Positions 1 through 64,000 of a DNA stretch of 64,000 bases are shown piece after piece (position 1 is the first letter of the stretch; each line of letters begins with the position of its first letter). The DNA is from Candidatus Bathyarchaeia archaeon (GTDB lineage Archaea > Thermoproteota > Bathyarchaeia > Bathyarchaeales > Bathycorpusculaceae): contig JBEKSS010000001.1 of NCBI GenBank assembly GCA_049516875.1, positions 160,001-224,000 on the forward strand. Reading direction: 5' to 3'. The translations under genes were made by a program, and so were the position numbers. The notes under the pieces were generated by a model that made no database searches, was not told where the DNA came from, and saw nothing but the letters and a program-made list of their open reading frames with translations.

Positions 1-2
1 TT

Positions 3-920
3 CTAAAACGAGGCGTGATCCCGGACGTTCTCACCGACCAGACCAGTGCGCATGATTCTTTGAACGGTTATTATCCAGCTGGCCTGAGCAAAGAAGAGGC
101 GGATGAACTGAGAAAAAGCGACCCCAAGGAATACTGCCGCCAGGCCAGCAGAAGCATGCGTTTGGAAGTTGAGACCATGGTCAAGATGATGCAGAAAGGT
201 GCTGTGACTTTTGATTATGGCAACAATCTGCGAGAACAGGCTCACAACGCTGGATTTAAGGAGGCTTACGCTTATCCAGGTTTTGTGCAGCGATATATCA
301 GACCGATGTTCTGTGAAGGAAAGGGACCGTTTCGCTGGACTTCGCTTGTGGGCAACGAAAATGACATTTACAAGCTGGACGACGTGATTTTGAGAGATTT
401 TGCATATAACAAAGAACTTTGCCGCTGGATAATGAAAGCCAAGGAAAAGGTGAAGTTCCAAGGTCTACCTGCAAGAGTCTGTTGGCTTGGCTTCGGGGAA
501 CGAGCAAGATTTGGAAAAACAATCAACCACATGGTTGCCAACGGCAGCCTTTCTGGACCAATTTGGATCGGCAGAGACCATTTGGACGGTGGAAGTGTTG
601 CTTCACCCAACCGCGAGACCGAGGGCATGAAAGATGGTAGCGACGCGATTGCCGATTGGCCTATACTCAATGCTCTAATAAACGCTGTTGGAGGGGCCAC
701 ATGGGTCAGCGTGCACCACGGCGGAGGCGTCGGCATAGGCTACAGTATTCACGCCGGAATGTGCTTGGTAGCTGATGGAACCAAAGAAATGGAAAGTCGA
801 ATAGTAACAGTGTTGACAACAGATCCTGGAATGGCAATAGTCAGACATGCAGATGCTGGCTACGAGAAGGCCATGCGAATCGCAAAAGAGAAGAATGTGA
901 AAATGCCTATGTTGAAATAG
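3..920 (+). CDS. hutU: urocanate hydratase (5'-truncated by window edge)
   Basis: Motifs [48 protein letters not shown]; the frame is open to the window start. Confidence 0.97.
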
Positions 921-988
921 GAGCATTCAATACGGAATACGTTGCTGCTTGCGCCACCTGTTGCGACATCTGCGAAGTGAACAAAAAA

Positions 989-2059
989 CTAGGTTGTGCT
1001 TGCCTTGACGATTTTGTATCCAGAAGCTTTGCGTAACCTGTTCATAACCGCCAGCCCAAGTCCTTCAAGAGGTACACCCTCAGCAACTATAACATCGACT
1101 CGTTCCGAATCAAACTCCCTCAGATGAGCAAACAAGTTTCTGGCAACACTTGCCAAGTTGCTTCTGCTTCCAAGAGACTTCACGACATCGGCATAATAAC
1201 AGCTTACGGTTTCGTCCGTACATAAAACCCCCACTTTTCTTCCTCTTCTCGTATAATACACTGCCAACTCGTTTACCTTGACGACCACGGCGGACAATTC
1301 GCCTTCAACAACGATCACATTAGCATTGGGCGCATAGTGCTTATGCTTGAGCCCCGGTGAACGAACCTTCTCAACCGGCATAGGTTTCTCAGCCGTCACC
1401 GCGGGATTGAGCTCCACCTTACCAAGAGCCCCTTTCAATGCCTCAAATGGCGTTCCACCTGGACGTAAAACCTGCGGGGGATCAACTGTTACGTCTAGAA
1501 CAGTAGACTCAACGCCGATAACCGTTGGACCGGCATCCAACACTGCATCAATCCTTCCATCCAAATCGTCCAAAACGTGTTTCGCCGTTGTCGGGCTCGG
1601 TTTGCCAGCAAGGTTCGCGCTCGGCGCAGAAATTGGACACTTGCTCTCGCCAATTAGTGCCAAAGCGACATTGTGTCTAGGCATCCTCACCGCTATTGTG
1701 TCCAAGCCCGCCACAGTCACAGCGGGTACAATCCTTGAACGTTTGAAAATCAAAGTCAAGGGCCCTGGCCAAAATACCGCCATCAGCCTCTCAGCTCTTG
1801 TAGGAATCTCTTCGGCCAGTCTGTAGACATCCTTTATGTCGCAAACATGCACAATCGGCGGGTTGTCTAACGGACGTTTCTTCGCCTCAAAAAGTGCCAA
1901 GACCGCCTTTGCATTCAAAGCATCGGCCCCCAAGCCATACACAGTTTCTGTGGGAAAAGCTACCAAACCGCCTGTCCTGATGAACTTCGCTGCAACGCGG
2001 ACTTTCTCGATTTCGGGGGCCTGCGGATCGACCTTTAACAACACCGTTTTCTTCATCAA
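989..2059 (-). CDS. sua5: threonylcarbamoyl-AMP synthase Sua5 (YrdC + SUA5 domains)
   Basis: VAFPTETVYGLGA, KKRPLDNPPIVH, APSANLAGKPSPT, SPGLKHKHYAP. Confidence 0.96.
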   Translation of the reverse strand: MMKKTVLLKVDPQAPEIEKVRVAAKFIRTGGLVAFPTETVYGLGADALNAKAVLALFEAKKRPLDNPPIVHVCDIKDVYRLAEEIPTRAERLMAVFWPGPLTLIFKRSRIVPAVTVAGLDTIAVRMPRHNVALALIGESKCPISAPSANLAGKPSPTTAKHVLDDLDGRIDAVLDAGPTVIGVESTVLDVTVDPPQVLRPGGTPFEALKGALGKVELNPAVTAEKPMPVEKVRSPGLKHKHYAPNANVIVVEGELSAVVVKVNELAVYYTRRGRKVGVLCTDETVSCYYADVVKSLGSRSNLASVARNLFAHLREFDSERVDVIVAEGVPLEGLGLAVMNRLRKASGYKIVKASTT

Positions 2060-2129
2060 ACAAGGGTAGAATAATATCTTAGCATTTAAACCTCGTCAAG
2101 ATGGAACACGAAGAGACGTAGAAATATGC

Positions 2130-2636
2130 TCAGACAACGTAACGGTCAATGATTTTCTTCATGCTCTTCGGTGCAGCTTGTTTAGCGGCAAGCTGTTTCA
2201 ATATTGATATCACTTGAGGTTGAAAACGAGCAATATCCGTCAGACTCACGAGCCCCACCAGCCGCTTTCCTTCAACCACAGGCAACTTCTTGATTTTCAT
2301 CTGAAACATCAACTTCACTGCTTCACCCAAATCCATGTTTGGCTCAGCAACAACCAAGGGACTGGTCATTGCATCTTTCACCTTTGTCTTGACCGCATCC
2401 TTCCCGCCTGCAACAATCCGCTTCAGAATGTCTCTTTCAGTCAATATCCCCATGGCCTTCCCCTTTCTGACGGCAATCAAGCAGCCTATTTCAAACTTGT
2501 TCATAACATCGGCAGCTTCTTTAACCGTCACGTTATCATCTATTGTCACTACTTCCTTTACCATCACGTCCTCAACTCTTAACGTTACCTCGCCCTCTTT
2601 CTCCTTAACTTCATCTTTCGACAACTGAACCACCAA
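2130..2636 (-). CDS. CBS-domain pair protein
   Basis: Two CBS repeats (VEDVMVKEVVTI...GILTERDI; LPVVEGKRLVGLVSLTDI). Confidence 0.9.
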   Translation of the reverse strand: MVVQLSKDEVKEKEGEVTLRVEDVMVKEVVTIDDNVTVKEAADVMNKFEIGCLIAVRKGKAMGILTERDILKRIVAGGKDAVKTKVKDAMTSPLVVAEPNMDLGEAVKLMFQMKIKKLPVVEGKRLVGLVSLTDIARFQPQVISILKQLAAKQAAPKSMKKIIDRYVV

Positions 2637-2689
2637 ATCTCGTATCAGTTATTCACACAAATATATAAACTCTGCACAACTTTCTAACC

Positions 2690-4030
2690 TTAGAGACCAT
2701 GCAGCCTGCCTGTGAGCGCTTCTGTCCGCTTCCCAACCGAGATTTTTGCCCTCTCGAATTTTTCCTTAGGCTTGGCAAACGGTCTCGTTGCGTCAACGCC
2801 AACTTTTGTTGTCAGACCTGTTTCCTGATCTGCGGATGAATCCAAGGTTGATCCGCGCACGTTATTGACAACAACTAGGTCTTTACTAGCCTGGAAACGG
2901 GTCGCAATAGCCCACTCAACACTGGAAATGTCAAACACATCGATGTCGGGATCCACAACAACTGCGTGCTTCAGGCTGGGATGAGCGGCAAAAGCTGCCA
3001 TCAAAACATTCTTTCCATCGCCATCAAGTTGCTTTTCAACAGAAATCACTGCGTGCAGCCATCCACTTCCACCAACAGAAAGATTAACCGCATGGACTTT
3101 GGGGACGACCTTTGAAACCGCTTCCCAGATGAACACCTCATGCGGCACTCCCATCAGAAGCCTGTGCTCCGCCCCGGACGGCAAAAGCCCATGATAAATG
3201 TAATCTATCCGCTGCATAACACCAACAACGGCCACGATTGGCTGTTTCCTCTGCGCATCATACGTTCCCGTGATATCCACGAAAGGCCCCTCAACCGCCT
3301 CTTTCGTCGCCGAAATCCTTCCTTCCAGCACAAGTTCCGCACCAGCAGGAGAGCAGGCATCCACATTTTCACACTCAACCAGGCTAAGACCACCATCCAT
3401 CAAAGCATTTGCAACGTCAAACTCGCACACGTCGAATGGGACAGGAGAGGCAGCAGCCAGCAAAACCGCAGGATGCACGCCGATAGAAATCGCCACATCA
3501 AGATCCTTCCCCGCTTCTTTCGCTTTCCGCCACAACTGAAAAAGATGTCTTGGAACTAAACGAATCGCCAGATGATTCTTATCCAAGACTTGAAGGCGAT
3601 GCACCGAAACATTCTCGATTTTTCCATCAACACTTTTCGCGTGAACAACGGCTGAAGTGATGTACGGGGCTGCATCTTTTTCGAAGTGTGTCAAAATCGG
3701 GATAGTTGACAAGTCAACAATTCTCATCTTTTTCGCGGCGCCGTCTTCGACTACCTTCGCTTTCTTCGGCCAGTGCCATGCTTTGATCAATTTTTCGTAG
3801 AGCTCATCTTGGCCAACGTCAAGTGCCCTGCACATCCTCCTTCGCGTTCCACAAACGTTAGTGGCGACCTTTCTTTCACTGCCTTTTATTCGTTCGAAGA
3901 GTAGAATTGGACCCTCGTTGTCAAAGCTTTTCGAAACATAGGAGATTTCAAAACGGGGGGAGACCTCCGCCTTCACGTGCAGAACATCTTTCTCCTTTTC
4001 TGATATTTCAAGGAAGTCTCTGAGGCTCAC
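2690..4030 (-). CDS. UbiD-family prFMN-dependent decarboxylase (possibly anhydromevalonate phosphate decarboxylase)
   Basis: ENVSVHRLQV, EGPFVDITGTYD, VVVDPDIDVFD, VEWAIATRFQ, KVGVDATRP. Confidence 0.9.
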   Translation of the reverse strand: MSLRDFLEISEKEKDVLHVKAEVSPRFEISYVSKSFDNEGPILLFERIKGSERKVATNVCGTRRRMCRALDVGQDELYEKLIKAWHWPKKAKVVEDGAAKKMRIVDLSTIPILTHFEKDAAPYITSAVVHAKSVDGKIENVSVHRLQVLDKNHLAIRLVPRHLFQLWRKAKEAGKDLDVAISIGVHPAVLLAAASPVPFDVCEFDVANALMDGGLSLVECENVDACSPAGAELVLEGRISATKEAVEGPFVDITGTYDAQRKQPIVAVVGVMQRIDYIYHGLLPSGAEHRLLMGVPHEVFIWEAVSKVVPKVHAVNLSVGGSGWLHAVISVEKQLDGDGKNVLMAAFAAHPSLKHAVVVDPDIDVFDISSVEWAIATRFQASKDLVVVNNVRGSTLDSSADQETGLTTKVGVDATRPFAKPKEKFERAKISVGKRTEALTGRLHGL

Positions 4031-4398
4031 GCCGTCACTCCCTCCTTCTGCGGCTCGTCATGAGAAACCCTTTCTACTAGTCTTTTTAAGACTGACTGTG
4101 CTTGTCTTTCATCCATCGATTCCAAGTAAACAGAAACGAGTGCTATCTTCCCTTTTCTCGCGGCCAAATACTCGGCAAACATTCGGGCTGAAGTTGCGTT
4201 TTTATCGCCGACAAGAATCGATGAAGATGGAGGCCCAAGCAAGTCTTTAGGTCTTGGAACGGCAATTGCTAGTGTTCCAAGTTTGTCTTCTCTTTCGCTC
4301 AGCAGAGCCAAACATGAATTCTTGGCCTCCATGTAAACTACAAGGAAATGCCTGTCCTGTTCAGTTATTTCATCTTTCACGACCCGTGCGCGTTCCAT
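4027..4398 (-). CDS. proteasome assembly chaperone 4 (PAC4/PSMG4)-like protein
   Basis: LGTLAIAVP...SSSILVGD...AEYLAARKGKIALVSVYL resembles the PAC4 core as recalled; overlaps the ubiD start; ATG at 4398 chosen. Confidence 0.6.
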   Translation of the reverse strand: MERARVVKDEITEQDRHFLVVYMEAKNSCLALLSEREDKLGTLAIAVPRPKDLLGPPSSSILVGDKNATSARMFAEYLAARKGKIALVSVYLESMDERQAQSVLKRLVERVSHDEPQKEGVTA

Positions 4399-4470
4399 GG
4401 TTAATCTCCATTGCTTATTAGTAGCTTCATGCATTCACTATTTATCACTTTCAAAGGCTGAAGCAGCCAG

Positions 4471-5133
4471 ATGACGGACAACCGCCTGAAGAAGATTTTG
4501 GAGGTGCTTCGAAAAATCTTCATCATGCCAAAGTGGATAGCGTCGAGTGAAGACCCTTTTGAAACATTGATCGTTACGATAATCTCGCAGAATACAGCCG
4601 ACAGAAACACTGCAAGGGCTTTCGAAAACCTTTCGAAAAAGTTCAAGATAACCCCCGAAGCACTTACGAAGGCTAAGGAAAAGGACATTGAAGAATGCTT
4701 GAAAGTTGCAGGTTTGTACAGGAACAAGGCCAAAACAATAAAGCGCGTTTCAAAAACGATTCTCGAAAGATACCAAGGAGACTTGAAATCCATTCTGTCA
4801 CCGCCAATTGAAGAAGCTAGAGAGACGCTCATGCAGTTTCCAGGCGTCGGACCCAAAACAGCAGACGTTGTGCTTCTCTTCTGCGCAAAACAGAACACCA
4901 TCCCCGTTGACACTCACGTTAACCGCGTTTCAAAACGGTTAGGCCTTGCCCCGGCAAAAGGAAACTACGAGGCAGTTCGCAGAGCACTACAGTCAATTTA
5001 TGATCCAAAAGATTATCTGGCAGTCCACGTTCTGCTGATTTTGCACGGCAGAAAATACTGCAAGGCAAGAGCCCCCATGTGCAAAGAATGCCCGATAAAC
5101 ATGTGCTGCCCCTCGAGGCAACCTCTGGAATAG
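4471..5133 (+). CDS. nth: endonuclease III (HhH-GPD, 4Fe-4S)
   Basis: PFETLIVTIISQNT, FPGVGPKTADVVL, VDTHVNRV, CKARAPMCKECPINMCC. Confidence 0.96.
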   Translation: MTDNRLKKILEVLRKIFIMPKWIASSEDPFETLIVTIISQNTADRNTARAFENLSKKFKITPEALTKAKEKDIEECLKVAGLYRNKAKTIKRVSKTILERYQGDLKSILSPPIEEARETLMQFPGVGPKTADVVLLFCAKQNTIPVDTHVNRVSKRLGLAPAKGNYEAVRRALQSIYDPKDYLAVHVLLILHGRKYCKARAPMCKECPINMCCPSRQPLE

Positions 5134-5135
5134 GA

Positions 5136-7066
5136 ATGACTGAGTTAGCCAGAAATATTGCAGACTTCTTTCCATATGCAGAAGTGAGACCGTTTCAAGA
5201 CCAGTTCATCAAGACTGTCTTCAGTGCAGTTGAAGAAGGTTGTTCGGTCGCGGTTGAAGGAAGCAACGGCCTTGGAAAACCATCGCAGCACTGTCGGCAT
5301 GCCTTCCAAAAGCCTTAGAGAAGAACTTGAAGATATTGTATGTTGCACGCGCACACCGCCAACACGACCGAGTTATCGAAGAACTGAAAAACATTTCAAG
5401 GAAAAAAAGCATCTCGCGTCTTTCAGTTCGTGGAAGACATGAAATGTGCCTAACCGGTTTGTGAGGGACAACGCACAAGACGCTAGAGCAGTCAGGGATA
5501 TCTGTGAACTTCTAAAGGCAAAAAACCGATGCCTATACTATCGAAACATTGAAGAGAAAAAAAAGCCAGTGTTCTCAAGTCCAACAGCACATCGTCTCTC
5601 AACCCCGCAGTGCATCAGAAATCCTAACAGTCTGTAGAAACAAAGGCTTCTGTCCATATGAACTAACAAAGACCTGCCTAGCAGACGTTAACGTGCTCGC
5701 ACTGAGCTACCTTTATGTCTTGGAGCCAGCAATACGCACTGCTTTCTTAAAGAACCTAGATGTTCCTCTGGACAAAACAATCCTAATCGTTGATGAGGCC
5801 CACAACCTTCCCTAAACAGCCCATGGAATTGCAAACAGTTCCCTGACCATGTTCGCCGTTAAACAGGCACAAGCCGAAGCAGAAGAGTTCAAACATAAAG
5901 ACATAGAGACATTCGCGAGAACAATCCAAAACGAAATTGCAGACATTGCGGAAAGAATCCAGAAAGAAGCGCGTGTTGCACCAGAGTCACTAGTCGAGCT
6001 TGTCCGAGAAAAGGGTGGTATAGACAACCCCCAGAGTTTTTTTGAATATTTGTGCGCAACTGGAAACACGATCAGGCGAAACCTGCTCGTCGATGGGAAA
6101 TTTCCACGATCCTCCATCCTTTCGGTAGGCAACTTTCTCATGAAATGGATGGAGACAGCTGAAGATGACTCTTTCATCAACGTCATCGCAAAGTACAAGT
6201 CCAAAAGAGGTGCAGACGCCGCAAGACTTGAGATAGTGGCCCTAGATCCCTCAAAGATAACGGAACCCATTTTCTCCGAAGCCTATTCAAACATTGCTTT
6301 GTCAGGAACACTTCAACCTCTAGAAGCATATATACAAATAACGAAGCTCCCAGAAAACACTGCGAAAAAAGTTGTATCCTCACCATTCCCAAAGGAACAT
6401 GTTCTGCCGCTTGTATGCTGCGACGTCACAACGGCAATGGAAAAACGAACAGCACAGATGTACCGTACAATAATAAACCACATAAAGGAGGTTGTTCAGA
6501 ACACTACTGGAAACACAGGAGTCTTCGCTGCCTCCTTTCAGGTTCTAGAAGCCCTGCGGGCAAGCAGAATGGATGAGAAGCTACAAAAACCGATCTTCTG
6601 CGAGCACAGGGCATGAGCTCCAAAGAAAACGAGAAAATGGTCGATGAATTCAAGGCATGTGCTCAGCGGGATGGCGCCGTACTTCTGGGAGTGCAAGGCG
6701 GCCGCTCGTCAGAGGGTGTGGATTTTCCAGGAGACGAAATGAATTCCGTGGTAATCGTGGGCATGCCCTATGCCGAACCAACTCCGAAAGTCAAGGCTCA
6801 GATTAGCTACTTTGAATAGCATTACCCTGGGCTTGGCCGCGAATATGGGTATGTTATTCCCGCGATGAAAAAGGCTTCTCAAGCTGCTGGCCGGCCTATT
6901 AGAACATTGGAAGATAAAGTGGCAATGGTTTTTCTTGACGATCGTTTCTCCGCGCCTTACTGTCGGCGATTCTTTCCTTTGTGGATACGCGAGAACTTAA
7001 ATTCTGCCAAAAGAAGAAGGAATAATATCACGGGAGCTTCGGCGTCTTTTCAGAAGAGTTTCTTGA
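5136..7066 (+). pseudogene. xpd: XPD/Rad3/DinG-family Fe-S helicase, disrupted
   Basis: Helicase motifs RPFQ, GSNGLGK, CPYE, IVDEAHNLP, SGTLQP, GRSSEGVDF, QAAGRPIR spread over several frames; about 5 frameshifts plus in-frame TAA 5813-5815 and TAG 6817-6819. Confidence 0.9.
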
Positions 7067-8366
7067 ACGACGCAAAATCTATTTGGTTTTCTTCCTCAAT
7101 TGTAGGGATTTCTTTCATGTTCTTGTCGAGCTTGACCTTTCCCAAGGCAAGCACGCAGATGTCTCTTGAAACAGGTGTTGATACCTTCACGCTTTTCCTC
7201 AGATAATCAATCTCCTGCAGGACGCCTACACCGAGAAACTTCCGTTTTGAATCGTACATGCCTGCAAGCAATCCTTCTTCTTCACCTTTCCGGGCTACGA
7301 CAACCTTCTTCTTCGTGTATTCCTCAACCTTCTTAACGTTGTCAGTATTGATCCAACGTCTTCTGCCAATGATTATGCAGACCCTGTCGCTTCGTTCGGA
7401 GAGTTGTAGAGGCTTCATCCCTAAGAGCCCGTAAATCTTGCTTGCCTGCCCAGCGTTCATGCGCGTTTTGCATATGTCGAACAGTTCATTTCCCTCAAAT
7501 TTCAACCAGCTTAACGAAAGCGACTGCACCTTTGCATTTCCTAGGTACTTTATGTAGCCGAGCTCGCGCAGGCTTCTGCGCTTTTCGATATCTCTTTGCC
7601 GTATAGCAGAAGGTGACTCAGCAACGACTTTCTTGAACTTTCCAAGTCCACTAATGAGAGGGGCAAGTTCATCTTTCTGTTGGATACAGAAAATAATATC
7701 CGGGTTAAGCTCCTCTATTAGCTGAATCTTGTAGTTTACAGCGCATTCTCCTTCGACCCAACCGTCCGTGTTTATCACCACAAATTCAGCGTTGCTGCCC
7801 AGAATCTCCTTTTTCAAGAAGGCCATAGCCGCGATTACTTTGTCCGTAACTTTGCTTGGCGACGTCTCCCCGACGAAGAAAGCGTTTTTCGCACGCAAGC
7901 TGAACAAATCAGTTATTGGCCGAGTGACGAAAGCGTAGGCGACTGTGGATGGCGGTCCTATGTCTGATTGACCCAAGTCTCCGTCCAAAACTGCCACTTT
8001 CCGCTTTTCACCCAACACTCTGTTTACCAAGTATGTGCAGAAGCTTGTTTTTCCAGAATCAACAGTGCCAAGCACAACTGCTGTAATAGGCTTTGCCTGT
8101 AAATTCAGGAACTCTTCGCATGATTGATTCCATGAAGGAGGAACTGTGTTTCCTTCAACCTCTTCTGCCGAAGCGGTGTCTCCCAACGCGATTTCGAAGG
8201 CAGCTGTTTCTTCCACTGCGAAAGGTAGTCTCTTGCCTTCTCTTATCACGACCTTGGTTGTCCCGCTAATCACTGAACCAAATGCTTCCACCTTTCCTGA
8301 GGTCACAGTGACGGACGCTGGTCCGTCAACCAGCAGAGTCGTTCCTTTTTTAACTGTCCGATTCAT
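7050..8366 (-). CDS. Clp1/Grc3/NOL9-family polynucleotide 5'-hydroxyl kinase
   Basis: Walker A GTVDSGKTS, LDGDLGQSDIGPP, VINTDGWV, RxxxR lid (RRSLRE). Confidence 0.88.
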   Translation of the reverse strand: MNRTVKKGTTLLVDGPASVTVTSGKVEAFGSVISGTTKVVIREGKRLPFAVEETAAFEIALGDTASAEEVEGNTVPPSWNQSCEEFLNLQAKPITAVVLGTVDSGKTSFCTYLVNRVLGEKRKVAVLDGDLGQSDIGPPSTVAYAFVTRPITDLFSLRAKNAFFVGETSPSKVTDKVIAAMAFLKKEILGSNAEFVVINTDGWVEGECAVNYKIQLIEELNPDIIFCIQQKDELAPLISGLGKFKKVVAESPSAIRQRDIEKRRSLRELGYIKYLGNAKVQSLSLSWLKFEGNELFDICKTRMNAGQASKIYGLLGMKPLQLSERSDRVCIIIGRRRWINTDNVKKVEEYTKKKVVVARKGEEEGLLAGMYDSKRKFLGVGVLQEIDYLRKSVKVSTPVSRDICVLALGKVKLDKNMKEIPTIEEENQIDFASFKKLF

Positions 8367-9000
8367 CTGTTTTTCTCCTTTGAAATCTGTATCCGCTCCT
8401 TCCAGCTATCTGTATGGCTGAAACAATATCTCTTAAACCTCTTCTATGTTTCGCTTCGCTTAGGCTACGATTTGTTCCAGTTTCACTGACGCTTTCCAGC
8501 GAAACGCTTAGGGGCAAAGCTTCGTCTAAGATGCGTAGCAACTTTTCTTTGCACTGCGGAACTCCGTCGCCTATTTTCACGGAAATAGATGCCACCTGGG
8601 TGCTTTCAAGGTTTCTTACAACATCCGCTATTTTGCCCAATGTTTCTTCGACACTGAAACAGTTTCCTGTTTCTACAACTTTTCCATCTGCCAGGACTGC
8701 CAATCCGAATACTTCACCAGGATCCACGCCTATTGTGATTTTCTCGAAGTTCTTTCCCTGGATGATTTTTAACGCCTCATTTATCAGCGCTTCCGGCCGC
8801 ATTCCCTCTTGGAAGATAAGTATTCTCTGATGCTTTATCAGAGGTTTCTCCTTCTCCGTGGTGATGACAACTTCAATTTCTATGGGAACTGGTTCATATG
8901 GAGTTAAACTCAGAAAAGGCGTGTTCTTCCTCTTCAATTCGTTCACAACCAAATAGTAGTCTTTCCCACAGACGGTCACGACAGCTATTTTCGCTTTCAT
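8350..9000 (-). CDS. conserved archaeal protein with RNase H-like (YqgF/RuvC-type) domain
   Basis: ITIGVDPGEVFGLAVL strand motif, VSETGTN, DIVSAIQIA; overlaps the kinase gene. Confidence 0.6.
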   Translation of the reverse strand: MKAKIAVVTVCGKDYYLVVNELKRKNTPFLSLTPYEPVPIEIEVVITTEKEKPLIKHQRILIFQEGMRPEALINEALKIIQGKNFEKITIGVDPGEVFGLAVLADGKVVETGNCFSVEETLGKIADVVRNLESTQVASISVKIGDGVPQCKEKLLRILDEALPLSVSLESVSETGTNRSLSEAKHRRGLRDIVSAIQIAGRSGYRFQRRKTDESDS

Positions 9001-9082
9001 ACAGGCAATCCTGTTTGTCAAGATGTTTGAACGCAAAGCAAATTATTGGTTTCGATGTTTATATCTGTTGACGTGTCCAAAC

Positions 9083-9781
9083 GTGCAGCGAAACATTCCG
9101 ACAGGTAGCAAAACAATCGACGAATCTTTAGGAGGAGGTATCCCACCTGAGAGCATCAGTCTCATCTATGGTGAGGCTGAGACTGGAAAAACCACTCTTG
9201 CAATGCAGTGCGCCGTGAACTGTGGAAAGCAGGGCCACAAAACCTTATTTGTCGATTGCGACGACACATTCTCAGTTCAGCGACTCATCCAGATCGCGTC
9301 TAAAAAGTTCGCAGAAATGGCAGAACTGATTGTCTTAGCGAAGCCTCACGACTTTCGCGAACAAGCAGCAATCATAGATCGGTTGGCAGAATACGCTACA
9401 AGCAACCTTGGACTCATTGTCATCGACACGTTCACGTCGCTATACCGCCTAAGAGTCTCAGAGTCCCCATCAAAAACGTTTGAATTAAATCGGGAACTGA
9501 ACAGACAATCAGCAGTCTTGGCTCAAACCGCCAAGATTAAGAAAATCGCAGTTCTGATAACAAGTCAAGTTCACAGCGTTCTGGACAATGTTCCAGTGAG
9601 CGTGGAGCCTGTTGCTACAAGGGTTTTGAAATTTTGGGTTGACACAATAATCGCATTAAGACCCACTGAAAATCCGCAGATAGTTGAAATGACTTTAGAA
9701 AAGAGTCCTCAAAAACTTCAACCGAAGACTCGCAACTTGAGGATTGAAGAGTCTGGAATGCACGATTATTCAGGTCACTAA
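9083..9781 (+). CDS. radB: RecA-family paralogue RadB
   Basis: IPTGSKTIDESLGGG, IYGEAETGKTT, LIVIDTFTSLYR, VLITSQV; GTG start at 9083 inferred. Confidence 0.85.
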   Translation: MQRNIPTGSKTIDESLGGGIPPESISLIYGEAETGKTTLAMQCAVNCGKQGHKTLFVDCDDTFSVQRLIQIASKKFAEMAELIVLAKPHDFREQAAIIDRLAEYATSNLGLIVIDTFTSLYRLRVSESPSKTFELNRELNRQSAVLAQTAKIKKIAVLITSQVHSVLDNVPVSVEPVATRVLKFWVDTIIALRPTENPQIVEMTLEKSPQKLQPKTRNLRIEESGMHDYSGH

Positions 9782-9794
9782 TGGAGTTGCAGAA

Positions 9795-10295
9795 ATGGAT
9801 ATAACAAATCTTATTGTCAAAGCAATTATTTTCATACTTCCAGCGTACTGTGCGAATGCTGCGCCGGTCATCGCTGGAGGAGGGTTGCCGATGGATTTAG
9901 GCAGAAGATTTGTTGACGGAAAGCCAATCTTTGGGAAAAACAAGACTTTCCGAGGTTTCTTTGTCGGTTTGGCCGTCGGCACCGGCGTCGGTCTTTCTGA
10001 AAGCGCGATTCTTAATTACCCCATCATGTTCGGCTTGTTGTTGTCGTTGGGTGCTCTGTTCGGTGACTTGGCAGGGGCTTTTCTGAAAAGGAGACTCGGA
10101 ATTTCTCCGGGAAATCTCTTGCCAGTCGTAGATCAAGTTGACTTCATAGTCGGCGCACTTGTTCTTTCGCTTCTGCTTTCTCCGCCCATGCTTTCTTGGG
10201 AACTTGCTTTCACGGTTCTGCTCATAACCCCGCCTATCCATCTGTTAACAAACTTTGCAGCTTATAAGTTGGGGTTGAAAAGTAATCCGTGGTGA
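9795..10295 (+). CDS. carS: CDP-archaeol synthase
   Basis: LPAYCANAAPV, PMDLG, GKNKTFRG, GDLAGAFLKRRLG, DQVDF, LGLKSNPW. Confidence 0.93.
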   Translation: MDITNLIVKAIIFILPAYCANAAPVIAGGGLPMDLGRRFVDGKPIFGKNKTFRGFFVGLAVGTGVGLSESAILNYPIMFGLLLSLGALFGDLAGAFLKRRLGISPGNLLPVVDQVDFIVGALVLSLLLSPPMLSWELAFTVLLITPPIHLLTNFAAYKLGLKSNPW

Positions 10296-10302
10296 ACGAT
10301 TG

Positions 10303-10728
10303 TCAGCTTAGGCCTCTGAGCTTTATCTGTATCGTGGCTTCCAGAAATATGTAAGCCATCAACATCAGGGCCAATCCGACTATGAGCATCATGTAGGCTT
10401 GTCTTGGTTTGTAGACGTACCTCGTGCTCTGGTATATCACTATCAGTCCGATTACTCCTAAGGAGTAAATGATCGCGGCAATGATGCTGTCGCTCACGAA
10501 CTGTTGGGATAGGTATGGATTGAGGAAGTAGAACTTGTTATTATAGTAGATTGCTGGCACCGGCCTCTGTATCAAATCGTACACACCGCCTGCGAAGAGA
10601 AAAACTGCAAAAGCAATCGCCAATGTCGGAATGAGGAGATTCGACGGCTTGGCGGTCGTAATCGTCCGATAAAGCCTGTTCACTGAAAAGGAGAGTGACG
10701 AGACACGCCTCCTAACTGTTTTTGACAT
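10303..10728 (-). CDS. OST3/OST6-family, OSTC/DC2-like 3-TM membrane protein
   Basis: FLFAGGVYDLI.RP, F.FL...LSQQF..D, YSLGVIGLI, terminal IQIKL pattern match eukaryotic DC2 as recalled. Confidence 0.65.
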   Translation of the reverse strand: MSKTVRRRVSSLSFSVNRLYRTITTAKPSNLLIPTLAIAFAVFLFAGGVYDLIQRPVPAIYYNNKFYFLNPYLSQQFVSDSIIAAIIYSLGVIGLIVIYQSTRYVYKPRQAYMMLIVGLALMLMAYIFLEATIQIKLRGLS

Positions 10729-10945
10729 TCTTTCTATCTTCCACTTCTGTCAAATACTGGGCCACTATTCTTGCCCATTCGCCTGTTAATGGATTCTTAG
10801 CAATCTCTCTTAAATACTCTTTCCAAGAGATCTCCGTCGCCTTCTTCCATCGATCATACTTCTTGATGACGACTTCATAGACTTCTGCATGTAGCTTGCA
10901 ATAGCCCTGCTCACCGACTTCTCTGTTGCATATTGGACATTTCAA
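10712..10945 (-). CDS. small putative zinc-binding protein
   Basis: CPIC...CKLH motif; overlaps both topA and the downstream gene. Confidence 0.7.
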   Translation of the reverse strand: MKCPICNREVGEQGYCKLHAEVYEVVIKKYDRWKKATEISWKEYLREIAKNPLTGEWARIVAQYLTEVEDRKNVKNS

Positions 10946-13022
10946 TTCTTCTCTGCCTCTTTTCTTCTTTCAACGGACAATCTGGATTGAAGCATAGCAC
11001 CCATGATCTTCTTCCTCTAGTTCGAACCTGAACGGTAGGCCAACCGCATACACTGCAGCTTCTGCCATGCAATTTGATTGTGCCTCTTTGCGGGAGAGCA
11101 AATGAGACCTTACACAATCCTTTAAAATAGTTTGTGCAGCCGACGAAGCGTTTCCCAGTTTTCTTCGAATGTATCATCACAAGCTTTCCTGTTTTGCAGA
11201 TTGGGCACGCGCCGATTAGGCTTTCTTCGAGTCTTGCCCTTTCTACGGCATTGCCCAAGCGTTCGCCAATTTCTTCCTCTTTTTGCCTGAACTCCTTCAG
11301 CACCGGCCCAAGAATTTCGATTGCATCGGCCAAAACGTCTTCCCTCTTTTCGCTGCTCTGCCATATCCCATTAATTCTGTCCTCGAGCTCCTTCGTCATT
11401 TCAACAGAGACAACTTTTGGGCAGTGATTCTCTAGGATTCCAAGAACTTCAAAACCCAACTCTGTCACCGTCATGTTCTCGTTTCGCACATATTTCCTTT
11501 CGTAGAGCGTCTGTATTGTATCTGCCCTTGTCGCCTTTGTTCCAATCCCCGCCTCATCCATTTTCTGGAGTAAGCTGCTGGAGTTGTATCGCGGCGGCGG
11601 CCTACTGAACTTGCATTCTACAACGACGTTCTTGAAGTCGACCCGTTCTCCCTCCTTTACTGAAGGCAAGAGAGTTTCATCTGACTTAACGTTAGGCTCG
11701 TAGAACCGTTGCCATCCTTGCTCTAACGTTCGCTCTCCCTTGACATAGAAAGCGTGTCCGTTGACGCTGATGCTTAGTTTCACACTCTGTCTTATCGCGG
11801 GCTCGCCGAAAACAACCATGAATCTTCGAACAACGAGATCCCATATGTTTCTTTCAGGCTTGTCTAGAAGGTGCTCAGGCGGATTTCCGGTCGGGTAGAT
11901 GGCTGGGTGAGCAGGGTCTTCTCTGCCTCCCTCGTGGGGCTTCAGCACTGGTTTAGCAAGAAGCTCTGCTGTGAGTTTCCTGTATTCTTGGACCTTGTTC
12001 AAGTTCTTAAGAATTGATCGATAGTTTATTGTTGGTGGAAGTTTTTGGCTACTGGTTCGCGGGTAAGAGATTAACGCGTCCAGATACAAACGTTGAGCCG
12101 TATCCAAGGTTTTTTTGGGGCTGTATCCAAACAAATTGTAAGCCTCAACCTGTAAGCTCCCTAAATCAAAAGGTACGGGTGCAGACTGCTGAAATCGTCT
12201 GATTTCTACCTTTTCAATTTTTCCGCTTCCTTTGCAAGCGTTTGAAACGATGCTTGCTTCTTTCTTGGTCTCTATTATTCTCTTTGCGCATTTGGCTACG
12301 CAGGTCTGTCCGCTTATTTCGATGTGTGCTCTGATTTGCCAGTATGGCGTGGGCACGAAGCTTCTGATGGACTTTTCTCTTGAAACTAAGAATTTCAGGA
12401 GGGGACCTTGAACTCGACCCGTGCTCAATGTCCTGTACTTTCCACTCCAGTTTTTTGCCGCCAATGTCAGAGCTCTTGAGAGATTGATTCCGTAAAGCCA
12501 GTCAACTTCATGCCTCGCCCTGCCGGCCTCTATGAGTGCAAAGTCCAAATGCGGCAGCGACTCAACGTAGGATTTTTCCAGCTCTTCCTTGGTCAAGGTG
12601 GAGTATTTCATGCGCCTTGACATTTTTTCTTTGTCGCCACAAGCATACTTCAGTATGCAGTATCCGATGATGCTTCCTTCCATGTCGTAGTCACACGCGT
12701 CAACAAACGCGTCAGCTTCTTTGGACAGCTTCGTGATTACTTGAAGCCACACGCGGACACGCTCTGTTCCTTTCTCTGCGAGGAATCGAGGCACCCATTT
12801 GAAATTGAAAACAGGGTAAGAACTTCTTCCCTTCGTTTCTGCAGAAACGGTGTAAAGGTGTCCAAGTGCAGGTACAATCGCGATCTCTTTATCGCGTGTA
12901 ACCAGGTAATAGGGCACGCCGTTGTCTTCCATTCTCCTCGCTTTTTGGCTCATCTCCAAGGCTGAGGCTATTCTTTGGGCAGCATCCGGCTTTTCAGTGA
13001 TGATGAGGGTGTATTTTCCCAT
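10911..13022 (-). CDS. topA: DNA topoisomerase type IA with C-terminal zinc ribbons
   Basis: IITEKP, ACDYDMEG (TOPRIM), STGRVQ, ISYPRT catalytic Tyr, GIGTKATR, C4 zinc ribbons. Confidence 0.96.
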   Translation of the reverse strand: MGKYTLIITEKPDAAQRIASALEMSQKARRMEDNGVPYYLVTRDKEIAIVPALGHLYTVSAETKGRSSYPVFNFKWVPRFLAEKGTERVRVWLQVITKLSKEADAFVDACDYDMEGSIIGYCILKYACGDKEKMSRRMKYSTLTKEELEKSYVESLPHLDFALIEAGRARHEVDWLYGINLSRALTLAAKNWSGKYRTLSTGRVQGPLLKFLVSREKSIRSFVPTPYWQIRAHIEISGQTCVAKCAKRIIETKKEASIVSNACKGSGKIEKVEIRRFQQSAPVPFDLGSLQVEAYNLFGYSPKKTLDTAQRLYLDALISYPRTSSQKLPPTINYRSILKNLNKVQEYRKLTAELLAKPVLKPHEGGREDPAHPAIYPTGNPPEHLLDKPERNIWDLVVRRFMVVFGEPAIRQSVKLSISVNGHAFYVKGERTLEQGWQRFYEPNVKSDETLLPSVKEGERVDFKNVVVECKFSRPPPRYNSSSLLQKMDEAGIGTKATRADTIQTLYERKYVRNENMTVTELGFEVLGILENHCPKVVSVEMTKELEDRINGIWQSSEKREDVLADAIEILGPVLKEFRQKEEEIGERLGNAVERARLEESLIGACPICKTGKLVMIHSKKTGKRFVGCTNYFKGLCKVSFALPQRGTIKLHGRSCSVCGWPTVQVRTRGRRSWVLCFNPDCPLKEEKRQRRIEMSNMQQRSR

Positions 13023-13533
13023 GGCTGATACAGACCGCGCGAACTTGCTTAATATCCGTCTGTCTCTTTGAAGCATCTGTCCTGATCAGGATATTGAACT
13101 TTTCCTCTTTTGAACCTTCTTCAGCGTTAAGTTTCTAAGCCGCACTTTCGATTCTGGGAATTCTCAGTACAATCTAATGTTGGCAGAATCCTTCTTTGTC
13201 TTTACACGCTGTTCTAATATCAAGATTGGAGAGTTTCTTAGCCTCATTGTTTGTAATATAGAAGTTCCCAAGACCCGTCTTATTCTGCATGTGATATAGA
13301 GCGCGGTGATTATCTCCCAACTCATCACAAAGTACGTGTGCTCCACTGGAATAGGGACAGTCGTCACCATTGCTGAAGTTCTTCAACCAATAACGCGCCC
13401 GAGAGCATGGAGGAAGGGAATGCGCAAAGGTGACTTGCCTTCCTTAGTGTGAATTGTTAACTCGCCGTTCTAGCAATCGATAAATACGGCATAAACATTT
13501 AGTTCATTCACTGACAAGCGGAGTACAATGTTT

Positions 13534-13698
13534 ATGCCCCAACGCGTTACCTGTCAAGGCTGTGGCCAGGTGCTGTATGAAGGACCCGAACTCAAACCCC
13601 CCGACGAAATTTTGCACGAACACGAAGGCAAATGTCCCGGTTGTGGCAAGAAACTCTCATTCGTACCCATAGATGTAAACGTGAAACCTATGAAATAA
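13534..13698 (+). CDS. 54-aa zinc-ribbon protein (below the ORF-track cutoff)
   Basis: MPQRVTCQGCGQVLYEGPELKPPDEILHEHEGKCPGCGKKLSFVPIDVNVKPMK, two CxxC motifs; directly upstream of gcvT. Confidence 0.8.
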   Translation: MPQRVTCQGCGQVLYEGPELKPPDEILHEHEGKCPGCGKKLSFVPIDVNVKPMK

Positions 13699-13719
13699 TC
13701 GGTTCCTGGGGAAGCAGAC

Positions 13720-14868
13720 TTGAACGGAGAGAATCGTCGAACCCAACTTTACGAGATGCATCGAAAAACTGGGAAGCTAACGGTTTTCGCCGGCTTTGAG
13801 ATGCCAATGTACTACAAAGATATAACGCCTGAGCATCTGGCTGTACGAAACAGCGTCGGCGTCTTCGACATCAGTCACATGGGAAGAGTAATGGTTACAG
13901 GCATTGACTCTGAACGCTTGCTAAATTATGTGATAACAAACGACGTTTCAATGTTGCAGCCCAACGCCGCACAGTACTCGGTTATGTGCAACGATAAGGG
14001 AGGCATAATTGACGACTTTGTTCTTTACCGGTTGGAAAACGAGAAGTTCCTGGTAGTTTTCAATGCGAGCAACCGCGAAAAAGACCATGGCTGGCTAGTT
14101 GAGTATGCTAGAGGTTTCGACGTAAAAATTGAAGAAATCTCTGAAAGCGTCGCGATGTTTGCAGTTCAAGGTCCGAGCGCCGAAAAAACGTTGCAGAAAA
14201 TCTCCACTGAAGATCTGAGCAAGATTGGAAGATTCAAGTGTGGACATTCCAAGTTAGCCGACGTTGAAGTCTTTCTGTCTAGAACGGGTTACACCGGTGA
14301 AGACGGGTTCGAAGTCTTCGTCTGGAACGCTTCACTTGCAAAACCAGACAACGCCGTGAGATTGTGGAAAGCCATTCTTGAAGCTGGCAAGACTTTAGGG
14401 ATAGAACCTTGTGGTTTAGGAGCAAGGGATACTTTAAGACTTGAAGCTGGACTGTGCCTGTACGGAAACGACATAGATGAAAGCACAACACCGCTTGAAG
14501 CCACATTGGGCTTTGTCGTAAAACTGCAGAAGAACCGGTTTATAGGAAAACAAGTTTTGCTGAAGCAGAAGGCTGAAGGAGTGAAACGCAAGCGCGTTGG
14601 AATAAGAATGACAGATCAGGGAATACCTCGACAAGGTTTTGAAATCTACTCAGAAATTGGAGAGAAAATAGGTCAGGTTACAAGCGGAACGTTTTCTCCT
14701 TTGCTGAGGTTTGGAATCGGCATGGGCTACGTTGAGACCCCTTATGCTCAGGAGGGAAGGGCGGTAGGCGTGAGAATACGCGACAAAACCGCAAAGAGCA
14801 AGATAGTGGGGTTACCATTTTACGACACTGAAAAATACGGGTTCAAACGTAAAGCGATCAATGCTTGA
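13720..14868 (+). CDS. gcvT: glycine cleavage system aminomethyltransferase T
   Basis: FAGFEMP, GVFDISHMG, SRTGYTGEDGFE, GLGARDTLRLEAG, VTSGTFSP. Confidence 0.96.
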   Translation: MNGENRRTQLYEMHRKTGKLTVFAGFEMPMYYKDITPEHLAVRNSVGVFDISHMGRVMVTGIDSERLLNYVITNDVSMLQPNAAQYSVMCNDKGGIIDDFVLYRLENEKFLVVFNASNREKDHGWLVEYARGFDVKIEEISESVAMFAVQGPSAEKTLQKISTEDLSKIGRFKCGHSKLADVEVFLSRTGYTGEDGFEVFVWNASLAKPDNAVRLWKAILEAGKTLGIEPCGLGARDTLRLEAGLCLYGNDIDESTTPLEATLGFVVKLQKNRFIGKQVLLKQKAEGVKRKRVGIRMTDQGIPRQGFEIYSEIGEKIGQVTSGTFSPLLRFGIGMGYVETPYAQEGRAVGVRIRDKTAKSKIVGLPFYDTEKYGFKRKAINA

Positions 14869-15011
14869 AACTGAGGATTCGCTTCGATGATCGTTTTCTC
14901 TGGAAAGGTATATACCAATGGCTTATGCCATCTAAACCATCCTTCAAGAGCCATCTAACCGCAAGGGAAATAAAACACTTCAGTAGAGTCTGTAAGAGGA
15001 ATGAATCTGAG

Positions 15012-17273
15012 ATGAAGCTTCCCAACGTCCTGTCCAAAGAAGGCGCGATTAACGGTTTGAAGAATCTGGGAAAACTGCGAGTCAAAATCAGCCGCACTTC
15101 GCTACTGACTTTCGCGGCGTTGATGCTCATACTGTTCGTCGCTTTCACCATACGGATTCTTCCTATCCGTTGGGAAATAGGATCAGACGTGATACACCTG
15201 TCCGAATTTGACGCGTTTTTTGAATTTCGCATAGGGAGCTATATGGTAAACAATGGACTGTTTTCGCCCTTTTGGCCAAAGCTGTGGGTTGATACTCAAC
15301 TTTGGGCCCCACAGGGAATCAACATGGGCTCAAATTCACTTCCTTCGATACCTATGACAGGAGCTTTTCTTTATGATTTAATCACTCTCTTGGGTGTCAA
15401 TATAAATTTTATGAGCTTCTGTGCACTTATGCCTCCGATATTCGGCACATTGTGTGTTTTGATCATGTATTTCATCGGAAAGGAATTCGGAGGAAAATCC
15501 GTCGGAATGCTTGCCGCACTTATCCTAGCTCTAGACGCATCTTTCATCTCAAGAACCAACTTGGGCTGGTTTGAAACTGAAACAGCTACATTTTCCTTTC
15601 TTCTGTGCTTTCTGGTGTTTCCAAAGGCAATAGAGGAAGAGAGATCCATCGGTTCGTCGGTGAAATACTCGCTCGTCTCTGCAGCATGCCTGGCCTACTT
15701 CATATTGGGGTGGGGCGCAGCATATTATCTGGTAGATTTGGTAGCGCTTTACGTTTTTGTTTTGATTCTGATGAGGAGGTATACGAAGCGCATTTTCTTG
15801 GCGTACAGTGTAACGTTTGGGTTGGGACTCTTGATAGCGATGAGTGCTCCCTTCCTGGGAATAGATTACCCAATAAGCTATGCAATATTACCCGTTGCGG
15901 GCGTCTTTATCTTGCTTTGCCTAAGCGAAGTTTTGCACAATCTGACGTCGGCAAGAGAGAGGTTCATACTTACTGTAACAGTCATAGCGGCCCTGATCGG
16001 CACCTTCGTCGCTATTTCCGCCTTAGGATACACAGGCAGCATAGCGGGCAAGTTTCTAACAGTTATAAACCCCTTACTGCGAAGTGCGAGCCCACTCGTA
16101 GAATCTGTCGCCGAGCACGGAATATCCGCTTGGGGCTCAATGTATTATGACCTAGGCATATTGATAATATTCTTCATCGTTGGACTGTATTTCATTTCGA
16201 GGAATCTTGGTAACAAGAACCTGTTCTTGTTACTCTTCGGTTTGACATCTCTGTATTTCTCTGCATCCATGGTGCGCTTGCTTTTCCTCCTGGCACCAGC
16301 CTTCGGCCTCATCTCTGCTGTTGGAATAATAGGCGTGCTAAGACCATTCATCGCGATGTTGAAGGAACCTCCAAAGATAACAGCAAAGAAGTTTCGTTTA
16401 GAACATGTTGGAAAAGAATTCAGCGGAACTGCCGTTTTCCTGATATTCCTAATTTTAATGACACAATTTGCTTTCTCGCCCCAATCTGGTGGTATACCCA
16501 AAGTGTACAGCCAAGCTTATGCTCCTTTGACAGTTTCAGCAGCCAGTCTTCCGATAGTTCCCAACGGGCCAGTGACGGAATGGCTGGACATGCTCGCGTG
16601 GACGAAGAGTAACCTCAATCCGACTGATGTTGTTGACGCTTGGTGGGACTATGGATTCTGGTTAACAATTCTGGGAAATGTAACGACGCTTAACGACAAC
16701 GCAACAATAAACGACACGCAGATAGAAAACGTAGGCTTCACGATGATAGCCAACGAGACTGAATCGCTAAATATGTTGAAGCTGTACCACGCGAAATACA
16801 TTCTCGTTTTCACCACTCTGTCTCTGACAACACAAAGCGGTTATACATATGCCGTTGAAGCCGGTTACGGCGACGAAGGCAAATGGACATGGATGGCAAG
16901 AATCTCCGGGCAGAGCGCGCACGAGTCGGGACTGGGTAATGTTAGCAAATGGCCGGGATGGAATTGGACTGATGAAAGCGCTTTCGGGAGCTACGTCAAC
17001 ACTACGACCTATTGGCCGAATAATTGGGCTTGGAATCAGCAGGGATACAACACGACAATTTACAAATTGATGACTTGGGCAAGAAGCCTGTATTGCAACG
17101 CGCAGGGAGTGATTGACCCGGACGCGGGCAATGTCACTACAGTTAACGACCTAGGATACTTTGAACCGGCATACATTGCCGGGTTGACTCTTACCCCAAC
17201 AGACGCCAGTAGTAAATATGGCAACTTGGTTCCACTCGTCGCCCTGTACAAGATAAAGTATCCCGACGGATGA
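15012..17273 (+). CDS. aglB: oligosaccharyltransferase AglB/STT3
   Basis: EFDAFF, SVAEH, WWDYG, NDNAT, GDEGKWTWMARI; multi-TM N-terminal half; ATG at 15012 preferred over 14865. Confidence 0.94.
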   Translation: MKLPNVLSKEGAINGLKNLGKLRVKISRTSLLTFAALMLILFVAFTIRILPIRWEIGSDVIHLSEFDAFFEFRIGSYMVNNGLFSPFWPKLWVDTQLWAPQGINMGSNSLPSIPMTGAFLYDLITLLGVNINFMSFCALMPPIFGTLCVLIMYFIGKEFGGKSVGMLAALILALDASFISRTNLGWFETETATFSFLLCFLVFPKAIEEERSIGSSVKYSLVSAACLAYFILGWGAAYYLVDLVALYVFVLILMRRYTKRIFLAYSVTFGLGLLIAMSAPFLGIDYPISYAILPVAGVFILLCLSEVLHNLTSARERFILTVTVIAALIGTFVAISALGYTGSIAGKFLTVINPLLRSASPLVESVAEHGISAWGSMYYDLGILIIFFIVGLYFISRNLGNKNLFLLLFGLTSLYFSASMVRLLFLLAPAFGLISAVGIIGVLRPFIAMLKEPPKITAKKFRLEHVGKEFSGTAVFLIFLILMTQFAFSPQSGGIPKVYSQAYAPLTVSAASLPIVPNGPVTEWLDMLAWTKSNLNPTDVVDAWWDYGFWLTILGNVTTLNDNATINDTQIENVGFTMIANETESLNMLKLYHAKYILVFTTLSLTTQSGYTYAVEAGYGDEGKWTWMARISGQSAHESGLGNVSKWPGWNWTDESAFGSYVNTTTYWPNNWAWNQQGYNTTIYKLMTWARSLYCNAQGVIDPDAGNVTTVNDLGYFEPAYIAGLTLTPTDASSKYGNLVPLVALYKIKYPDG

Positions 17274-18163
17274 AGGATGACGATTTGTTTCCGAGAGCCC
17301 CTGACCAACATAAACCAAACAGACCGCTGGTTCCGAACGGTTTAGGCGTCATCTACGTCATCATCAGCACCGTGTACATTTTTCTCCTGTATTTCTTTGA
17401 CGTAAGGTTCAGCGTCGCTGACGGTGTCTCTGCGTCTCTGACATTGGCGGTGTGCATCTTGTTCGGCGGCTTCATGGGTCTTCTAGATGACTGGATGGAT
17501 CTTAAGTGGCGATACAAGGCTTTCCTTCCACTGATAGCGGCCATACCGCTTGCTACTTTTGCAAGTTCCAACCCTGCAGTGCGTACTGCTATAGCTCTCC
17601 CCCTTCTAGGGACCATACACTTCGGGAGCTACTATTATTTCATAATCATTCCAATCCTCGTGACGATAATTACGAACACTGTGAATCAGCTTGGCGGTTT
17701 GAACGGTTTAGAAACAATATGTCCCGCGATAGTTATGATCGGGCTAATGTCCATCTCAGGGTCTTATGCAATCCTCTTGCTCTGTCCATTAATCGTTTGG
17801 CTGATACTTGCGTTCCTCAATTTTCGGGGGAGGATCTTCGTTGGCAACACTGGATCCTTTGCCATAGGGATAACAATCGCTGCTTTTGCAATCATCTCGG
17901 ATCTAAAGTTCGATTTGGTAATCTCGGTTTTGCCATACATATTCAATTCAGCTTTAATCCTCTTGACATTCTTCTTCTACAGGACTAAGGCCAACGTTTC
18001 CTTTGACGGCAAACGACTCGTGTCAAACCACAGAAGAAGCCTGATAACGCTCCTCACCTTTAACCATCCGCTGACCGAAAAACAGATAGTCGCAATAATC
18101 TCTCTTTTAATGGTGGCTACAACTTTCGCAGCTGTACTTGCCCGACGACTGTTAATGCTCTGA
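17270..18163 (+). CDS. MraY/GPT-family polyprenyl-phosphate HexNAc-1-P transferase (AglH-like)
   Basis: PDQHKP..P.VP, GLLDDW, NTVNQLGGLNGLE, IFVGNTGS; ATGA overlap with aglB. Confidence 0.85.
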   Translation: MKDDDLFPRAPDQHKPNRPLVPNGLGVIYVIISTVYIFLLYFFDVRFSVADGVSASLTLAVCILFGGFMGLLDDWMDLKWRYKAFLPLIAAIPLATFASSNPAVRTAIALPLLGTIHFGSYYYFIIIPILVTIITNTVNQLGGLNGLETICPAIVMIGLMSISGSYAILLLCPLIVWLILAFLNFRGRIFVGNTGSFAIGITIAAFAIISDLKFDLVISVLPYIFNSALILLTFFFYRTKANVSFDGKRLVSNHRRSLITLLTFNHPLTEKQIVAIISLLMVATTFAAVLARRLLML

Positions 18164-18265
18164 CGCCTTGCACACGCTCCACAGTATTTGTGGCACAATG
18201 CATTCAGGGCATAGGATTATAGGGACCAGTAGCGCCCGCCCAAGCTTCTTGCGAGCTTTCTAGGC

Positions 18266-18277
18266 AAGATTTAATAA
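18266..18277 (+). promoter_or_regulatory. probable BRE/TATA promoter of queT
   Basis: AAGA-TTTAATAA about 30 nt upstream of the structured leader and about 100 nt upstream of the start codon. Confidence 0.5.
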
Positions 18278-18300
18278 CTCATATGTAAGAAGTGAGCATA

Positions 18301-18372
18301 GAAGTATCCGGCGGGTGAGTGGGCCTCCACCCGTTCCGCCACAATAAACCCCGGAGTAGGAGGTGCATGTAG
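18301..18372 (+). ncRNA. candidate structured 5' leader / riboswitch of queT
   Basis: TCCGG 18307-11 pairs with CCGGA 18351-55; CGGGTG 18312-17 pairs with CACCCG 18328-33; loop GCCTC(C) is complementary to SD GGAGGT 18359-64. Confidence 0.5.
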
Positions 18373-18927
18373 TTGAAATTTGATACTAGGGACATCACTC
18401 TAACTGTTGTTTTCACGGGGTTATATGCCATGATTAATTTTATGCAATTGTATTCTCCTTTCGGGAATCCTTCGATCTACGGACCCGTGCAGTTACGTCT
18501 CTCAGACTTCTTAATCGCGTTGGCTGCTTTGCTGGGAATGCCTGTCGTCATCGGAGTTACATTAGGATGTGTTGTGGTTAATGCATTTGGATCAATAGGG
18601 CCGATTGACATAGTCTTTGGTTCCCTTGCCAATCTCATAGCAGCAACTCTTGTGATGCTGCTTAGAAAACGCAGGTTACCAGCATGTATTGTAGGTGCAA
18701 TGCCTATAGGAGTAATTGTTGGAGGCGGATATCTATGGATGTTCTACCCTTACCAGACTGCAGAACTCGCGTTCTTGCCTGCTTGGATTGCGACACTAGT
18801 CAGTATTACGATCAGCAGCTTGATAGCTGTCGCGTTCATAGGCTACGCAGTTCTACGAATATTGAGCAGACCGGCAATCATCGAACCGCTGAAATCACGT
18901 GGACTTAAGACACTGGAAAAGAACTAA
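18373..18927 (+). CDS. queT: QueT-family (COG4708) ECF S-component, queuosine-precursor-type transporter
   Basis: SIYGPVQLRLSDFL (GxxQxRxSE motif), GVTLGCVVVNAF, DIVFGSLANL; strong SD GGAGGTG. Confidence 0.85.
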   Translation: MKFDTRDITLTVVFTGLYAMINFMQLYSPFGNPSIYGPVQLRLSDFLIALAALLGMPVVIGVTLGCVVVNAFGSIGPIDIVFGSLANLIAATLVMLLRKRRLPACIVGAMPIGVIVGGGYLWMFYPYQTAELAFLPAWIATLVSITISSLIAVAFIGYAVLRILSRPAIIEPLKSRGLKTLEKN

Positions 18928-18943
18928 GGGGATTGAAACCTCT

Positions 18944-21631
18944 TTACATGAAACGTTCCAGTTTTGTTAGCCCTATTATTTCGTCAAAATCTAGACCTAA
19001 GGCGTCTAAGACCTGATCAAACGTTGAGTGTAAATAGGCTATGTACTTGTCGACATCCACCTCACTCTTTGCTGCCAGTTCAACAGGCTTCACATGTGGT
19101 TCTTTGCTTATTTTGACAAAGCTTATCAGATCGCCTGCCTTCAATTCTGCTCCGTTTTCTCTCAAGATTTTGGCAGCCTTGACATGCTGCGGTGTTGTTT
19201 TTGTGTAGTGTTCGATGTCTTCGCCTAGGACCACATTGAAAGCCAAGTCGCTCATGCTCTCCCACTCTCGCCTCTTGAGTTGCATGTAACAGTCGCGTAT
19301 AATTTCTGCTATGTCTTTTTTCGCCTTCTCGAAATCTGCAGGGGTCTTGACGGTTGCCAAGCGTGTTTTCATTTTTTCAAATGCCCTTTTTATGAATATG
19401 GGTATGTGACGTTTCTTACCTGTCAACCCTTTGACGTCGACAGTTCCGTCCTCTAAGACGCCTAAATAGTTCTTTTTTCTCGAACTGAAGACCGCGTACC
19501 TGTAAACCTTATCGACATCAAGACTCATTTTCAGCTCTTGTTCAGTCCAATGCGCCAGTTCTTCGACCTGTTGTTTTGAGGGATTTTTCAAGAAGAGGCT
19601 GTCCGTATCACCGTAAAGAACTTGAATGCCAAGTTGCTCAGCTTTGTTAAGTATTTGTGTTATGGAGTGTCTTCCTATTGCAGCTGTGGCTTCGGCTACA
19701 GGCGGGCAGTAAAGGTCAAAGCTCTCAGCTCCGAAGACCCCGTAGCTTGCGTTTAGAATTACTTTGAGTGCTCCTTGGGTGACGTTGTACCAGCTTCTTA
19801 GGTCTGAGGTTAGGGCTTTGTCTTTGGATTTTGGCTTGTACCATTGCACTCGAAGGTCCCTTAGGGAACCGATTAGGAGACTCTCTAGTGCTCGCTTTTT
19901 GGTGCAGACCCAGTGTGGTGTGCCTGGGATGAGATTGCTGCGACATTCTGGATGCGGGCACAGGATGGATTGGTAGCCTAAATTCCAAACCTTTATTATT
20001 GAAGGGTACAGGCTTGGAAAGTCCATGACGGCAACGTTGAAGTGGACCCCGGGGACGGGTTCGACAACTATAGCGCCTTTGTATTTCTTGCCTTTGATTA
20101 TTGCTTTCGTTGCAGTTTTGCCCTTTGTTGCGAGTATGTCTTGAGGGGTTGGAATGAGCATATTTCTATGGCGATGTTCGCGTTGAAGGAAGTTTCTTAT
20201 CCAGCGCGATACGCCCTGACGACTGACATCTTCCATAGGCATGCTGCTGATTCTCGTGAGGACCAGAATCAGTTTCATGACTAGTTCATCTTCGAAACTC
20301 GTAAGTTTGAAGGTTATCTCAGAGTCTCTGAGACAGTATTTGGCCAGTTCGGTGTAGGTTAATTCTCCCAAGCTTCTGTCCAGTTTTATTTTTTCCAGCT
20401 GGATCAGCGCTCTTCCTACGTCGTTAAGGGTTATGTCTCGGTAGCGGTTGTTGAAGGCGTATATCTGGATTGAGCGATTGAAGAAGAACTTGTAGAGGTC
20501 AATGTGCACACCATAGCTTAGCAGGCAGGAGCGTTTGCCGATTTCTATTGGAATGTCACTGCGCCTTATGCCTAGGTTCATGGCGCGGTGGGCGAGATAA
20601 CGGAGGTCGAAATCGTCCCCGTTGAAGGTCAACACGAAGGGGTAGTCCCAAAGGACATCTAAAACGGCTTTTATGAGTTTTTCTTCTGTGTCAAAGTATT
20701 CGATTGCTATGTCTGCTGGTAAATGTTCTGCTCCTTCCCGGATTCCTTCGCGTCTAAGGATCAATGTTTTCTCTAGCCCGTCGGAGGCGAATATCGAGAC
20801 GCAGATAACCTGGTAGGCCGCTTCTCTTGGGTCGGGAACTCGTGTTGGGATGGGAGCCAGTACCTCGATGTCGATGGCTACACGACGGAATTTTGGGGCT
20901 GGATATTCGAGTAATCTGGCCCATTCTACGATGAAGCCACACTCTTCTTCAGTGGCATCTTTGAAAGTTTCGCGGATTTTTCCCACTGTTTTCTCAGTGT
21001 CCTGCAAGCTTTTTGCGGCCAAATTGCCATCTTTGACTTCGTATATCATTCCGGGCGAAAGGTTTCGGTCGAAAATGTAGGATTGATAATATTTTATCGT
21101 TGATTCCCATACTTTGATTTGTTCAGGGGCGATTGGTGTGTCCGAGACTTTTGGGAAGTCCTCTGGGATTATGTCTCTGATGCACCCTGTAGGGCGTCCT
21201 CCGATTGCCAGAGGGTCTTTGGTCAGGATTTTTGTTATTTTCACGTCCTTGTCTAGAAGGGGGTCAAATTTGTCGACGGTTTCAAATCGGTCTAAACCTT
21301 GATGATGGACTAGGCGACTGATTCTTTCAAGCTCGTATCGTGACAAATTGGTTAGGCAGTATGGCTGGTGTCCGGTATTGTCGTACCAGAAGTAGATTTG
21401 ACCTGAGGCCGGTTCATAGAGTTTCATTATGGCCTTTCCCACTTTTCCATCGTAGGTGGCGGATACAAGATAGGAAGCGGACAGATTTGGAGGCGCCACT
21501 GGTGGAAAAGCGCGTTTTCCTTTTTCGTTGGCCACGCTTTCTGTGATGATAGTGGCTCTTGGCTCCGTTTTCACTTCTTTTGCATACACAGCTTTTTTGT
21601 GTGAAAAGTCTTCTAAGTGTTTTTGTGCCAT
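18944..21631 (-). CDS. polB: family B DNA polymerase (PolB1-type)
   Basis: AIDIE, TFNGDDFD, YKGA, DFPSLYPSII, KVILNASYGVFG, YGDTDS, KKNY. Confidence 0.97.
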   Translation of the reverse strand: MAQKHLEDFSHKKAVYAKEVKTEPRATIITESVANEKGKRAFPPVAPPNLSASYLVSATYDGKVGKAIMKLYEPASGQIYFWYDNTGHQPYCLTNLSRYELERISRLVHHQGLDRFETVDKFDPLLDKDVKITKILTKDPLAIGGRPTGCIRDIIPEDFPKVSDTPIAPEQIKVWESTIKYYQSYIFDRNLSPGMIYEVKDGNLAAKSLQDTEKTVGKIRETFKDATEEECGFIVEWARLLEYPAPKFRRVAIDIEVLAPIPTRVPDPREAAYQVICVSIFASDGLEKTLILRREGIREGAEHLPADIAIEYFDTEEKLIKAVLDVLWDYPFVLTFNGDDFDLRYLAHRAMNLGIRRSDIPIEIGKRSCLLSYGVHIDLYKFFFNRSIQIYAFNNRYRDITLNDVGRALIQLEKIKLDRSLGELTYTELAKYCLRDSEITFKLTSFEDELVMKLILVLTRISSMPMEDVSRQGVSRWIRNFLQREHRHRNMLIPTPQDILATKGKTATKAIIKGKKYKGAIVVEPVPGVHFNVAVMDFPSLYPSIIKVWNLGYQSILCPHPECRSNLIPGTPHWVCTKKRALESLLIGSLRDLRVQWYKPKSKDKALTSDLRSWYNVTQGALKVILNASYGVFGAESFDLYCPPVAEATAAIGRHSITQILNKAEQLGIQVLYGDTDSLFLKNPSKQQVEELAHWTEQELKMSLDVDKVYRYAVFSSRKKNYLGVLEDGTVDVKGLTGKKRHIPIFIKRAFEKMKTRLATVKTPADFEKAKKDIAEIIRDCYMQLKRREWESMSDLAFNVVLGEDIEHYTKTTPQHVKAAKILRENGAELKAGDLISFVKISKEPHVKPVELAAKSEVDVDKYIAYLHSTFDQVLDALGLDFDEIIGLTKLERFM

Positions 21632-21936
21632 CTCAGCTTTGACCCTGTTAGCGTTATGCGTTTGAAACCTAAAAGCTCTTGTCCTTTAACCAGGAAAACA
21701 TTGTTTCGAGCTTCTAACTCTAAAGTGCGCGCTAAACTGCACGATCGGCAAACAGACCATCCAGATTATAATGCCACGGTCTTCTGAGTAAGGTTGATAC
21801 ATATTGATACAATACATAGCGCGCCATTCAAGGTTCTCTGGCTTTCGGTTATGTGTGTGCCTAGATGCCTTACCCCCGGTCCACTATATGATACAAATAT
21901 GACCTTGACAAAAAGTGCACGCGAAATATTCTGGTG

Positions 21937-23175
21937 TTAGGAGCTTTCGTTTTTGATTTTGTTGACCGTCTCTTGAATTGTTAGGAGGCCTAGGTCTCCG
22001 ACCTTGTGTTTTCTGACTGATATTTTGTTGAGTTTGGTTTCTTGCTTGCCGAGGATTAGCATGTATGGAATTTTGAGGATTTCAGCTTGTCTAATCTTGT
22101 AACTGATCGTTGAAGTGCTGTCGTCAACTTCACATCTTATTTGAAAAGCTAGCAGGCTTTCGCGAATTGTTTCGGCATAGTGCAAGTAGTTGGTGCTGAC
22201 AGGCAAAATGGTAACTTGTACTGGAGCGAGCCAAACTGGAAGGTTTCCGTTGCAGTGCTCTATTAGAATAGCGAAGAAGCGTTCGACTGCGCCGAGTAGA
22301 ACTCTGTGTATCATCACTACTTCATGTTCATTCCCGTCAGGTCCGATGTAGACGATTTTGAAGCGTCGGGGCAGGTTAAAGTCGAATTGTATAGTGGTAC
22401 ATTGCCATTCCCTTTGCGAAGCGTCAACTATGTTGACGTCGATTTTTGGACCGTAAAACGCTGCTTCTCCGGGCATTTCTTGGTGGGCGATATTCCTTTC
22501 ATTGAGGGCTTCTGCCAGAATGTTTTGAGCGTTGATCCATTGTTCCTCTGTGCCCATGTACTTTTCTGGATGCTGTGGGTCCTTGGTTGAGAGGTATGTG
22601 CGGTATTCTTTGAAACCGAATTTCTCCAGCATGTGCTGGTTGAAGTCTAGAAGTCTGACCAGTTCTGGCAGGACATATTGTGGTGCACAGAATATGTGGG
22701 CATCGTCCTGTGTGAACCCTCTAACTCGCAGCAGTCCTTGCAGCGTCCCTGATCGTTCATATCTGTAAACGGTTCCCCATTCTGCGTATCTTATTGGCAA
22801 GTCTCTATAACTTCTGGGCCGAGCCTTGTAGATTTGGATGTGGAATGGACAGTTCATCGGTTTAACAACGTACTTTTCGCCTTCTTTTTCGAAAAGGTAC
22901 ATGTTCTGCTCGTAGTAGTCCAAGTGTCCTGACGTTCGCCACAGTTCTTCGCGGGCTATGTGGGGGGTGCAGACTAGCTGATACCCGTTTTTCAAGTGTT
23001 CTTCTTCCCAGAAGTCTCTGATTACTTTGCGGACGATGGTTCCTTTGGGATGCCAGAGGACTAAGCCGCTGCCCACTTCCTCGTTGATTGAGTACAAATC
23101 CAGTTGCCAACCTATAGCTCGGTGATCAGCAGTTGCAACCTCTCTTTCCTTGTCTTTGTTTCTTAAAAGACTCAT
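21937..23175 (-). CDS. thrS: threonine--tRNA ligase, catalytic + anticodon domains only
   Basis: DHR, KPMNCPFH, YRYERSG, RVRGFTQDDAH, GEAAFYGPKID, WQCTTIQFDF, WLAPVQV; no N-terminal editing domain. Confidence 0.95.
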   Translation of the reverse strand: MSLLRNKDKEREVATADHRAIGWQLDLYSINEEVGSGLVLWHPKGTIVRKVIRDFWEEEHLKNGYQLVCTPHIAREELWRTSGHLDYYEQNMYLFEKEGEKYVVKPMNCPFHIQIYKARPRSYRDLPIRYAEWGTVYRYERSGTLQGLLRVRGFTQDDAHIFCAPQYVLPELVRLLDFNQHMLEKFGFKEYRTYLSTKDPQHPEKYMGTEEQWINAQNILAEALNERNIAHQEMPGEAAFYGPKIDVNIVDASQREWQCTTIQFDFNLPRRFKIVYIGPDGNEHEVVMIHRVLLGAVERFFAILIEHCNGNLPVWLAPVQVTILPVSTNYLHYAETIRESLLAFQIRCEVDDSTSTISYKIRQAEILKIPYMLILGKQETKLNKISVRKHKVGDLGLLTIQETVNKIKNESS

Positions 23176-23390
23176 TCTCACGGATTCTTCAGGGGGCTGT
23201 TTTCGTCTGAAAACACGTTTAGAGTTGTGTTTCTGAATACCCCATTTGGAACACCGAGCTTGTTGATACTGCACCAGAGTATATATCCCTTCTTCTGAAC
23301 AAGCGTCGGAAGGATGCACACTGGAAATACGGAATGCCTTTAATTCTCACCCGCTTCATTCTTGATGTTCAAAGGGCGTGTGCAAAAGCC

Positions 23391-24740
23391 TTGCTTAAGG
23401 AAGCTTGGACGCTTTCGATTGAAACCCTAAGCTGGATGGAAATGCGAAGGTTAAGCGAGCCATTGGCTTTGGCAAGAACGGTTAAACAGCTAGGTATGAC
23501 TGATCATAATGCTGTGAGGATGGCTCATCTACTTGTCTCTGAAACCGTGAGACGACAGAACTTCATAGACAAGTTCATAAACAACATCATAAAGCCAAAC
23601 TCTTTGAGCGAATTCAACTTTGGAATTCAAGCATTTCTGAGACTTTATGTATACCAGACGAGAATTGTCAAGAACTGGTCCAGAATAAATTTTGATGAAG
23701 CGGAGAACATAGTAAAACTTGCCCGCTCCATTTTGGGGTGGAAAACGCTGCAGCGAGTCGAACTAATTCTAGGCGTGTTACTGACTCAAAGAGCGGCATC
23801 AGTGTTCGAAGGCGGAAGCGACGAGGAGCAAATCGGGTTGCGAACTTTTCACCCATCGTGGTTTGTGAAATATTGCATAGGACTCTTCGGCAGAAGTGAG
23901 ACTGTCGACATGTTACAAGCGGACATGAAACCGCCTCCGACTTACGTGAGGATAAACACCCTTAAGGGTGATGAGAATAAGATCCTCGAGAGACTTGCTC
24001 AAGATTGCATTAACGTTGAGAAAGTTAATGAGCTGAAGTACACATACGAGGTCTCAGCCACACGGCAACCCGTAACTAGAACCGCGACTTTCCAAGAAGG
24101 TTTGGTCTATCTTCAGGATAAGGCCAGCTGTTTCGCAGTAGAGGCAGGAAACCCGACACGTGATATGACTGTTCTAGATGTTTGTGCAGCGCCCGGAGCG
24201 AAGACCACCTACCTCGCTCAGCTAATGCAAAACAAAGGTGAAATCATAAGCCTGGATTATTCGAAACGCAGAATGGCTACCTGGAAAAATGAAATTGCCC
24301 GCACGGGCGTTGAAATCGCCAAACCGATAATTGCTGACGCACGCGCACATTTGGCATTAGTTGCGAAGGCTGACTTGCTAATTCTGGATCCCCCATGCAC
24401 GGGCACAGGCACTTTTGGGAAGATGCCTTCAGCCAAATGGAGGCTTACGCCGGGTTCTGCAGAGAAAATGGCTGAAATTCAATGGCAAATGTTGAGCAAT
24501 TGTTCAGAATATGTGAAGCCCGGAGGAACACTGATCTATTCTACATGCAGCGTTACGGTAGAAGAGAATGAGATGCCAGTTGAGCGGTTTATGAAATGGC
24601 ATCCAGAGTTCTTGCTGACTGAAATAGCGCCAAGAATAGGTTTGCCGGGATTGAGAGGGCAGGAAAAGTGTCAAAGGCTTTATCCGCACATACATCGGTG
24701 CAATGGCTTCTTCATCGCGAAAATGTTGAAGAGCGAATGA
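23391..24740 (+). CDS. RsmB/NOP-family RNA m5C methyltransferase
   Basis: VRINTLK, QDKAS, LDVCAAPGAKT, ILDPPCTGTG, YSTCS, NGFFIA. Confidence 0.92.
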   Translation: MLKEAWTLSIETLSWMEMRRLSEPLALARTVKQLGMTDHNAVRMAHLLVSETVRRQNFIDKFINNIIKPNSLSEFNFGIQAFLRLYVYQTRIVKNWSRINFDEAENIVKLARSILGWKTLQRVELILGVLLTQRAASVFEGGSDEEQIGLRTFHPSWFVKYCIGLFGRSETVDMLQADMKPPPTYVRINTLKGDENKILERLAQDCINVEKVNELKYTYEVSATRQPVTRTATFQEGLVYLQDKASCFAVEAGNPTRDMTVLDVCAAPGAKTTYLAQLMQNKGEIISLDYSKRRMATWKNEIARTGVEIAKPIIADARAHLALVAKADLLILDPPCTGTGTFGKMPSAKWRLTPGSAEKMAEIQWQMLSNCSEYVKPGGTLIYSTCSVTVEENEMPVERFMKWHPEFLLTEIAPRIGLPGLRGQEKCQRLYPHIHRCNGFFIAKMLKSE

Positions 24741-24804
24741 ATCAAGGATATTTGAAGCCACAGTTCCTTCATCATGATGCTCTTGTTGCGTGTTTCTTTC
24801 TAGG

Positions 24805-25704
24805 CTACGCTTTCTTTGATTTCTCCAGTAGGCATAGCAATTCGAAAATCACCTTTGCGGCCTGAATGGCTGAAATGCCTTGGTCATAGTTCGGGGCAAT
24901 TTCCAGAACATCGAAACCAACTATCCGACTATCGCACACATCGTCCAGAATGTCGAGCAAAACAGTCATTTCGAGCCCGTCTGCCTCAGGATTTTGCACT
25001 GCAGGAACGTATGCAGGATCAAGGATGTCCATGTCAACTGACAAGTAGATGTTCCTGTATCCTTCCAGCTCTTCCCTCAGCCTGTTCGCGCTTCTCTTGC
25101 TGCCCATCTTTCGTATTTGGTGAGTTGTAAGAAAATCAATTCTTGTCTTTCTTGCGTACGCCAGTTCTTCCTTGCAAACTGCCCTTGTGCCGACTTCTAT
25201 AATTTTCGCTGGTTTTACTTCTTCGCTTATTCTACGCATGAAAGTTGTGTGAGAGAGTTTCAGCCCTAGGAACTCGTTTCGCAAGTCAAGATGTGCATCG
25301 AAACTGACTATTGCTGTTTCTGATGCCTTGTCTCTTAAGCTCCTCGCGATGCCAAGCGTTATTGTGTGTTCGCCACCGATTGTTACAGGCGTCTTTCCAT
25401 TTTCAATGATGCTTCTGATGACGTGTTCCAGGGTTTCTAAGGTCTTTTCAGTGTTTGCAGCGACATGCAAATCGCCCAAATCATGCAACATCAGGTCTTC
25501 AACGTCTATTCCCGTGCGCAGACTGTAAGTTTCAATGTTTAGTGATGCTTGTCTAATTGCGTTTGGACCAAACCGTGCTCCAGTGCGATAGGTACTGGTG
25601 ACATCGAATGGAACGCCCAGGATTACGTAATTAGCTTTCTCGAAAGACTTCTGAAAACCGCCAAAGACGTTTGATTGAGAAACAAAGAGTTCATGATTGC
25701 TCAT
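24805..25704 (-). CDS. speB: agmatinase
   Basis: GVPFD, GARFGP, GGEHTIT, FDAHLD, SVDMDILDP. Confidence 0.94.
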   Translation of the reverse strand: MSNHELFVSQSNVFGGFQKSFEKANYVILGVPFDVTSTYRTGARFGPNAIRQASLNIETYSLRTGIDVEDLMLHDLGDLHVAANTEKTLETLEHVIRSIIENGKTPVTIGGEHTITLGIARSLRDKASETAIVSFDAHLDLRNEFLGLKLSHTTFMRRISEEVKPAKIIEVGTRAVCKEELAYARKTRIDFLTTHQIRKMGSKRSANRLREELEGYRNIYLSVDMDILDPAYVPAVQNPEADGLEMTVLLDILDDVCDSRIVGFDVLEIAPNYDQGISAIQAAKVIFELLCLLEKSKKA

Positions 25705-25764
25705 GTGATCTTCCACACTTCCTGCTTCTGTTTATCTTAACGGTGTATTCTAAACTTTTCCGTC

Positions 25765-26297
25765 AGCGCGCGCATAGGAGAACCTCTGAGCTTAGAATGG
25801 ATTGATGTGGACTTTGAAAAGAGAGTGATTGTTCTTAACAACCCAGAAAAACACGGGAACCCTAGAGCGTTTATGGTGTCTGAAAAGCTCGTGGCGATGC
25901 TCAACAGGCTGCCTAAAGATAACAGTAAGATGTTTGGGCTCCAGTTATGGCGCATAACATTCAACAACTTTAACAAGCAGAGGAAAAATGCTGCAAGGAA
26001 GCTGAGTAACCCAAGATTGTTGAGAATCCACTTCCACACTCTTAGACATTGGAAGGCAACGATGGAATACAATAGAACCAAGGATATCCTATACGTGATG
26101 AAGTTATCGGGACACAAGAACATTGCTAACACCCTGATCTACACACAATGATCTACACACAACTGGTAAAGTTTGAGGGAGACGAATACAACTCGGCAGT
26201 TGCCATCACATTGGAAGAAGCTAAGAAACTCATCGAAGCTGGATTTGAATATGTCTGCAATCATGAAAATGTCATGCTCTTCAGAAAACGAAAATAG
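25765..26297 (+). pseudogene. tyrosine recombinase/integrase remnant (N-terminal half lost, frameshifted)
   Basis: ARIGE, EKHGNPR, HFHTLRH, GHKNIANTLIYT; a 14-bp tandem duplication at 26135-26162 shifts the C-terminal EEAKKLIEAGFEYV...LFRKRK out of frame. Confidence 0.9.
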
Positions 26298-26382
26298 GAT
26301 AAAACTTTACCCCCAAACCCAAACTGCTCTCCGCAAGTGATAAGAATTTAGTTGAAGACATAATGGTGAAGGTGCACATTTC

Positions 26383-26826
26383 GTGACTGGAGAGCGCAAT
26401 GACTATTCACATTATACTGGGATTTTGTCAAATCTGATTGGTGGTTTGTATTTTGCTGCTGGTTTCACTTTCACCGCCATAACCCTGCTACTTACTTTTC
26501 AGACCCAGACAAGCCTCTTCTTTCAGATCACTCTTTTTATAATGAATATTATAGTCGATCTGTCCTTCTTCTTGGCACAATGGTACACAACGCATTCAAC
26601 CCTTTATGCAGCCATCCCGCCACTCACAGGATTTTCCCAGATTGCAAATTACTTGACGTTTTTGGTTGCAAGTCTGACGACGATAGTGCCAACGTTACTT
26701 TTCTTTGTTTATGGGTTTGTCTATTTGGGAATAGCATCGGCGATTCAATGGATAGCGATGCTCATCGCTGCGTATCTCTTCATTTATAGGCAAATCAGTA
26801 AGAAAACCATATTCCAGAAATCCTGA
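26383..26826 (+). CDS. hypothetical membrane protein (about 4 TM)
   Basis: 147-aa hydrophobic ORF with GGTG SD-like sequence upstream. Confidence 0.7.
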   Translation: MTGERNDYSHYTGILSNLIGGLYFAAGFTFTAITLLLTFQTQTSLFFQITLFIMNIIVDLSFFLAQWYTTHSTLYAAIPPLTGFSQIANYLTFLVASLTTIVPTLLFFVYGFVYLGIASAIQWIAMLIAAYLFIYRQISKKTIFQKS

Positions 26827-26955
26827 AAGCAGAAACAAGAAACTAGTTTTCGTTAATAGCGCGCGCTACCCTGGGAAATCGGTTGATGCTAGTACAACTA
26901 TGGTGAAAGAATTAATAGGAAAGAACACGCTTTCCTGTATTCGGAGACCGTATTT

Positions 26956-27303
26956 ATGATCAAGAAACCAGAATGGAAGCTTAATACTACTGTCACAAAG
27001 AAAATTCGGGTCCTAGACAAGGTTGAGGAGGAACGAGAGATCAATGCGTTTGACTCAGAAATGAATATGCCCTTTATTCTGGATGTTCCAGAAGGAATTT
27101 CAATGGAGGAAATAGAAACCAATAGATGGTATCGTGCGACATTTAAGGTTTACACGTCCAAATTGATCCCCGAAATAGAAGAAGAATGGTCTAAGGTGGC
27201 AAAGACAACTGGAGGTATTCGTGAAGGGATAGAACGAATGAAGCAATCTGGAGGGTACGGGACTTTATATAAGTTCGAATTGGTTTCACTAAAATCAACA
27301 TAA
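26956..27303 (+). CDS. hypothetical protein
   Basis: 115-aa ORF with GGAG SD and protein-like composition. Confidence 0.7.
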   Translation: MIKKPEWKLNTTVTKKIRVLDKVEEEREINAFDSEMNMPFILDVPEGISMEEIETNRWYRATFKVYTSKLIPEIEEEWSKVAKTTGGIREGIERMKQSGGYGTLYKFELVSLKST

Positions 27304-27319
27304 TCATAAACAGATGCTT

Positions 27320-27459
27320 TCAATAGACTTCATGCTCTTTTTTTGAACTGCTTGCATCTTGAATTAGGGTAATCCACTTGTTGTTTTCTTCTACTTTGAT
27401 TCCGCAGGCTTCAGCAGGAGTCTTACCAGCTATCCTTCATGTGGTCTTATGAAGCTGTG
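27320..27459 (-). pseudogene. C-terminal fragment of a DDE-type (IS6/IS1-like) transposase
   Basis: Minus strand reads HSFIRPHEG / GKTPAEACGIKVEENNKWITLIQDAS across one frameshift, resembling the C-terminus of TACK DDE transposases. Confidence 0.7.
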
Positions 27460-27570
27460 AAACGAGTCCATATGCAATTTTTATTTTGCGAGCCCACACG
27501 ACTTACTCACATAATTGGTTAGCGCGCGCAAAAATCAATTTAAATAGCGGTTTTTAGCATAACGATAGTT

Positions 27571-27840
27571 ATGAGTCAAGCTCCATTTAGTCAAGAAGAC
27601 ATCAGTGAAGGCGAAGATATTGACTGGACAAACGAACAAGAACAATGGAACACATACAAACTCGCAGACGGAACAATCATGAAAGTAAAACTCGTCCTAA
27701 AAGGTGTCAAACGACTAAAAAAACACCTTCCAGACGGAACACCAATATATATGATAATGTCTGACAATGTTGTTCGTGTCATTAACGTTCCAGAGAATCT
27801 AAAGTTGAAGCCAAAACAGTCAGGTATGAAACCAGTCTAA
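27571..27840 (+). CDS. small hypothetical protein (EQWNTYKLADGT...DGTPIY motif)
   Basis: 89-aa ORF with TTTAAATA TATA box about 25 nt upstream (leaderless). Confidence 0.8.
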   Translation: MSQAPFSQEDISEGEDIDWTNEQEQWNTYKLADGTIMKVKLVLKGVKRLKKHLPDGTPIYMIMSDNVVRVINVPENLKLKPKQSGMKPV

Positions 27841-28037
27841 CCTGTTAGCCATAGCGCGCGCTCAACATTGACTTTGCCGTTCAGACCTCAAAATTCGGAA
27901 AAACCTGATTGTTACATTACTGTTACCATAGCACTGTTGCGTTTTGATGGGAAAAGCTGTACATTGTGGTATTGCGCGCGCTGTTCTCAAACATAGAACT
28001 ATAAGTGTCCTACCTCGATTAATACCAAGAGGGGGAA

Positions 28038-28337
28038 GTGAAGTTGAAAGTTCTGTTGAAGCTAGGTTTTGTGAATGCTGCCTTGCTGATGCTGTGTATT
28101 GGTTCAGACTATCTAGAGTGGAGAAACCTCTTGGGTCTCCCAGGGATAGCTGATGTACTGTGGACTCCTATACGCATCACGATCTGGATAAGTAGCACCA
28201 GCGCATTTGGACCAGCCATCATTGATGGCGTTTCGTGGATGGACAACTGGAGTTTTATGATACTGTTAACGATTATTGCCGTCAATTTGGTAATTGTTTG
28301 GAGAATAGAACAGAGAAAGATTTCACTGATTCATTAA
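28038..28337 (+). CDS. hypothetical membrane protein
   Basis: 99 aa with N- and C-terminal hydrophobic helices; GAGGGGG SD. Confidence 0.6.
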   Translation: MKLKVLLKLGFVNAALLMLCIGSDYLEWRNLLGLPGIADVLWTPIRITIWISSTSAFGPAIIDGVSWMDNWSFMILLTIIAVNLVIVWRIEQRKISLIH

Positions 28338-28495
28338 ACTTCATGGACTTCTTCTGGGGTTTGGATTTGGGATAAAACTTTACCTCCCTCTTCCTACACT
28401 CAGCTGAATCATGCTCCTGATAATCACCCTAACCCTGAGCTCGCGCGAGAATCTATGAAGCATTTAACTAGCGCTTTCTTTGTAATAATTCTATC

Positions 28496-29380
28496 ATGGG
28501 AGAATACGCGCGTGTATTGTTGTATCTTTTTTGGCTTGAACTAAAGAGGATTATATTTAAAGTGAAGTATTTTGCAGAAGTTGATGTGACGGACAACTGT
28601 AATCTTAGATGTAAACATTGCTATCATTTTCACGGTAAAGAGGATTTTAGAACACAAGAGCTATCCATAGATGTTTGGGAAAAAAGGTTCAAAGAACTCT
28701 ACAAGTCAGGAATAAGGAACATTCTTTTGGTTGGTGGTGAGCCTGCGCTCAGGATTGATGTTCTTATGCTCGCCCACGGGATATTTCCATTTGTTTACGT
28801 TATAACAAACGGAACAATAAAGATACCAGAAGAATTCACTCATAGACTATATGCTTCAATAGATGGGTCTCAAAAAACAAACGATTCACTCAGAGGGAAC
28901 GGTGTTTTTTCAAGTGTAATGAAAAACTTTTCAGGGGATAAGCGTGTTATTATAAATATGACAATCACGAAGGATAATTACAAAGAGCTTGAGGACATTA
29001 TGAAAATTGCAAAAGAGAATGGTTTCAAGGGTGTTGTTTGTAATATATGCGCAGGTGGAACCGATGTCAGCGTTACTATGGTTGTAAGAGAAAAAGAGAG
29101 AAAAACTATAGTAAAAGAACTGAAACGAGTGAAGACAAAATACCCAAAGGATTTTCTTTTGAGCAAAGCGATGTTAAAATGGTATGAATACCCAGACCAT
29201 AGTGGTCCATGCTACTGGGGCGACGAAGTGTTGCATTTTGACGTTTCATGGAACAGAAGAAGGTGTTTTGGAAACAATGCGGACTGTTCCAATTGCGGGT
29301 GTCTGGCAGGGGCCTTTCAAAGTCCTCTAGAAATGCTAAGGCATCCAAGAGAGATGATGAAAATAGTTGTATGTTCATAA
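28496..29380 (+). CDS. radical SAM protein
   Basis: CNLRCKHC, GGEP, TNG, SIDG, Cys-rich C-terminus; AT-rich coding sequence. Confidence 0.9.
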   Translation: MGEYARVLLYLFWLELKRIIFKVKYFAEVDVTDNCNLRCKHCYHFHGKEDFRTQELSIDVWEKRFKELYKSGIRNILLVGGEPALRIDVLMLAHGIFPFVYVITNGTIKIPEEFTHRLYASIDGSQKTNDSLRGNGVFSSVMKNFSGDKRVIINMTITKDNYKELEDIMKIAKENGFKGVVCNICAGGTDVSVTMVVREKERKTIVKELKRVKTKYPKDFLLSKAMLKWYEYPDHSGPCYWGDEVLHFDVSWNRRRCFGNNADCSNCGCLAGAFQSPLEMLRHPREMMKIVVCS

Positions 29381-29571
29381 GCGAAGCACATCTCTTCCCA
29401 AGCGGCAGTTCATTGCTTTTCCCTTCATGACCTTACACTAGCTATTTCATATCGCACGTGTTCTTTCGTCTTTCTATTTGCGGTTTGAGAGTGTGAGGTT
29501 AAATGGGATAGTGAAACATTAAACTTATTAACGATACTGTAAATGCATTATGCTTAAAGGGGAATGAAAAA

Positions 29572-29931
29572 ATGTCGCTCGGATCAAGGCTGAAGATCGA
29601 AAGCAAAGGTATGTTTGTAACGTTTGTTTTCTACGCAATTGTTGGAATAATCTTTCTTGTCTTGGCACTGCCAATCGTCAGCTTTGCCCCACACTTAGCG
29701 ATAATCGGCATGTTCAGCCTCATAACTGCTTATGGGGTGCTTGGGAAAAGAGTCTGGACGATTTGGTTTGTGATGATTTTGTTTTTTGTTGGAACAACAT
29801 TTTCAGCCTTCATGATTTACAACATTCCGCAAATAGACTATCTTCTCGGTGTAGGCGCCATACTCTACCTTATTCTGACATGGGCCTTCACTGGTTATGC
29901 TGTGGCGAAAAGAAAAGTATTTGAAAGCTAG
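29572..29931 (+). CDS. hypothetical 4-TM membrane protein
   Basis: 119-aa hydrophobic ORF. Confidence 0.8.
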   Translation: MSLGSRLKIESKGMFVTFVFYAIVGIIFLVLALPIVSFAPHLAIIGMFSLITAYGVLGKRVWTIWFVMILFFVGTTFSAFMIYNIPQIDYLLGVGAILYLILTWAFTGYAVAKRKVFES

Positions 29932-29990
29932 ATGAGCTCATCACTGAAAACGTTCTCGCTTGGGGAATAGCTTCCCCTCTTAGTACTCGA

Positions 29991-31247
29991 CTAGTTGCCT
30001 TGCAGAAGGCTTTCAGTTTTGAAAAGCTGCACTGTGACTGGTTCGCCAGCATCGATGAACTGCACATCTTCAGCAATCTCCACAAACCCGTCGGCCTTTG
30101 CGAGTGTCGTTATAGCCCCGGAAAGCGCTGTCGGAATGGGCTCAGCAATCAGTCCTTTTGGCTTTTCCTGCCTTAACTTCACCATGATGAAAGTTCTTCG
30201 CCCTTTTGCTGGGAACATTCTCATCGATGCAAAAGCCTTCACTTCTATAGGCTTCTCAGCTTTTCTTCCGCTCATGACCTGAATTAATGGACGCACAAAC
30301 AATTGAAAGGTCAGCAAGGCTGATGTTGGATGGCCAGGAAGTGAAAACACTAGCTTTCCAGCAACAGATGCCACTGTCGTGGGCTTTCCTGGTTTGATTG
30401 CAATCCCACTGAGAATTATGCCCGGTTCTCCAAGCATGCTTAAGGTTTTCGGCACGATGTCTTTTGGACCTACTGAGACTCCCCCCGAAGTCACAACCAT
30501 GTCCGAGGAGACAAGCGCACGCCTCAGGGCTTCACGCAATTCGTCCAAGTTGTCGGGAAAGACTCCTAAATAGACTGGTCTTCCCCCGCTTTCGAGCACG
30601 GCCGTGCTTAGGCTGTAAGCGTTTATGTCGTAAATCTTCCCAGGAGGTAATTTCATGCCAGGTTCGGTTATTTCAGGTCCTGTCGAAAGAACGGCGATTC
30701 GTGGAACCGCGTAGACTCTTGCCTTCGCCTTGCCCAAGGCCGCCAAGACACCGATTTCCCTTGAACCTAACAATTGCCCCTTCCTAAGGATGGTTTTGCC
30801 TTTCTTGATGTCCGCCCCAGCTTTCATGATATTCTCATCTCTGCCTGCGGCACCAAAAACTGTGACCTCATCACCGTTTCGACTGGTATGTTCTATCATG
30901 ACAACTGCGTCTGCACCTTCCGGTATAGGCGCACCCGTTACAATTTCAGCAGCTTGGCCCTTCATAACAGTCGTTTCGGGAAGTTCTCCAATGTTCACAG
31001 TCCCAGAAACCTTCAGCAAGACTGGCCTGTTCTCCTCTGCACCAAACGTGTCTTCTGCTCTGACGGCATACCCGTCAACCGCAGACCGATTGAAAGGCGG
31101 AATGTCCAAGCTGGCAGTTATGTTTTCAGCCAGGACACGATTGCTAGACTCCAGAAGAGGAATCTCTTCGACGCCTAAAGGTTTGGCTTTAAGCTGGCCC
31201 TCAATAACCTTTTTCGCCTCATCAAAAGTCAACAGTTTCCTGAACAC
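29991..31247 (-). CDS. moeA: molybdopterin/tungstopterin metal insertase MoeA (copy 2)
   Basis: PPFNRSAVDGYA, TGAPIPEGADAVV, TSGGVSVG, KPGKP, SLPGHP. Confidence 0.94.
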   Translation of the reverse strand: MFRKLLTFDEAKKVIEGQLKAKPLGVEEIPLLESSNRVLAENITASLDIPPFNRSAVDGYAVRAEDTFGAEENRPVLLKVSGTVNIGELPETTVMKGQAAEIVTGAPIPEGADAVVMIEHTSRNGDEVTVFGAAGRDENIMKAGADIKKGKTILRKGQLLGSREIGVLAALGKAKARVYAVPRIAVLSTGPEITEPGMKLPPGKIYDINAYSLSTAVLESGGRPVYLGVFPDNLDELREALRRALVSSDMVVTSGGVSVGPKDIVPKTLSMLGEPGIILSGIAIKPGKPTTVASVAGKLVFSLPGHPTSALLTFQLFVRPLIQVMSGRKAEKPIEVKAFASMRMFPAKGRRTFIMVKLRQEKPKGLIAEPIPTALSGAITTLAKADGFVEIAEDVQFIDAGEPVTVQLFKTESLLQGN

Positions 31248-31253
31248 TTCTCC

Positions 31254-32489
31254 TCAACCTTCCACAACGTCAAACAATTGGACATAAACAGGCTCCTTTT
31301 CCGCCAAGCCTTCTCGGTTTTCAGGAACAATGACATAGCCGTTGGCTTTCGTCATCGTTGACATCATGCTTGAACCCCGAGCGCTGATAGGTTCCGCAAC
31401 TAACTCGCCATCATGCCGGAAAACGCGCACCCGAACAAAATTCCTTCTTCCAAGAGTCGTAGCAATTCCTCTAGTCATTTTGGCTTGCACGCTAATTCTA
31501 GGCTCCACCTGTTTCATCCCAAGCATTCTACATACTAATGGTCTTGCGAACACTTCAAACCCGACTATCGCCGCAACCGGGTTGCCCGGAAGAATCAATA
31601 TTGGTTTCCCGCTTACAGCAGCCAGGGCCGTAGGCATAGCTGGACGCATAGCCACACCGTGAACAATCACGCCTGGCTTTCCAATCATGTTAACAGCGTC
31701 GGGAACGAAATCGGAACCTCCAACGCTTGTCCCTCCGGAAGTCATTATTACATCGGACTCTACAAGTCCAACTCTCAGTCTTTCCGAAATCTCATCAACA
31801 TCATCTCTTGCAATGCCTAGATCCAGCGGTTCAGCACCTAATTCGCGGCACAAGGCAGAGAGAACAAGCTTGTTAATGTCAAAAATCTGGTTTTCTTCCA
31901 GTTTGTTGCCTAGCTCTACAAGCTCATTTCCCGTAGTCAAAACAGCGATTATGGGCTTCTCAAACACCTCGACTTTGCTTATGCCCAAAGCAGCTATTAG
32001 CCCCAGATGTTGCGGCTTCAAACGAGTCCCGACCTCTGCTGCAACATCTCCTCTTTGAATGTCCTCACCTTTTTTTGAAACATTCTCGCCTGGTGTCACT
32101 TGGCTCCAAACCTGGATTTTTTCTTTCACTCTCTTGGTGTTTTCTAGCATCACCACGGCGTTTGCGCCTTCAGGAAGTGGGTTTCCCGTCCAGACCTGTT
32201 TTGCCTTCCCAGCGTCTATTCGATTCTTGTCGGTTAGCTGGGCGACCTTAGGTTTGAACTGTGTTGCTCCGATGGTTTCTTCAGCTTCAATAGCGTATCC
32301 GTCAACCGCCGACCTGTCGAATCTCGGCACGTCCACTTTGGCGACGACATTCTCGGCCAGAACGCGGTTCAAAACTGAATTTAGTGGAACAGTAGCGGTT
32401 TTGAGCTGCTTGAACTCGATGGCTGCAAAAAACTTCTGCAGCGCGTCGTCGATTGACGTTAGTTTTTGGAAACCTTTGAGTCGCACCAA
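31254..32489 (-). CDS. moeA: molybdopterin/tungstopterin metal insertase MoeA (copy 1)
   Basis: PRFDRSAVDGYA, TTGNEL, TSGGTSVG, LPGNPVAA. Confidence 0.94.
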   Translation of the reverse strand: MVRLKGFQKLTSIDDALQKFFAAIEFKQLKTATVPLNSVLNRVLAENVVAKVDVPRFDRSAVDGYAIEAEETIGATQFKPKVAQLTDKNRIDAGKAKQVWTGNPLPEGANAVVMLENTKRVKEKIQVWSQVTPGENVSKKGEDIQRGDVAAEVGTRLKPQHLGLIAALGISKVEVFEKPIIAVLTTGNELVELGNKLEENQIFDINKLVLSALCRELGAEPLDLGIARDDVDEISERLRVGLVESDVIMTSGGTSVGGSDFVPDAVNMIGKPGVIVHGVAMRPAMPTALAAVSGKPILILPGNPVAAIVGFEVFARPLVCRMLGMKQVEPRISVQAKMTRGIATTLGRRNFVRVRVFRHDGELVAEPISARGSSMMSTMTKANGYVIVPENREGLAEKEPVYVQLFDVVEG

Positions 32490-32554
32490 AATTTGTACCC
32501 ATAAACAGCACTGGAGGAATTGGTAGAAAAATGTATCGCAGCAAGCTCGCTGCT

Positions 32555-33421
32555 TTAGCTTCTAATCCACTCCTTTTGGAGTATGTCACGCATTTTTGCA
32601 GCGTCTATATCTAGGATTGGGCTTTCGCTTATGATAACGGGTTTCAGCCTGAATTCGGATATAACCTCTGCCAGCATTTCAAATTCTGGTCCATAGCGTG
32701 TTTCTTCAATTGTATGATGACGTTTCTCGCCTTTGCTTGTAAATTCGATTTTCGTGAAGTGGCAGTGCATGTTCTCAACTACTTCTGTTCCAAGCCTGAT
32801 TTCTACGCTTTCCACAACCCTTCGAAAATCATCAACCGTGCGAAACCGTCCTAAGTCTCTTGCGTGCAAGTGTGACCAATCAATTACCAACTGCGTTTGT
32901 TCAACCCTTTCGCATAGTTCTAGTATCTCATCCAAACTGCCAAGCTGACAAAGCCGGCCCATAGTTTCGGGACCGATCCTAACGTCATTGATTCCTAGCG
33001 ATCGGATAGCTTCAACTGTCTCTAGCAAAGCCTTTAGACATGTATCAAAGGCTTGTTTGGGCGACTTCTCACCGTAGAACCCTGGATGAAAAACGACGAC
33101 ATGTGCGTTCATCCATTTGGCCGCGGTGGCACACGCGATCAGTCGTTGTTTGCTTGCTTCAAGAATTTCCTTCCTGCCACAGAAGTTTATGAAATATGAA
33201 CCGTGCAGGCTGAGCCACACATCATTTTCTGCAGCGGCTAAGCCAAGCTCTTCGGCGTCCTCTTTCTTTATTTGTGGTTTCTTCCCCCAACGCACTGCCT
33301 CATATTCAAAGGCGTCAAGATCCTCTTCCTGCAAAAGTCTTGGAACGTCAGCTAAGGCCGCCTTCATACACCTGAATGATGGAGGAACCCCAGCCGGACC
33401 AAACCTGGGGTGGTCAGCCAT
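32555..33421 (-). CDS. nfo: archaeal endonuclease IV (AP endonuclease 2, TIM barrel)
   Basis: RFGPAG, SLHGSYFIN, VFHPGFY, PETMG, IDWSHLHAR, HCHFTKIE, GEKRHH, ISESP. Confidence 0.88.
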   Translation of the reverse strand: MADHPRFGPAGVPPSFRCMKAALADVPRLLQEEDLDAFEYEAVRWGKKPQIKKEDAEELGLAAAENDVWLSLHGSYFINFCGRKEILEASKQRLIACATAAKWMNAHVVVFHPGFYGEKSPKQAFDTCLKALLETVEAIRSLGINDVRIGPETMGRLCQLGSLDEILELCERVEQTQLVIDWSHLHARDLGRFRTVDDFRRVVESVEIRLGTEVVENMHCHFTKIEFTSKGEKRHHTIEETRYGPEFEMLAEVISEFRLKPVIISESPILDIDAAKMRDILQKEWIRS

Positions 33422-33439
33422 TGAAATCCCTTGATTCTT

Positions 33440-34303
33440 CTATTTCTTCCTGTATCGGTAGCTTTTCCGCGCATATTCCCCGTAAAACAGAATCAACAGA
33501 ACTGAAATCCACGCCGCAGTGTTTTGGAAGACCAAGTACTTACCAGCGGGATCTAAATTCGCCAAGGGCTCGATTAAGCCGCCAAGAGCAAGACCCAAGT
33601 CTCTAACCCCAGGGGCGATGGCCAGCAGACCATTGTTTATTGTTGAAGCGATCCAACCTATGGGCGATACAGCTTGCGCAAAGCCTCTTAAAGAATTGGC
33701 GACAGACACAACAAAGTCATACAGTGAAGAATGGTTTTGATAGGCGCTCGATATAGTCTGATAGACAAGCGCCGGATATGCCAGCAAAGATACTATGAGA
33801 ACGAGTACCAGAAAAGCTAGAAATACGGTTAAGGCGCTTTTGATGGTCGCCCTTGCAAAATATATTTTTTCCCAGAGATAGGAAATTCCTCTGACTCTGG
33901 CGGGACCTGGCTTTGTCTTGTCAAGAGAACTTTTTGTAGTTTGGCTTGCTTTAGATGTTGGTTGCTTCATTTCCGTTCTTCTTCCACCGGAGGCTTCAGT
34001 TCTTCCTACTCTCTGCAGTGGCTTCACCGAAAGCTTCTTTGTAAAGTACATCCAAGTGAACAAAAGTGTAACAACAACGGCCGTTGGAACTAGGTGAAAC
34101 AATGGACTGATGGTGGTTGTCACTGGCCAATTGATTGTCAGAACACCTACATCTTTTACGCCCAAATCCATAGCGTATACGACCACAAGATATTCAGCTA
34201 ACACTGCCACCGCCAAGAATACGATTGGTGTAATTAACCCCTTCAATGTTATCCAGCGAATGACTAGACGCTTTGGGGTAGGTTGAGATGACAAGCATTT
34301 CAC
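33440..34303 (-). CDS. hypothetical membrane protein
   Basis: 287 aa, several TM helices, basic linker. Confidence 0.75.
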   Translation of the reverse strand: MKCLSSQPTPKRLVIRWITLKGLITPIVFLAVAVLAEYLVVVYAMDLGVKDVGVLTINWPVTTTISPLFHLVPTAVVVTLLFTWMYFTKKLSVKPLQRVGRTEASGGRRTEMKQPTSKASQTTKSSLDKTKPGPARVRGISYLWEKIYFARATIKSALTVFLAFLVLVLIVSLLAYPALVYQTISSAYQNHSSLYDFVVSVANSLRGFAQAVSPIGWIASTINNGLLAIAPGVRDLGLALGGLIEPLANLDPAGKYLVFQNTAAWISVLLILFYGEYARKSYRYRKK

Positions 34304-34594
34304 CGTAATCTACTGATCGCCGTTAAGTTGAATACGTGCTGGAAATATGAAGGTTCTCATTAAAAAGGGTAACGTTGGAGAGTCCTGCCAGGCAACTCCG
34401 ATTTTCTCAGTTAAAAGAAGGTGCGAAGCCTGAATACATCTGATGCAATAAGTCAGTGTGCACTTGAACAGTAAAGGATTTAGGGCGCACGCGATTGGAA
34501 AAAAAGTCCTGTTCTCTGGAAATGTTTAAACGGTTTGAAGAGGAAGTGTTAACAGATCTTAGAACAATTAGAACCGTGTTAGTCCTGGAGTGAA

Positions 34595-35580
34595 ATGCAA
34601 CGACGGGCAAAGCGGAACGACTAGAACTTTACAAGAATCGGAATACGCAAGTATTTTTGAGCAAATTCTTAAGTGGTGAACTCAACGAAATTGAGCCTTC
34701 CTATGATCCTAAACTTGGATATCGATACAAGACAGTTGAAACTATTGTCGGAGACCCTTCAAAGGCCGAAGCATTTTTGGACAACCTCTATGAGGCTGAA
34801 ATACTGACGAGGAACCTTCACGATGAAGTTATCTTTTGTCCAAAATGCAATTCCGCAGGTATTTCTATCCGCTATTGTTGTCCATACTGTAAATCATTCA
34901 ACATCAAGAGGAGTTCCTTGATTGAACACGTCAAATGCGGGTACATGGATGTGGAAGAAAACTTTCACAAAGGTGACAAACTCGTCTGCCAGAAATGTCA
35001 TGATGAACTGAGAAAATCCGATGTTGACTACAGACGGGCTGGAATATGGTGCACCTGCAAGGACTGCAGCAAGAGCTTCGACATTCCTGTTGTCAAACTA
35101 TTCTGCCGTGACTGCCATGAAGATTTCACATTCGAGAACGCAGTGATCAAGGAAGTCTATACTTATGCTCTGAAAGAAGAGGCTAGAAGAGAAGCCGCCG
35201 GAGGCTGGGTTTTGATTTCACCCATAAGTGAGTTTCTTGTACAGAACGGGTTTGAGGTAAAGAGCCCTGCCTTCTTGAAGGGGAAGTCTGGGGCTAATCA
35301 CATGTTCGACATAGTCGCCTCAAGAGGAGAAACCGCAAAAAGGGTAACGGTGATTGATCTAGCAATGTCAGCTGACAACGTTGTGTCAGAGCAGCCTGTA
35401 ATTACGCTGTTCGCGAAGATATTTGATGTATTGCCTGACACTGCCTACCTCATCGCAATTCCCAAGCTGAATGACAATGCGAGGAAAATGGCAGAATTAT
35501 ATAATATTCAGGCAATCGAAGCTAAGAACCAAAAAGAAGCAATAAACAACCTGAAAGAAAAAGTGATAGGAACAAAGTAA
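34595..35580 (+). CDS. TackOD1-type metal-binding protein with C-terminal restriction-endonuclease-like domain (start region appears frameshifted)
   Basis: CPKC..., CPYC, EHVKCG, CQKC, CKDC, CRDC zinc motifs; GKSGANHMFDI; ATG 34595 after GGAG is one base out of frame with the ORF from 34657. Confidence 0.75.
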
Positions 35581-35814
35581 AAGACGTCCTTAGGTCAGTT
35601 GCCCGCAAGCACTAATTTTCTTCCTGATTCTGCAGTAATTTTGAGGTTGTACGTTTTTCTGGCAAGGTTACGCAGCCAGACAACTTAATGTGAATCTCGG
35701 ACTTTAGTGCATGTTTCCTAGCCGCATCTCTGACGTGTTGAGATCACAAACATAGCGCAAAGCGTGCCGATAACCTCAAAGAACTACATCGGAACCATGA
35801 TAACTACCGTGCAC

Positions 35815-36234
35815 TTATGGCGCTTCAAAGTAGTCTCTAACATGCGTCCCCCTCGTTGTAACAATATCCACATAGTATGTGCTGCCCGAAATCCAGTTTT
35901 GTGAAATACTGAACCACCGATGTTCTCCTATTTCGAGCCTGAAAGGTCCTGCGAAAGACTGGGAAGTGTGGTTTACATAGACCCCGGAGACTTGGATGAC
36001 CACTTGGCCGACATTTCGAAGGTAGACATCGATACTTTGCGTCGAATTGTTGAACCACAAATCTTCTATGATGACACGCTCACTCATTGTTTCTCGAAGG
36101 TTGGTCGTTATGACATAAGTTGCTGTGGTGGCAAGTGCCATGGCCGCGACAGCCACGACTGTTAGCAGTAGATTGCTGAGAACGGGAGTTATAGCCCGTT
36201 TGTCCCGGATGAGTTTTTGGAGCATTTTAGCCAT
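35815..36234 (-). CDS. archaeal type IV pilin / archaellin-like protein
   Basis: Class III signal peptide KRA|ITPVLSNLLLTVVAVAA; VYLRNVG motif. Confidence 0.88.
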   Translation of the reverse strand: MAKMLQKLIRDKRAITPVLSNLLLTVVAVAAMALATTATYVITTNLRETMSERVIIEDLWFNNSTQSIDVYLRNVGQVVIQVSGVYVNHTSQSFAGPFRLEIGEHRWFSISQNWISGSTYYVDIVTTRGTHVRDYFEAP

Positions 36235-36243
36235 CTTGTCGCC

Positions 36244-37059
36244 TCATAGGAAGAGTTTCAGGGCTACGTAACCGCACAGCATTAGGAATAAGCTGTGCTT
36301 CAATCCAGCTTTTATTGTTCCGTCTCCCATTTTTCCAGCAACGAGTCCCCCGAAAAAAGCCTGAATTGATGTCATGTGAAAGAATATTCGTTCAATTGCA
36401 CCTGGAGACATCTCTGCAGTCGCGAGCATTGACAAGCTCTGTATGCTTGCAAAAAACGATCGGAAAAGCAGGATTATGGTGAAAAGAAAAACGAAAAAAG
36501 CCACATAGATTATTGCAATGTATGGTCTAGTTTGGGTTCGACGTTCCTTGTCAAGAAGAAGCGTCGTTTGTATGAACTTGCCCATAGGGTCGAATACCTT
36601 CTCAACTCGCCCTCCTGACCGGCTTGCCTCGATAATCATCGGCACGGTTCTCTGCATCAACACGGTGTTAACTCGCTTTCCCAAACTCAAGAGACTCTCT
36701 TCAAAACTCATTCCCCAGGAAATCTGTGCCGTCATCTTCTTCAATTCTTCGGTGAGCGGTCCGTAGTCCCTCTTAGATGCCTCCTCTATAGCTTGGGGCA
36801 GGGTCATTCCTGTCTCTTGAGCTTGTACAATGCTTCTAAAAAGATCTGGTAAGTGTTCATCTATGGCTTTTCTCCACTTATAATCCACATAGTTCAACAT
36901 TGCAGCCGGAAAAACAGATACTATGATGGCGAAGAACGCGAACTCATCGAACGTGGCTGTCGACCAAAACCTAAGAAATCCATACGACATTATAGCTGCA
37001 GCTAGCGCGACTGAGACTATCCACGTTGTTTTCTTCAGTTTGTCATTTATTCTTGGCAT
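36244..37059 (-). CDS. T2SS-F / TadC-like pilus platform protein
   Basis: LPDLFRSI, GMTLPQA, YGPLTEEL, SGGRV; C-terminal TM helices. Confidence 0.9.
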   Translation of the reverse strand: MPRINDKLKKTTWIVSVALAAAIMSYGFLRFWSTATFDEFAFFAIIVSVFPAAMLNYVDYKWRKAIDEHLPDLFRSIVQAQETGMTLPQAIEEASKRDYGPLTEELKKMTAQISWGMSFEESLLSLGKRVNTVLMQRTVPMIIEASRSGGRVEKVFDPMGKFIQTTLLLDKERRTQTRPYIAIIYVAFFVFLFTIILLFRSFFASIQSLSMLATAEMSPGAIERIFFHMTSIQAFFGGLVAGKMGDGTIKAGLKHSLFLMLCGYVALKLFL

Positions 37060-37063
37060 TTTA

Positions 37064-38071
37064 TCACCACTTAGGTGATACCGTATCCAAGATTATTAGG
37101 AAGGTTATTGCGCCCAATGGGATTCCCATGTATGTTAGTAGTTCTAACATGAGATCTGGGCTAATTATCCCAAAATTACCTCCGCCAAGCATCGCCATGA
37201 CGACGAGCATTATTACCAGAAACAATGGACCTGTCAAGAGAAGGGTTACGTAAAACTCTGACAACATCGACAGAGTATCTGAATACTTCTTGAGGTTTAT
37301 TCTCTTCAGCCTCATGTATTCCTTGGATTTTTCCCGAAGATAAGCTGCCAAATTGCCTCCTGAATGAATTGTTGTGATGAATCCTTCAATCGTCTCGCGG
37401 AATCTCTGAGAAGGAGTTCGCTTCGACGTTTCCTCGAGAGCAGAAATTATGTCTGAGCCAAAAAGGTTCACATCCCTCACAACGTTCTTTGCCTCTGCGG
37501 TCACAGCTAGCGGCAGGCTGAGATTCGACAGTGAGTAGAATATCTTTTCTGGGGAGACGCCAGCACTCGTTAGGATCGCCATGTAACCTGTTGTGAATGG
37601 CAATTCATCTTCCAATTCTCTCTTGAGCATGTCCGCACGATAAATCGGATAGAGATAGAACCCGAGAATTGAGAATGCGAAAGCGAACAAGCTTCCGCCG
37701 ACACCGAACAAGACCGCTGGTAAAAGTGGCAAATTGAAAACTAGAAATAGCAAGCATGGTATCAGCAAAATGGTAGTAGTGCAAATTAATGCCGTAGCGA
37801 AGATTGTCAGACTGACGTACGCCTTGAAGTTGACTTTAAGCCCTGACCTATGTAGTTTTACGTCCAAATCTTTGAACAAAGGCAGAACCCATGCTGTTTT
37901 GTCTCCAATAATATTGTAAGCTACAGATTGTGGACTTTCAAACGGAATCTTGAACTTTTTCTTGGGCACTTCTCGTTTGGCCCTAGGTGATTTCAAAAGA
38001 GACCGTCCTAGCCTCATTCTTAGACGAACGTAGAATGCCTTGATTTTTTCAAGAGGTTTCCCGTTTTTCAC
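37064..38071 (-). CDS. T2SS-F / TadB/FlaJ-like pilus platform protein
   Basis: ELPFTTGYM, TPSQRF, SGGNLAAYL. Confidence 0.9.
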   Translation of the reverse strand: MKNGKPLEKIKAFYVRLRMRLGRSLLKSPRAKREVPKKKFKIPFESPQSVAYNIIGDKTAWVLPLFKDLDVKLHRSGLKVNFKAYVSLTIFATALICTTTILLIPCLLFLVFNLPLLPAVLFGVGGSLFAFAFSILGFYLYPIYRADMLKRELEDELPFTTGYMAILTSAGVSPEKIFYSLSNLSLPLAVTAEAKNVVRDVNLFGSDIISALEETSKRTPSQRFRETIEGFITTIHSGGNLAAYLREKSKEYMRLKRINLKKYSDTLSMLSEFYVTLLLTGPLFLVIMLVVMAMLGGGNFGIISPDLMLELLTYMGIPLGAITFLIILDTVSPKW

Positions 38072-39675
38072 TTTAGTCCAACTCTGGCTTTTTGGAAAAC
38101 ACGATCTGGATTAGCGTAATACTCTCGAATGACACTTGCAACTTCTGTGTAATGACGGATGCCTTTGCTTGTCATCCAATCTAACACCGTTTGTCTTCGA
38201 CTCAACTCGCGTTTTACTTCTTCTTCATCGATTTCCAATTTCTTCATCTGTTTCTCCAAGAGGGTGCTGTGGTTTGAGCAGGAGAATCTGTCGAATTTCG
38301 GGTTCCAGTGGAAAACCTCTTCAGTGACTATGTTTCTTGACTGTTGATCAAGCCCCAGAACCTCTGTTGTCGTGTTTATTCTCCTCGCCGGTTTGCCGTC
38401 AACTTCTGTCCTTGCCATGACCATTACTACGTTTGTCATAGCTACCAGCGGCTTCGGAATATTCATAGGTTCAGATTCTAGTCGGTTTATCACTGCCTCA
38501 ACCGATTCGGCGTGTATTGTGCACATTCCTAGGTGGCCTGTTGCCATGGCCTGAAACAATGTGTAGGCTTCCTCACCGCGGACCTCCCCCACAATTATGT
38601 AGTCAGGCCTTTGCCTTACTGCAGCTTTCAACAGATCGAAAAGCGTGATTGATCCGCTCTTCTTGTCCTCATGCCCGAAGCCTAGCCGCACGACCGAAGG
38701 TATCCAGTTTTCATGGGGCAGGTTAAGCTCTTGAGTGTCCTCTACACTAACCACCTTCATTTCGGGCTTTATGAACATCGACAAGCAGTTTAACATCGTT
38801 GTTTTTCCAGAGGCTACACCTCCTGCTACCAAGACCGAGGCCCTGTTTTCCACAACGTACCACAAGTACGCAGCCATTTCTGAGGAAATAGTTTTGAATG
38901 CAATCAAGTCGGAGATAGTTAACGGGTCAACTCTGAAACGTCGAATCGTAAAAGTTGAACCTCTTCGCGTGATTTCATTCCCATAAGTGAGCTGAACACG
39001 ACTTCCATCTGGAAGTGACGCGTCCAGAATCGGCGATGCTATCGAAATGTTTTTCCCGGACAGATATGCCATGCGAATTGTGAAGGAGTCCAATTCCGCA
39101 TCAACGTTGAATATGATGTTTGTGGGCAAGGATTCGTAGATTCTGTGCCAGACGTAGATTGGAATGTTTACCCCATCTGCGGATATGTCTTCGATAAGAT
39201 GGTCTTTCATTAATGGATCTATCTTACCGTAGCCTATGAAATCTCTTATTATGTAGTATGTAAACTTGTCAATGGCTTCCGGTGGCACTTTAATCCGGTA
39301 TTTTCTAATTATCTTCTTTGTCTGTTCTCTCAGATAGCTTTCTGCTTTTTCCCTCGTTTCTATTTCCTTGAGGTTCACGTCAACTTCTTCAATAAGCAGA
39401 GCCTTCACTTCTTTTAGTTGCTTCTCTTCCTCTCTCTGAAGAGTCGGCTCTATGACTTCGTAGCGTATTTTCTGTGTTTCTGGATCTTTGACTATGGCTG
39501 CATAGACGTAAGGCTCTTGTATAGGGTAGGCTTCTCTGAAAGCCGTCGGTCTCTTGGCTTCCTCTTTCAACGTGATGTCTACGGTTGTCTTTTCCACTGT
39601 GGACGCTTTTGACACTGATTCTTTCATCGTTGGTACTGCCCTCTTTAGTTTAGACTGTATAGTACTTTTCGACAT
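38068..39675 (-). CDS. type II/IV secretion / pilus assembly ATPase (FlaI/VirB11-like)
   Basis: GGVASGKTT, EDTQEL, RQRPDYIIVGEVRG, TGHLGMCTIHA. Confidence 0.94.
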   Translation of the reverse strand: MSKSTIQSKLKRAVPTMKESVSKASTVEKTTVDITLKEEAKRPTAFREAYPIQEPYVYAAIVKDPETQKIRYEVIEPTLQREEEKQLKEVKALLIEEVDVNLKEIETREKAESYLREQTKKIIRKYRIKVPPEAIDKFTYYIIRDFIGYGKIDPLMKDHLIEDISADGVNIPIYVWHRIYESLPTNIIFNVDAELDSFTIRMAYLSGKNISIASPILDASLPDGSRVQLTYGNEITRRGSTFTIRRFRVDPLTISDLIAFKTISSEMAAYLWYVVENRASVLVAGGVASGKTTMLNCLSMFIKPEMKVVSVEDTQELNLPHENWIPSVVRLGFGHEDKKSGSITLFDLLKAAVRQRPDYIIVGEVRGEEAYTLFQAMATGHLGMCTIHAESVEAVINRLESEPMNIPKPLVAMTNVVMVMARTEVDGKPARRINTTTEVLGLDQQSRNIVTEEVFHWNPKFDRFSCSNHSTLLEKQMKKLEIDEEEVKRELSRRQTVLDWMTSKGIRHYTEVASVIREYYANPDRVFQKARVGLK

Positions 39676-39783
39676 ATATTGTGTCGCTAGTCTTAATAAA
39701 TGATATGCACAACTAATCCTTAGCACACTTAACGCAAGTGAAACTTAAAAAAGCTCAAAACAGCTATTCCTCTGGGTCTTCGA

Positions 39784-40110
39784 TTGAAAATTAAAAGGGA
39801 AGAAGCTGGCAACAGTCAAAAACCTAAACTCGCAAAAGACCACTCGCAAGAAAAATCAAACAGTAAGAAATCAAAACCTCTAGATGCGTTTCAGGCAAGA
39901 TCAGAGGAAAACAGCACCGAGGGCAAAGTGCGAGGCGTGTTGTTCTGTCCAAAATGCGGTTCAACTGACGTTTTTTGGGCCTCCGGTCTTCCCCAACTTT
40001 GGTCCGTTTGGGATTGCAGAAACTGTAGGTATCGCGGCGCCCTCATACTTAGAGATAGCAAGCTAGCAAAAAAACTCAGAGAAGTATATGCCAAAAGATT
40101 TGCAAAATGA
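39784..40110 (+). CDS. small zinc-ribbon protein (true start may be further downstream)
   Basis: FCPKCGS...WDCRNCRYRG. Confidence 0.65.
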   Translation: MKIKREEAGNSQKPKLAKDHSQEKSNSKKSKPLDAFQARSEENSTEGKVRGVLFCPKCGSTDVFWASGLPQLWSVWDCRNCRYRGALILRDSKLAKKLREVYAKRFAK

Positions 40111-40166
40111 TAAGACCAGCTTGGTTTCGGACTTCTCTTCTTAGCTTTTTTCCAATTCTTGTTGTT

Positions 40167-40759
40167 CTATTCTATTGTTGCGTGTCTGCGTTTCAAATCT
40201 GCTTCAGTTCGACCCATTCTATGCATTAATTCGACTACCAAACTGTCCAGAAAAACCATGCAGTTAATCTCGAAGATGCTCCCAAGGGGAGTCAGTGGTT
40301 CGCGTTCACCGATAATTTGTCTGACCAAGTAGTCTTCTTCTACGGGCATACCCGCCTTTGTCCTCCCCTTAACTGTGACCACCAGGTCAGCCAGTTGTCC
40401 TAGAGCAGATTCTAGGAAAGACGTGATTGCCACAACGTTGGCGCCAATTTCTTTGGCGGCCGTACTCGCGGTCAACACAATCTTTGTGCTGCCCGTGCCT
40501 GAAATGGCTATAAGCAGATTTCCGCTGCTGGTGTTATAGTTTCGCCCAGAAAATATACGTTGAAGCCCAAATTCATCAGGCGCAAAGCAAAAGCCCTAGC
40601 TACGAATCCGCTTCTTCCCATTCCAACAGTGAATATCTTCTTTTCCTTTGCTTCAAGGATAAGCTCGATAAGTCGCTCGACCTCTTTCATGTTAAGCGCT
40701 TCAATAGAGACTTTTATGCACTCAACAATTTCGTCTGCTGCGGCCTTTAACCATTTCAA
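40167..40759 (-). pseudogene. hxlB: 6-phospho-3-hexuloisomerase (SIS domain), frameshifted
   Basis: GMGRSG, ALRLMNLG, GETITP in one frame; LLIAISGTG, PLGSIFE, RHATIE in another; break near 40520. Confidence 0.85.
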
Positions 40760-40817
40760 CCGCTTGAATCTCCCCGACGAACGCTTTACACCAGGTCCAA
40801 ATTAAAAGGCTTCTGGT

Positions 40818-41612
40818 TCAGAACAAACGTGCTAATAGACTATGTAGTGACGGGATCCCGACAAACAATCGAACATAAATCGCCGACGCCAGAAGCCCAA
40901 TGGTGATGGCCATCATGACAATATCGCCTATATGCATCCTTAACACATACAAGTTCGTGCGTTTCTTTGTGGCTCCCCAAGCACGAGACTCCATGGCTTC
41001 AGCTAATTCTAAGCTTCTACGAATCGCGCTCACAATCAAGGGGATAAGAATTGGAATATAGTTTCTGATTCTCTTTAAGAAGTTACCTTTTTCAAGCTCT
41101 AATCCCCTAGCCTTTTGAGCGTCCATGATTGTTTGAGCTTCCTCTGCCAAAACCGGGACAAAACGCACCGCCGTTGTGAAGGCAAAAACGAACTCGTACG
41201 GCACATGTGTCTGTTCCATGGCAAGACCCAAGTGATCTGGCGAAGTTGTAAGAAAGAAAACGGAGAAGGATTCCACAAGTACTACGAAACGCAACGTCAA
41301 AGCTGTAGCAGTTTCCACCCCATCAGCTGTGAGTACGTAGTTGCTGCTGAAAAACCTGAAGATTAAATTAGTCGAGAAGATTATAGCAGCCAGAAATGCT
41401 GCCCCACGCATTGAACGAAGCCATTCACGTTTGACGCCGGCCAAGAGAACAAATGGAATTTGAATGAGGAAAAGCGCTATCAGGGGCAGAAGTTCCCCGA
41501 AAATAATCGCAACTGCAAAGATAGCAATCACATAGACAAACTTTATCCTTGGGTCTAGATTATGTATCGGCGAGTAGACTCTCCGAAACTTGAGTCCGTT
41601 GAAAACGCTCAT
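40818..41612 (-). CDS. ecfT: ECF transporter T component
   Basis: LDPRIK, RFVP, AQKARG, AEAMESRA. Confidence 0.92.
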   Translation of the reverse strand: MSVFNGLKFRRVYSPIHNLDPRIKFVYVIAIFAVAIIFGELLPLIALFLIQIPFVLLAGVKREWLRSMRGAAFLAAIIFSTNLIFRFFSSNYVLTADGVETATALTLRFVVLVESFSVFFLTTSPDHLGLAMEQTHVPYEFVFAFTTAVRFVPVLAEEAQTIMDAQKARGLELEKGNFLKRIRNYIPILIPLIVSAIRRSLELAEAMESRAWGATKKRTNLYVLRMHIGDIVMMAITIGLLASAIYVRLFVGIPSLHSLLARLF

Positions 41613-42433
41613 TTGCCGCCCTTCTCCAACATCTCTAGTAGAATTTTCCGCGCCTCATAGATGTCGATGACATCCAACCGAACGTTCAGGTCCCGGAGTT
41701 CTAGGAATATCTGCGCTATCTGAGGAGGCACAATCGATGCTTGTGTCAAGATGCCCTGGTCTGTGAGGATCGTTCTTGCTTCGCCGTCGGCGATGATTTT
41801 TCCTTCACGCATCAACAGAACCCTTGGGTTGCATTCAGCCACAAATTCGACGTCGTGTGTAACGATGATTACAGTTTTTTTCTGAGTCTTCATCTGCATG
41901 ATGAACTGTCGGAGTTTTTCTTTTTGTTCATAATCCTGTCCTATAGTTGGCTCGTCCAATATCAACATCGCCGGATCCCAAGCTAACACTGAAGCCAAAG
42001 CCACACGCTTTCTTTCTCCTCCACTGAGCAAGAATGGAGATGTCTTTCTGTACTGAGTTAACCCTAATAGGTTCAGGGCCCAAGTTATCCTTTTTTCGAT
42101 GATTTCTTCACTGAAATTGAAATTTCTCAGAGCAAACGCTATTTCTTCCTCTACTGTTTCACTAAAAAGTTGATTGTCCGGATTTTGAAAAACAAATCCA
42201 ACGTTTCGGGAAAGAGTTGCCACACTGACCTTTTTCGTGTCAACTCCGTCTACGAACACCTGTCCGGTGCTTGGCTTAAGCAGACCGTTGAAATGTTTCA
42301 CTAATGTTGTCTTTCCAGCTCCATTCTGTCCCATTATAGCGACAAACTCGCCTTCTTCAATGGTTAAGCATATTCCCTTCAATGCTTCCACATCGTTTTG
42401 ATACGTAAAATGGACATCTTTGACTTCTATCAT
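41609..42433 (-). CDS. ecfA2: ECF transporter ATPase
   Basis: GQNGAGKTT, FQNPDNQLF, LSGGE, LDEPT. Confidence 0.92.
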   Translation of the reverse strand: MIEVKDVHFTYQNDVEALKGICLTIEEGEFVAIMGQNGAGKTTLVKHFNGLLKPSTGQVFVDGVDTKKVSVATLSRNVGFVFQNPDNQLFSETVEEEIAFALRNFNFSEEIIEKRITWALNLLGLTQYRKTSPFLLSGGERKRVALASVLAWDPAMLILDEPTIGQDYEQKEKLRQFIMQMKTQKKTVIIVTHDVEFVAECNPRVLLMREGKIIADGEARTILTDQGILTQASIVPPQIAQIFLELRDLNVRLDVIDIYEARKILLEMLEKGGK

Positions 42434-43281
42434 CGGCTTTCGAAAGCCTCCTTAAGCAAGTTTGCCATTTCATCAGAAGACAAAGGAACAACGTCGCCGA
42501 GTTTTGCCCCATCCTTCATCAGCATCTGATAAAGCCTCGTTGCCTTTGGAATGCCGACTCCGACGAGGCGGGCTTCTTCAGATTTCAAAATCTCATGTGG
42601 ATCACCGTCCAGAAGGACCTTTCCTTTGTCCATCACAATTATGTGATCTGCGTACCTGGCTGTTAAATCGAGCCTGTGCTCAACGAGCACGACGGTGATT
42701 CCGAGGTTTCGGTTCAACTCATGGATTACTTCAAATATCCTTCTTGCACTCAACGGATCAAGGAAAGAAGTCGGTTCATCCAGAACAATTACTTCGGGCT
42801 TCATTGCCAGCACCGAAGCTATCGCAACGCGTTGTTGTTGTCCACCCGAAAGTTCATGCGGCGCTCTTTCCCTCAAATCATCGATGCCTGTCAGCTGCAG
42901 TGCCCAGTCAACATTCTTGCGCATTTCTTCTCTTGGAACCCCCAAGTTTTCAAGTCCGAACGCCACGTCTTTTTCCACAGACAAAGCAAAAAGTTGATTT
43001 TCTGGATTTTGAAATACGAGGCCCAAATGTTGTGCAAGCTCGTATGTGGGGTGTTCGCTGACATTAAGCCCCGCAACGGTTATTTCACCCCTCATTTCAC
43101 CCTGATAGAAATGAGGAATCAACCCGTTGAAACACCGGCAGAGGGTTGTTTTTCCGCATCCGCTTGGGCCTGTGACGAGAGTGAACTGACCTTTCTCTAT
43201 TCTTATGGAAACATCGCTGATTGACGGGCTAGTCCCGCCTGGATAAGTGTACGTCAGATTCGTCGTTTCAATTATTGCCAT
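42430..43281 (-). CDS. ecfA1: ECF transporter ATPase
   Basis: GPSGCGKTT, FQNPENQLF, LSGGQQQR, LDEPT. Confidence 0.92.
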   Translation of the reverse strand: MAIIETTNLTYTYPGGTSPSISDVSIRIEKGQFTLVTGPSGCGKTTLCRCFNGLIPHFYQGEMRGEITVAGLNVSEHPTYELAQHLGLVFQNPENQLFALSVEKDVAFGLENLGVPREEMRKNVDWALQLTGIDDLRERAPHELSGGQQQRVAIASVLAMKPEVIVLDEPTSFLDPLSARRIFEVIHELNRNLGITVVLVEHRLDLTARYADHIIVMDKGKVLLDGDPHEILKSEEARLVGVGIPKATRLYQMLMKDGAKLGDVVPLSSDEMANLLKEAFESR

Positions 43282-43336
43282 GTAAATAATGCCTGCCCAC
43301 TTGAAGCGGGTTGTCCGCTCATTTAAGAGTAACTAC

Positions 43337-44332
43337 CTAATTATGGTTACCCAGTTTTTCCTTCAAAAGAAACAGGCATCGCTTAAGCCCGATTTCTACA
43401 TTGCCTTGCCCGTTGACTCCTGCCGCTGTGGCATGTCCCCCGCCCATGCCATGCAGGTATTCGCCCAATGGCTTAGCTATGTCTTTTCCGAGATGAACAC
43501 TCGTTTTCTTGTAGAATTCAAGTGAACTTCGCAGGCTGATTTCCAGGTTCCCGTCTTTTGCCCCTGCCACAGCGGCAACATGGGCCCCCAGTTCTACCAT
43601 TGCCCGCGCAGCCGAAGCCTGATAGGCACTGACGTGTGATAAAGCGATTATCCATTCCCCGACCCTGAAGAGTCTGGTTCTCCTAGAAGCCTTAAGCCTC
43701 GCCACACGCTCGGAGAAATCCATAGGCAACGAAAGCAACGGCAACGTTTCTTGAGCGTTCACGCCTGCATCGATTAACCCCACAATGTTCTTTAACGTCA
43801 TTGAGCTGGCAAGGACAAAATGCCGCGTATCAAAAGCTATGCCCAAGAACAGAGCTTTGGCCTCGTTTCCACCGGGTTTTATTCCAGTTTGCCTGTAGAA
43901 ATCGTATACGATCTCACAGGTGGATGATGCCCCTTCATCCGTTATAGAAATCTTCGCGAGCTGCTTGGTTTCAGGGTGACCAGTGTGATGATCAACAACG
44001 ATGATCGGAGCTTTCGAATTCTTGACCCTTTCAGCCAAATCGTCCAACTGCTGGACAGTGTTCGTGTCGAGCAGCACTATGGCATGTGCTTTTTCTACAC
44101 TCGGTTGTGTCTTCACTTCTACAGCCAAATGTTCGAGGACATGCCTTGAAAGTCGACTTATCCCATGGGCCGCCCCAATTTCAACGTCCGTTTGAGGCCG
44201 TGACTGTTTAAGCAAGCTTGCAAAAGCATAGGCGGAACAAATTGCGTCTGGATCGGCATTATGGTGACAGAGCAGAACAACAAACTTGGCGTCAACCGCG
44301 TCTAGAAGGGTGATTATATCTGCGAATGACAC
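43337..44332 (-). CDS. DHH/DHHA1-family phosphoesterase
   Basis: HHNADPDA, LLDT, VDHH, GGGHATAAG. Confidence 0.9.
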   Translation of the reverse strand: MSFADIITLLDAVDAKFVVLLCHHNADPDAICSAYAFASLLKQSRPQTDVEIGAAHGISRLSRHVLEHLAVEVKTQPSVEKAHAIVLLDTNTVQQLDDLAERVKNSKAPIIVVDHHTGHPETKQLAKISITDEGASSTCEIVYDFYRQTGIKPGGNEAKALFLGIAFDTRHFVLASSMTLKNIVGLIDAGVNAQETLPLLSLPMDFSERVARLKASRRTRLFRVGEWIIALSHVSAYQASAARAMVELGAHVAAVAGAKDGNLEISLRSSLEFYKKTSVHLGKDIAKPLGEYLHGMGGGHATAAGVNGQGNVEIGLKRCLFLLKEKLGNHN

Positions 44333-44616
44333 GTCAGTTCCCTCAAATGTTTTTCAGCAGAAGAAAATGCTTCTCTGACGGCTTCGTCAACAAGGTTCTG
44401 CACGTTGAAATTGCCCATTGAAGGAGAGAGCGTGACGGCCACATCAACCCTTAGCGCTACAGGTTTTGTACCTTCTGCTTCCGCGCTTATGTCTAGTGCT
44501 TCTATCTTCTTCGAAGGGACTTTTGACAGAACGTGTTCTCTGGCTGCTTTTTCAGCGATCAGACATAGCTCTTCAATCTGCTCACTAGTTAACTCTGGTA
44601 TTCCCAGTGCTTCCAT
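44314..44616 (-). CDS. DUF3194-like conserved archaeal protein
   Basis: GIPELTSEQIEELC..AE, LVDEAV; typical position downstream of pfdB. Confidence 0.7.
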   Translation of the reverse strand: MEALGIPELTSEQIEELCLIAEKAAREHVLSKVPSKKIEALDISAEAEGTKPVALRVDVAVTLSPSMGNFNVQNLVDEAVREAFSSAEKHLRELTCHSQI

Positions 44617-44642
44617 AAACCTCACTTGGAGAGGATAATCGG

Positions 44643-45017
44643 CTAGGGAGGAGGAGAAGCTGGGTTTAGGTCTTGTTGAAGCTTTGTCTGTACGTCTTTC
44701 AATTGACTGCGTAAACGCTCTTCTTGTTTTACGAGAATTGTGGCTCGTGTGTTGAGCAGTTCCTTTCTCTCAGTTAATTCGGTGAGTACTTTCACCCTTT
44801 CAGATTTCATCAACAACGAACCTGCCGCCTTGTATATCACCGCGTCGTCGGTCAGTTTTTGCAGTTCATTCAAGGCTTGATCAATCTCGGTTACCTCAAG
44901 ATCCACCTGTTGCTTCTGCCCAAGAATTGACTGAAGCGTTTGTTGGAGCTGCTGAAGTCTGAGTAAACGTTCTTGAACCGGCGGCGGAAGCTGCGAAATC
45001 TCGTCACTCACTTCCAT
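44643..45017 (-). CDS. pfdB: prefoldin beta subunit
   Basis: LPPPVQ, QQLQQ coiled coil, IYKAAGSLL hairpin. Confidence 0.93.
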   Translation of the reverse strand: MEVSDEISQLPPPVQERLLRLQQLQQTLQSILGQKQQVDLEVTEIDQALNELQKLTDDAVIYKAAGSLLMKSERVKVLTELTERKELLNTRATILVKQEERLRSQLKDVQTKLQQDLNPASPPP

Positions 45018-45267
45018 CCTTCCATCTGCACAGCAATAAGCTGGGCTATTAATTAACATTTTCTCAGATTACGTGAAGGTTCTCAATCCAAGCTGTTACG
45101 CCTTGCATCTTTGCTGCTGATTCTTGTTCTTGCCTAGAAATAGCATAGGCGTAAGTTGTTTCGATCGTTAATATGGTTGGCAGTGGCTTCGCCTGGAAAA
45201 ATCGAGGTTTGTTCTAGGAACGAGCATCGTAGAATTGAACGGGACATTCCCTGGAACTGCACGTCCC

Positions 45268-45555
45268 TCAAGACTGTGATTTCGAGGCTGAACTTTCTTT
45301 TCCTTCTTCTCCTTCAAGTGTCTTGAATACATTCAGAATGGAATTTATCCACCTCAGGTATGCGTTCAGCGCAGCACGCAGCGCAACGGTATCTTTGGCT
45401 TCAATCTTCAAAATCAGGAAACTTCCTTCTTTCGCCAAACTCGCCTGCGAACGGGCGCTGGTCGGACTGTTAACCTCTGGTTCTAAAGATCTGAGAATCG
45501 TTTCCAACTTTTTCCCTGAGGGAAACTTCAAGCGTACAGTTGCTCTTGCTTTCAT
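45268..45555 (-). CDS. pcc1: KEOPS subunit Pcc1
   Basis: SLEPE, RS, IEAKDTVALRAALNAYLRW. Confidence 0.9.
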   Translation of the reverse strand: MKARATVRLKFPSGKKLETILRSLEPEVNSPTSARSQASLAKEGSFLILKIEAKDTVALRAALNAYLRWINSILNVFKTLEGEEGKESSASKSQS

Positions 45556-45621
45556 TCAGGCATTTCCAGAAAATTGTTTGAAAGCCCAGATTCAGCATGA
45601 ATCCGACAGAAACGGGGAAGA

Positions 45622-45924
45622 CTAGGCGCTTTCTTCTTGCGCCGTCTTTAACGTTTCTTCTACCTGTATGCCTTTGGCTGAGCGTTTTGCCACTATTCCA
45701 AGCTTTGTGATTGGCGTGTAGGCCCCACCCGTATAGGTGAAACCGCATTTTCTGCATTTCCAGATTCCGACGCTTTCCCTTTTCACTCTTGAGAAACCAC
45801 ATTGTGGACATTTGTGCGGCTTCTTCATCTCTTGCATTACCTTAATGTAGCGCTTTCTGACGGTCGAACCATAACGGGGGCCCAGTCCGCGTGTAGGTCC
45901 AACTTTCTTCGTTCTGTTCCCCAT
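45622..45924 (-). CDS. rpl37ae: 50S ribosomal protein L37Ae (eL43)
   Basis: GPRYG, CPQC, GIWKCRKC, GGAYTP. Confidence 0.96.
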   Translation of the reverse strand: MGNRTKKVGPTRGLGPRYGSTVRKRYIKVMQEMKKPHKCPQCGFSRVKRESVGIWKCRKCGFTYTGGAYTPITKLGIVAKRSAKGIQVEETLKTAQEESA

Positions 45925-45931
45925 AGCGTCT

Positions 45932-46723
45932 TCACCAGTTCAGTTGCTTTCGCATTTCCTCAACTTTCTCTTTAGCTATTCTTGCCGCTTCGAACACTTG
46001 TTTCGGTTCGAAATATCCGCTTCCGCCCTTCTGAATCGCACATATGTTGCCGTCGTCATCAAATGCCATTGAAATCCTAGCGTCCATGACCTGTTCCTCT
46101 TCCAGCCACGGATCGACCACAAGCTTGTCGCCTATCTTTGCGCAGGTGACCGTTATGGGACGTTTCTTTATTGGAAGCGGCTCATAACCCGGCTTGATTT
46201 TCACTTCTCCATCCTCAACTTCGTACTTAGCCATTTTCGTGTTAAGCAACGCAGCCATCGCGGCCAATGCTGAGGCATCTATCAGGTTTCCATCATGATT
46301 CAACACGTAAACATCAACGAAGACCACGAACACCTTCTTCCCAGGCGCGATGCACAGTTTCTCCAGGTCAATGGCTTTCGACTCTCTGATTCCCCTGTCA
46401 ACGACCCTTGCCAGCTCTATCGAGTTCTCGTCTGGAGGTCCCGGTTCAAAACGGGGCGAGGCCAACGGCACAAGTTCAACGTTAACCGTTAAGACTCCTT
46501 CGTCAGGCGTGTCCGGAAACGGCTCACCCATCTCAATTTTTGTTCCAACGACAACTTCAGTTCTTCCAAGAAGCACCTTTGCTGAACCCTCTGCTCGCTC
46601 AATTATACCCTGTTCGATCTTTATTTCGCGATAGTCTGTCAGCCCTCTGCCGTCCAGACGTTTTCCTTTGGCGATCAACTGTTCAATCTGCTTTTTTTTC
46701 ACCCGAGTGATTACTGCAGCCAT
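45932..46723 (-). CDS. rrp42: exosome subunit Rrp42
   Basis: RLDGR, AEGSA, PFPDTPDEG, ELARVVDRGIRES, DGNLIDA. Confidence 0.96.
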   Translation of the reverse strand: MAAVITRVKKKQIEQLIAKGKRLDGRGLTDYREIKIEQGIIERAEGSAKVLLGRTEVVVGTKIEMGEPFPDTPDEGVLTVNVELVPLASPRFEPGPPDENSIELARVVDRGIRESKAIDLEKLCIAPGKKVFVVFVDVYVLNHDGNLIDASALAAMAALLNTKMAKYEVEDGEVKIKPGYEPLPIKKRPITVTCAKIGDKLVVDPWLEEEQVMDARISMAFDDDGNICAIQKGGSGYFEPKQVFEAARIAKEKVEEMRKQLNW

Positions 46724-47472
46724 TATTCTTCAGCCTCCTCCTTGTTCTCTTCTTTAAGATTCACGTACTTGGTTCTTAACGCTTCTTTCTGAAGAGCGTA
46801 GATTTGTCTGCATCCTTCAAGGGCCAAGTTTACTGCGCTTTCAAATTCGTCGGTTGACAGTGTTCCATCCATCTGCAGCAACGTGACGGCGTTCAGGTTG
46901 GGCATCAGAGCCACGGGAACATCAGCGGAACCCACCTTGTCCTCAGTGTCCATCAAGTCCAGCACGATTGTGTCATCCACTTTACCTGCTGCGCAAGCCA
47001 CGACGAGGTCTCGCATTGGGATGCCCGAGTCTGCCAAGGCCAAAGCGGCTGCTGTGATGCTCGCGCATCTTGTTCCACCGTCGGCCTGCAACACTTCAAC
47101 GAATACGTCTATCATTGTGCGCGGGTAGTATTCCATGAAAATGGCGGGTTCAAGCGATTCCCTTATCACTTTTGAAAGTTCGATTTCTCTTCTTGACGGC
47201 GCAGGCGACTTGCGTTCCTGAACTGAGAACGGCGCCATGTGGTAGCGGCATTTAAGAACCGTTCGGTCAGGAAGGGCTAAGTGTTTGGGATGCACTTCTC
47301 TCGGCCCGTACACACCTGCTAGAATCTTGTTTTTTCCATGTTCAATGTACGCTGAGCCGTCGGCGTTTGAAATCACGCCTACTTGAAGCTTCACCGGCCT
47401 TAACTCATCGGGCTTTCTCCCGTCCAGTCTTAGGCCTTTTTTATCAATTAATCTTTCAGGTTTATCATTCAT
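46723..47472 (-). CDS. rrp41: exosome catalytic subunit Rrp41
   Basis: [35 protein letters not shown]. Confidence 0.97.
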
Positions 47473-48175
47473 TCTTCTTTTCCTCCTTTCTAGATTTTTC
47501 TTCTTTAAGCATCTTGGTTATGCGGTCTGTGAGACCGCTTGTGTGTGATTCTTCTTCTATTTTGAGAATCGCCATCATCGCCAACTGTTCGTCTTCAAGA
47601 GTCTTTCCCGTAATTAGCACGACTCCGTTGACGCCTAGGATTATGTCGCAGCCTGTTTCCTGTTTTATCATGGATATCATTGAGCCTTTTCTGCCTATCA
47701 CGCGGGGGATTTTCGTCGGCGTGACTTTCACTATCTGCCCGCGTGTTATCTTTCCGAGGCCAGGTTCTGCCACTGTCAACTGTGGATCGTGAGTCCTGTC
47801 GTAAGAGACTATTTTGGCAACCAGCAGGTCCCCTATGTCAAGAACTTGGGGTAAATCGTCTTTCTGCGGTCTGAAGGGTCTGCTCAACACGTCTGAAGCC
47901 CTCAGAAGGGCTGGGTACGGCGAGTTTATGTCAGCCGTCCACCCGCTGAACCCAACTTCCGTGATTGTTCCTATGATTATGTCTCCCATTCTTGGGACGT
48001 AAAAGGATTTCAGGGCGACGACGTCCACTTTTTTGGTTTCATACTCGACGATTCCAACTCTTGAAGCGTAAATCTTGTTGTTTTCCATGTACGTATTTTC
48101 TCCAGCTATGTATTCGCCCTCTGCGATTAAGTCGCCAGGCGTCACAAGCTGTCTTCTTTCCAAAAGTATTGGCAT
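47465..48175 (-). CDS. rrp4: exosome RNA-binding subunit Rrp4 (S1 + KH)
   Basis: [32 protein letters not shown]. Confidence 0.95.
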
Positions 48176-48207
48176 AAAATCACTCCTTTCGGGTCATAAC
48201 AAACTCG

Positions 48208-48897
48208 TTAGGGGTTAATCTTTGCTTCTCCGTTGCCCTTGGTTATTTCTCCGAGTTTATCTAGGAATGGGGCGTACACTCCTGCCGGAATTTCCAAGAC
48301 TCCGTACCATGAACCGTTTGCACGCCATTCTTCATGTTTTATCGTTCCGAATCCCTTGATTGTTCCGTAGGCCCTCGTCGAATACTCCGCTGGTACGGTG
48401 ACTCCTACTGTTATTTGTTCCATCTTAAGGGGCAGAATTATCCGTAGAAGCTTGATTATTTCTTTAGCCTGTTCTTCCACAGGCTTGAAGGGGTCTATCG
48501 AGTAGCGAACTTGCTCCATGGCGTTTTCTATTCGTGTCGGCGGATGAGGAAGGTTAGTCTTGGGATCAACGCTCTGCCTTGCTATGAAGTCCACTATCTG
48601 TTTTCTCTTGTCTTCAATCATTTTCCTGCGCTGTTCGGTGGTCAGCTGCAACGTTCCCTTGGTCAGTATCGTCTCAGCTATTTTCAGCGAATCCGTAGTG
48701 CCGAAAGCCTTGCGCAGGTTTTCCTCTGGCGGTTTTGTGCCTTTGTTAGCGTCGGAAAATATCGTTTCAGCCGCTAAAACTTCGGTTATTGCCGCTATTT
48801 TTCCCATGCGAAAATCTAGGGCTTTTTGAGGTTTTACAAGCACTTCAAAGTGTTCGTCGTCTACTTTCATGCGTGCAACGGTGTACTTATCACTCAT
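48208..48897 (-). CDS. ribosome maturation factor SBDS/Sdo1
   Basis: HFEVLV, IFSDANKG, QLTTEQRR, PHPPTRIENAM. Confidence 0.95.
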   Translation of the reverse strand: MSDKYTVARMKVDDEHFEVLVKPQKALDFRMGKIAAITEVLAAETIFSDANKGTKPPEENLRKAFGTTDSLKIAETILTKGTLQLTTEQRRKMIEDKRKQIVDFIARQSVDPKTNLPHPPTRIENAMEQVRYSIDPFKPVEEQAKEIIKLLRIILPLKMEQITVGVTVPAEYSTRAYGTIKGFGTIKHEEWRANGSWYGVLEIPAGVYAPFLDKLGEITKGNGEAKINP

Positions 48898-48904
48898 CAG
48901 TGTG

Positions 48905-49633
48905 TCACTTGCCCACGCCTAGCTCTTTCATGATATCCTCAATTTTCTCGTCGCTCAGCATATCCATTTTCTTAGTTTCTGAGGACACCACTGCTACTTT
49001 GATCCTCGGCGGCAATTGTCTTGCTTCCAAGGCTTTTGCCAAGCATTTCACTGCGAGTTTCGTGGTTTCTTTGAGGCCCATCTCTTCTTTGTACTCCTCT
49101 TTCAGAATGTTGAACACTGTTTCTCTTCCAGCGCCTTCCGCTCTGGCTTTGTAGCCCCTGTAGGTTCCGCTCGGGTGGGTTCCGAACACGCGGTTTCCCG
49201 TCTTGTCAACGCCGACAAACACCATTGACACACCGAAGGGTCTTACACCCGCGTGTTGCGTGTAAAGCTGCTTTATGTCGCATATTCTTTTTGTCACAAC
49301 TTCAACGTCTATTGGTTCATCATAAGTCAGCTTGTTAGACTGAGCCATAACTCGCGCCTGATCTATGAGTATACGTGCGTCTGAGCTTAAACCAACGATG
49401 GCTGCACCCACGTGATCGTCTATCCGGAAGATTTTCCATGAATACTCCGTTTCTTCCAGTGGATCCACGGTTTCTTCGGCTCCAAGAACGACTCCTTCTG
49501 AGCATCGTATTGCAAGGATGGTAGCCCCGCGGTTAACAAGCTCCATTGCGTATTCAACCTGAAAAAGCCGCCCGTCCGGTGAAAAAACGGTTATAGCACG
49601 GTCGTATGCACCTGGTGCTGCAAACACTGACAT
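48905..49633 (-). CDS. psmA: proteasome alpha subunit
   Basis: AYDRAITVFSPDGRLFQVEYA, YTQHAGVRPFGVS. Confidence 0.97.
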   Translation of the reverse strand: MSVFAAPGAYDRAITVFSPDGRLFQVEYAMELVNRGATILAIRCSEGVVLGAEETVDPLEETEYSWKIFRIDDHVGAAIVGLSSDARILIDQARVMAQSNKLTYDEPIDVEVVTKRICDIKQLYTQHAGVRPFGVSMVFVGVDKTGNRVFGTHPSGTYRGYKARAEGAGRETVFNILKEEYKEEMGLKETTKLAVKCLAKALEARQLPPRIKVAVVSSETKKMDMLSDEKIEDIMKELGVGK

Positions 49634-49792
49634 CCATTTCATCCTCACAGTATATCCTAACTATTTGCAGTCTCTCATATGACAACTATACTAAAAACCT
49701 TTCCTATCCTTTTCAGCCTTTATTTTAAGGTCTCATTAACCGATGTCTTCGTGTCTTGATGCTTGGGTGAACGGAAAACTATTGAACTGAGT

Positions 49793-51019
49793 CTATTCTT
49801 CCCAGTTTAGCAGCCTTCTTTCTCCTTCAATCTTCTTCAGGTCGGTCAAATCCTGAGTGACTTCCATAGTTCCCAAATATTCCCCGTTCTTGTCTTTCAC
49901 TGCGAAGTATCGTATGTGGACTATGCGATTGTTCATTGTGATCCAGAATTCCGCCGTGTCTTTTTCGCCCGTTGTGAAGGCCTCGATGATTTTGTTGACT
50001 ATATGGACGCTTTTCTGAGGGTGGCACAGCTGCACGCTTCTGCCGATGACCGCTTTGGTCCTTACGAATATTCTCTTTTCAGCCTTGTTGAAGTATTTCA
50101 CACGGTCATTTTTGTCGATGAAGGATATGTCCACTGGCAACGTGTCTAATATTGCCTCAGCTTCCTCTTTTGAGAGGCTTCCAGTTTCAAACTGCAAGGT
50201 CTCCTCGGACGGTTGTACTTTTCTGGGTTCGGGTTTTGCAGCGTGAAACGGCGCTAAGACGTGTGGAGACGTAAAACTGGAGTATCCAATCTCGTCAAAG
50301 TCTCTCCTCACGTCTTCCCATTCTTTGTCTGGGACAACTTGAAGCGCAGTGGGGAATAGTATGTTGTTTTCTTTGAAAAAGTGATCTGGTAGGATGCTGC
50401 ACAATGGTTTTGCAGCTTCGCTCAGCCGTGTCTTGAAGTCTGAGTAAGGCATGGTGTTCCATTTTTCAACTAGGCCTTGGAGTTTCTTTTTTATCTCTCT
50501 TATTCGGTTGTGTTCCATCCACATTATTGCTGGAGGCTCGGTGACTCCGTGCTTTTCCATGGTTGGGAAAAGAACGTTTTCTTCTCGCAGATAATGTTTC
50601 TCTGAGTCCTGAAAATCCTTCTCTGCGCTCTGCAGTTCTGTCAATGCGTCGCCAACGTAGACGGAGTCGCATGCTTCTTCAATCATTTTCACAAGGGTTT
50701 CGAGTCTTTCAGCCCTTTCCAGTAGGACTCTGTGTTCTTCGATAAGGATGCTTATGGGATGGCCTGCGGGAATGTGCAGTTCTTGATCTTGCACCTGCTC
50801 GCCAAAGACAGCCAGATGGACGTCGCAGAGCCTTTGAAGCTCTTCTCTCGGCATTCCTTCCTTGACGAGTTCCTGTTCGATCTTGGCAATATCCTCGGGT
50901 TTCGTGCCCTTCAGGACTTCTTTGAATCTTTCTTTAACTTCCTTGGGTGACGCTCCCCCGTGTAACTCTTTGATTACTTCTTTCAACATCCTTTTCTTGT
51001 TTGCACTTTCCTTCGCCAT
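49793..51019 (-). CDS. DUF438 + hemerythrin + PAS domain protein
   Basis: LCDVH, GHP, HYLREENVLFP, MWMEH, HFFKENNILFP, C-terminal PAS (LCHPQKS). Confidence 0.88.
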   Translation of the reverse strand: MAKESANKKRMLKEVIKELHGGASPKEVKERFKEVLKGTKPEDIAKIEQELVKEGMPREELQRLCDVHLAVFGEQVQDQELHIPAGHPISILIEEHRVLLERAERLETLVKMIEEACDSVYVGDALTELQSAEKDFQDSEKHYLREENVLFPTMEKHGVTEPPAIMWMEHNRIREIKKKLQGLVEKWNTMPYSDFKTRLSEAAKPLCSILPDHFFKENNILFPTALQVVPDKEWEDVRRDFDEIGYSSFTSPHVLAPFHAAKPEPRKVQPSEETLQFETGSLSKEEAEAILDTLPVDISFIDKNDRVKYFNKAEKRIFVRTKAVIGRSVQLCHPQKSVHIVNKIIEAFTTGEKDTAEFWITMNNRIVHIRYFAVKDKNGEYLGTMEVTQDLTDLKKIEGERRLLNWEE

Positions 51020-51084
51020 TTTAACACGCCTTCTTGATCGCTGAACTCATGAATTTCAGGATGATAAAAGTTTGGGGTTTCCTG

Positions 51085-52272
51085 TCAATTTTCTTCCTTG
51101 ATCTTCTTTGCAAGCGCCTTGCCAAACTCCACTATTTTGTCGATGTCGCTTTCGATAGGCGGACCGTTGATTTCCAATGCTCCAACGAGTTCCATTTTGG
51201 TCGGTCCCAGTGTTTCCTGGATGTGTTTTATTGCTCCTCCTGCCCATCCATAGGAGCTGAGGACCACCGCGTATTTTGTCGGTGGTTTCAGAGCTTTCAC
51301 TAGATAGGCTGCGTACACTGCAAGTGGATGCGCACCGCCCAAAACCGTGGGCGCGCCTAGGACGACGGCTCTTGAGTCGACCAGGTCCTTTGCAATATCA
51401 CCTATGTCGGCCACGGCCAAGTTATGCCGCACGAGTTCAACGCCTTCAGAGGCCAAGACATCTGCGATTGGCCGAATCATCTTCTCTGTGCTGTTCCACA
51501 TGGTTACATAGATTATGACTGCCTTTTGCCTGGTTTCACCGTTTGACCATTTTCTGTAAGCTTGAAGGATGCGTTCGGAGTTCTTGTGTATTGGCCCGTG
51601 GCTGGGGGCTATAGTTTCAATCTGTAAGTCCTTTATTTTTTCCATTGCTTTTTGTGCATTGAACCTAAAAGGCATCATTATCTCGCCGAAGTATTTCTGG
51701 GCAAAAACAAGCAGGTCATCCACTTCATTATCGTAAAGTCCTTCAGCGACGTGTGAGCCGAAGAAGTCGCATGAAAACAGGGTTTTGTTCTCTGGAACAT
51801 AAGTGAACATGGTTTCGGGCCAGTGGAGCATTGGAGCCTCAATGAATCGAAGCGTTTTGCCGCCTAAATCAATAATTTCTCCGTCAGCGACGGCTTTTAT
51901 TCTGTTTTCGGGAACTTTGTAGAATGTTTGTGCCATTTTGGCGCCTTTGCTGGTGGTTACTAGTTTGGCCTTGTTGTTTATTGACATGATATACGGGATT
52001 GAACCCGCGTGGTCAGGCTCTGCGTGGTTCATTATCACATAATCCAGATCGGCTGGGTCGGCGACTTTCCTGATTTTTTCGTCCAATTCTTTCTCAAAGC
52101 CCGGGTTAACCGTGTCGATGAGGGCTTTCTTGTTCTCGCCTATCACGAGGTAAGCGTTGTAGGTTGTTCCCCTTGGAAGGGGAATTAACGCGTCAAAGAG
52201 CCTGCGGTTCCAGTCTCTGGCTCCTACCCAGTAAACGTTTTTGAAGAGTTCCGCAATGTTTCGCCAGTTCAT
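51085..52272 (-). CDS. fprA: flavodiiron protein (A-type flavoprotein; O2/NO reductase)
   Basis: GTTYNAYL, NHAEPDH, LHWPETM, FSCDFFG, APSHG, flavodoxin SYGWAG. Confidence 0.94.
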   Translation of the reverse strand: MNWRNIAELFKNVYWVGARDWNRRLFDALIPLPRGTTYNAYLVIGENKKALIDTVNPGFEKELDEKIRKVADPADLDYVIMNHAEPDHAGSIPYIMSINNKAKLVTTSKGAKMAQTFYKVPENRIKAVADGEIIDLGGKTLRFIEAPMLHWPETMFTYVPENKTLFSCDFFGSHVAEGLYDNEVDDLLVFAQKYFGEIMMPFRFNAQKAMEKIKDLQIETIAPSHGPIHKNSERILQAYRKWSNGETRQKAVIIYVTMWNSTEKMIRPIADVLASEGVELVRHNLAVADIGDIAKDLVDSRAVVLGAPTVLGGAHPLAVYAAYLVKALKPPTKYAVVLSSYGWAGGAIKHIQETLGPTKMELVGALEINGPPIESDIDKIVEFGKALAKKIKEEN

Positions 52273-52293
52273 GTTCCGACACCTTCAAATTTG

Positions 52294-52309
52294 TATTACG
52301 ATTGTAATA
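52294..52309. promoter_or_regulatory. palindromic candidate operator between fprA and the divergent HTH regulator
   Basis: TATTACGATTGTAATA (14/16 self-complementary) next to the TATA-like AAGTATATTTA. Confidence 0.5.
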
Positions 52310-52355
52310 AAGTATATTTATGTCTTTCGACAACAGCACAGTGGAAGTCCCGTTG

Positions 52356-52754
52356 ATGTCCGCGCCGTGCGAAGTGGCCGTGAAATGCGTCCTGCCCGTG
52401 GTCCGTGCCATGTTGGCCAAAGAGCTTATGGCAAAATATCGGTTGAAGCAGACGGAAGTGGCTGAGATACTCAGAGTGAGCCAACCGGCCATAAGCCTAT
52501 ATTGCAGGAAGATACGCGGTAGAGCCATCGATTTGGAAAATGATGAGGACATTGGAAATCTGGTGCGCAACTTCGCAAGAGCATTGGCCGCAAACAAGCT
52601 TTCACGCCGAGACTTAATTCCCAAGTACTGTGAAATCTGCAAGACGATAAGAGCAAAGGGTCTGCTGTGCGAGTTGCACAAGGCCTTCGATCCGACTATC
52701 AACATCGAAACATGTGAGCTGTGCAACAGGAACGATTCTCTGAATTGCATGTAG
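52356..52754 (+). CDS. HTH transcriptional regulator with Cys/His-rich C-terminus (COG2522-like)
   Basis: PCE, LKQTEVAEILRVSQPAISLY, CEIC...CELH...CELC. Confidence 0.85.
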   Translation: MSAPCEVAVKCVLPVVRAMLAKELMAKYRLKQTEVAEILRVSQPAISLYCRKIRGRAIDLENDEDIGNLVRNFARALAANKLSRRDLIPKYCEICKTIRAKGLLCELHKAFDPTINIETCELCNRNDSLNCM

Positions 52755-52879
52755 CGTTCCTGCCGATGTTCTTCATCGACATGAAAGTTCTTAAGTTCGG
52801 CGTCTGAGAAACCGTCTGCTCAATTCAACGAGGCTCTACGTTCCAAACGCTTCTTGATGGAAACAAACTGAAGTTTAGT

Positions 52880-53227
52880 CTATGCTTTCTGGAGAAAAGC
52901 GGCTAGCGCGACTGCCTGGTTGTGTTCTTCGTCTTTTGCTGAATAGAGAATCGTCACTGTTCCTTTTTCTTTCTCTGCTTGCTTCATTTTGCGCAGCAGT
53001 TCTTGCTTGTCTTTCAACTCCTTTTCGTACCGTTTCTTGAACTCTTGCCATTTCTTCGGGTCGTGAGAGAACCACTTTCGCAAATCATCGCTTGGCGCGA
53101 CCTCTTTTAGCCACAGGTCAACCTTGACTTTGTCTTTGGACATTCCTCTGGGCCACAATCTGTCCACGAGAATTCGGAATCCATCTTCCTTGGAAGCCTG
53201 ATCGTAAACTCGTTTCATCCTTATCAT
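52880..53227 (-). CDS. DUF488 (YeaO-like) protein
   Basis: [37 protein letters not shown]. Confidence 0.9.
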
Positions 53228-53527
53228 TACAACCACAGCACAGGCTTATCCAAATATTTGCGTATGCTTCTTCTTCCTTCACTGCTTCATCGACTTGCAT
53301 GAACGCAAACCTAGGAGATTCTTGAATTCTGGACCTCTTGAGAATTCTGCTCCCTAAGCGTGCGGGGCCCAGAACACCAGCAAACTGCACGCCTAATGCA
53401 GAGCGGGCGCCTTGCAAACGGAAGCATCAAGTGTGTTCTTAGATTGCCTGAACCTCGGAGGCGACTGAACCTGTCAATGGGCATGCTTGTTCTGGCGTGC
53501 TTTCTAGCACCGTGTGCATAGCATCGA

Positions 53528-53795
53528 TTATTGATTCTGCTGTTGCGGAGGTGTTTGTGGTTTTGGCTTTCTTGCTCTTTCAGCGATAGTGTAGATGAGC
53601 CAGATTATCACGCCATATATGACTCCATTGAAAATTGCAACGATGAGTGTCGTCGCTGGGAGCCCTAACACCGAGTAGTCTGTGGTCGGAACTTTTAGCG
53701 AGTTGTAGATCTGTCTACCTGGGGGCAAATCCGAATATCCTAGGCTTACTGGCAGCACGAGTATGAAAACCGCAAGAAATACTATAGCCTCTCAT
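53528..53795 (-). CDS. small membrane protein; start region appears disrupted
   Basis: AIVFLAVFILVLPVSLGY..LPPG...FNGVIYGVIIWLIY; after SD GAGGT the nearby ATGs are out of frame or followed by TGA. Confidence 0.55.
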
Positions 53796-54011
53796 TTCAT
53801 TTTACCTCATTAATAACTTGCTAAATGCTTCATTAAAGAACAGTGGTGAGAATAAAAATCTTGTCCAAACCAAAAAGGCCAGCCATCGTAAAGAAGCGCG
53901 CTAGGTTGAAGAAGGGAAGATAAAATAGCACACCGATTAATATGATTCAGCCGCTGTTAAGTAACTTGTCACGCGCGTTACGAGGACATGCGACAGAAGT
54001 CAAAGGTGTGT

Positions 54012-54977
54012 TCACACTTGCGTCAGTTTCAGGTTGAATCTGTCTGACAGATTGTTCAGGTCGTGAAGCACGTAGATGAAGACGTAGCCTCTCCACTGGC
54101 CCCATCTGTCCTCTGCGATCTTTTTAAGCTTTTGAATTAGGTTGCGTGGCGATTCTGCCTCTTCTCCAAGGAGGAGCATGCTGAATATTTTTGTGCTCCA
54201 GACGTCCAGCGCGAACCCCGGATGGGGCGAGACTATGTCTGCGGAGTATTCGCCTATCCCCTTGAGTTCCATCAGCTTAGCTTTTGCCTCCTGAGCCGAC
54301 AGCTCTTCAAGCTCCTGCAGCGACGGAAAACCTCGTCGTATGGATTCTGCTATGCTTTTGAGAGGTTTTGCTCTGTAACCAAGCTTGCACTTTTGCTCAA
54401 GCTCTCTGACATCAGCATTCGCTATCCTTTCTGGAGAAGGCCAGTACAAGATTTCTTTTTCATCGAACCTGACTCTGTCGCCGTATTCCTTGATTAGCAA
54501 GGTCATCATTTGGTTGCTTCTCGTTATCGGGGCCATCTGTAAGGTTACCGCTAATATGAGACGTGAGAAGATGTCAGGCTGTTTCGTGTTTCTCATCCCG
54601 TACAGATCTTTCACTAACGCTCTGACGAGTGGGTCGCGCTTAGCAAGGGCGTAGAATTCTCTAATATCCTCCCTGAGACTTAGCATCCACGTTGCGGTTT
54701 TCGACAGCTCTCTTCTTTCGCTTGCTCCAAGCTCTTGGCGGGAGTACACCTCACAAGATATCGCCGGTCTCCCCACTGTTCCAGTAGACTTTAACTTCAG
54801 CCCGAACACGTCTCCAGAAGGTGTCCTCATCGCAGTCCACAACACGCCTTTCTCGAATATTTCGAAGGGTGTTAGTAACGACCACCCAGCGGGCTTGTGA
54901 ACTGTGAGCGCAAAGTCATACGGGGGAACTGCCTTAAGCCTTAGAATTGTAGAATAGGTCAAATCGTTTGAGAGCAT
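54012..54977 (-). CDS. AlkA/OGG-like HhH-GPD DNA glycosylase
   Basis: PPYDF, KLGYRAK, LKGIGEYSAD, LDVW, WGQWRGY. Confidence 0.85.
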   Translation of the reverse strand: MLSNDLTYSTILRLKAVPPYDFALTVHKPAGWSLLTPFEIFEKGVLWTAMRTPSGDVFGLKLKSTGTVGRPAISCEVYSRQELGASERRELSKTATWMLSLREDIREFYALAKRDPLVRALVKDLYGMRNTKQPDIFSRLILAVTLQMAPITRSNQMMTLLIKEYGDRVRFDEKEILYWPSPERIANADVRELEQKCKLGYRAKPLKSIAESIRRGFPSLQELEELSAQEAKAKLMELKGIGEYSADIVSPHPGFALDVWSTKIFSMLLLGEEAESPRNLIQKLKKIAEDRWGQWRGYVFIYVLHDLNNLSDRFNLKLTQV

Positions 54978-55132
54978 TCTCACACCCATCGCCTTTCTCA
55001 GTCTCTTCGACCGCCTCTGAAACCATTTTTTTCGAATCTTGATTCGCGCAATTATCCGAACAATCTGAACTAAACGGCTCTTGCAAATATGCCTTTGCAA
55101 GTGAACGTGATGTCAGAAAGTCAGCGCGTGCG

Positions 55133-56050
55133 TCATTGGGTTTCTCCGTACATTTGATTCGGGACTAGTATGTCTGCGAATCTGTTTCGTAATGTCAAGC
55201 GTGCGGCAAAACACAGGTGGCACGCGTCAGCATAGGTGTCGTCGTGTGGCAGATTGAACTTTTCAACTAGGGCTGCTGGACCTCCGTGAATCAGGGGTTC
55301 CAGAATTGGATTCTTGGACGGGTCGTACTCCTCAATTATCTTTGACAGCGGTTTTTGGAACGCGTTGCCTATTGAGATGCCTTGGCAAACGTGCACGTAC
55401 CCAAATGGGTCTATGTGGACTCTTTTCTGATTGACGAAGTCTTCGTACGGGCACTTTGTGAATTCGCGCCAGGGCTTTTTGCTTGCCCTTTCAGTCAGTT
55501 TTGAAGCGGCTCGACCGCGGAACATTAGCTCCCAAGGATCAACTTTTACTCCTTCAATCTGGTTTGGGCAGGGAACTTGAGCGAAAGGATCCTTAACAGC
55601 TATCACCCCTGCCTTGATTTTCAGCTTGCTCGCAGCTTTCACAGCATTTCTCACTTGTTCAGTTTCCCAGGTTTCGCCGTGATAAAGGTCGCTGCTAAAG
55701 CTAAACTCAACATTTTCGGTTTTTGCCATTGGAAGAAGCCATTCCACAGCATCTTCCACGCTGTTAGCCCAGTAACAGTTCGAAAGAACCTCTACGTGAA
55801 AACCCAGGCTTGTAGCCTCCCTGACAAGATGAACCATGATTGGATAGTACAAGAAGGGCTCCCCGCCTTCCGCCGAGACGAAGTTCACCGTTCCAAGCTT
55901 CCTAGCTTCTGTCAGAATCCCTCTTATTCGCTCAAGAGTGAACGCACCCTGCGCCTTTGGACCGCCCCAAACGAAGCAATGATCACATTCCAACCCGCAT
56001 TTATATGTCAAAATAAAGTGAACACCCTTCAAATCCAACGGAAACACCAA
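55133..56050 (-). CDS. radical SAM protein
   Basis: TYKCGLECDHC, EGGEPF, SN, GRA, IDPFGYVHVC, CHLC. Confidence 0.88.
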   Translation of the reverse strand: MVFPLDLKGVHFILTYKCGLECDHCFVWGGPKAQGAFTLERIRGILTEARKLGTVNFVSAEGGEPFLYYPIMVHLVREATSLGFHVEVLSNCYWANSVEDAVEWLLPMAKTENVEFSFSSDLYHGETWETEQVRNAVKAASKLKIKAGVIAVKDPFAQVPCPNQIEGVKVDPWELMFRGRAASKLTERASKKPWREFTKCPYEDFVNQKRVHIDPFGYVHVCQGISIGNAFQKPLSKIIEEYDPSKNPILEPLIHGGPAALVEKFNLPHDDTYADACHLCFAARLTLRNRFADILVPNQMYGETQ

Positions 56051-56117
56051 CCAAGTGTAAAGAAACCAGGATAATTAAGTTTTAGACATTCACGCGTGCT
56101 AACGCTAGGCGAGTTGG

Positions 56118-56204
56118 CACATCATCCGCAACTCTGTTTTTTTCTGTCGAATCGATTAAGACATATTGCGTTGCATAATCGATAAAGGGCAGAGATGCGG
56201 ACAA
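56118..56204. repeat. long imperfect inverted repeat; left arm recurs at 57213-57240
   Basis: TCCGCA-CTCTG pairs with CAGAG-TGCGGA; ATCGATTA pairs with TAATCGAT; CACRTCATCCGCAA occurs at 56118 and 57213. Confidence 0.6.
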
Positions 56205-56285
56205 TGATTTGCTGGTCCCATCGAAATCAGGTCAGCGAGGAGAGCGCCTTTCCTCAGAACAAGAATTCAACCGTCGCCTACATAG

Positions 56286-57131
56286 TTGATGGATAGAAAC
56301 GTCTTGAGAAACCTAATTTCAGTCTCGAGTGCACCGATTGCAAAGCTAGGAGGCAAGAAGTACTATGACCTCTCTGGCACGCTGGAGGTATTGAGAATGG
56401 TTTTTCGAGACTCGGCTGTTGATGGCTTCGAACTGCAACTTGAGCCGGAATGGGATGGTGAAAATCCGCCGCTGACGGACGCGGAACTCGCAGATTGGGC
56501 AGAAACTCCCAAGTTCACATTCAGAGAGATTCTCACTCTGCTGAGAGAGCAAAGGCTGCCAGTTTTGTCGATTCATGCAAGCAGAGATGTCGGCAACTAT
56601 CTTTGTTCCGGCCGAAAACGAGACTTGGAAAAGGGAAAGCGATTGATCAGTGATTCGTTGTCTCTTGCTGACGACTTGGAAACTGAGATTTGCGTGTTCC
56701 ACATTTGGGACACTTGGAAGACAAAATTCGACCCGAACAAATTGACGAAGGGTTTTCTTGACATTGCGTCTCAGTTCCCTAGAGTGAAGGCTTCTGTAGA
56801 GAATATTCCAACTCACCTTAAGCACTACACACCGTTTTCTTTGGTTGAACAGTTTGATTTCGTAACCCTTGATCTGAGATGGGCAGCACTCTATGATGAG
56901 CTGGACAAGTTTGAATCAGTAATCGACAAGGTTGTAAATGTTCACCTGCGAGGAAGACTGGAACAGAATACTTGGGTTCTTGATAGGTCGAGTTTCAGTT
57001 TTCAAGAGGCGCTAGATAGAATTACAAATAGATGGAGATACCAAGGGCTTCTCACAGTCGAACCTGAAGGCGGCGTAGAGAGTCCCTGCTATGACAGTTT
57101 CATCAGAGCCATGAAATCTCTTAAGAACTAA
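56286..57131 (+). CDS. xylose isomerase-like / AP-endonuclease-2 TIM-barrel protein
   Basis: GFEL, LSIH, VFH, SVENIP, TLD, NVH, TVE metal-ligand pattern. Confidence 0.75.
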   Translation: MMDRNVLRNLISVSSAPIAKLGGKKYYDLSGTLEVLRMVFRDSAVDGFELQLEPEWDGENPPLTDAELADWAETPKFTFREILTLLREQRLPVLSIHASRDVGNYLCSGRKRDLEKGKRLISDSLSLADDLETEICVFHIWDTWKTKFDPNKLTKGFLDIASQFPRVKASVENIPTHLKHYTPFSLVEQFDFVTLDLRWAALYDELDKFESVIDKVVNVHLRGRLEQNTWVLDRSSFSFQEALDRITNRWRYQGLLTVEPEGGVESPCYDSFIRAMKSLKN

Positions 57132-57174
57132 TGTGTCGCATTCTGATGCTTGCTCTTCATCCAGAACATGTTGA

Positions 57175-57197
57175 TGGTGCCGGGGATGGGATTTGAA
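57175..57197 (-). other. isolated tRNA 3'-end fragment (att-like relic)
   Basis: Minus strand TTCAAATCCCATCCCCGGCACCA = T-loop, T-stem, acceptor 3' strand and CCA; no 5' half adjacent. Confidence 0.75.
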
Positions 57198-57265
57198 TGA
57201 TAGACGAATGAACACGTCATCCGCAAATCCCTGTTTTTCTTTTCAGCGAAGGGCTCCACACATGG

Positions 57266-58114
57266 CTAGTGAAGCCTGTGCTGGTGCTTCCGCATGCTGT
57301 GCTTGATTCCCACGATTTCTAGGTGCCCTCCAATCCCGACTAGACCTGGAGCGTCACAGAATCTTGATTCCAGCTCAAGTATTCTTCTAAAATTCTCTGT
57401 AATTATTTCATCTCTTTCTTCTCGAGTAAACAATTGAGTTAGGATTGGTTTTCCTATTATTCGGACAGCTTCTAATCCACATGTTTCAAACAGATTCTTC
57501 AATTCCTCTGGTGTAAACGACTGGAACTTGAAGTCTCTTTTCTCAACACCTGATTTATCAAATTCTAGCAATCTTCTGATTGATTGTTCTGAGAATTTTT
57601 CTTCAATCAAACAAGGAATCAGGCCTCTATGAATCATAGCGTATTTGCTGTCTACGGAAGCAACTACGTGCGCATTTTCTTTTGCAACCCTGGCTAGTTC
57701 TCTTACGGCCTTTTCAGCATCTAGACAATAAGAGACGGGATCTCCTTCGGCTAGTGCCATGTCAAAATGGTTTGATTCGAAGCAGGACATGTCTCTTATG
57801 TCAACTATGCTCGTTTCAATCTTGTCCTGCAACTTTACCGTTCTTATTTTTTCTTCCGCCACTTTCAACATGTTTTTGGATATGTCTGTCAAAACGACTC
57901 TGTAACCGTGCTTTGCTAACCTAATGGCCCAGTAACCGGTTCCTCCGCCAGCATCTAAAATAACCGCATTTCTTCCTTTCGGAAGGAAGCGTTTTATGTT
58001 ACGCCAAGTGATCTCATGGTAAAGCCTCCAATAAGGTGTCTCATACCCTTTATCGTACTCTTCGGCTGTCCTTTCATAAAATTCTTTTACCGCGTTTGAG
58101 TCTTGAATTCTCAC
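57266..58114 (-). CDS. class I SAM-dependent methyltransferase
   Basis: ILDAGGGTG, TDIS..ML, FDMAL. Confidence 0.9.
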   Translation of the reverse strand: MRIQDSNAVKEFYERTAEEYDKGYETPYWRLYHEITWRNIKRFLPKGRNAVILDAGGGTGYWAIRLAKHGYRVVLTDISKNMLKVAEEKIRTVKLQDKIETSIVDIRDMSCFESNHFDMALAEGDPVSYCLDAEKAVRELARVAKENAHVVASVDSKYAMIHRGLIPCLIEEKFSEQSIRRLLEFDKSGVEKRDFKFQSFTPEELKNLFETCGLEAVRIIGKPILTQLFTREERDEIITENFRRILELESRFCDAPGLVGIGGHLEIVGIKHSMRKHQHRLH

Positions 58115-58243
58115 GAGACAAATACCACGTGGATTTGCTATTTCAATCTATTTACAAGCGCGAATGAATTCAAGCCAACCGAAAAAGTGGTCGATGTCTC
58201 CTCTTTTCTGACATGCTACGGCGCACGCTAACTTGCCTTTGGC

Positions 58244-59140
58244 TCAGGCGCTCTTCAACTTCTTACGCAGGATTTTTCTGACAATGTCCACCTGAAAGCC
58301 TAGACTTCGCAGCAAAGTAATCGAGGAAACGTTCTGTTCCGAAGTTCCCAGTCTAACCGAGCCAATTCCTTTTTCAAACAGGAAATTCATAGCTCGAACC
58401 GTAAGTGCTGACGCAAGATGCTTGTTTCGAAATTCTGGAAGCGTTGCAGCTGGACCAAGATAACCCCTCTTAAGATGCAGATACTTCACATAATCCGTGT
58501 CTGGCTTTGCCACGACAGCTGAAACAATTCTTTCGTCAACCTCAGCGACTTGAACCCAGTCTTCGCTGAACGGCGGATCGTCGGACTTCCATTTTCCAAG
58601 AACTCCAAGTTCCGTTCTTTGCCATCCGAATCCAGTGTTCATGAGAGCAACAAGTTCTTCTTCCTCTTCAGATTTTAAGTTTCGAAGTTTGATGCCTTCG
58701 GCGATCTCTGGAATTGGTTTCAGGCCGTCGAGTTTTGCGGACATTCGCAGCCAGCCAGGATTCAGTACATAGCCGCGGTTAATCCAATCGTTTATTCTTG
58801 GGCTTCCTTCTTCAATGGTTGTTGTAACAGTATCGCCCTTGGCGTTTTTCTCAACCTCGTTTACGAGCGTGTTTTCAATGATTCTTCGGTTGGGCCCTTC
58901 GTCAGCGGCGAGCCATGAGATATTCTCTTCACCGCGTTCCTCAAGGTGAGTTCCGACAAGACCTAACATGTTGCCGTTTTCTTCTGCTACGAGAATCTTG
59001 AGGTCTCGCCTTCGGATCTGGGACAGGACCCTTTCCTCGGTGTATGGGATGAACTCGTGCGAGTCTCTATATTCTTCGTTCAAAAATCTTACGATAGTTG
59101 GCAAATGTCTGCTTTCGAATTTTAGAATCTGGATGGTCAT
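58244..59140 (-). CDS. tandem GNAT acetyltransferase
   Basis: TLPEFRNKHLA, N..SITL..SLGF acetyl-CoA motifs; two GNAT-sized domains. Confidence 0.85.
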   Translation of the reverse strand: MTIQILKFESRHLPTIVRFLNEEYRDSHEFIPYTEERVLSQIRRRDLKILVAEENGNMLGLVGTHLEERGEENISWLAADEGPNRRIIENTLVNEVEKNAKGDTVTTTIEEGSPRINDWINRGYVLNPGWLRMSAKLDGLKPIPEIAEGIKLRNLKSEEEEELVALMNTGFGWQRTELGVLGKWKSDDPPFSEDWVQVAEVDERIVSAVVAKPDTDYVKYLHLKRGYLGPAATLPEFRNKHLASALTVRAMNFLFEKGIGSVRLGTSEQNVSSITLLRSLGFQVDIVRKILRKKLKSA

Positions 59141-59333
59141 TTCGCCTAGAGCAGGAGTTGATAGTGGCTATAAACTTTTGGTTACTGGCAGTTGGCGCGG
59201 GGCAGGGGGTTTGCACTTGTGATTGAGCGGCAGTGTCCAGCGTCCTGTCCATCTTTTGTGCGCAGTAGTTCCAATATCAGGAAAAACAAGCTGAACTCTG
59301 GTCACGTCTGAAATCGCGATTATGCAAGCCATC

Positions 59334-59603
59334 TCATTCTTGACAAGTTATTTCCCAAATAACTCTTCCTTTGGGATCCGGGCATTCCACCTCGAAGACC
59401 TTGGGCAGCCAATCGTTCGGTTCCTCTATTTTCCTTTGTTTAGCCGGCAACATTGGGAGCAGACTGGAGAGAGCATAAATGCAAACGTGTTTGTTCTCTT
59501 CGGGGAAGCCCAGTCTCCCACCTTCGAGCCGGAAGCAGTCTCCGACTTTATGTGTGTCACAGACACCCTCGATTCTCTTAACTCTGACGATTAGAGTTTT
59601 CAT
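59334..59603 (-). CDS. TIGR04076-like small Cys protein
   Basis: GVCDTHKVGD, VCIYAL, ECPDP..RV.WEI. Confidence 0.75.
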   Translation of the reverse strand: MKTLIVRVKRIEGVCDTHKVGDCFRLEGGRLGFPEENKHVCIYALSSLLPMLPAKQRKIEEPNDWLPKVFEVECPDPKGRVIWEITCQE

Positions 59604-59706
59604 AATGACTGCAAAATGGATAAAAGCAGCTTCAACTTAAACGTTTCTCACACAAGCGTCGTCAACATCCTGTGGAAATCTCGTAGATGGAGCAGCAACT
59701 GTTTAT

Positions 59707-60177
59707 ATGAAGAGAATAATCGTCGATGTCGATCGATGTTCTGGATGCAGACTGTGTGAGGCAGTATGCTCGTTTGCTCATGAAAACCTGTTTGGATCTT
59801 CTGCTTCAAGGATTACGGTTGTGAAAGATGATGCTTTCGGATTCGACCTGCCGGTTATGTGTTGGCATTGTAGCCGCTGTCTTCCCATGGAAACCTGCCC
59901 CTCGAAAGCTCTGAAAAGAAACCCAGAAGGATTGATCTACGCAAGTGAAGAATGCATTGGCTGCGGAAAATGCGTAGAAACATGCCTCGTCGGAGCGATC
60001 AAGCTACATCCTGAGAGGCATACTCCTCTAATTTGCGATCAGTGCGGCGGAAAACCAATATGTGTTAGGAAATGCCCGACCAAAGCATTAACGTATTCGG
60101 AAACGAATGTGCAACGGCCCAAATTGCCAGTTAAGGTTCTTGAAGAAACATTGAGAAAGTGGAGAATAATTGCCTGA
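59707..60177 (+). CDS. 4Fe-4S dicluster electron-transfer subunit
   Basis: CSGCRLCEAVC, CWHC...CP, CIGCGKCVETC, CDQC...CVRKCP. Confidence 0.92.
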   Translation: MKRIIVDVDRCSGCRLCEAVCSFAHENLFGSSASRITVVKDDAFGFDLPVMCWHCSRCLPMETCPSKALKRNPEGLIYASEECIGCGKCVETCLVGAIKLHPERHTPLICDQCGGKPICVRKCPTKALTYSETNVQRPKLPVKVLEETLRKWRIIA

Positions 60178-62086
60178 GTATTTCGGTTATGCTGGAAGAG
60201 TTCTTCGAGTAGATCTCACGAGAAGCAGGATTAAGACAAAACCTACAGAAAAAATTTTGATAATGGAGTTTATCGGTGGAAGAGGCTTCAACTCTGCGAG
60301 ACTTTACAGGGAAGTCCCAGCAAACGTAGACCCTCTTTCTCCGGAAAACAAGCTCATGTTTGCAACAGGCCCGCTGGTCGGGACAGCTTTCCCTCTGGGT
60401 GCACGGTTCAACGTGAGTGCTAAATCTCCACTTACGGGGATATTGGGAGACTCAAATGCTGGAGGTCATTTTGCCGCTGAACTGAAGTTCGCTGGGTATG
60501 ATCAAATAATAATCGAGGGCAGAAGTCCGAAACCGTGCCTCATTTTCATACGCGACCAAGAAACCCAGATTCTAGATGCTGCACATCTTGTCGGAAAAGA
60601 CGTTTACGAAACGACCAGAATCATTAGAAGAGATTTGGGCAGGCAGGTTCAGGTTGCGACGGTTGGGCCGGCAGCTGAGAATGTTGTTCTTTATTCTGGA
60701 ATATTCGTCAATCTAGCAAGGCCTGCTGCCAGAACGGGCATGGGTACGGTTATGGCTTCCAAGAACTTGAAGGCGATAGCGTTAGAAGGAACGGGCAGCG
60801 TGAAGGTTGCTGATTCTGGCGCGTTCTGGAGGATTGTTGAGAAAGTTGAAGAAGAGACCTATGCTCATCCCCAGTATTGGCCTCGCAGGATAATGGGAAC
60901 AACCAGAATTCTGAGCCTCGCGGACAATCTGGGCTTTCTGCCCACGAGGCATTTCACTTCTGCCACGTTCGAGCACGCGGCTAAAGTAAGTGGCGAAAGA
61001 CTAGCAAGAGAGTACAACGTGAAAAATCGCGCCTGCTACTCGTGTATAGTCCCATGCAGCAGATTCTATGTTGTAAGGGAAGGAGATTACGCTGGCCTTT
61101 ACGGTGAAGGACCAGAGTATGAAGCGCTGAGCAGCTTCACCGCTAGAGTTGGAAACTCGAGCCTTAATCTGGCCCTGAAGGCCGTTGATTTGGCTAACAA
61201 GTTGGGTTTGGATGCGATAACGACCGCCGAGTGCATTGCTTGGGCTATGGAGCTTTACGAAAGAGGGGAATTAGACAAGAAGGAAACAGATGGTCTTGAG
61301 CTGGATTGGGGAAACGGCAAGACGATACTCGAATTGATTGAAAGAATAGCCTATCGCAAGGGATTTGGAGATTTGCTTGCTGATGGAGTTAGAAGAGCGG
61401 CGGAAAAACTTGGAAAGGGAAAGGAGATAGCCTTCCACGTGAAGGGTTTAGAACTCATACAGGCTGATCCTCGCGGTTTGAAAGGTTACGGTCTAGGATA
61501 TGCTGTCTCGAGCAGAGGAGCAGACCATCTGAGATCCGAGCCTTTCCTAGAGCTAAGCGACGACCCCGATGAAGGCATGAAGAAGTTTGGGATTGCAGAG
61601 GCAACGTTAAGGCTTGCCCACAGAGGTAAAGGCAGGCTGGTACGCTACTTCGAAGACTGGTGCGCAGTAGTAGACTCCTTGGAAATCTGCAAAAACTTGG
61701 CCGAAAACATGGAGTTGCTGCCCCTGAAGAGGGCAGCCGAGATAACGGAGGCCGTGACGGGTTTCCACTTCACAGAAGAGTCGATGTCCGAAATCGGGGA
61801 GAGGATAGTCAACCTAGAAAGAGCCTTTCTCGTTCGGCAAGGAATTACAAGAAAAGACGACTACCTGCCCCCAAGATTTCTCAATGAGCCCCTGCCCAAC
61901 GGAAATTCAAAGGGATCAGTATTCGAGTTAGAGCCTATGCTCAACGAATATTATGAGGAAAGAGGATGGGACTCCAACGGAATCCCGAAAACACGAAAAT
62001 TAAGAGAACTCCATCTCGAATATGCCATCAAAGATTTGAAAAGAACTGACGTCAAAGTCAGGAAGAAAAGGAATCTGAAGAACTGA
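60170..62086 (+). CDS. aor: aldehyde:ferredoxin oxidoreductase family (tungsten/molybdenum)
   Basis: GYAGRVLRVDL, KSPLTG, KNLKAI, CYSCIVPC, GPEYE, LGLDAI, RGADH. Confidence 0.93.
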   Translation: MPEYFGYAGRVLRVDLTRSRIKTKPTEKILIMEFIGGRGFNSARLYREVPANVDPLSPENKLMFATGPLVGTAFPLGARFNVSAKSPLTGILGDSNAGGHFAAELKFAGYDQIIIEGRSPKPCLIFIRDQETQILDAAHLVGKDVYETTRIIRRDLGRQVQVATVGPAAENVVLYSGIFVNLARPAARTGMGTVMASKNLKAIALEGTGSVKVADSGAFWRIVEKVEEETYAHPQYWPRRIMGTTRILSLADNLGFLPTRHFTSATFEHAAKVSGERLAREYNVKNRACYSCIVPCSRFYVVREGDYAGLYGEGPEYEALSSFTARVGNSSLNLALKAVDLANKLGLDAITTAECIAWAMELYERGELDKKETDGLELDWGNGKTILELIERIAYRKGFGDLLADGVRRAAEKLGKGKEIAFHVKGLELIQADPRGLKGYGLGYAVSSRGADHLRSEPFLELSDDPDEGMKKFGIAEATLRLAHRGKGRLVRYFEDWCAVVDSLEICKNLAENMELLPLKRAAEITEAVTGFHFTEESMSEIGERIVNLERAFLVRQGITRKDDYLPPRFLNEPLPNGNSKGSVFELEPMLNEYYEERGWDSNGIPKTRKLRELHLEYAIKDLKRTDVKVRKKRNLKN

Positions 62087-62123
62087 CGTCGTTGCGCATG
62101 TGCTTTTATGTCATAGATTGAAT

Positions 62124-63998
62124 TCAGATGCCATTATCGTATTTCGCTAGGGCTGCTACTTCGATGGGCACCACTTTTCTGTATACACACTCTGGTCTTC
62201 TTATGACCCCATCAACATTCAAGAGGTCTTTGACTTGTATTCCGAATGCTTTTTCGTTTTCTTTCAGCAACGGTAGGATTCTTTCCCAATCTTCTCTGGA
62301 AATTGTGCTGATTTTGCCGCCGTTGAGCTGTTCTTCGCCGACTGTTTCTCTAGGGTCTCTCAGGTATACAGCGCTTGCTGCAGCGAGGGGGAACAGGTTT
62401 CCGCCTTGGTAGGGGGTTTCTTGCTCTGTGATTTTTCCGTGGTCATCGAATGTCATTCCGTTTAGAATTGTAAATCCTCTCGCTGCCATGCAAGATTCGC
62501 CCATGTAATCTTTGCATGAACCATTGATTACAGCCGTAGCACTTCCGACGGAGTTGATCAATGGTCTGTCGATGAGATCGCCTAAAACGAACGTCACTCC
62601 ACCCTTAGCCCCGTATTCAAACGCTTTTCCCGCATCTCCATAGATTACCAGTTTTCCTGACTTGAAGCAATAAGCGACAGAGTCCTGAGCGCTTTCGTGC
62701 ACATAAAATTCTGGGCCGTCTGCGAAAGCAGCAAGGCAGTCGCCAGTTCTTCCGTATACGTCGATTCTGACTTTGTCTCTTGCAATCAGACCAGCTCCGA
62801 AATTTCTCTGTCCTCTGAAGTCATAGGCAATAAAGTTCGTCCAGCCTAGCTTGTAAGCTCTTTCAAGAAACCGGCATGTTCCTTCTTCTCCCTCGGGGTG
62901 AAATTCAGAGGCGTCTATGACGAGGGTTTGACCTGAGCGTATTGGACCTTTCAGCTCGTTTCTTGTTTCAAAGTTGATCAAACAGTAATTGCCATTTTTG
63001 TTGGATTCGGGGGAATGTACTGAATTGAAAATTCCGAAGAGTTTTTCTTCGAGTAGAGAGACGATGTCACTTCTTCTTTTGCTGCCAGTATCATATTTTC
63101 TGTCTATAAGCAGGGTGAGTGTCTCTATGACGACTGACTTCTCTTCATCACCTCTATCAGCGTATTTCCTCAGGGCATCTGCAAACGAACACACTTCGTC
63201 AAAATTCCAGTCTTCAATGTTCTTTGCAGCGTATACGAATAGATCGCCGGCTTTCGGTCTTTCTTTTAGTTTTTCATCAATGCTAGAAGATTGAGGTGGA
63301 TTATGACTGTTTGTTCTCTTGTAATGTTGCTGATGTTTTGGAGCTGAGAGGGGTTTCCCAAACTTATCCGTGCATAGGAGGTTCTTTGACTTGTCGATAG
63401 TGAAGACAAAAGCGCCACCATCAGTATAGCTTCCTCCTCTGGCGTACCAGTATAGGTCACACATTGGATAGAATCTTGAATCATACTCCGACAAACTCTG
63501 TACCATTGTATCTATTGCCTGTTTCTCAGAAGCTATGAATCCTATTTTTACCTCTCCTTCTTGGAGTGCAAAGACTTGTGGCCTTAACATTGAAGTGTCA
63601 GTTATGCCGATTAGCTGAAACTCGCTTCTGTAAGGATTATTTCGGGCAATGATGAAGAACCAGGGTCCATCGGGAGAATATTGAATGTGTGTTGCTTGGA
63701 CAGCCTTATAGATTTTCTTCTTACTTTCTGGAAGCATCGCAAAATCTCTTTCAGTCGTTGGTGCAATAGCCTCGATTGCGTATTCCAGTGGGTATCCATA
63801 AATCCTTGTGAGGAGATCCCAGTATAGGGCGGCAACCTCGGTGTCCGTCAAGAATAAGGGGAAAATGTCTCTTTGCCTCAGGTATTCTGTTATTGAATAA
63901 TAATTCGCAAAATCGCCATTGTGAACCAAGGCATCGTGCAAGCCTATGAATGGGTGGGAACCCCCAGGATGCCAGATTTTTCCTTTCGTCGGATATCT
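62124..63998 (-). CDS. glutamate-synthase-like protein: amidotransferase domain fused to GXGXG domain (5' end outside window)
   Basis: RYPT..HPF, HNGD, TDTE, DGP, LRP, IASE followed by GXGXG beta-helix repeats; the frame is open to the window end. Confidence 0.85.
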   Translation of the reverse strand, partial: RYPTKGKIWHPGGSHPFIGLHDALVHNGDFANYYSITEYLRQRDIFPLFLTDTEVAALYWDLLTRIYGYPLEYAIEAIAPTTERDFAMLPESKKKIYKAVQATHIQYSPDGPWFFIIARNNPYRSEFQLIGITDTSMLRPQVFALQEGEVKIGFIASEKQAIDTMVQSLSEYDSRFYPMCDLYWYARGGSYTDGGAFVFTIDKSKNLLCTDKFGKPLSAPKHQQHYKRTNSHNPPQSSSIDEKLKERPKAGDLFVYAAKNIEDWNFDEVCSFADALRKYADRGDEEKSVVIETLTLLIDRKYDTGSKRRSDIVSLLEEKLFGIFNSVHSPESNKNGNYCLINFETRNELKGPIRSGQTLVIDASEFHPEGEEGTCRFLERAYKLGWTNFIAYDFRGQRNFGAGLIARDKVRIDVYGRTGDCLAAFADGPEFYVHESAQDSVAYCFKSGKLVIYGDAGKAFEYGAKGGVTFVLGDLIDRPLINSVGSATAVINGSCKDYMGESCMAARGFTILNGMTFDDHGKITEQETPYQGGNLFPLAAASAVYLRDPRETVGEEQLNGGKISTISREDWERILPLLKENEKAFGIQVKDLLNVDGVIRRPECVYRKVVPIEVAALAKYDNGI

Positions 63999-64000
63999 TT

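Follow-up and report, generated by a model that had tools for sequence, protein, structure and literature searches.

A conserved pseudoknot-forming leader RNA of archaeal queT genes as a candidate riboswitch for 7-deazaguanines

The queT locus and its leader

The window analysed here is a stretch of 64,000 nucleotides of DNA from a Candidatus Bathyarchaeia archaeon. Its plus strand carries a queT gene which is preceded by a conserved leader motif and a putative promoter. The features of the locus are as follows.

18270-18276, plus strand: TATA-like box TTTAATA, read from the sequence as a putative archaeal promoter for transcription of queT
18308-18365, plus strand: conserved leader motif as a whole, matched by the covariance model R1 (81.7 bits, E 9.7e-20)
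18373-18927, plus strand: queT, 184 amino acids, UUG start codon, match to PF06177 (81.6 bits, E 8.8e-23)

The match to PF06177 confirms that the gene downstream of the leader is queT, as named in the preliminary description of this DNA, and its product is an ECF-type S component for a 7-deazaguanine precursor. A gap of 7 nt separates the Shine-Dalgarno (SD) sequence GGAGGUG from the UUG start codon. The strings on which the preliminary description was built are all in place, namely TTTAATA, TCCGG (18307-18311), CCGGA (18351-18355), CGGGTG (18312-18317), CACCCG (18328-18333), the loop GCCTC (18323-18327), the A-rich stretch ACAATAAA (18341-18348), GGAGGTG (18359-18365), GGCGG (18310-18314) and CCGCC (18336-18340). 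Genes for an STT3/AglB-type oligosaccharyltransferase and a family-4 glycosyltransferase (both by Pfam) are located 5' of the leader on the same strand.

In 21 of 27 orthologous leaders, a similar A/T box starts 32-36 nt 5' of the first stem of the motif (P1, see below); in the window copy this distance is 40 nt. The start site was placed by the usual archaeal TATA-to-start distance, and together with the spacing of the A/T box this suggests that transcription begins a few nucleotides 5' of P1. The only RNA run found, a metatranscriptome with 7% of the sampled words, gave a single contig of 151 nt, 90-95% alike, which lies within the queT coding sequence of a relative.

Conservation and distribution of the leader motif

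When 61 related genomes were searched with the QueT protein, 51 had a match and 30 loci were retrieved, one of which (L026) starts at a contig end and was left out of the usable queT loci. A near-identical stretch of ~58 nt is present directly 5' of queT in 27 of the 29 loci with upstream DNA; in the remaining two genomes the motif is located ~1.2 kb upstream, before a first queT gene that is itself followed by queC. Across 26 orthologous leaders, the median identity to the window copy is 84.7% for the motif and 55.9% for the QueT protein, and the 40 nt located 5' of the motif are ~30% identical, which equals the background. The identity of the motif exceeds that of both the QueT protein and the upstream 40 nt, and the conservation of the element is far above chance.

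The covariance model R1 was built from the 27 orthologous leaders; the covariance models of the motif are 57-62 model positions long. In the 2.43-Mb genome to which the window belongs, the sole match of R1 is the one at 18308-18365. Of the 151 genomes sampled from the class, 90 were matched by the model, mostly with one copy per genome, and among the genomes of this sample with a completeness of 90% or more and a contamination of 5% or less the motif is present in 69 of 94. Conservation across orthologous queT leaders, without which the candidate riboswitch of the preliminary description would have been hard to maintain, is thus borne out both at the usable queT loci and in the class as a whole. 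In a phylum-wide sample R1 matched 28 of 151 genomes, 16 of them from other classes and two of these 16 with weak matches. Five loci outside the class carry the same motif, and a QueT-like ORF is the next gene in four of them.

Scanning one genome per GTDB species for the sequence pattern gave at least 120 stretches, with 80 loci among the matches listed. R1 confirmed 61 of these listed loci, which by their titles comprise 51 from Bathyarchaeia or Bathyarchaeota, 4 from Nitrososphaerota or Nitrososphaeria, 2 from Methanomethylicota, 1 from Promethearchaeota located at a contig end, 2 from unclassified archaea and 1 weak bacterial match. A copy of the motif (L149) is present in the record of Candidatus Bathyarchaeum tardum. 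The other 19 of the 80 listed loci, including all other bacterial ones by title, were not confirmed by R1. The confirmed bacterial match among those listed (L191) is weak (20.6 bits) and was rejected, as it resembles the 3' end of a tRNA.

Secondary structure of the leader motif

Comparison of the copies led to the assignment of two nested helices (P1 and P2), a pseudoknot between the P2 region and the SD sequence, and a set of conserved unpaired segments. All coordinates refer to the window copy.

18310-18315, plus strand: 5' strand of P1, GGCGG plus G18315, pairs with 18335-18340, G18315 being opposite U18335
18316-18318, plus strand: J1, UGA, near-invariant, between P1 and P2, conserved in alignments A1, A3 and A6
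18319-18330, plus strand: P2 hairpin by RNAalifold, GUGG (18319-18322), loop GCCU (18323-18326) and CCAC (18327-18330)
18323-18328, plus strand: anti-SD GCCUCC, 5' strand of the pseudoknot, pairs with 18359-18364 and overlaps the loop and 3' strand of P2
18331-18335, plus strand: J2, CCGUU, near-invariant, U18335 being opposite G18315
18335-18340, plus strand: 3' strand of P1, (U)CCGCC, partner of 18310-18315
18341-18348, plus strand: A-rich linker ACAAUAAA, its final three A invariant
18349-18354, plus strand: tail CCCCGG, invariant or nearly so in alignments A1, A2 and A5
18359-18365, plus strand: Shine-Dalgarno sequence GGAGGUG, of which 18359-18364 form the 3' strand of the pseudoknot

The nested helices identified by RNAalifold are P1 (GGCGG/CCGCC with an additional G-U pair) and P2 (GUGG/CCAC). 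In 100 model-aligned copies, 95.2% of the cells of these two helices are paired against 88.4% in shuffles, and their covariation is 0.224 against 0.106, a value reached by none of 500 shuffles; controls with slid partners remain at or below 0.061. The sequences compared are related, which inflates shuffle tests. Compensatory changes are seen in individual pairs of both the helices. At the fifth pair of P1 (G18314 with C18336), 83 sequences have GC, 16 have CG, as in the natural GGCGC/GCGCC variant, and none is unpaired; the first pair is GC in 68, AU in 18, UA in 3 and GU in 5. The U-A pair of P2 is UA in 77, GC in 10 and CG in 3 sequences, and P2 changes its length by matched G/C insertions (GUGGG/CCCAC and GUGGGG/CCCCAC); in some lineages it is reduced to 2-3 base pairs. 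The fold of the single window sequence is at chance level, with a minimum free energy of -23.1 kcal/mol compared to a shuffle mean of -22.9 (z = -0.07).

The anti-SD segment GCCUCC can pair with the SD sequence, as proposed in the preliminary description, and this pseudoknot was examined in alignment A5, a gap-free MAFFT alignment of 30 copies made without any structure. For P1, the two outer pairs of P2 and the pseudoknot taken together, 98.0% of the cells are paired in A5 against 91.0% in shuffles, with a covariation of 0.217 against 0.083 which none of 500 shuffles reach; at one pair of the pseudoknot, 22 sequences have CG and 7 have UA. For the pseudoknot by itself in 99 copies the values are 95.0% against 85.2% for pairing and 0.332 against 0.161 for covariation, again reached by none of 500 shuffles, in an alignment that was fitted by a pseudoknot-only model and therefore leans towards the structure. 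When column pairs were ranked by mutual information without guidance from a structure, the first and fifth pairs of P1 came out on top, and the six best column pairs consist of these two and four pairs of the pseudoknot. For 158 of 162 leaders RNAduplex gives a duplex between loop and SD of -9 kcal/mol or lower, and native partners reach a mean of -13.22 compared to -11.86 +/- 0.15 for swapped ones, with 0 of 200 permutations attaining the native value. The loop-to-SD pairing is upheld by these four lines of comparison, that is, A5, the 99-copy alignment, mutual information and the permuted duplexes.

Complementarity between the two strands is kept in variant leaders, with the combinations CCUCCU/AGGAGG, CCUUCC/GGAAGG, CCCUCU/AGAGGG, UCCGAC/GUCGGA and GCCCCC/GGGGGC. 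In UCCGAC/GUCGGA, CCCUCU/AGAGGG and GCCCCC/GGGGGC, for example, the SD is other than GGAGG. P2 and the pseudoknot compete with each other because two to three nucleotides are used by both. As P2 amounts to only 2-3 base pairs in some lineages, this competition is not the whole mechanism everywhere.

The remainder of the structure drawn in the preliminary description finds no support in the comparison. It consisted of an outer stem (18305-18311 with 18351-18358) enclosing a CGGGUG/CACCCG hairpin, helices whose covariation in A5 is 0.067 against 0.062 in shuffles and is reached by 133 of 500 shuffles. Two of their pairs are broken in 7 of the 30 A5 sequences, where P1 covaries. The outer stem takes up the first two G of P1 together with a 5' flank that varies among orthologues, and G18314, which the CGGGUG/CACCCG hairpin would use, covaries with C18336 and not with C18331. 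This hairpin may nevertheless represent a minor conformer, since it is still pairable in 94% of the cells. The GGCGG/CCGCC pairing, previously offered as an alternative pairing, is real but constitutes the main covarying stem P1 rather than an alternative. The GUGG/CCAC hairpin P2 is absent from the preliminary description, yet it covaries. As judged from comparison of the sequences, the leader folds into P1, P2 and the pseudoknot and not into the outer stem with the CGGGUG hairpin.

Conserved unpaired segments

No covarying partner was found in the mutual-information scan for J1, J2, the final AAA of the linker or the CCCCGG tail. In some lineages the first C of CCCCGG is changed to U or A. 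The CCG of J2 and the CGG of the tail are pairable in 98.3% of the cells, but the columns are invariant and the count therefore speaks neither for nor against a helix; if formed, this helix would give a compact pseudoknot of the H type in which the A-rich linker runs along P1. A general helix between the G-run of P2 and the CCC of the tail was rejected, both because as many as 18 of 88 sequences break one of its pairs with no compensation and because the G-run is missing from some lineages. A kink-turn formed by J1 and J2, considered by eye, was dropped because the 3' strand has no GA.

Genes downstream of the motif

Among 100 matches of R1, 95 have a usable downstream ORF, of which 90 are QueT by Pfam. 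With three further genes recognised by tblastn, one of them apparently frameshifted, the gene following the motif is QueT in 93 of the 100 matches. In four matches, all from one family of genomes, the motif is followed by a membrane protein of 229-234 amino acids which has no match in Pfam or NCBIfam and whose comparison with QueT gave a BLASTP E value of 0.75 and an hhalign probability of 25%. Three of the 100 matches are without an assigned downstream gene. No downstream gene was assigned at the loci L196, L097, L104 and L124.

QueC is present in 40 of the 151 class genomes, 31 of which also carry the motif. In 29 of these 31, queC is located 3' of the motif on the same strand, mostly ~500 nt downstream and hence directly after queT. 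At genome level, copies of the motif were also searched in the five genomes behind individually named loci. In a Nitrososphaerota-labelled record the motif is followed by a QueE-like radical-SAM gene and then by QueC, and the genome of this record has three copies of the motif, which precede QueE-like and FolE genes, an unnamed ORF and QueC, and QueE-like and QueC genes, respectively. The motif also precedes a QueE-like gene in another archaeal record. The best matches of these QueE-like proteins are all five QueE models, with scores of 85-108 bits that lie below the NCBIfam equivalog cut-offs of 200-300.

The regulon is restricted to queT, queC, queE-like and folE genes, the only other downstream gene that was resolved being that of the membrane protein in 4 of the 100 matches. 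Neighbours other than queT, queC, queE and folE vary among the loci, with no conserved partner gene. The units under the motif comprise salvage units (queT and queT-queC) as well as units of de novo synthesis (queE-folE and queE-queC).

The genome of the window is 97.5% complete and encodes an arcTGT, a tRNA-guanine transglycosylase of the archaeosine type (282.8 bits, in a frame of 676 amino acids). QueC was seen in it only as partial matches of 25 bits and QueD was not found, and the organism therefore apparently relies on import of a base for its arcTGT. According to two reports, the arcTGT of archaea inserts preQ0, the precursor of archaeosine, into tRNA (PMC4770233; PMC5372724). In five queC-bearing genomes that are 93-100% complete no QueD was found, which suggests that some lineages import 7-carboxy-7-deazaguanine (CDG) and complete the synthesis of preQ0 with QueC.

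Proposed function of the leader

We consider it established, with very little room for doubt, that the queT leader is a conserved, structured and pathway-specific RNA. Two features typical of riboswitches are seen, namely a structured 5' leader with covarying helices and downstream genes that belong to a single pathway. The core of the preliminary description, a cis-acting pseudoknot that sequesters the SD, is linked to 7-deazaguanine metabolism and lies outside the known preQ1 classes, has come through the computational tests that were run. On the basis of comparative sequence analysis and of analogy, it seems likely that the leader is a translational OFF riboswitch of an undescribed archaeal class responding to preQ0 or a closely related 7-deazaguanine. 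The gene context and the analogy with preQ1 riboswitches are what point to the probable ligand, to the polarity and to direct sensing of the ligand by the RNA.

In the proposed mechanism, P2 would retain the anti-SD when the ligand is scarce, so that the SD is exposed and queT is translated. When the ligand, most likely preQ0, is abundant, it would bind to a pocket formed by J1, J2 and AAACCCCGG (AAA-CCCCGG). The bound ligand would stabilise the pseudoknot, the SD would become hidden and translation would decrease. In operons the same switch would also reduce the expression of queC, queE and folE. The invariant unpaired segments (J1, J2, the AAA of the linker and CCCCGG) are thus envisaged as providing the ligand pocket and tertiary contacts, and the A-rich linker may dock in the minor groove of P1, as in other H-type pseudoknot riboswitches. 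The OFF polarity is proposed because it fits a salvage transporter and biosynthetic genes alike.

The same architecture could in principle recognise another ligand, such as CDG, preQ1, archaeosine base, queuine or guanine, and we regard this as rather unlikely. The frequency of queT-queC operons (29 genomes) is in line with it, as are the five queC genomes without QueD, in which QueT may import CDG for QueC to convert into preQ0; moreover, the known queT-associated riboswitches sense preQ1, some of them also binding preQ0, as described in PMC11625349. Against this, preQ0 is the shared end product of the queT, queT-queC, queE-folE and queE-queC units, and it is the base which archaeal arcTGT inserts (PMC4770233), an enzyme present in the genome of the window. 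These points favour preQ0 as the ligand of the proposed riboswitch.

Invariant single strands such as UGA, CCGUU and AAACCCCGG could equally serve as a surface for recognition by a protein. The leader would then be an operator for a trans-acting protein or RNA that either opens the pseudoknot or stabilises it, with no small molecule bound. We find such an operator decidedly unlikely, as no conserved partner gene was seen beside the motif, where the other neighbours vary, and as the sequence of the element stays constant across several classes. Furthermore, metabolite sensing is proven in bacteria for small pseudoknots with an A-rich linker that precede genes of this family (PMC11625349).

Relation to bacterial preQ1 riboswitches

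A search of the whole 64-kb window with Rfam 15 at gathering scores gave no match. At E values up to 10, Rfam 15 gave nothing relevant in 18200-18450 and no preQ1 match in five other loci with the motif. The placement of the leader outside preQ1-I, preQ1-II and preQ1-III therefore holds even at this permissive threshold. In function and genomic setting the motif comes nearest to the bacterial preQ1 riboswitches, most of all to classes II and I.

Like the motif, class II (preQ1-II or COG4708/queT motif, RF01054) resides in queT leaders, controls translation through a pseudoknot of a loop with an SD-containing 3' tail and has a 7-deazaguanine regulon. In contrast to the motif, which has P1, P2 and the pseudoknot, it contains four pairing regions (P1-P4), and its hosts are Bacillota only, both according to PMC11625349, whereas the hosts here are archaeal and the likely ligand is preQ0 rather than preQ1. 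The motif further differs from class II, an HLout pseudoknot in which P4 is embedded as a hairpin, in its invariant CCCCGG and A-rich linker and in the lack of a hairpin between P1 and the SD.

Class I (preQ1-I, RF00522, types 1-3) is a small H-type pseudoknot with a P1 of ~5 base pairs, an A-rich stretch and a 3' segment that returns into the P1 loop, and its translational members have the SD within the pseudoknot. The motif shows a covarying P1 of 5 base pairs, an A-rich linker and an SD that pairs into the loop enclosed by P1. Class I riboswitches are ~34 nt in length, with ~6-7 nt from P1 to the SD; the motif is ~58 nt long and places ~19 nt (18341-18358) between the two. The motif has a conserved internal loop and an additional hairpin inside P1, and CCCCGG intervenes. 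In class I the specificity cytosine belongs to a dinucleotide, AC or UC, that immediately precedes the 3' strand of P1 (PMC11625349), whereas in nearly all copies of the motif CCGUU stands before the corresponding strand CCGCC.

Class III (preQ1-III, RF02680) also lies upstream of queT and uses an anti-SD/SD helix as its expression platform. To our knowledge, it occurs in Ruminococcaceae and in metagenomes and not in archaea. It measures ~100 nt, with five pairing regions and an SD far from the pocket (PMC11625349), whereas the motif has only ~58 nt.

It is very improbable that the leader is a highly divergent member of one of these three classes. Its queT context and an SD-sequestering pseudoknot are common to preQ1-II and preQ1-III, and preQ1-I likewise has a P1 of 5 bp with an A-rich stretch after it (PMC11625349). 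Yet none of RF00522, RF01054 and RF02680 matched at E values up to 10, the dinucleotide AC or UC of class I is replaced by a GUU before the 3' strand of P1, a P4-like hairpin is absent between P1 and the SD, and the length fits neither class I nor class III. The covariance models, the dinucleotide, the layout of the helices and the size all differ, and as judged from its sequence the motif belongs to no known preQ1 class. In the full-text literature searched, the motif is not described, while the supplementary motif lists of structured-RNA surveys could carry it under another name; the main text of a 2026 preprint on noncoding clusters contains neither preQ nor deazaguanine.

Least credible of all is a ligand-independent structure which, by occluding part of the SD, would do no more than tune or limit synthesis of a membrane protein or react to temperature or ions: pairing of SD and anti-SD by itself reduces translation and the single-sequence folding energy is unremarkable, but a plain occluding hairpin requires neither invariant unpaired nucleotides nor P1 nor an A-rich linker, the motif is conserved far beyond the QueT protein, and it also precedes genes for soluble enzymes of this pathway (queE-like, folE and queC).

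Taking the metabolite-binding riboswitch as the preferred reading, we lean slightly towards a broader interpretation, in which the leader would add a fourth kind of structure to those that sense 7-deazaguanines and would be the first class of riboswitches known from archaea only, tuned to preQ0 and not to preQ1, controlling salvage as well as de novo synthesis in several classes of Thermoproteota and possibly in Asgard archaea. If this is true, the leader would represent an independent RNA fold for 7-deazaguanine recognition that can be set beside the three bacterial preQ1 classes, and the class would be broadly distributed among Thermoproteota, Bathyarchaeia included, with no occurrence in the bacterial records tested. 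Its regulon would then show which uncultured archaeal lineages salvage and which synthesise the precursor of archaeosine. The RNA is short (~60 nt) and the proposal is therefore testable in vitro without culturing the organism. The possible reach into Asgard archaea is based on one match, labelled Promethearchaeota and located at a contig end, among the matches listed.

queT-queC operons and possible salvage of CDG

The motif, queT and queC commonly form one operon, which is present in 29 of the 31 genomes that carry both the motif and QueC. The locus L085, one of these 29, has an additional queT downstream of queC and is arranged as follows:

151-209, motif
217-699, ORF
681-1352, ORF
1371-1901, ORF

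QueD was not found in five queC-bearing genomes, which are 93-100% complete. This suggests that, in some lineages, QueT salvages 7-carboxy-7-deazaguanine (CDG), which QueC then converts to preQ0.

Motif copies in other gene contexts

A single archaeal genome contains three copies of the motif (loci L254, L255 and L256), and the units downstream consist of a queE-like gene with folE, an unnamed ORF of 156 aa with queC, and a queE-like gene with queC. The copy at L255 is a variant, with CCGAU in J2 and AUCACGG as the tail.

In four genomes of one family, QueT is replaced downstream of the motif by an unnamed, conserved multi-pass membrane protein of 229-234 aa, encoded at the following positions of the respective loci:

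L070, 215-910
L074, 1009-1695 (minus strand)
L096, 218-919
L098, 218-919

This protein has no match in Pfam or NCBIfam and its alignment to QueT by hhalign reached a probability of only 25%. Possibly, it represents a transporter of 7-deazaguanines that has not been described before.

Leader variation among relatives

In two related genomes (loci L029 and L030), the match to queT is split by in-frame TAG stops, and in the L029 leader both P1 and P2 contain mismatches. The gene and its putative switch may be decaying jointly in these genomes. Besides the TATA-like box, many of the leaders recovered by the QueT protein search (L001-L030) carry GTGCATA or GTGCTTA about 10-15 nt upstream of P1, which may be an initiator element at the transcription start.

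Genes around queT in the window

The genes flanking queT are:

14865-18163 (plus strand), STT3/AglB oligosaccharyltransferase (802 aa) and family-4 glycosyltransferase (297 aa)
18944-21631 (minus strand), ORF of 895 aa, convergent with queT and ending 17 nt past it

The first two genes overlap by 4 nt and lie directly 5' of the queT promoter; they look like an N-glycosylation gene pair with no relation to the queT leader. The translation of the 895-aa ORF contains a YGDTDS-type motif, a feature typical of family B DNA polymerases.
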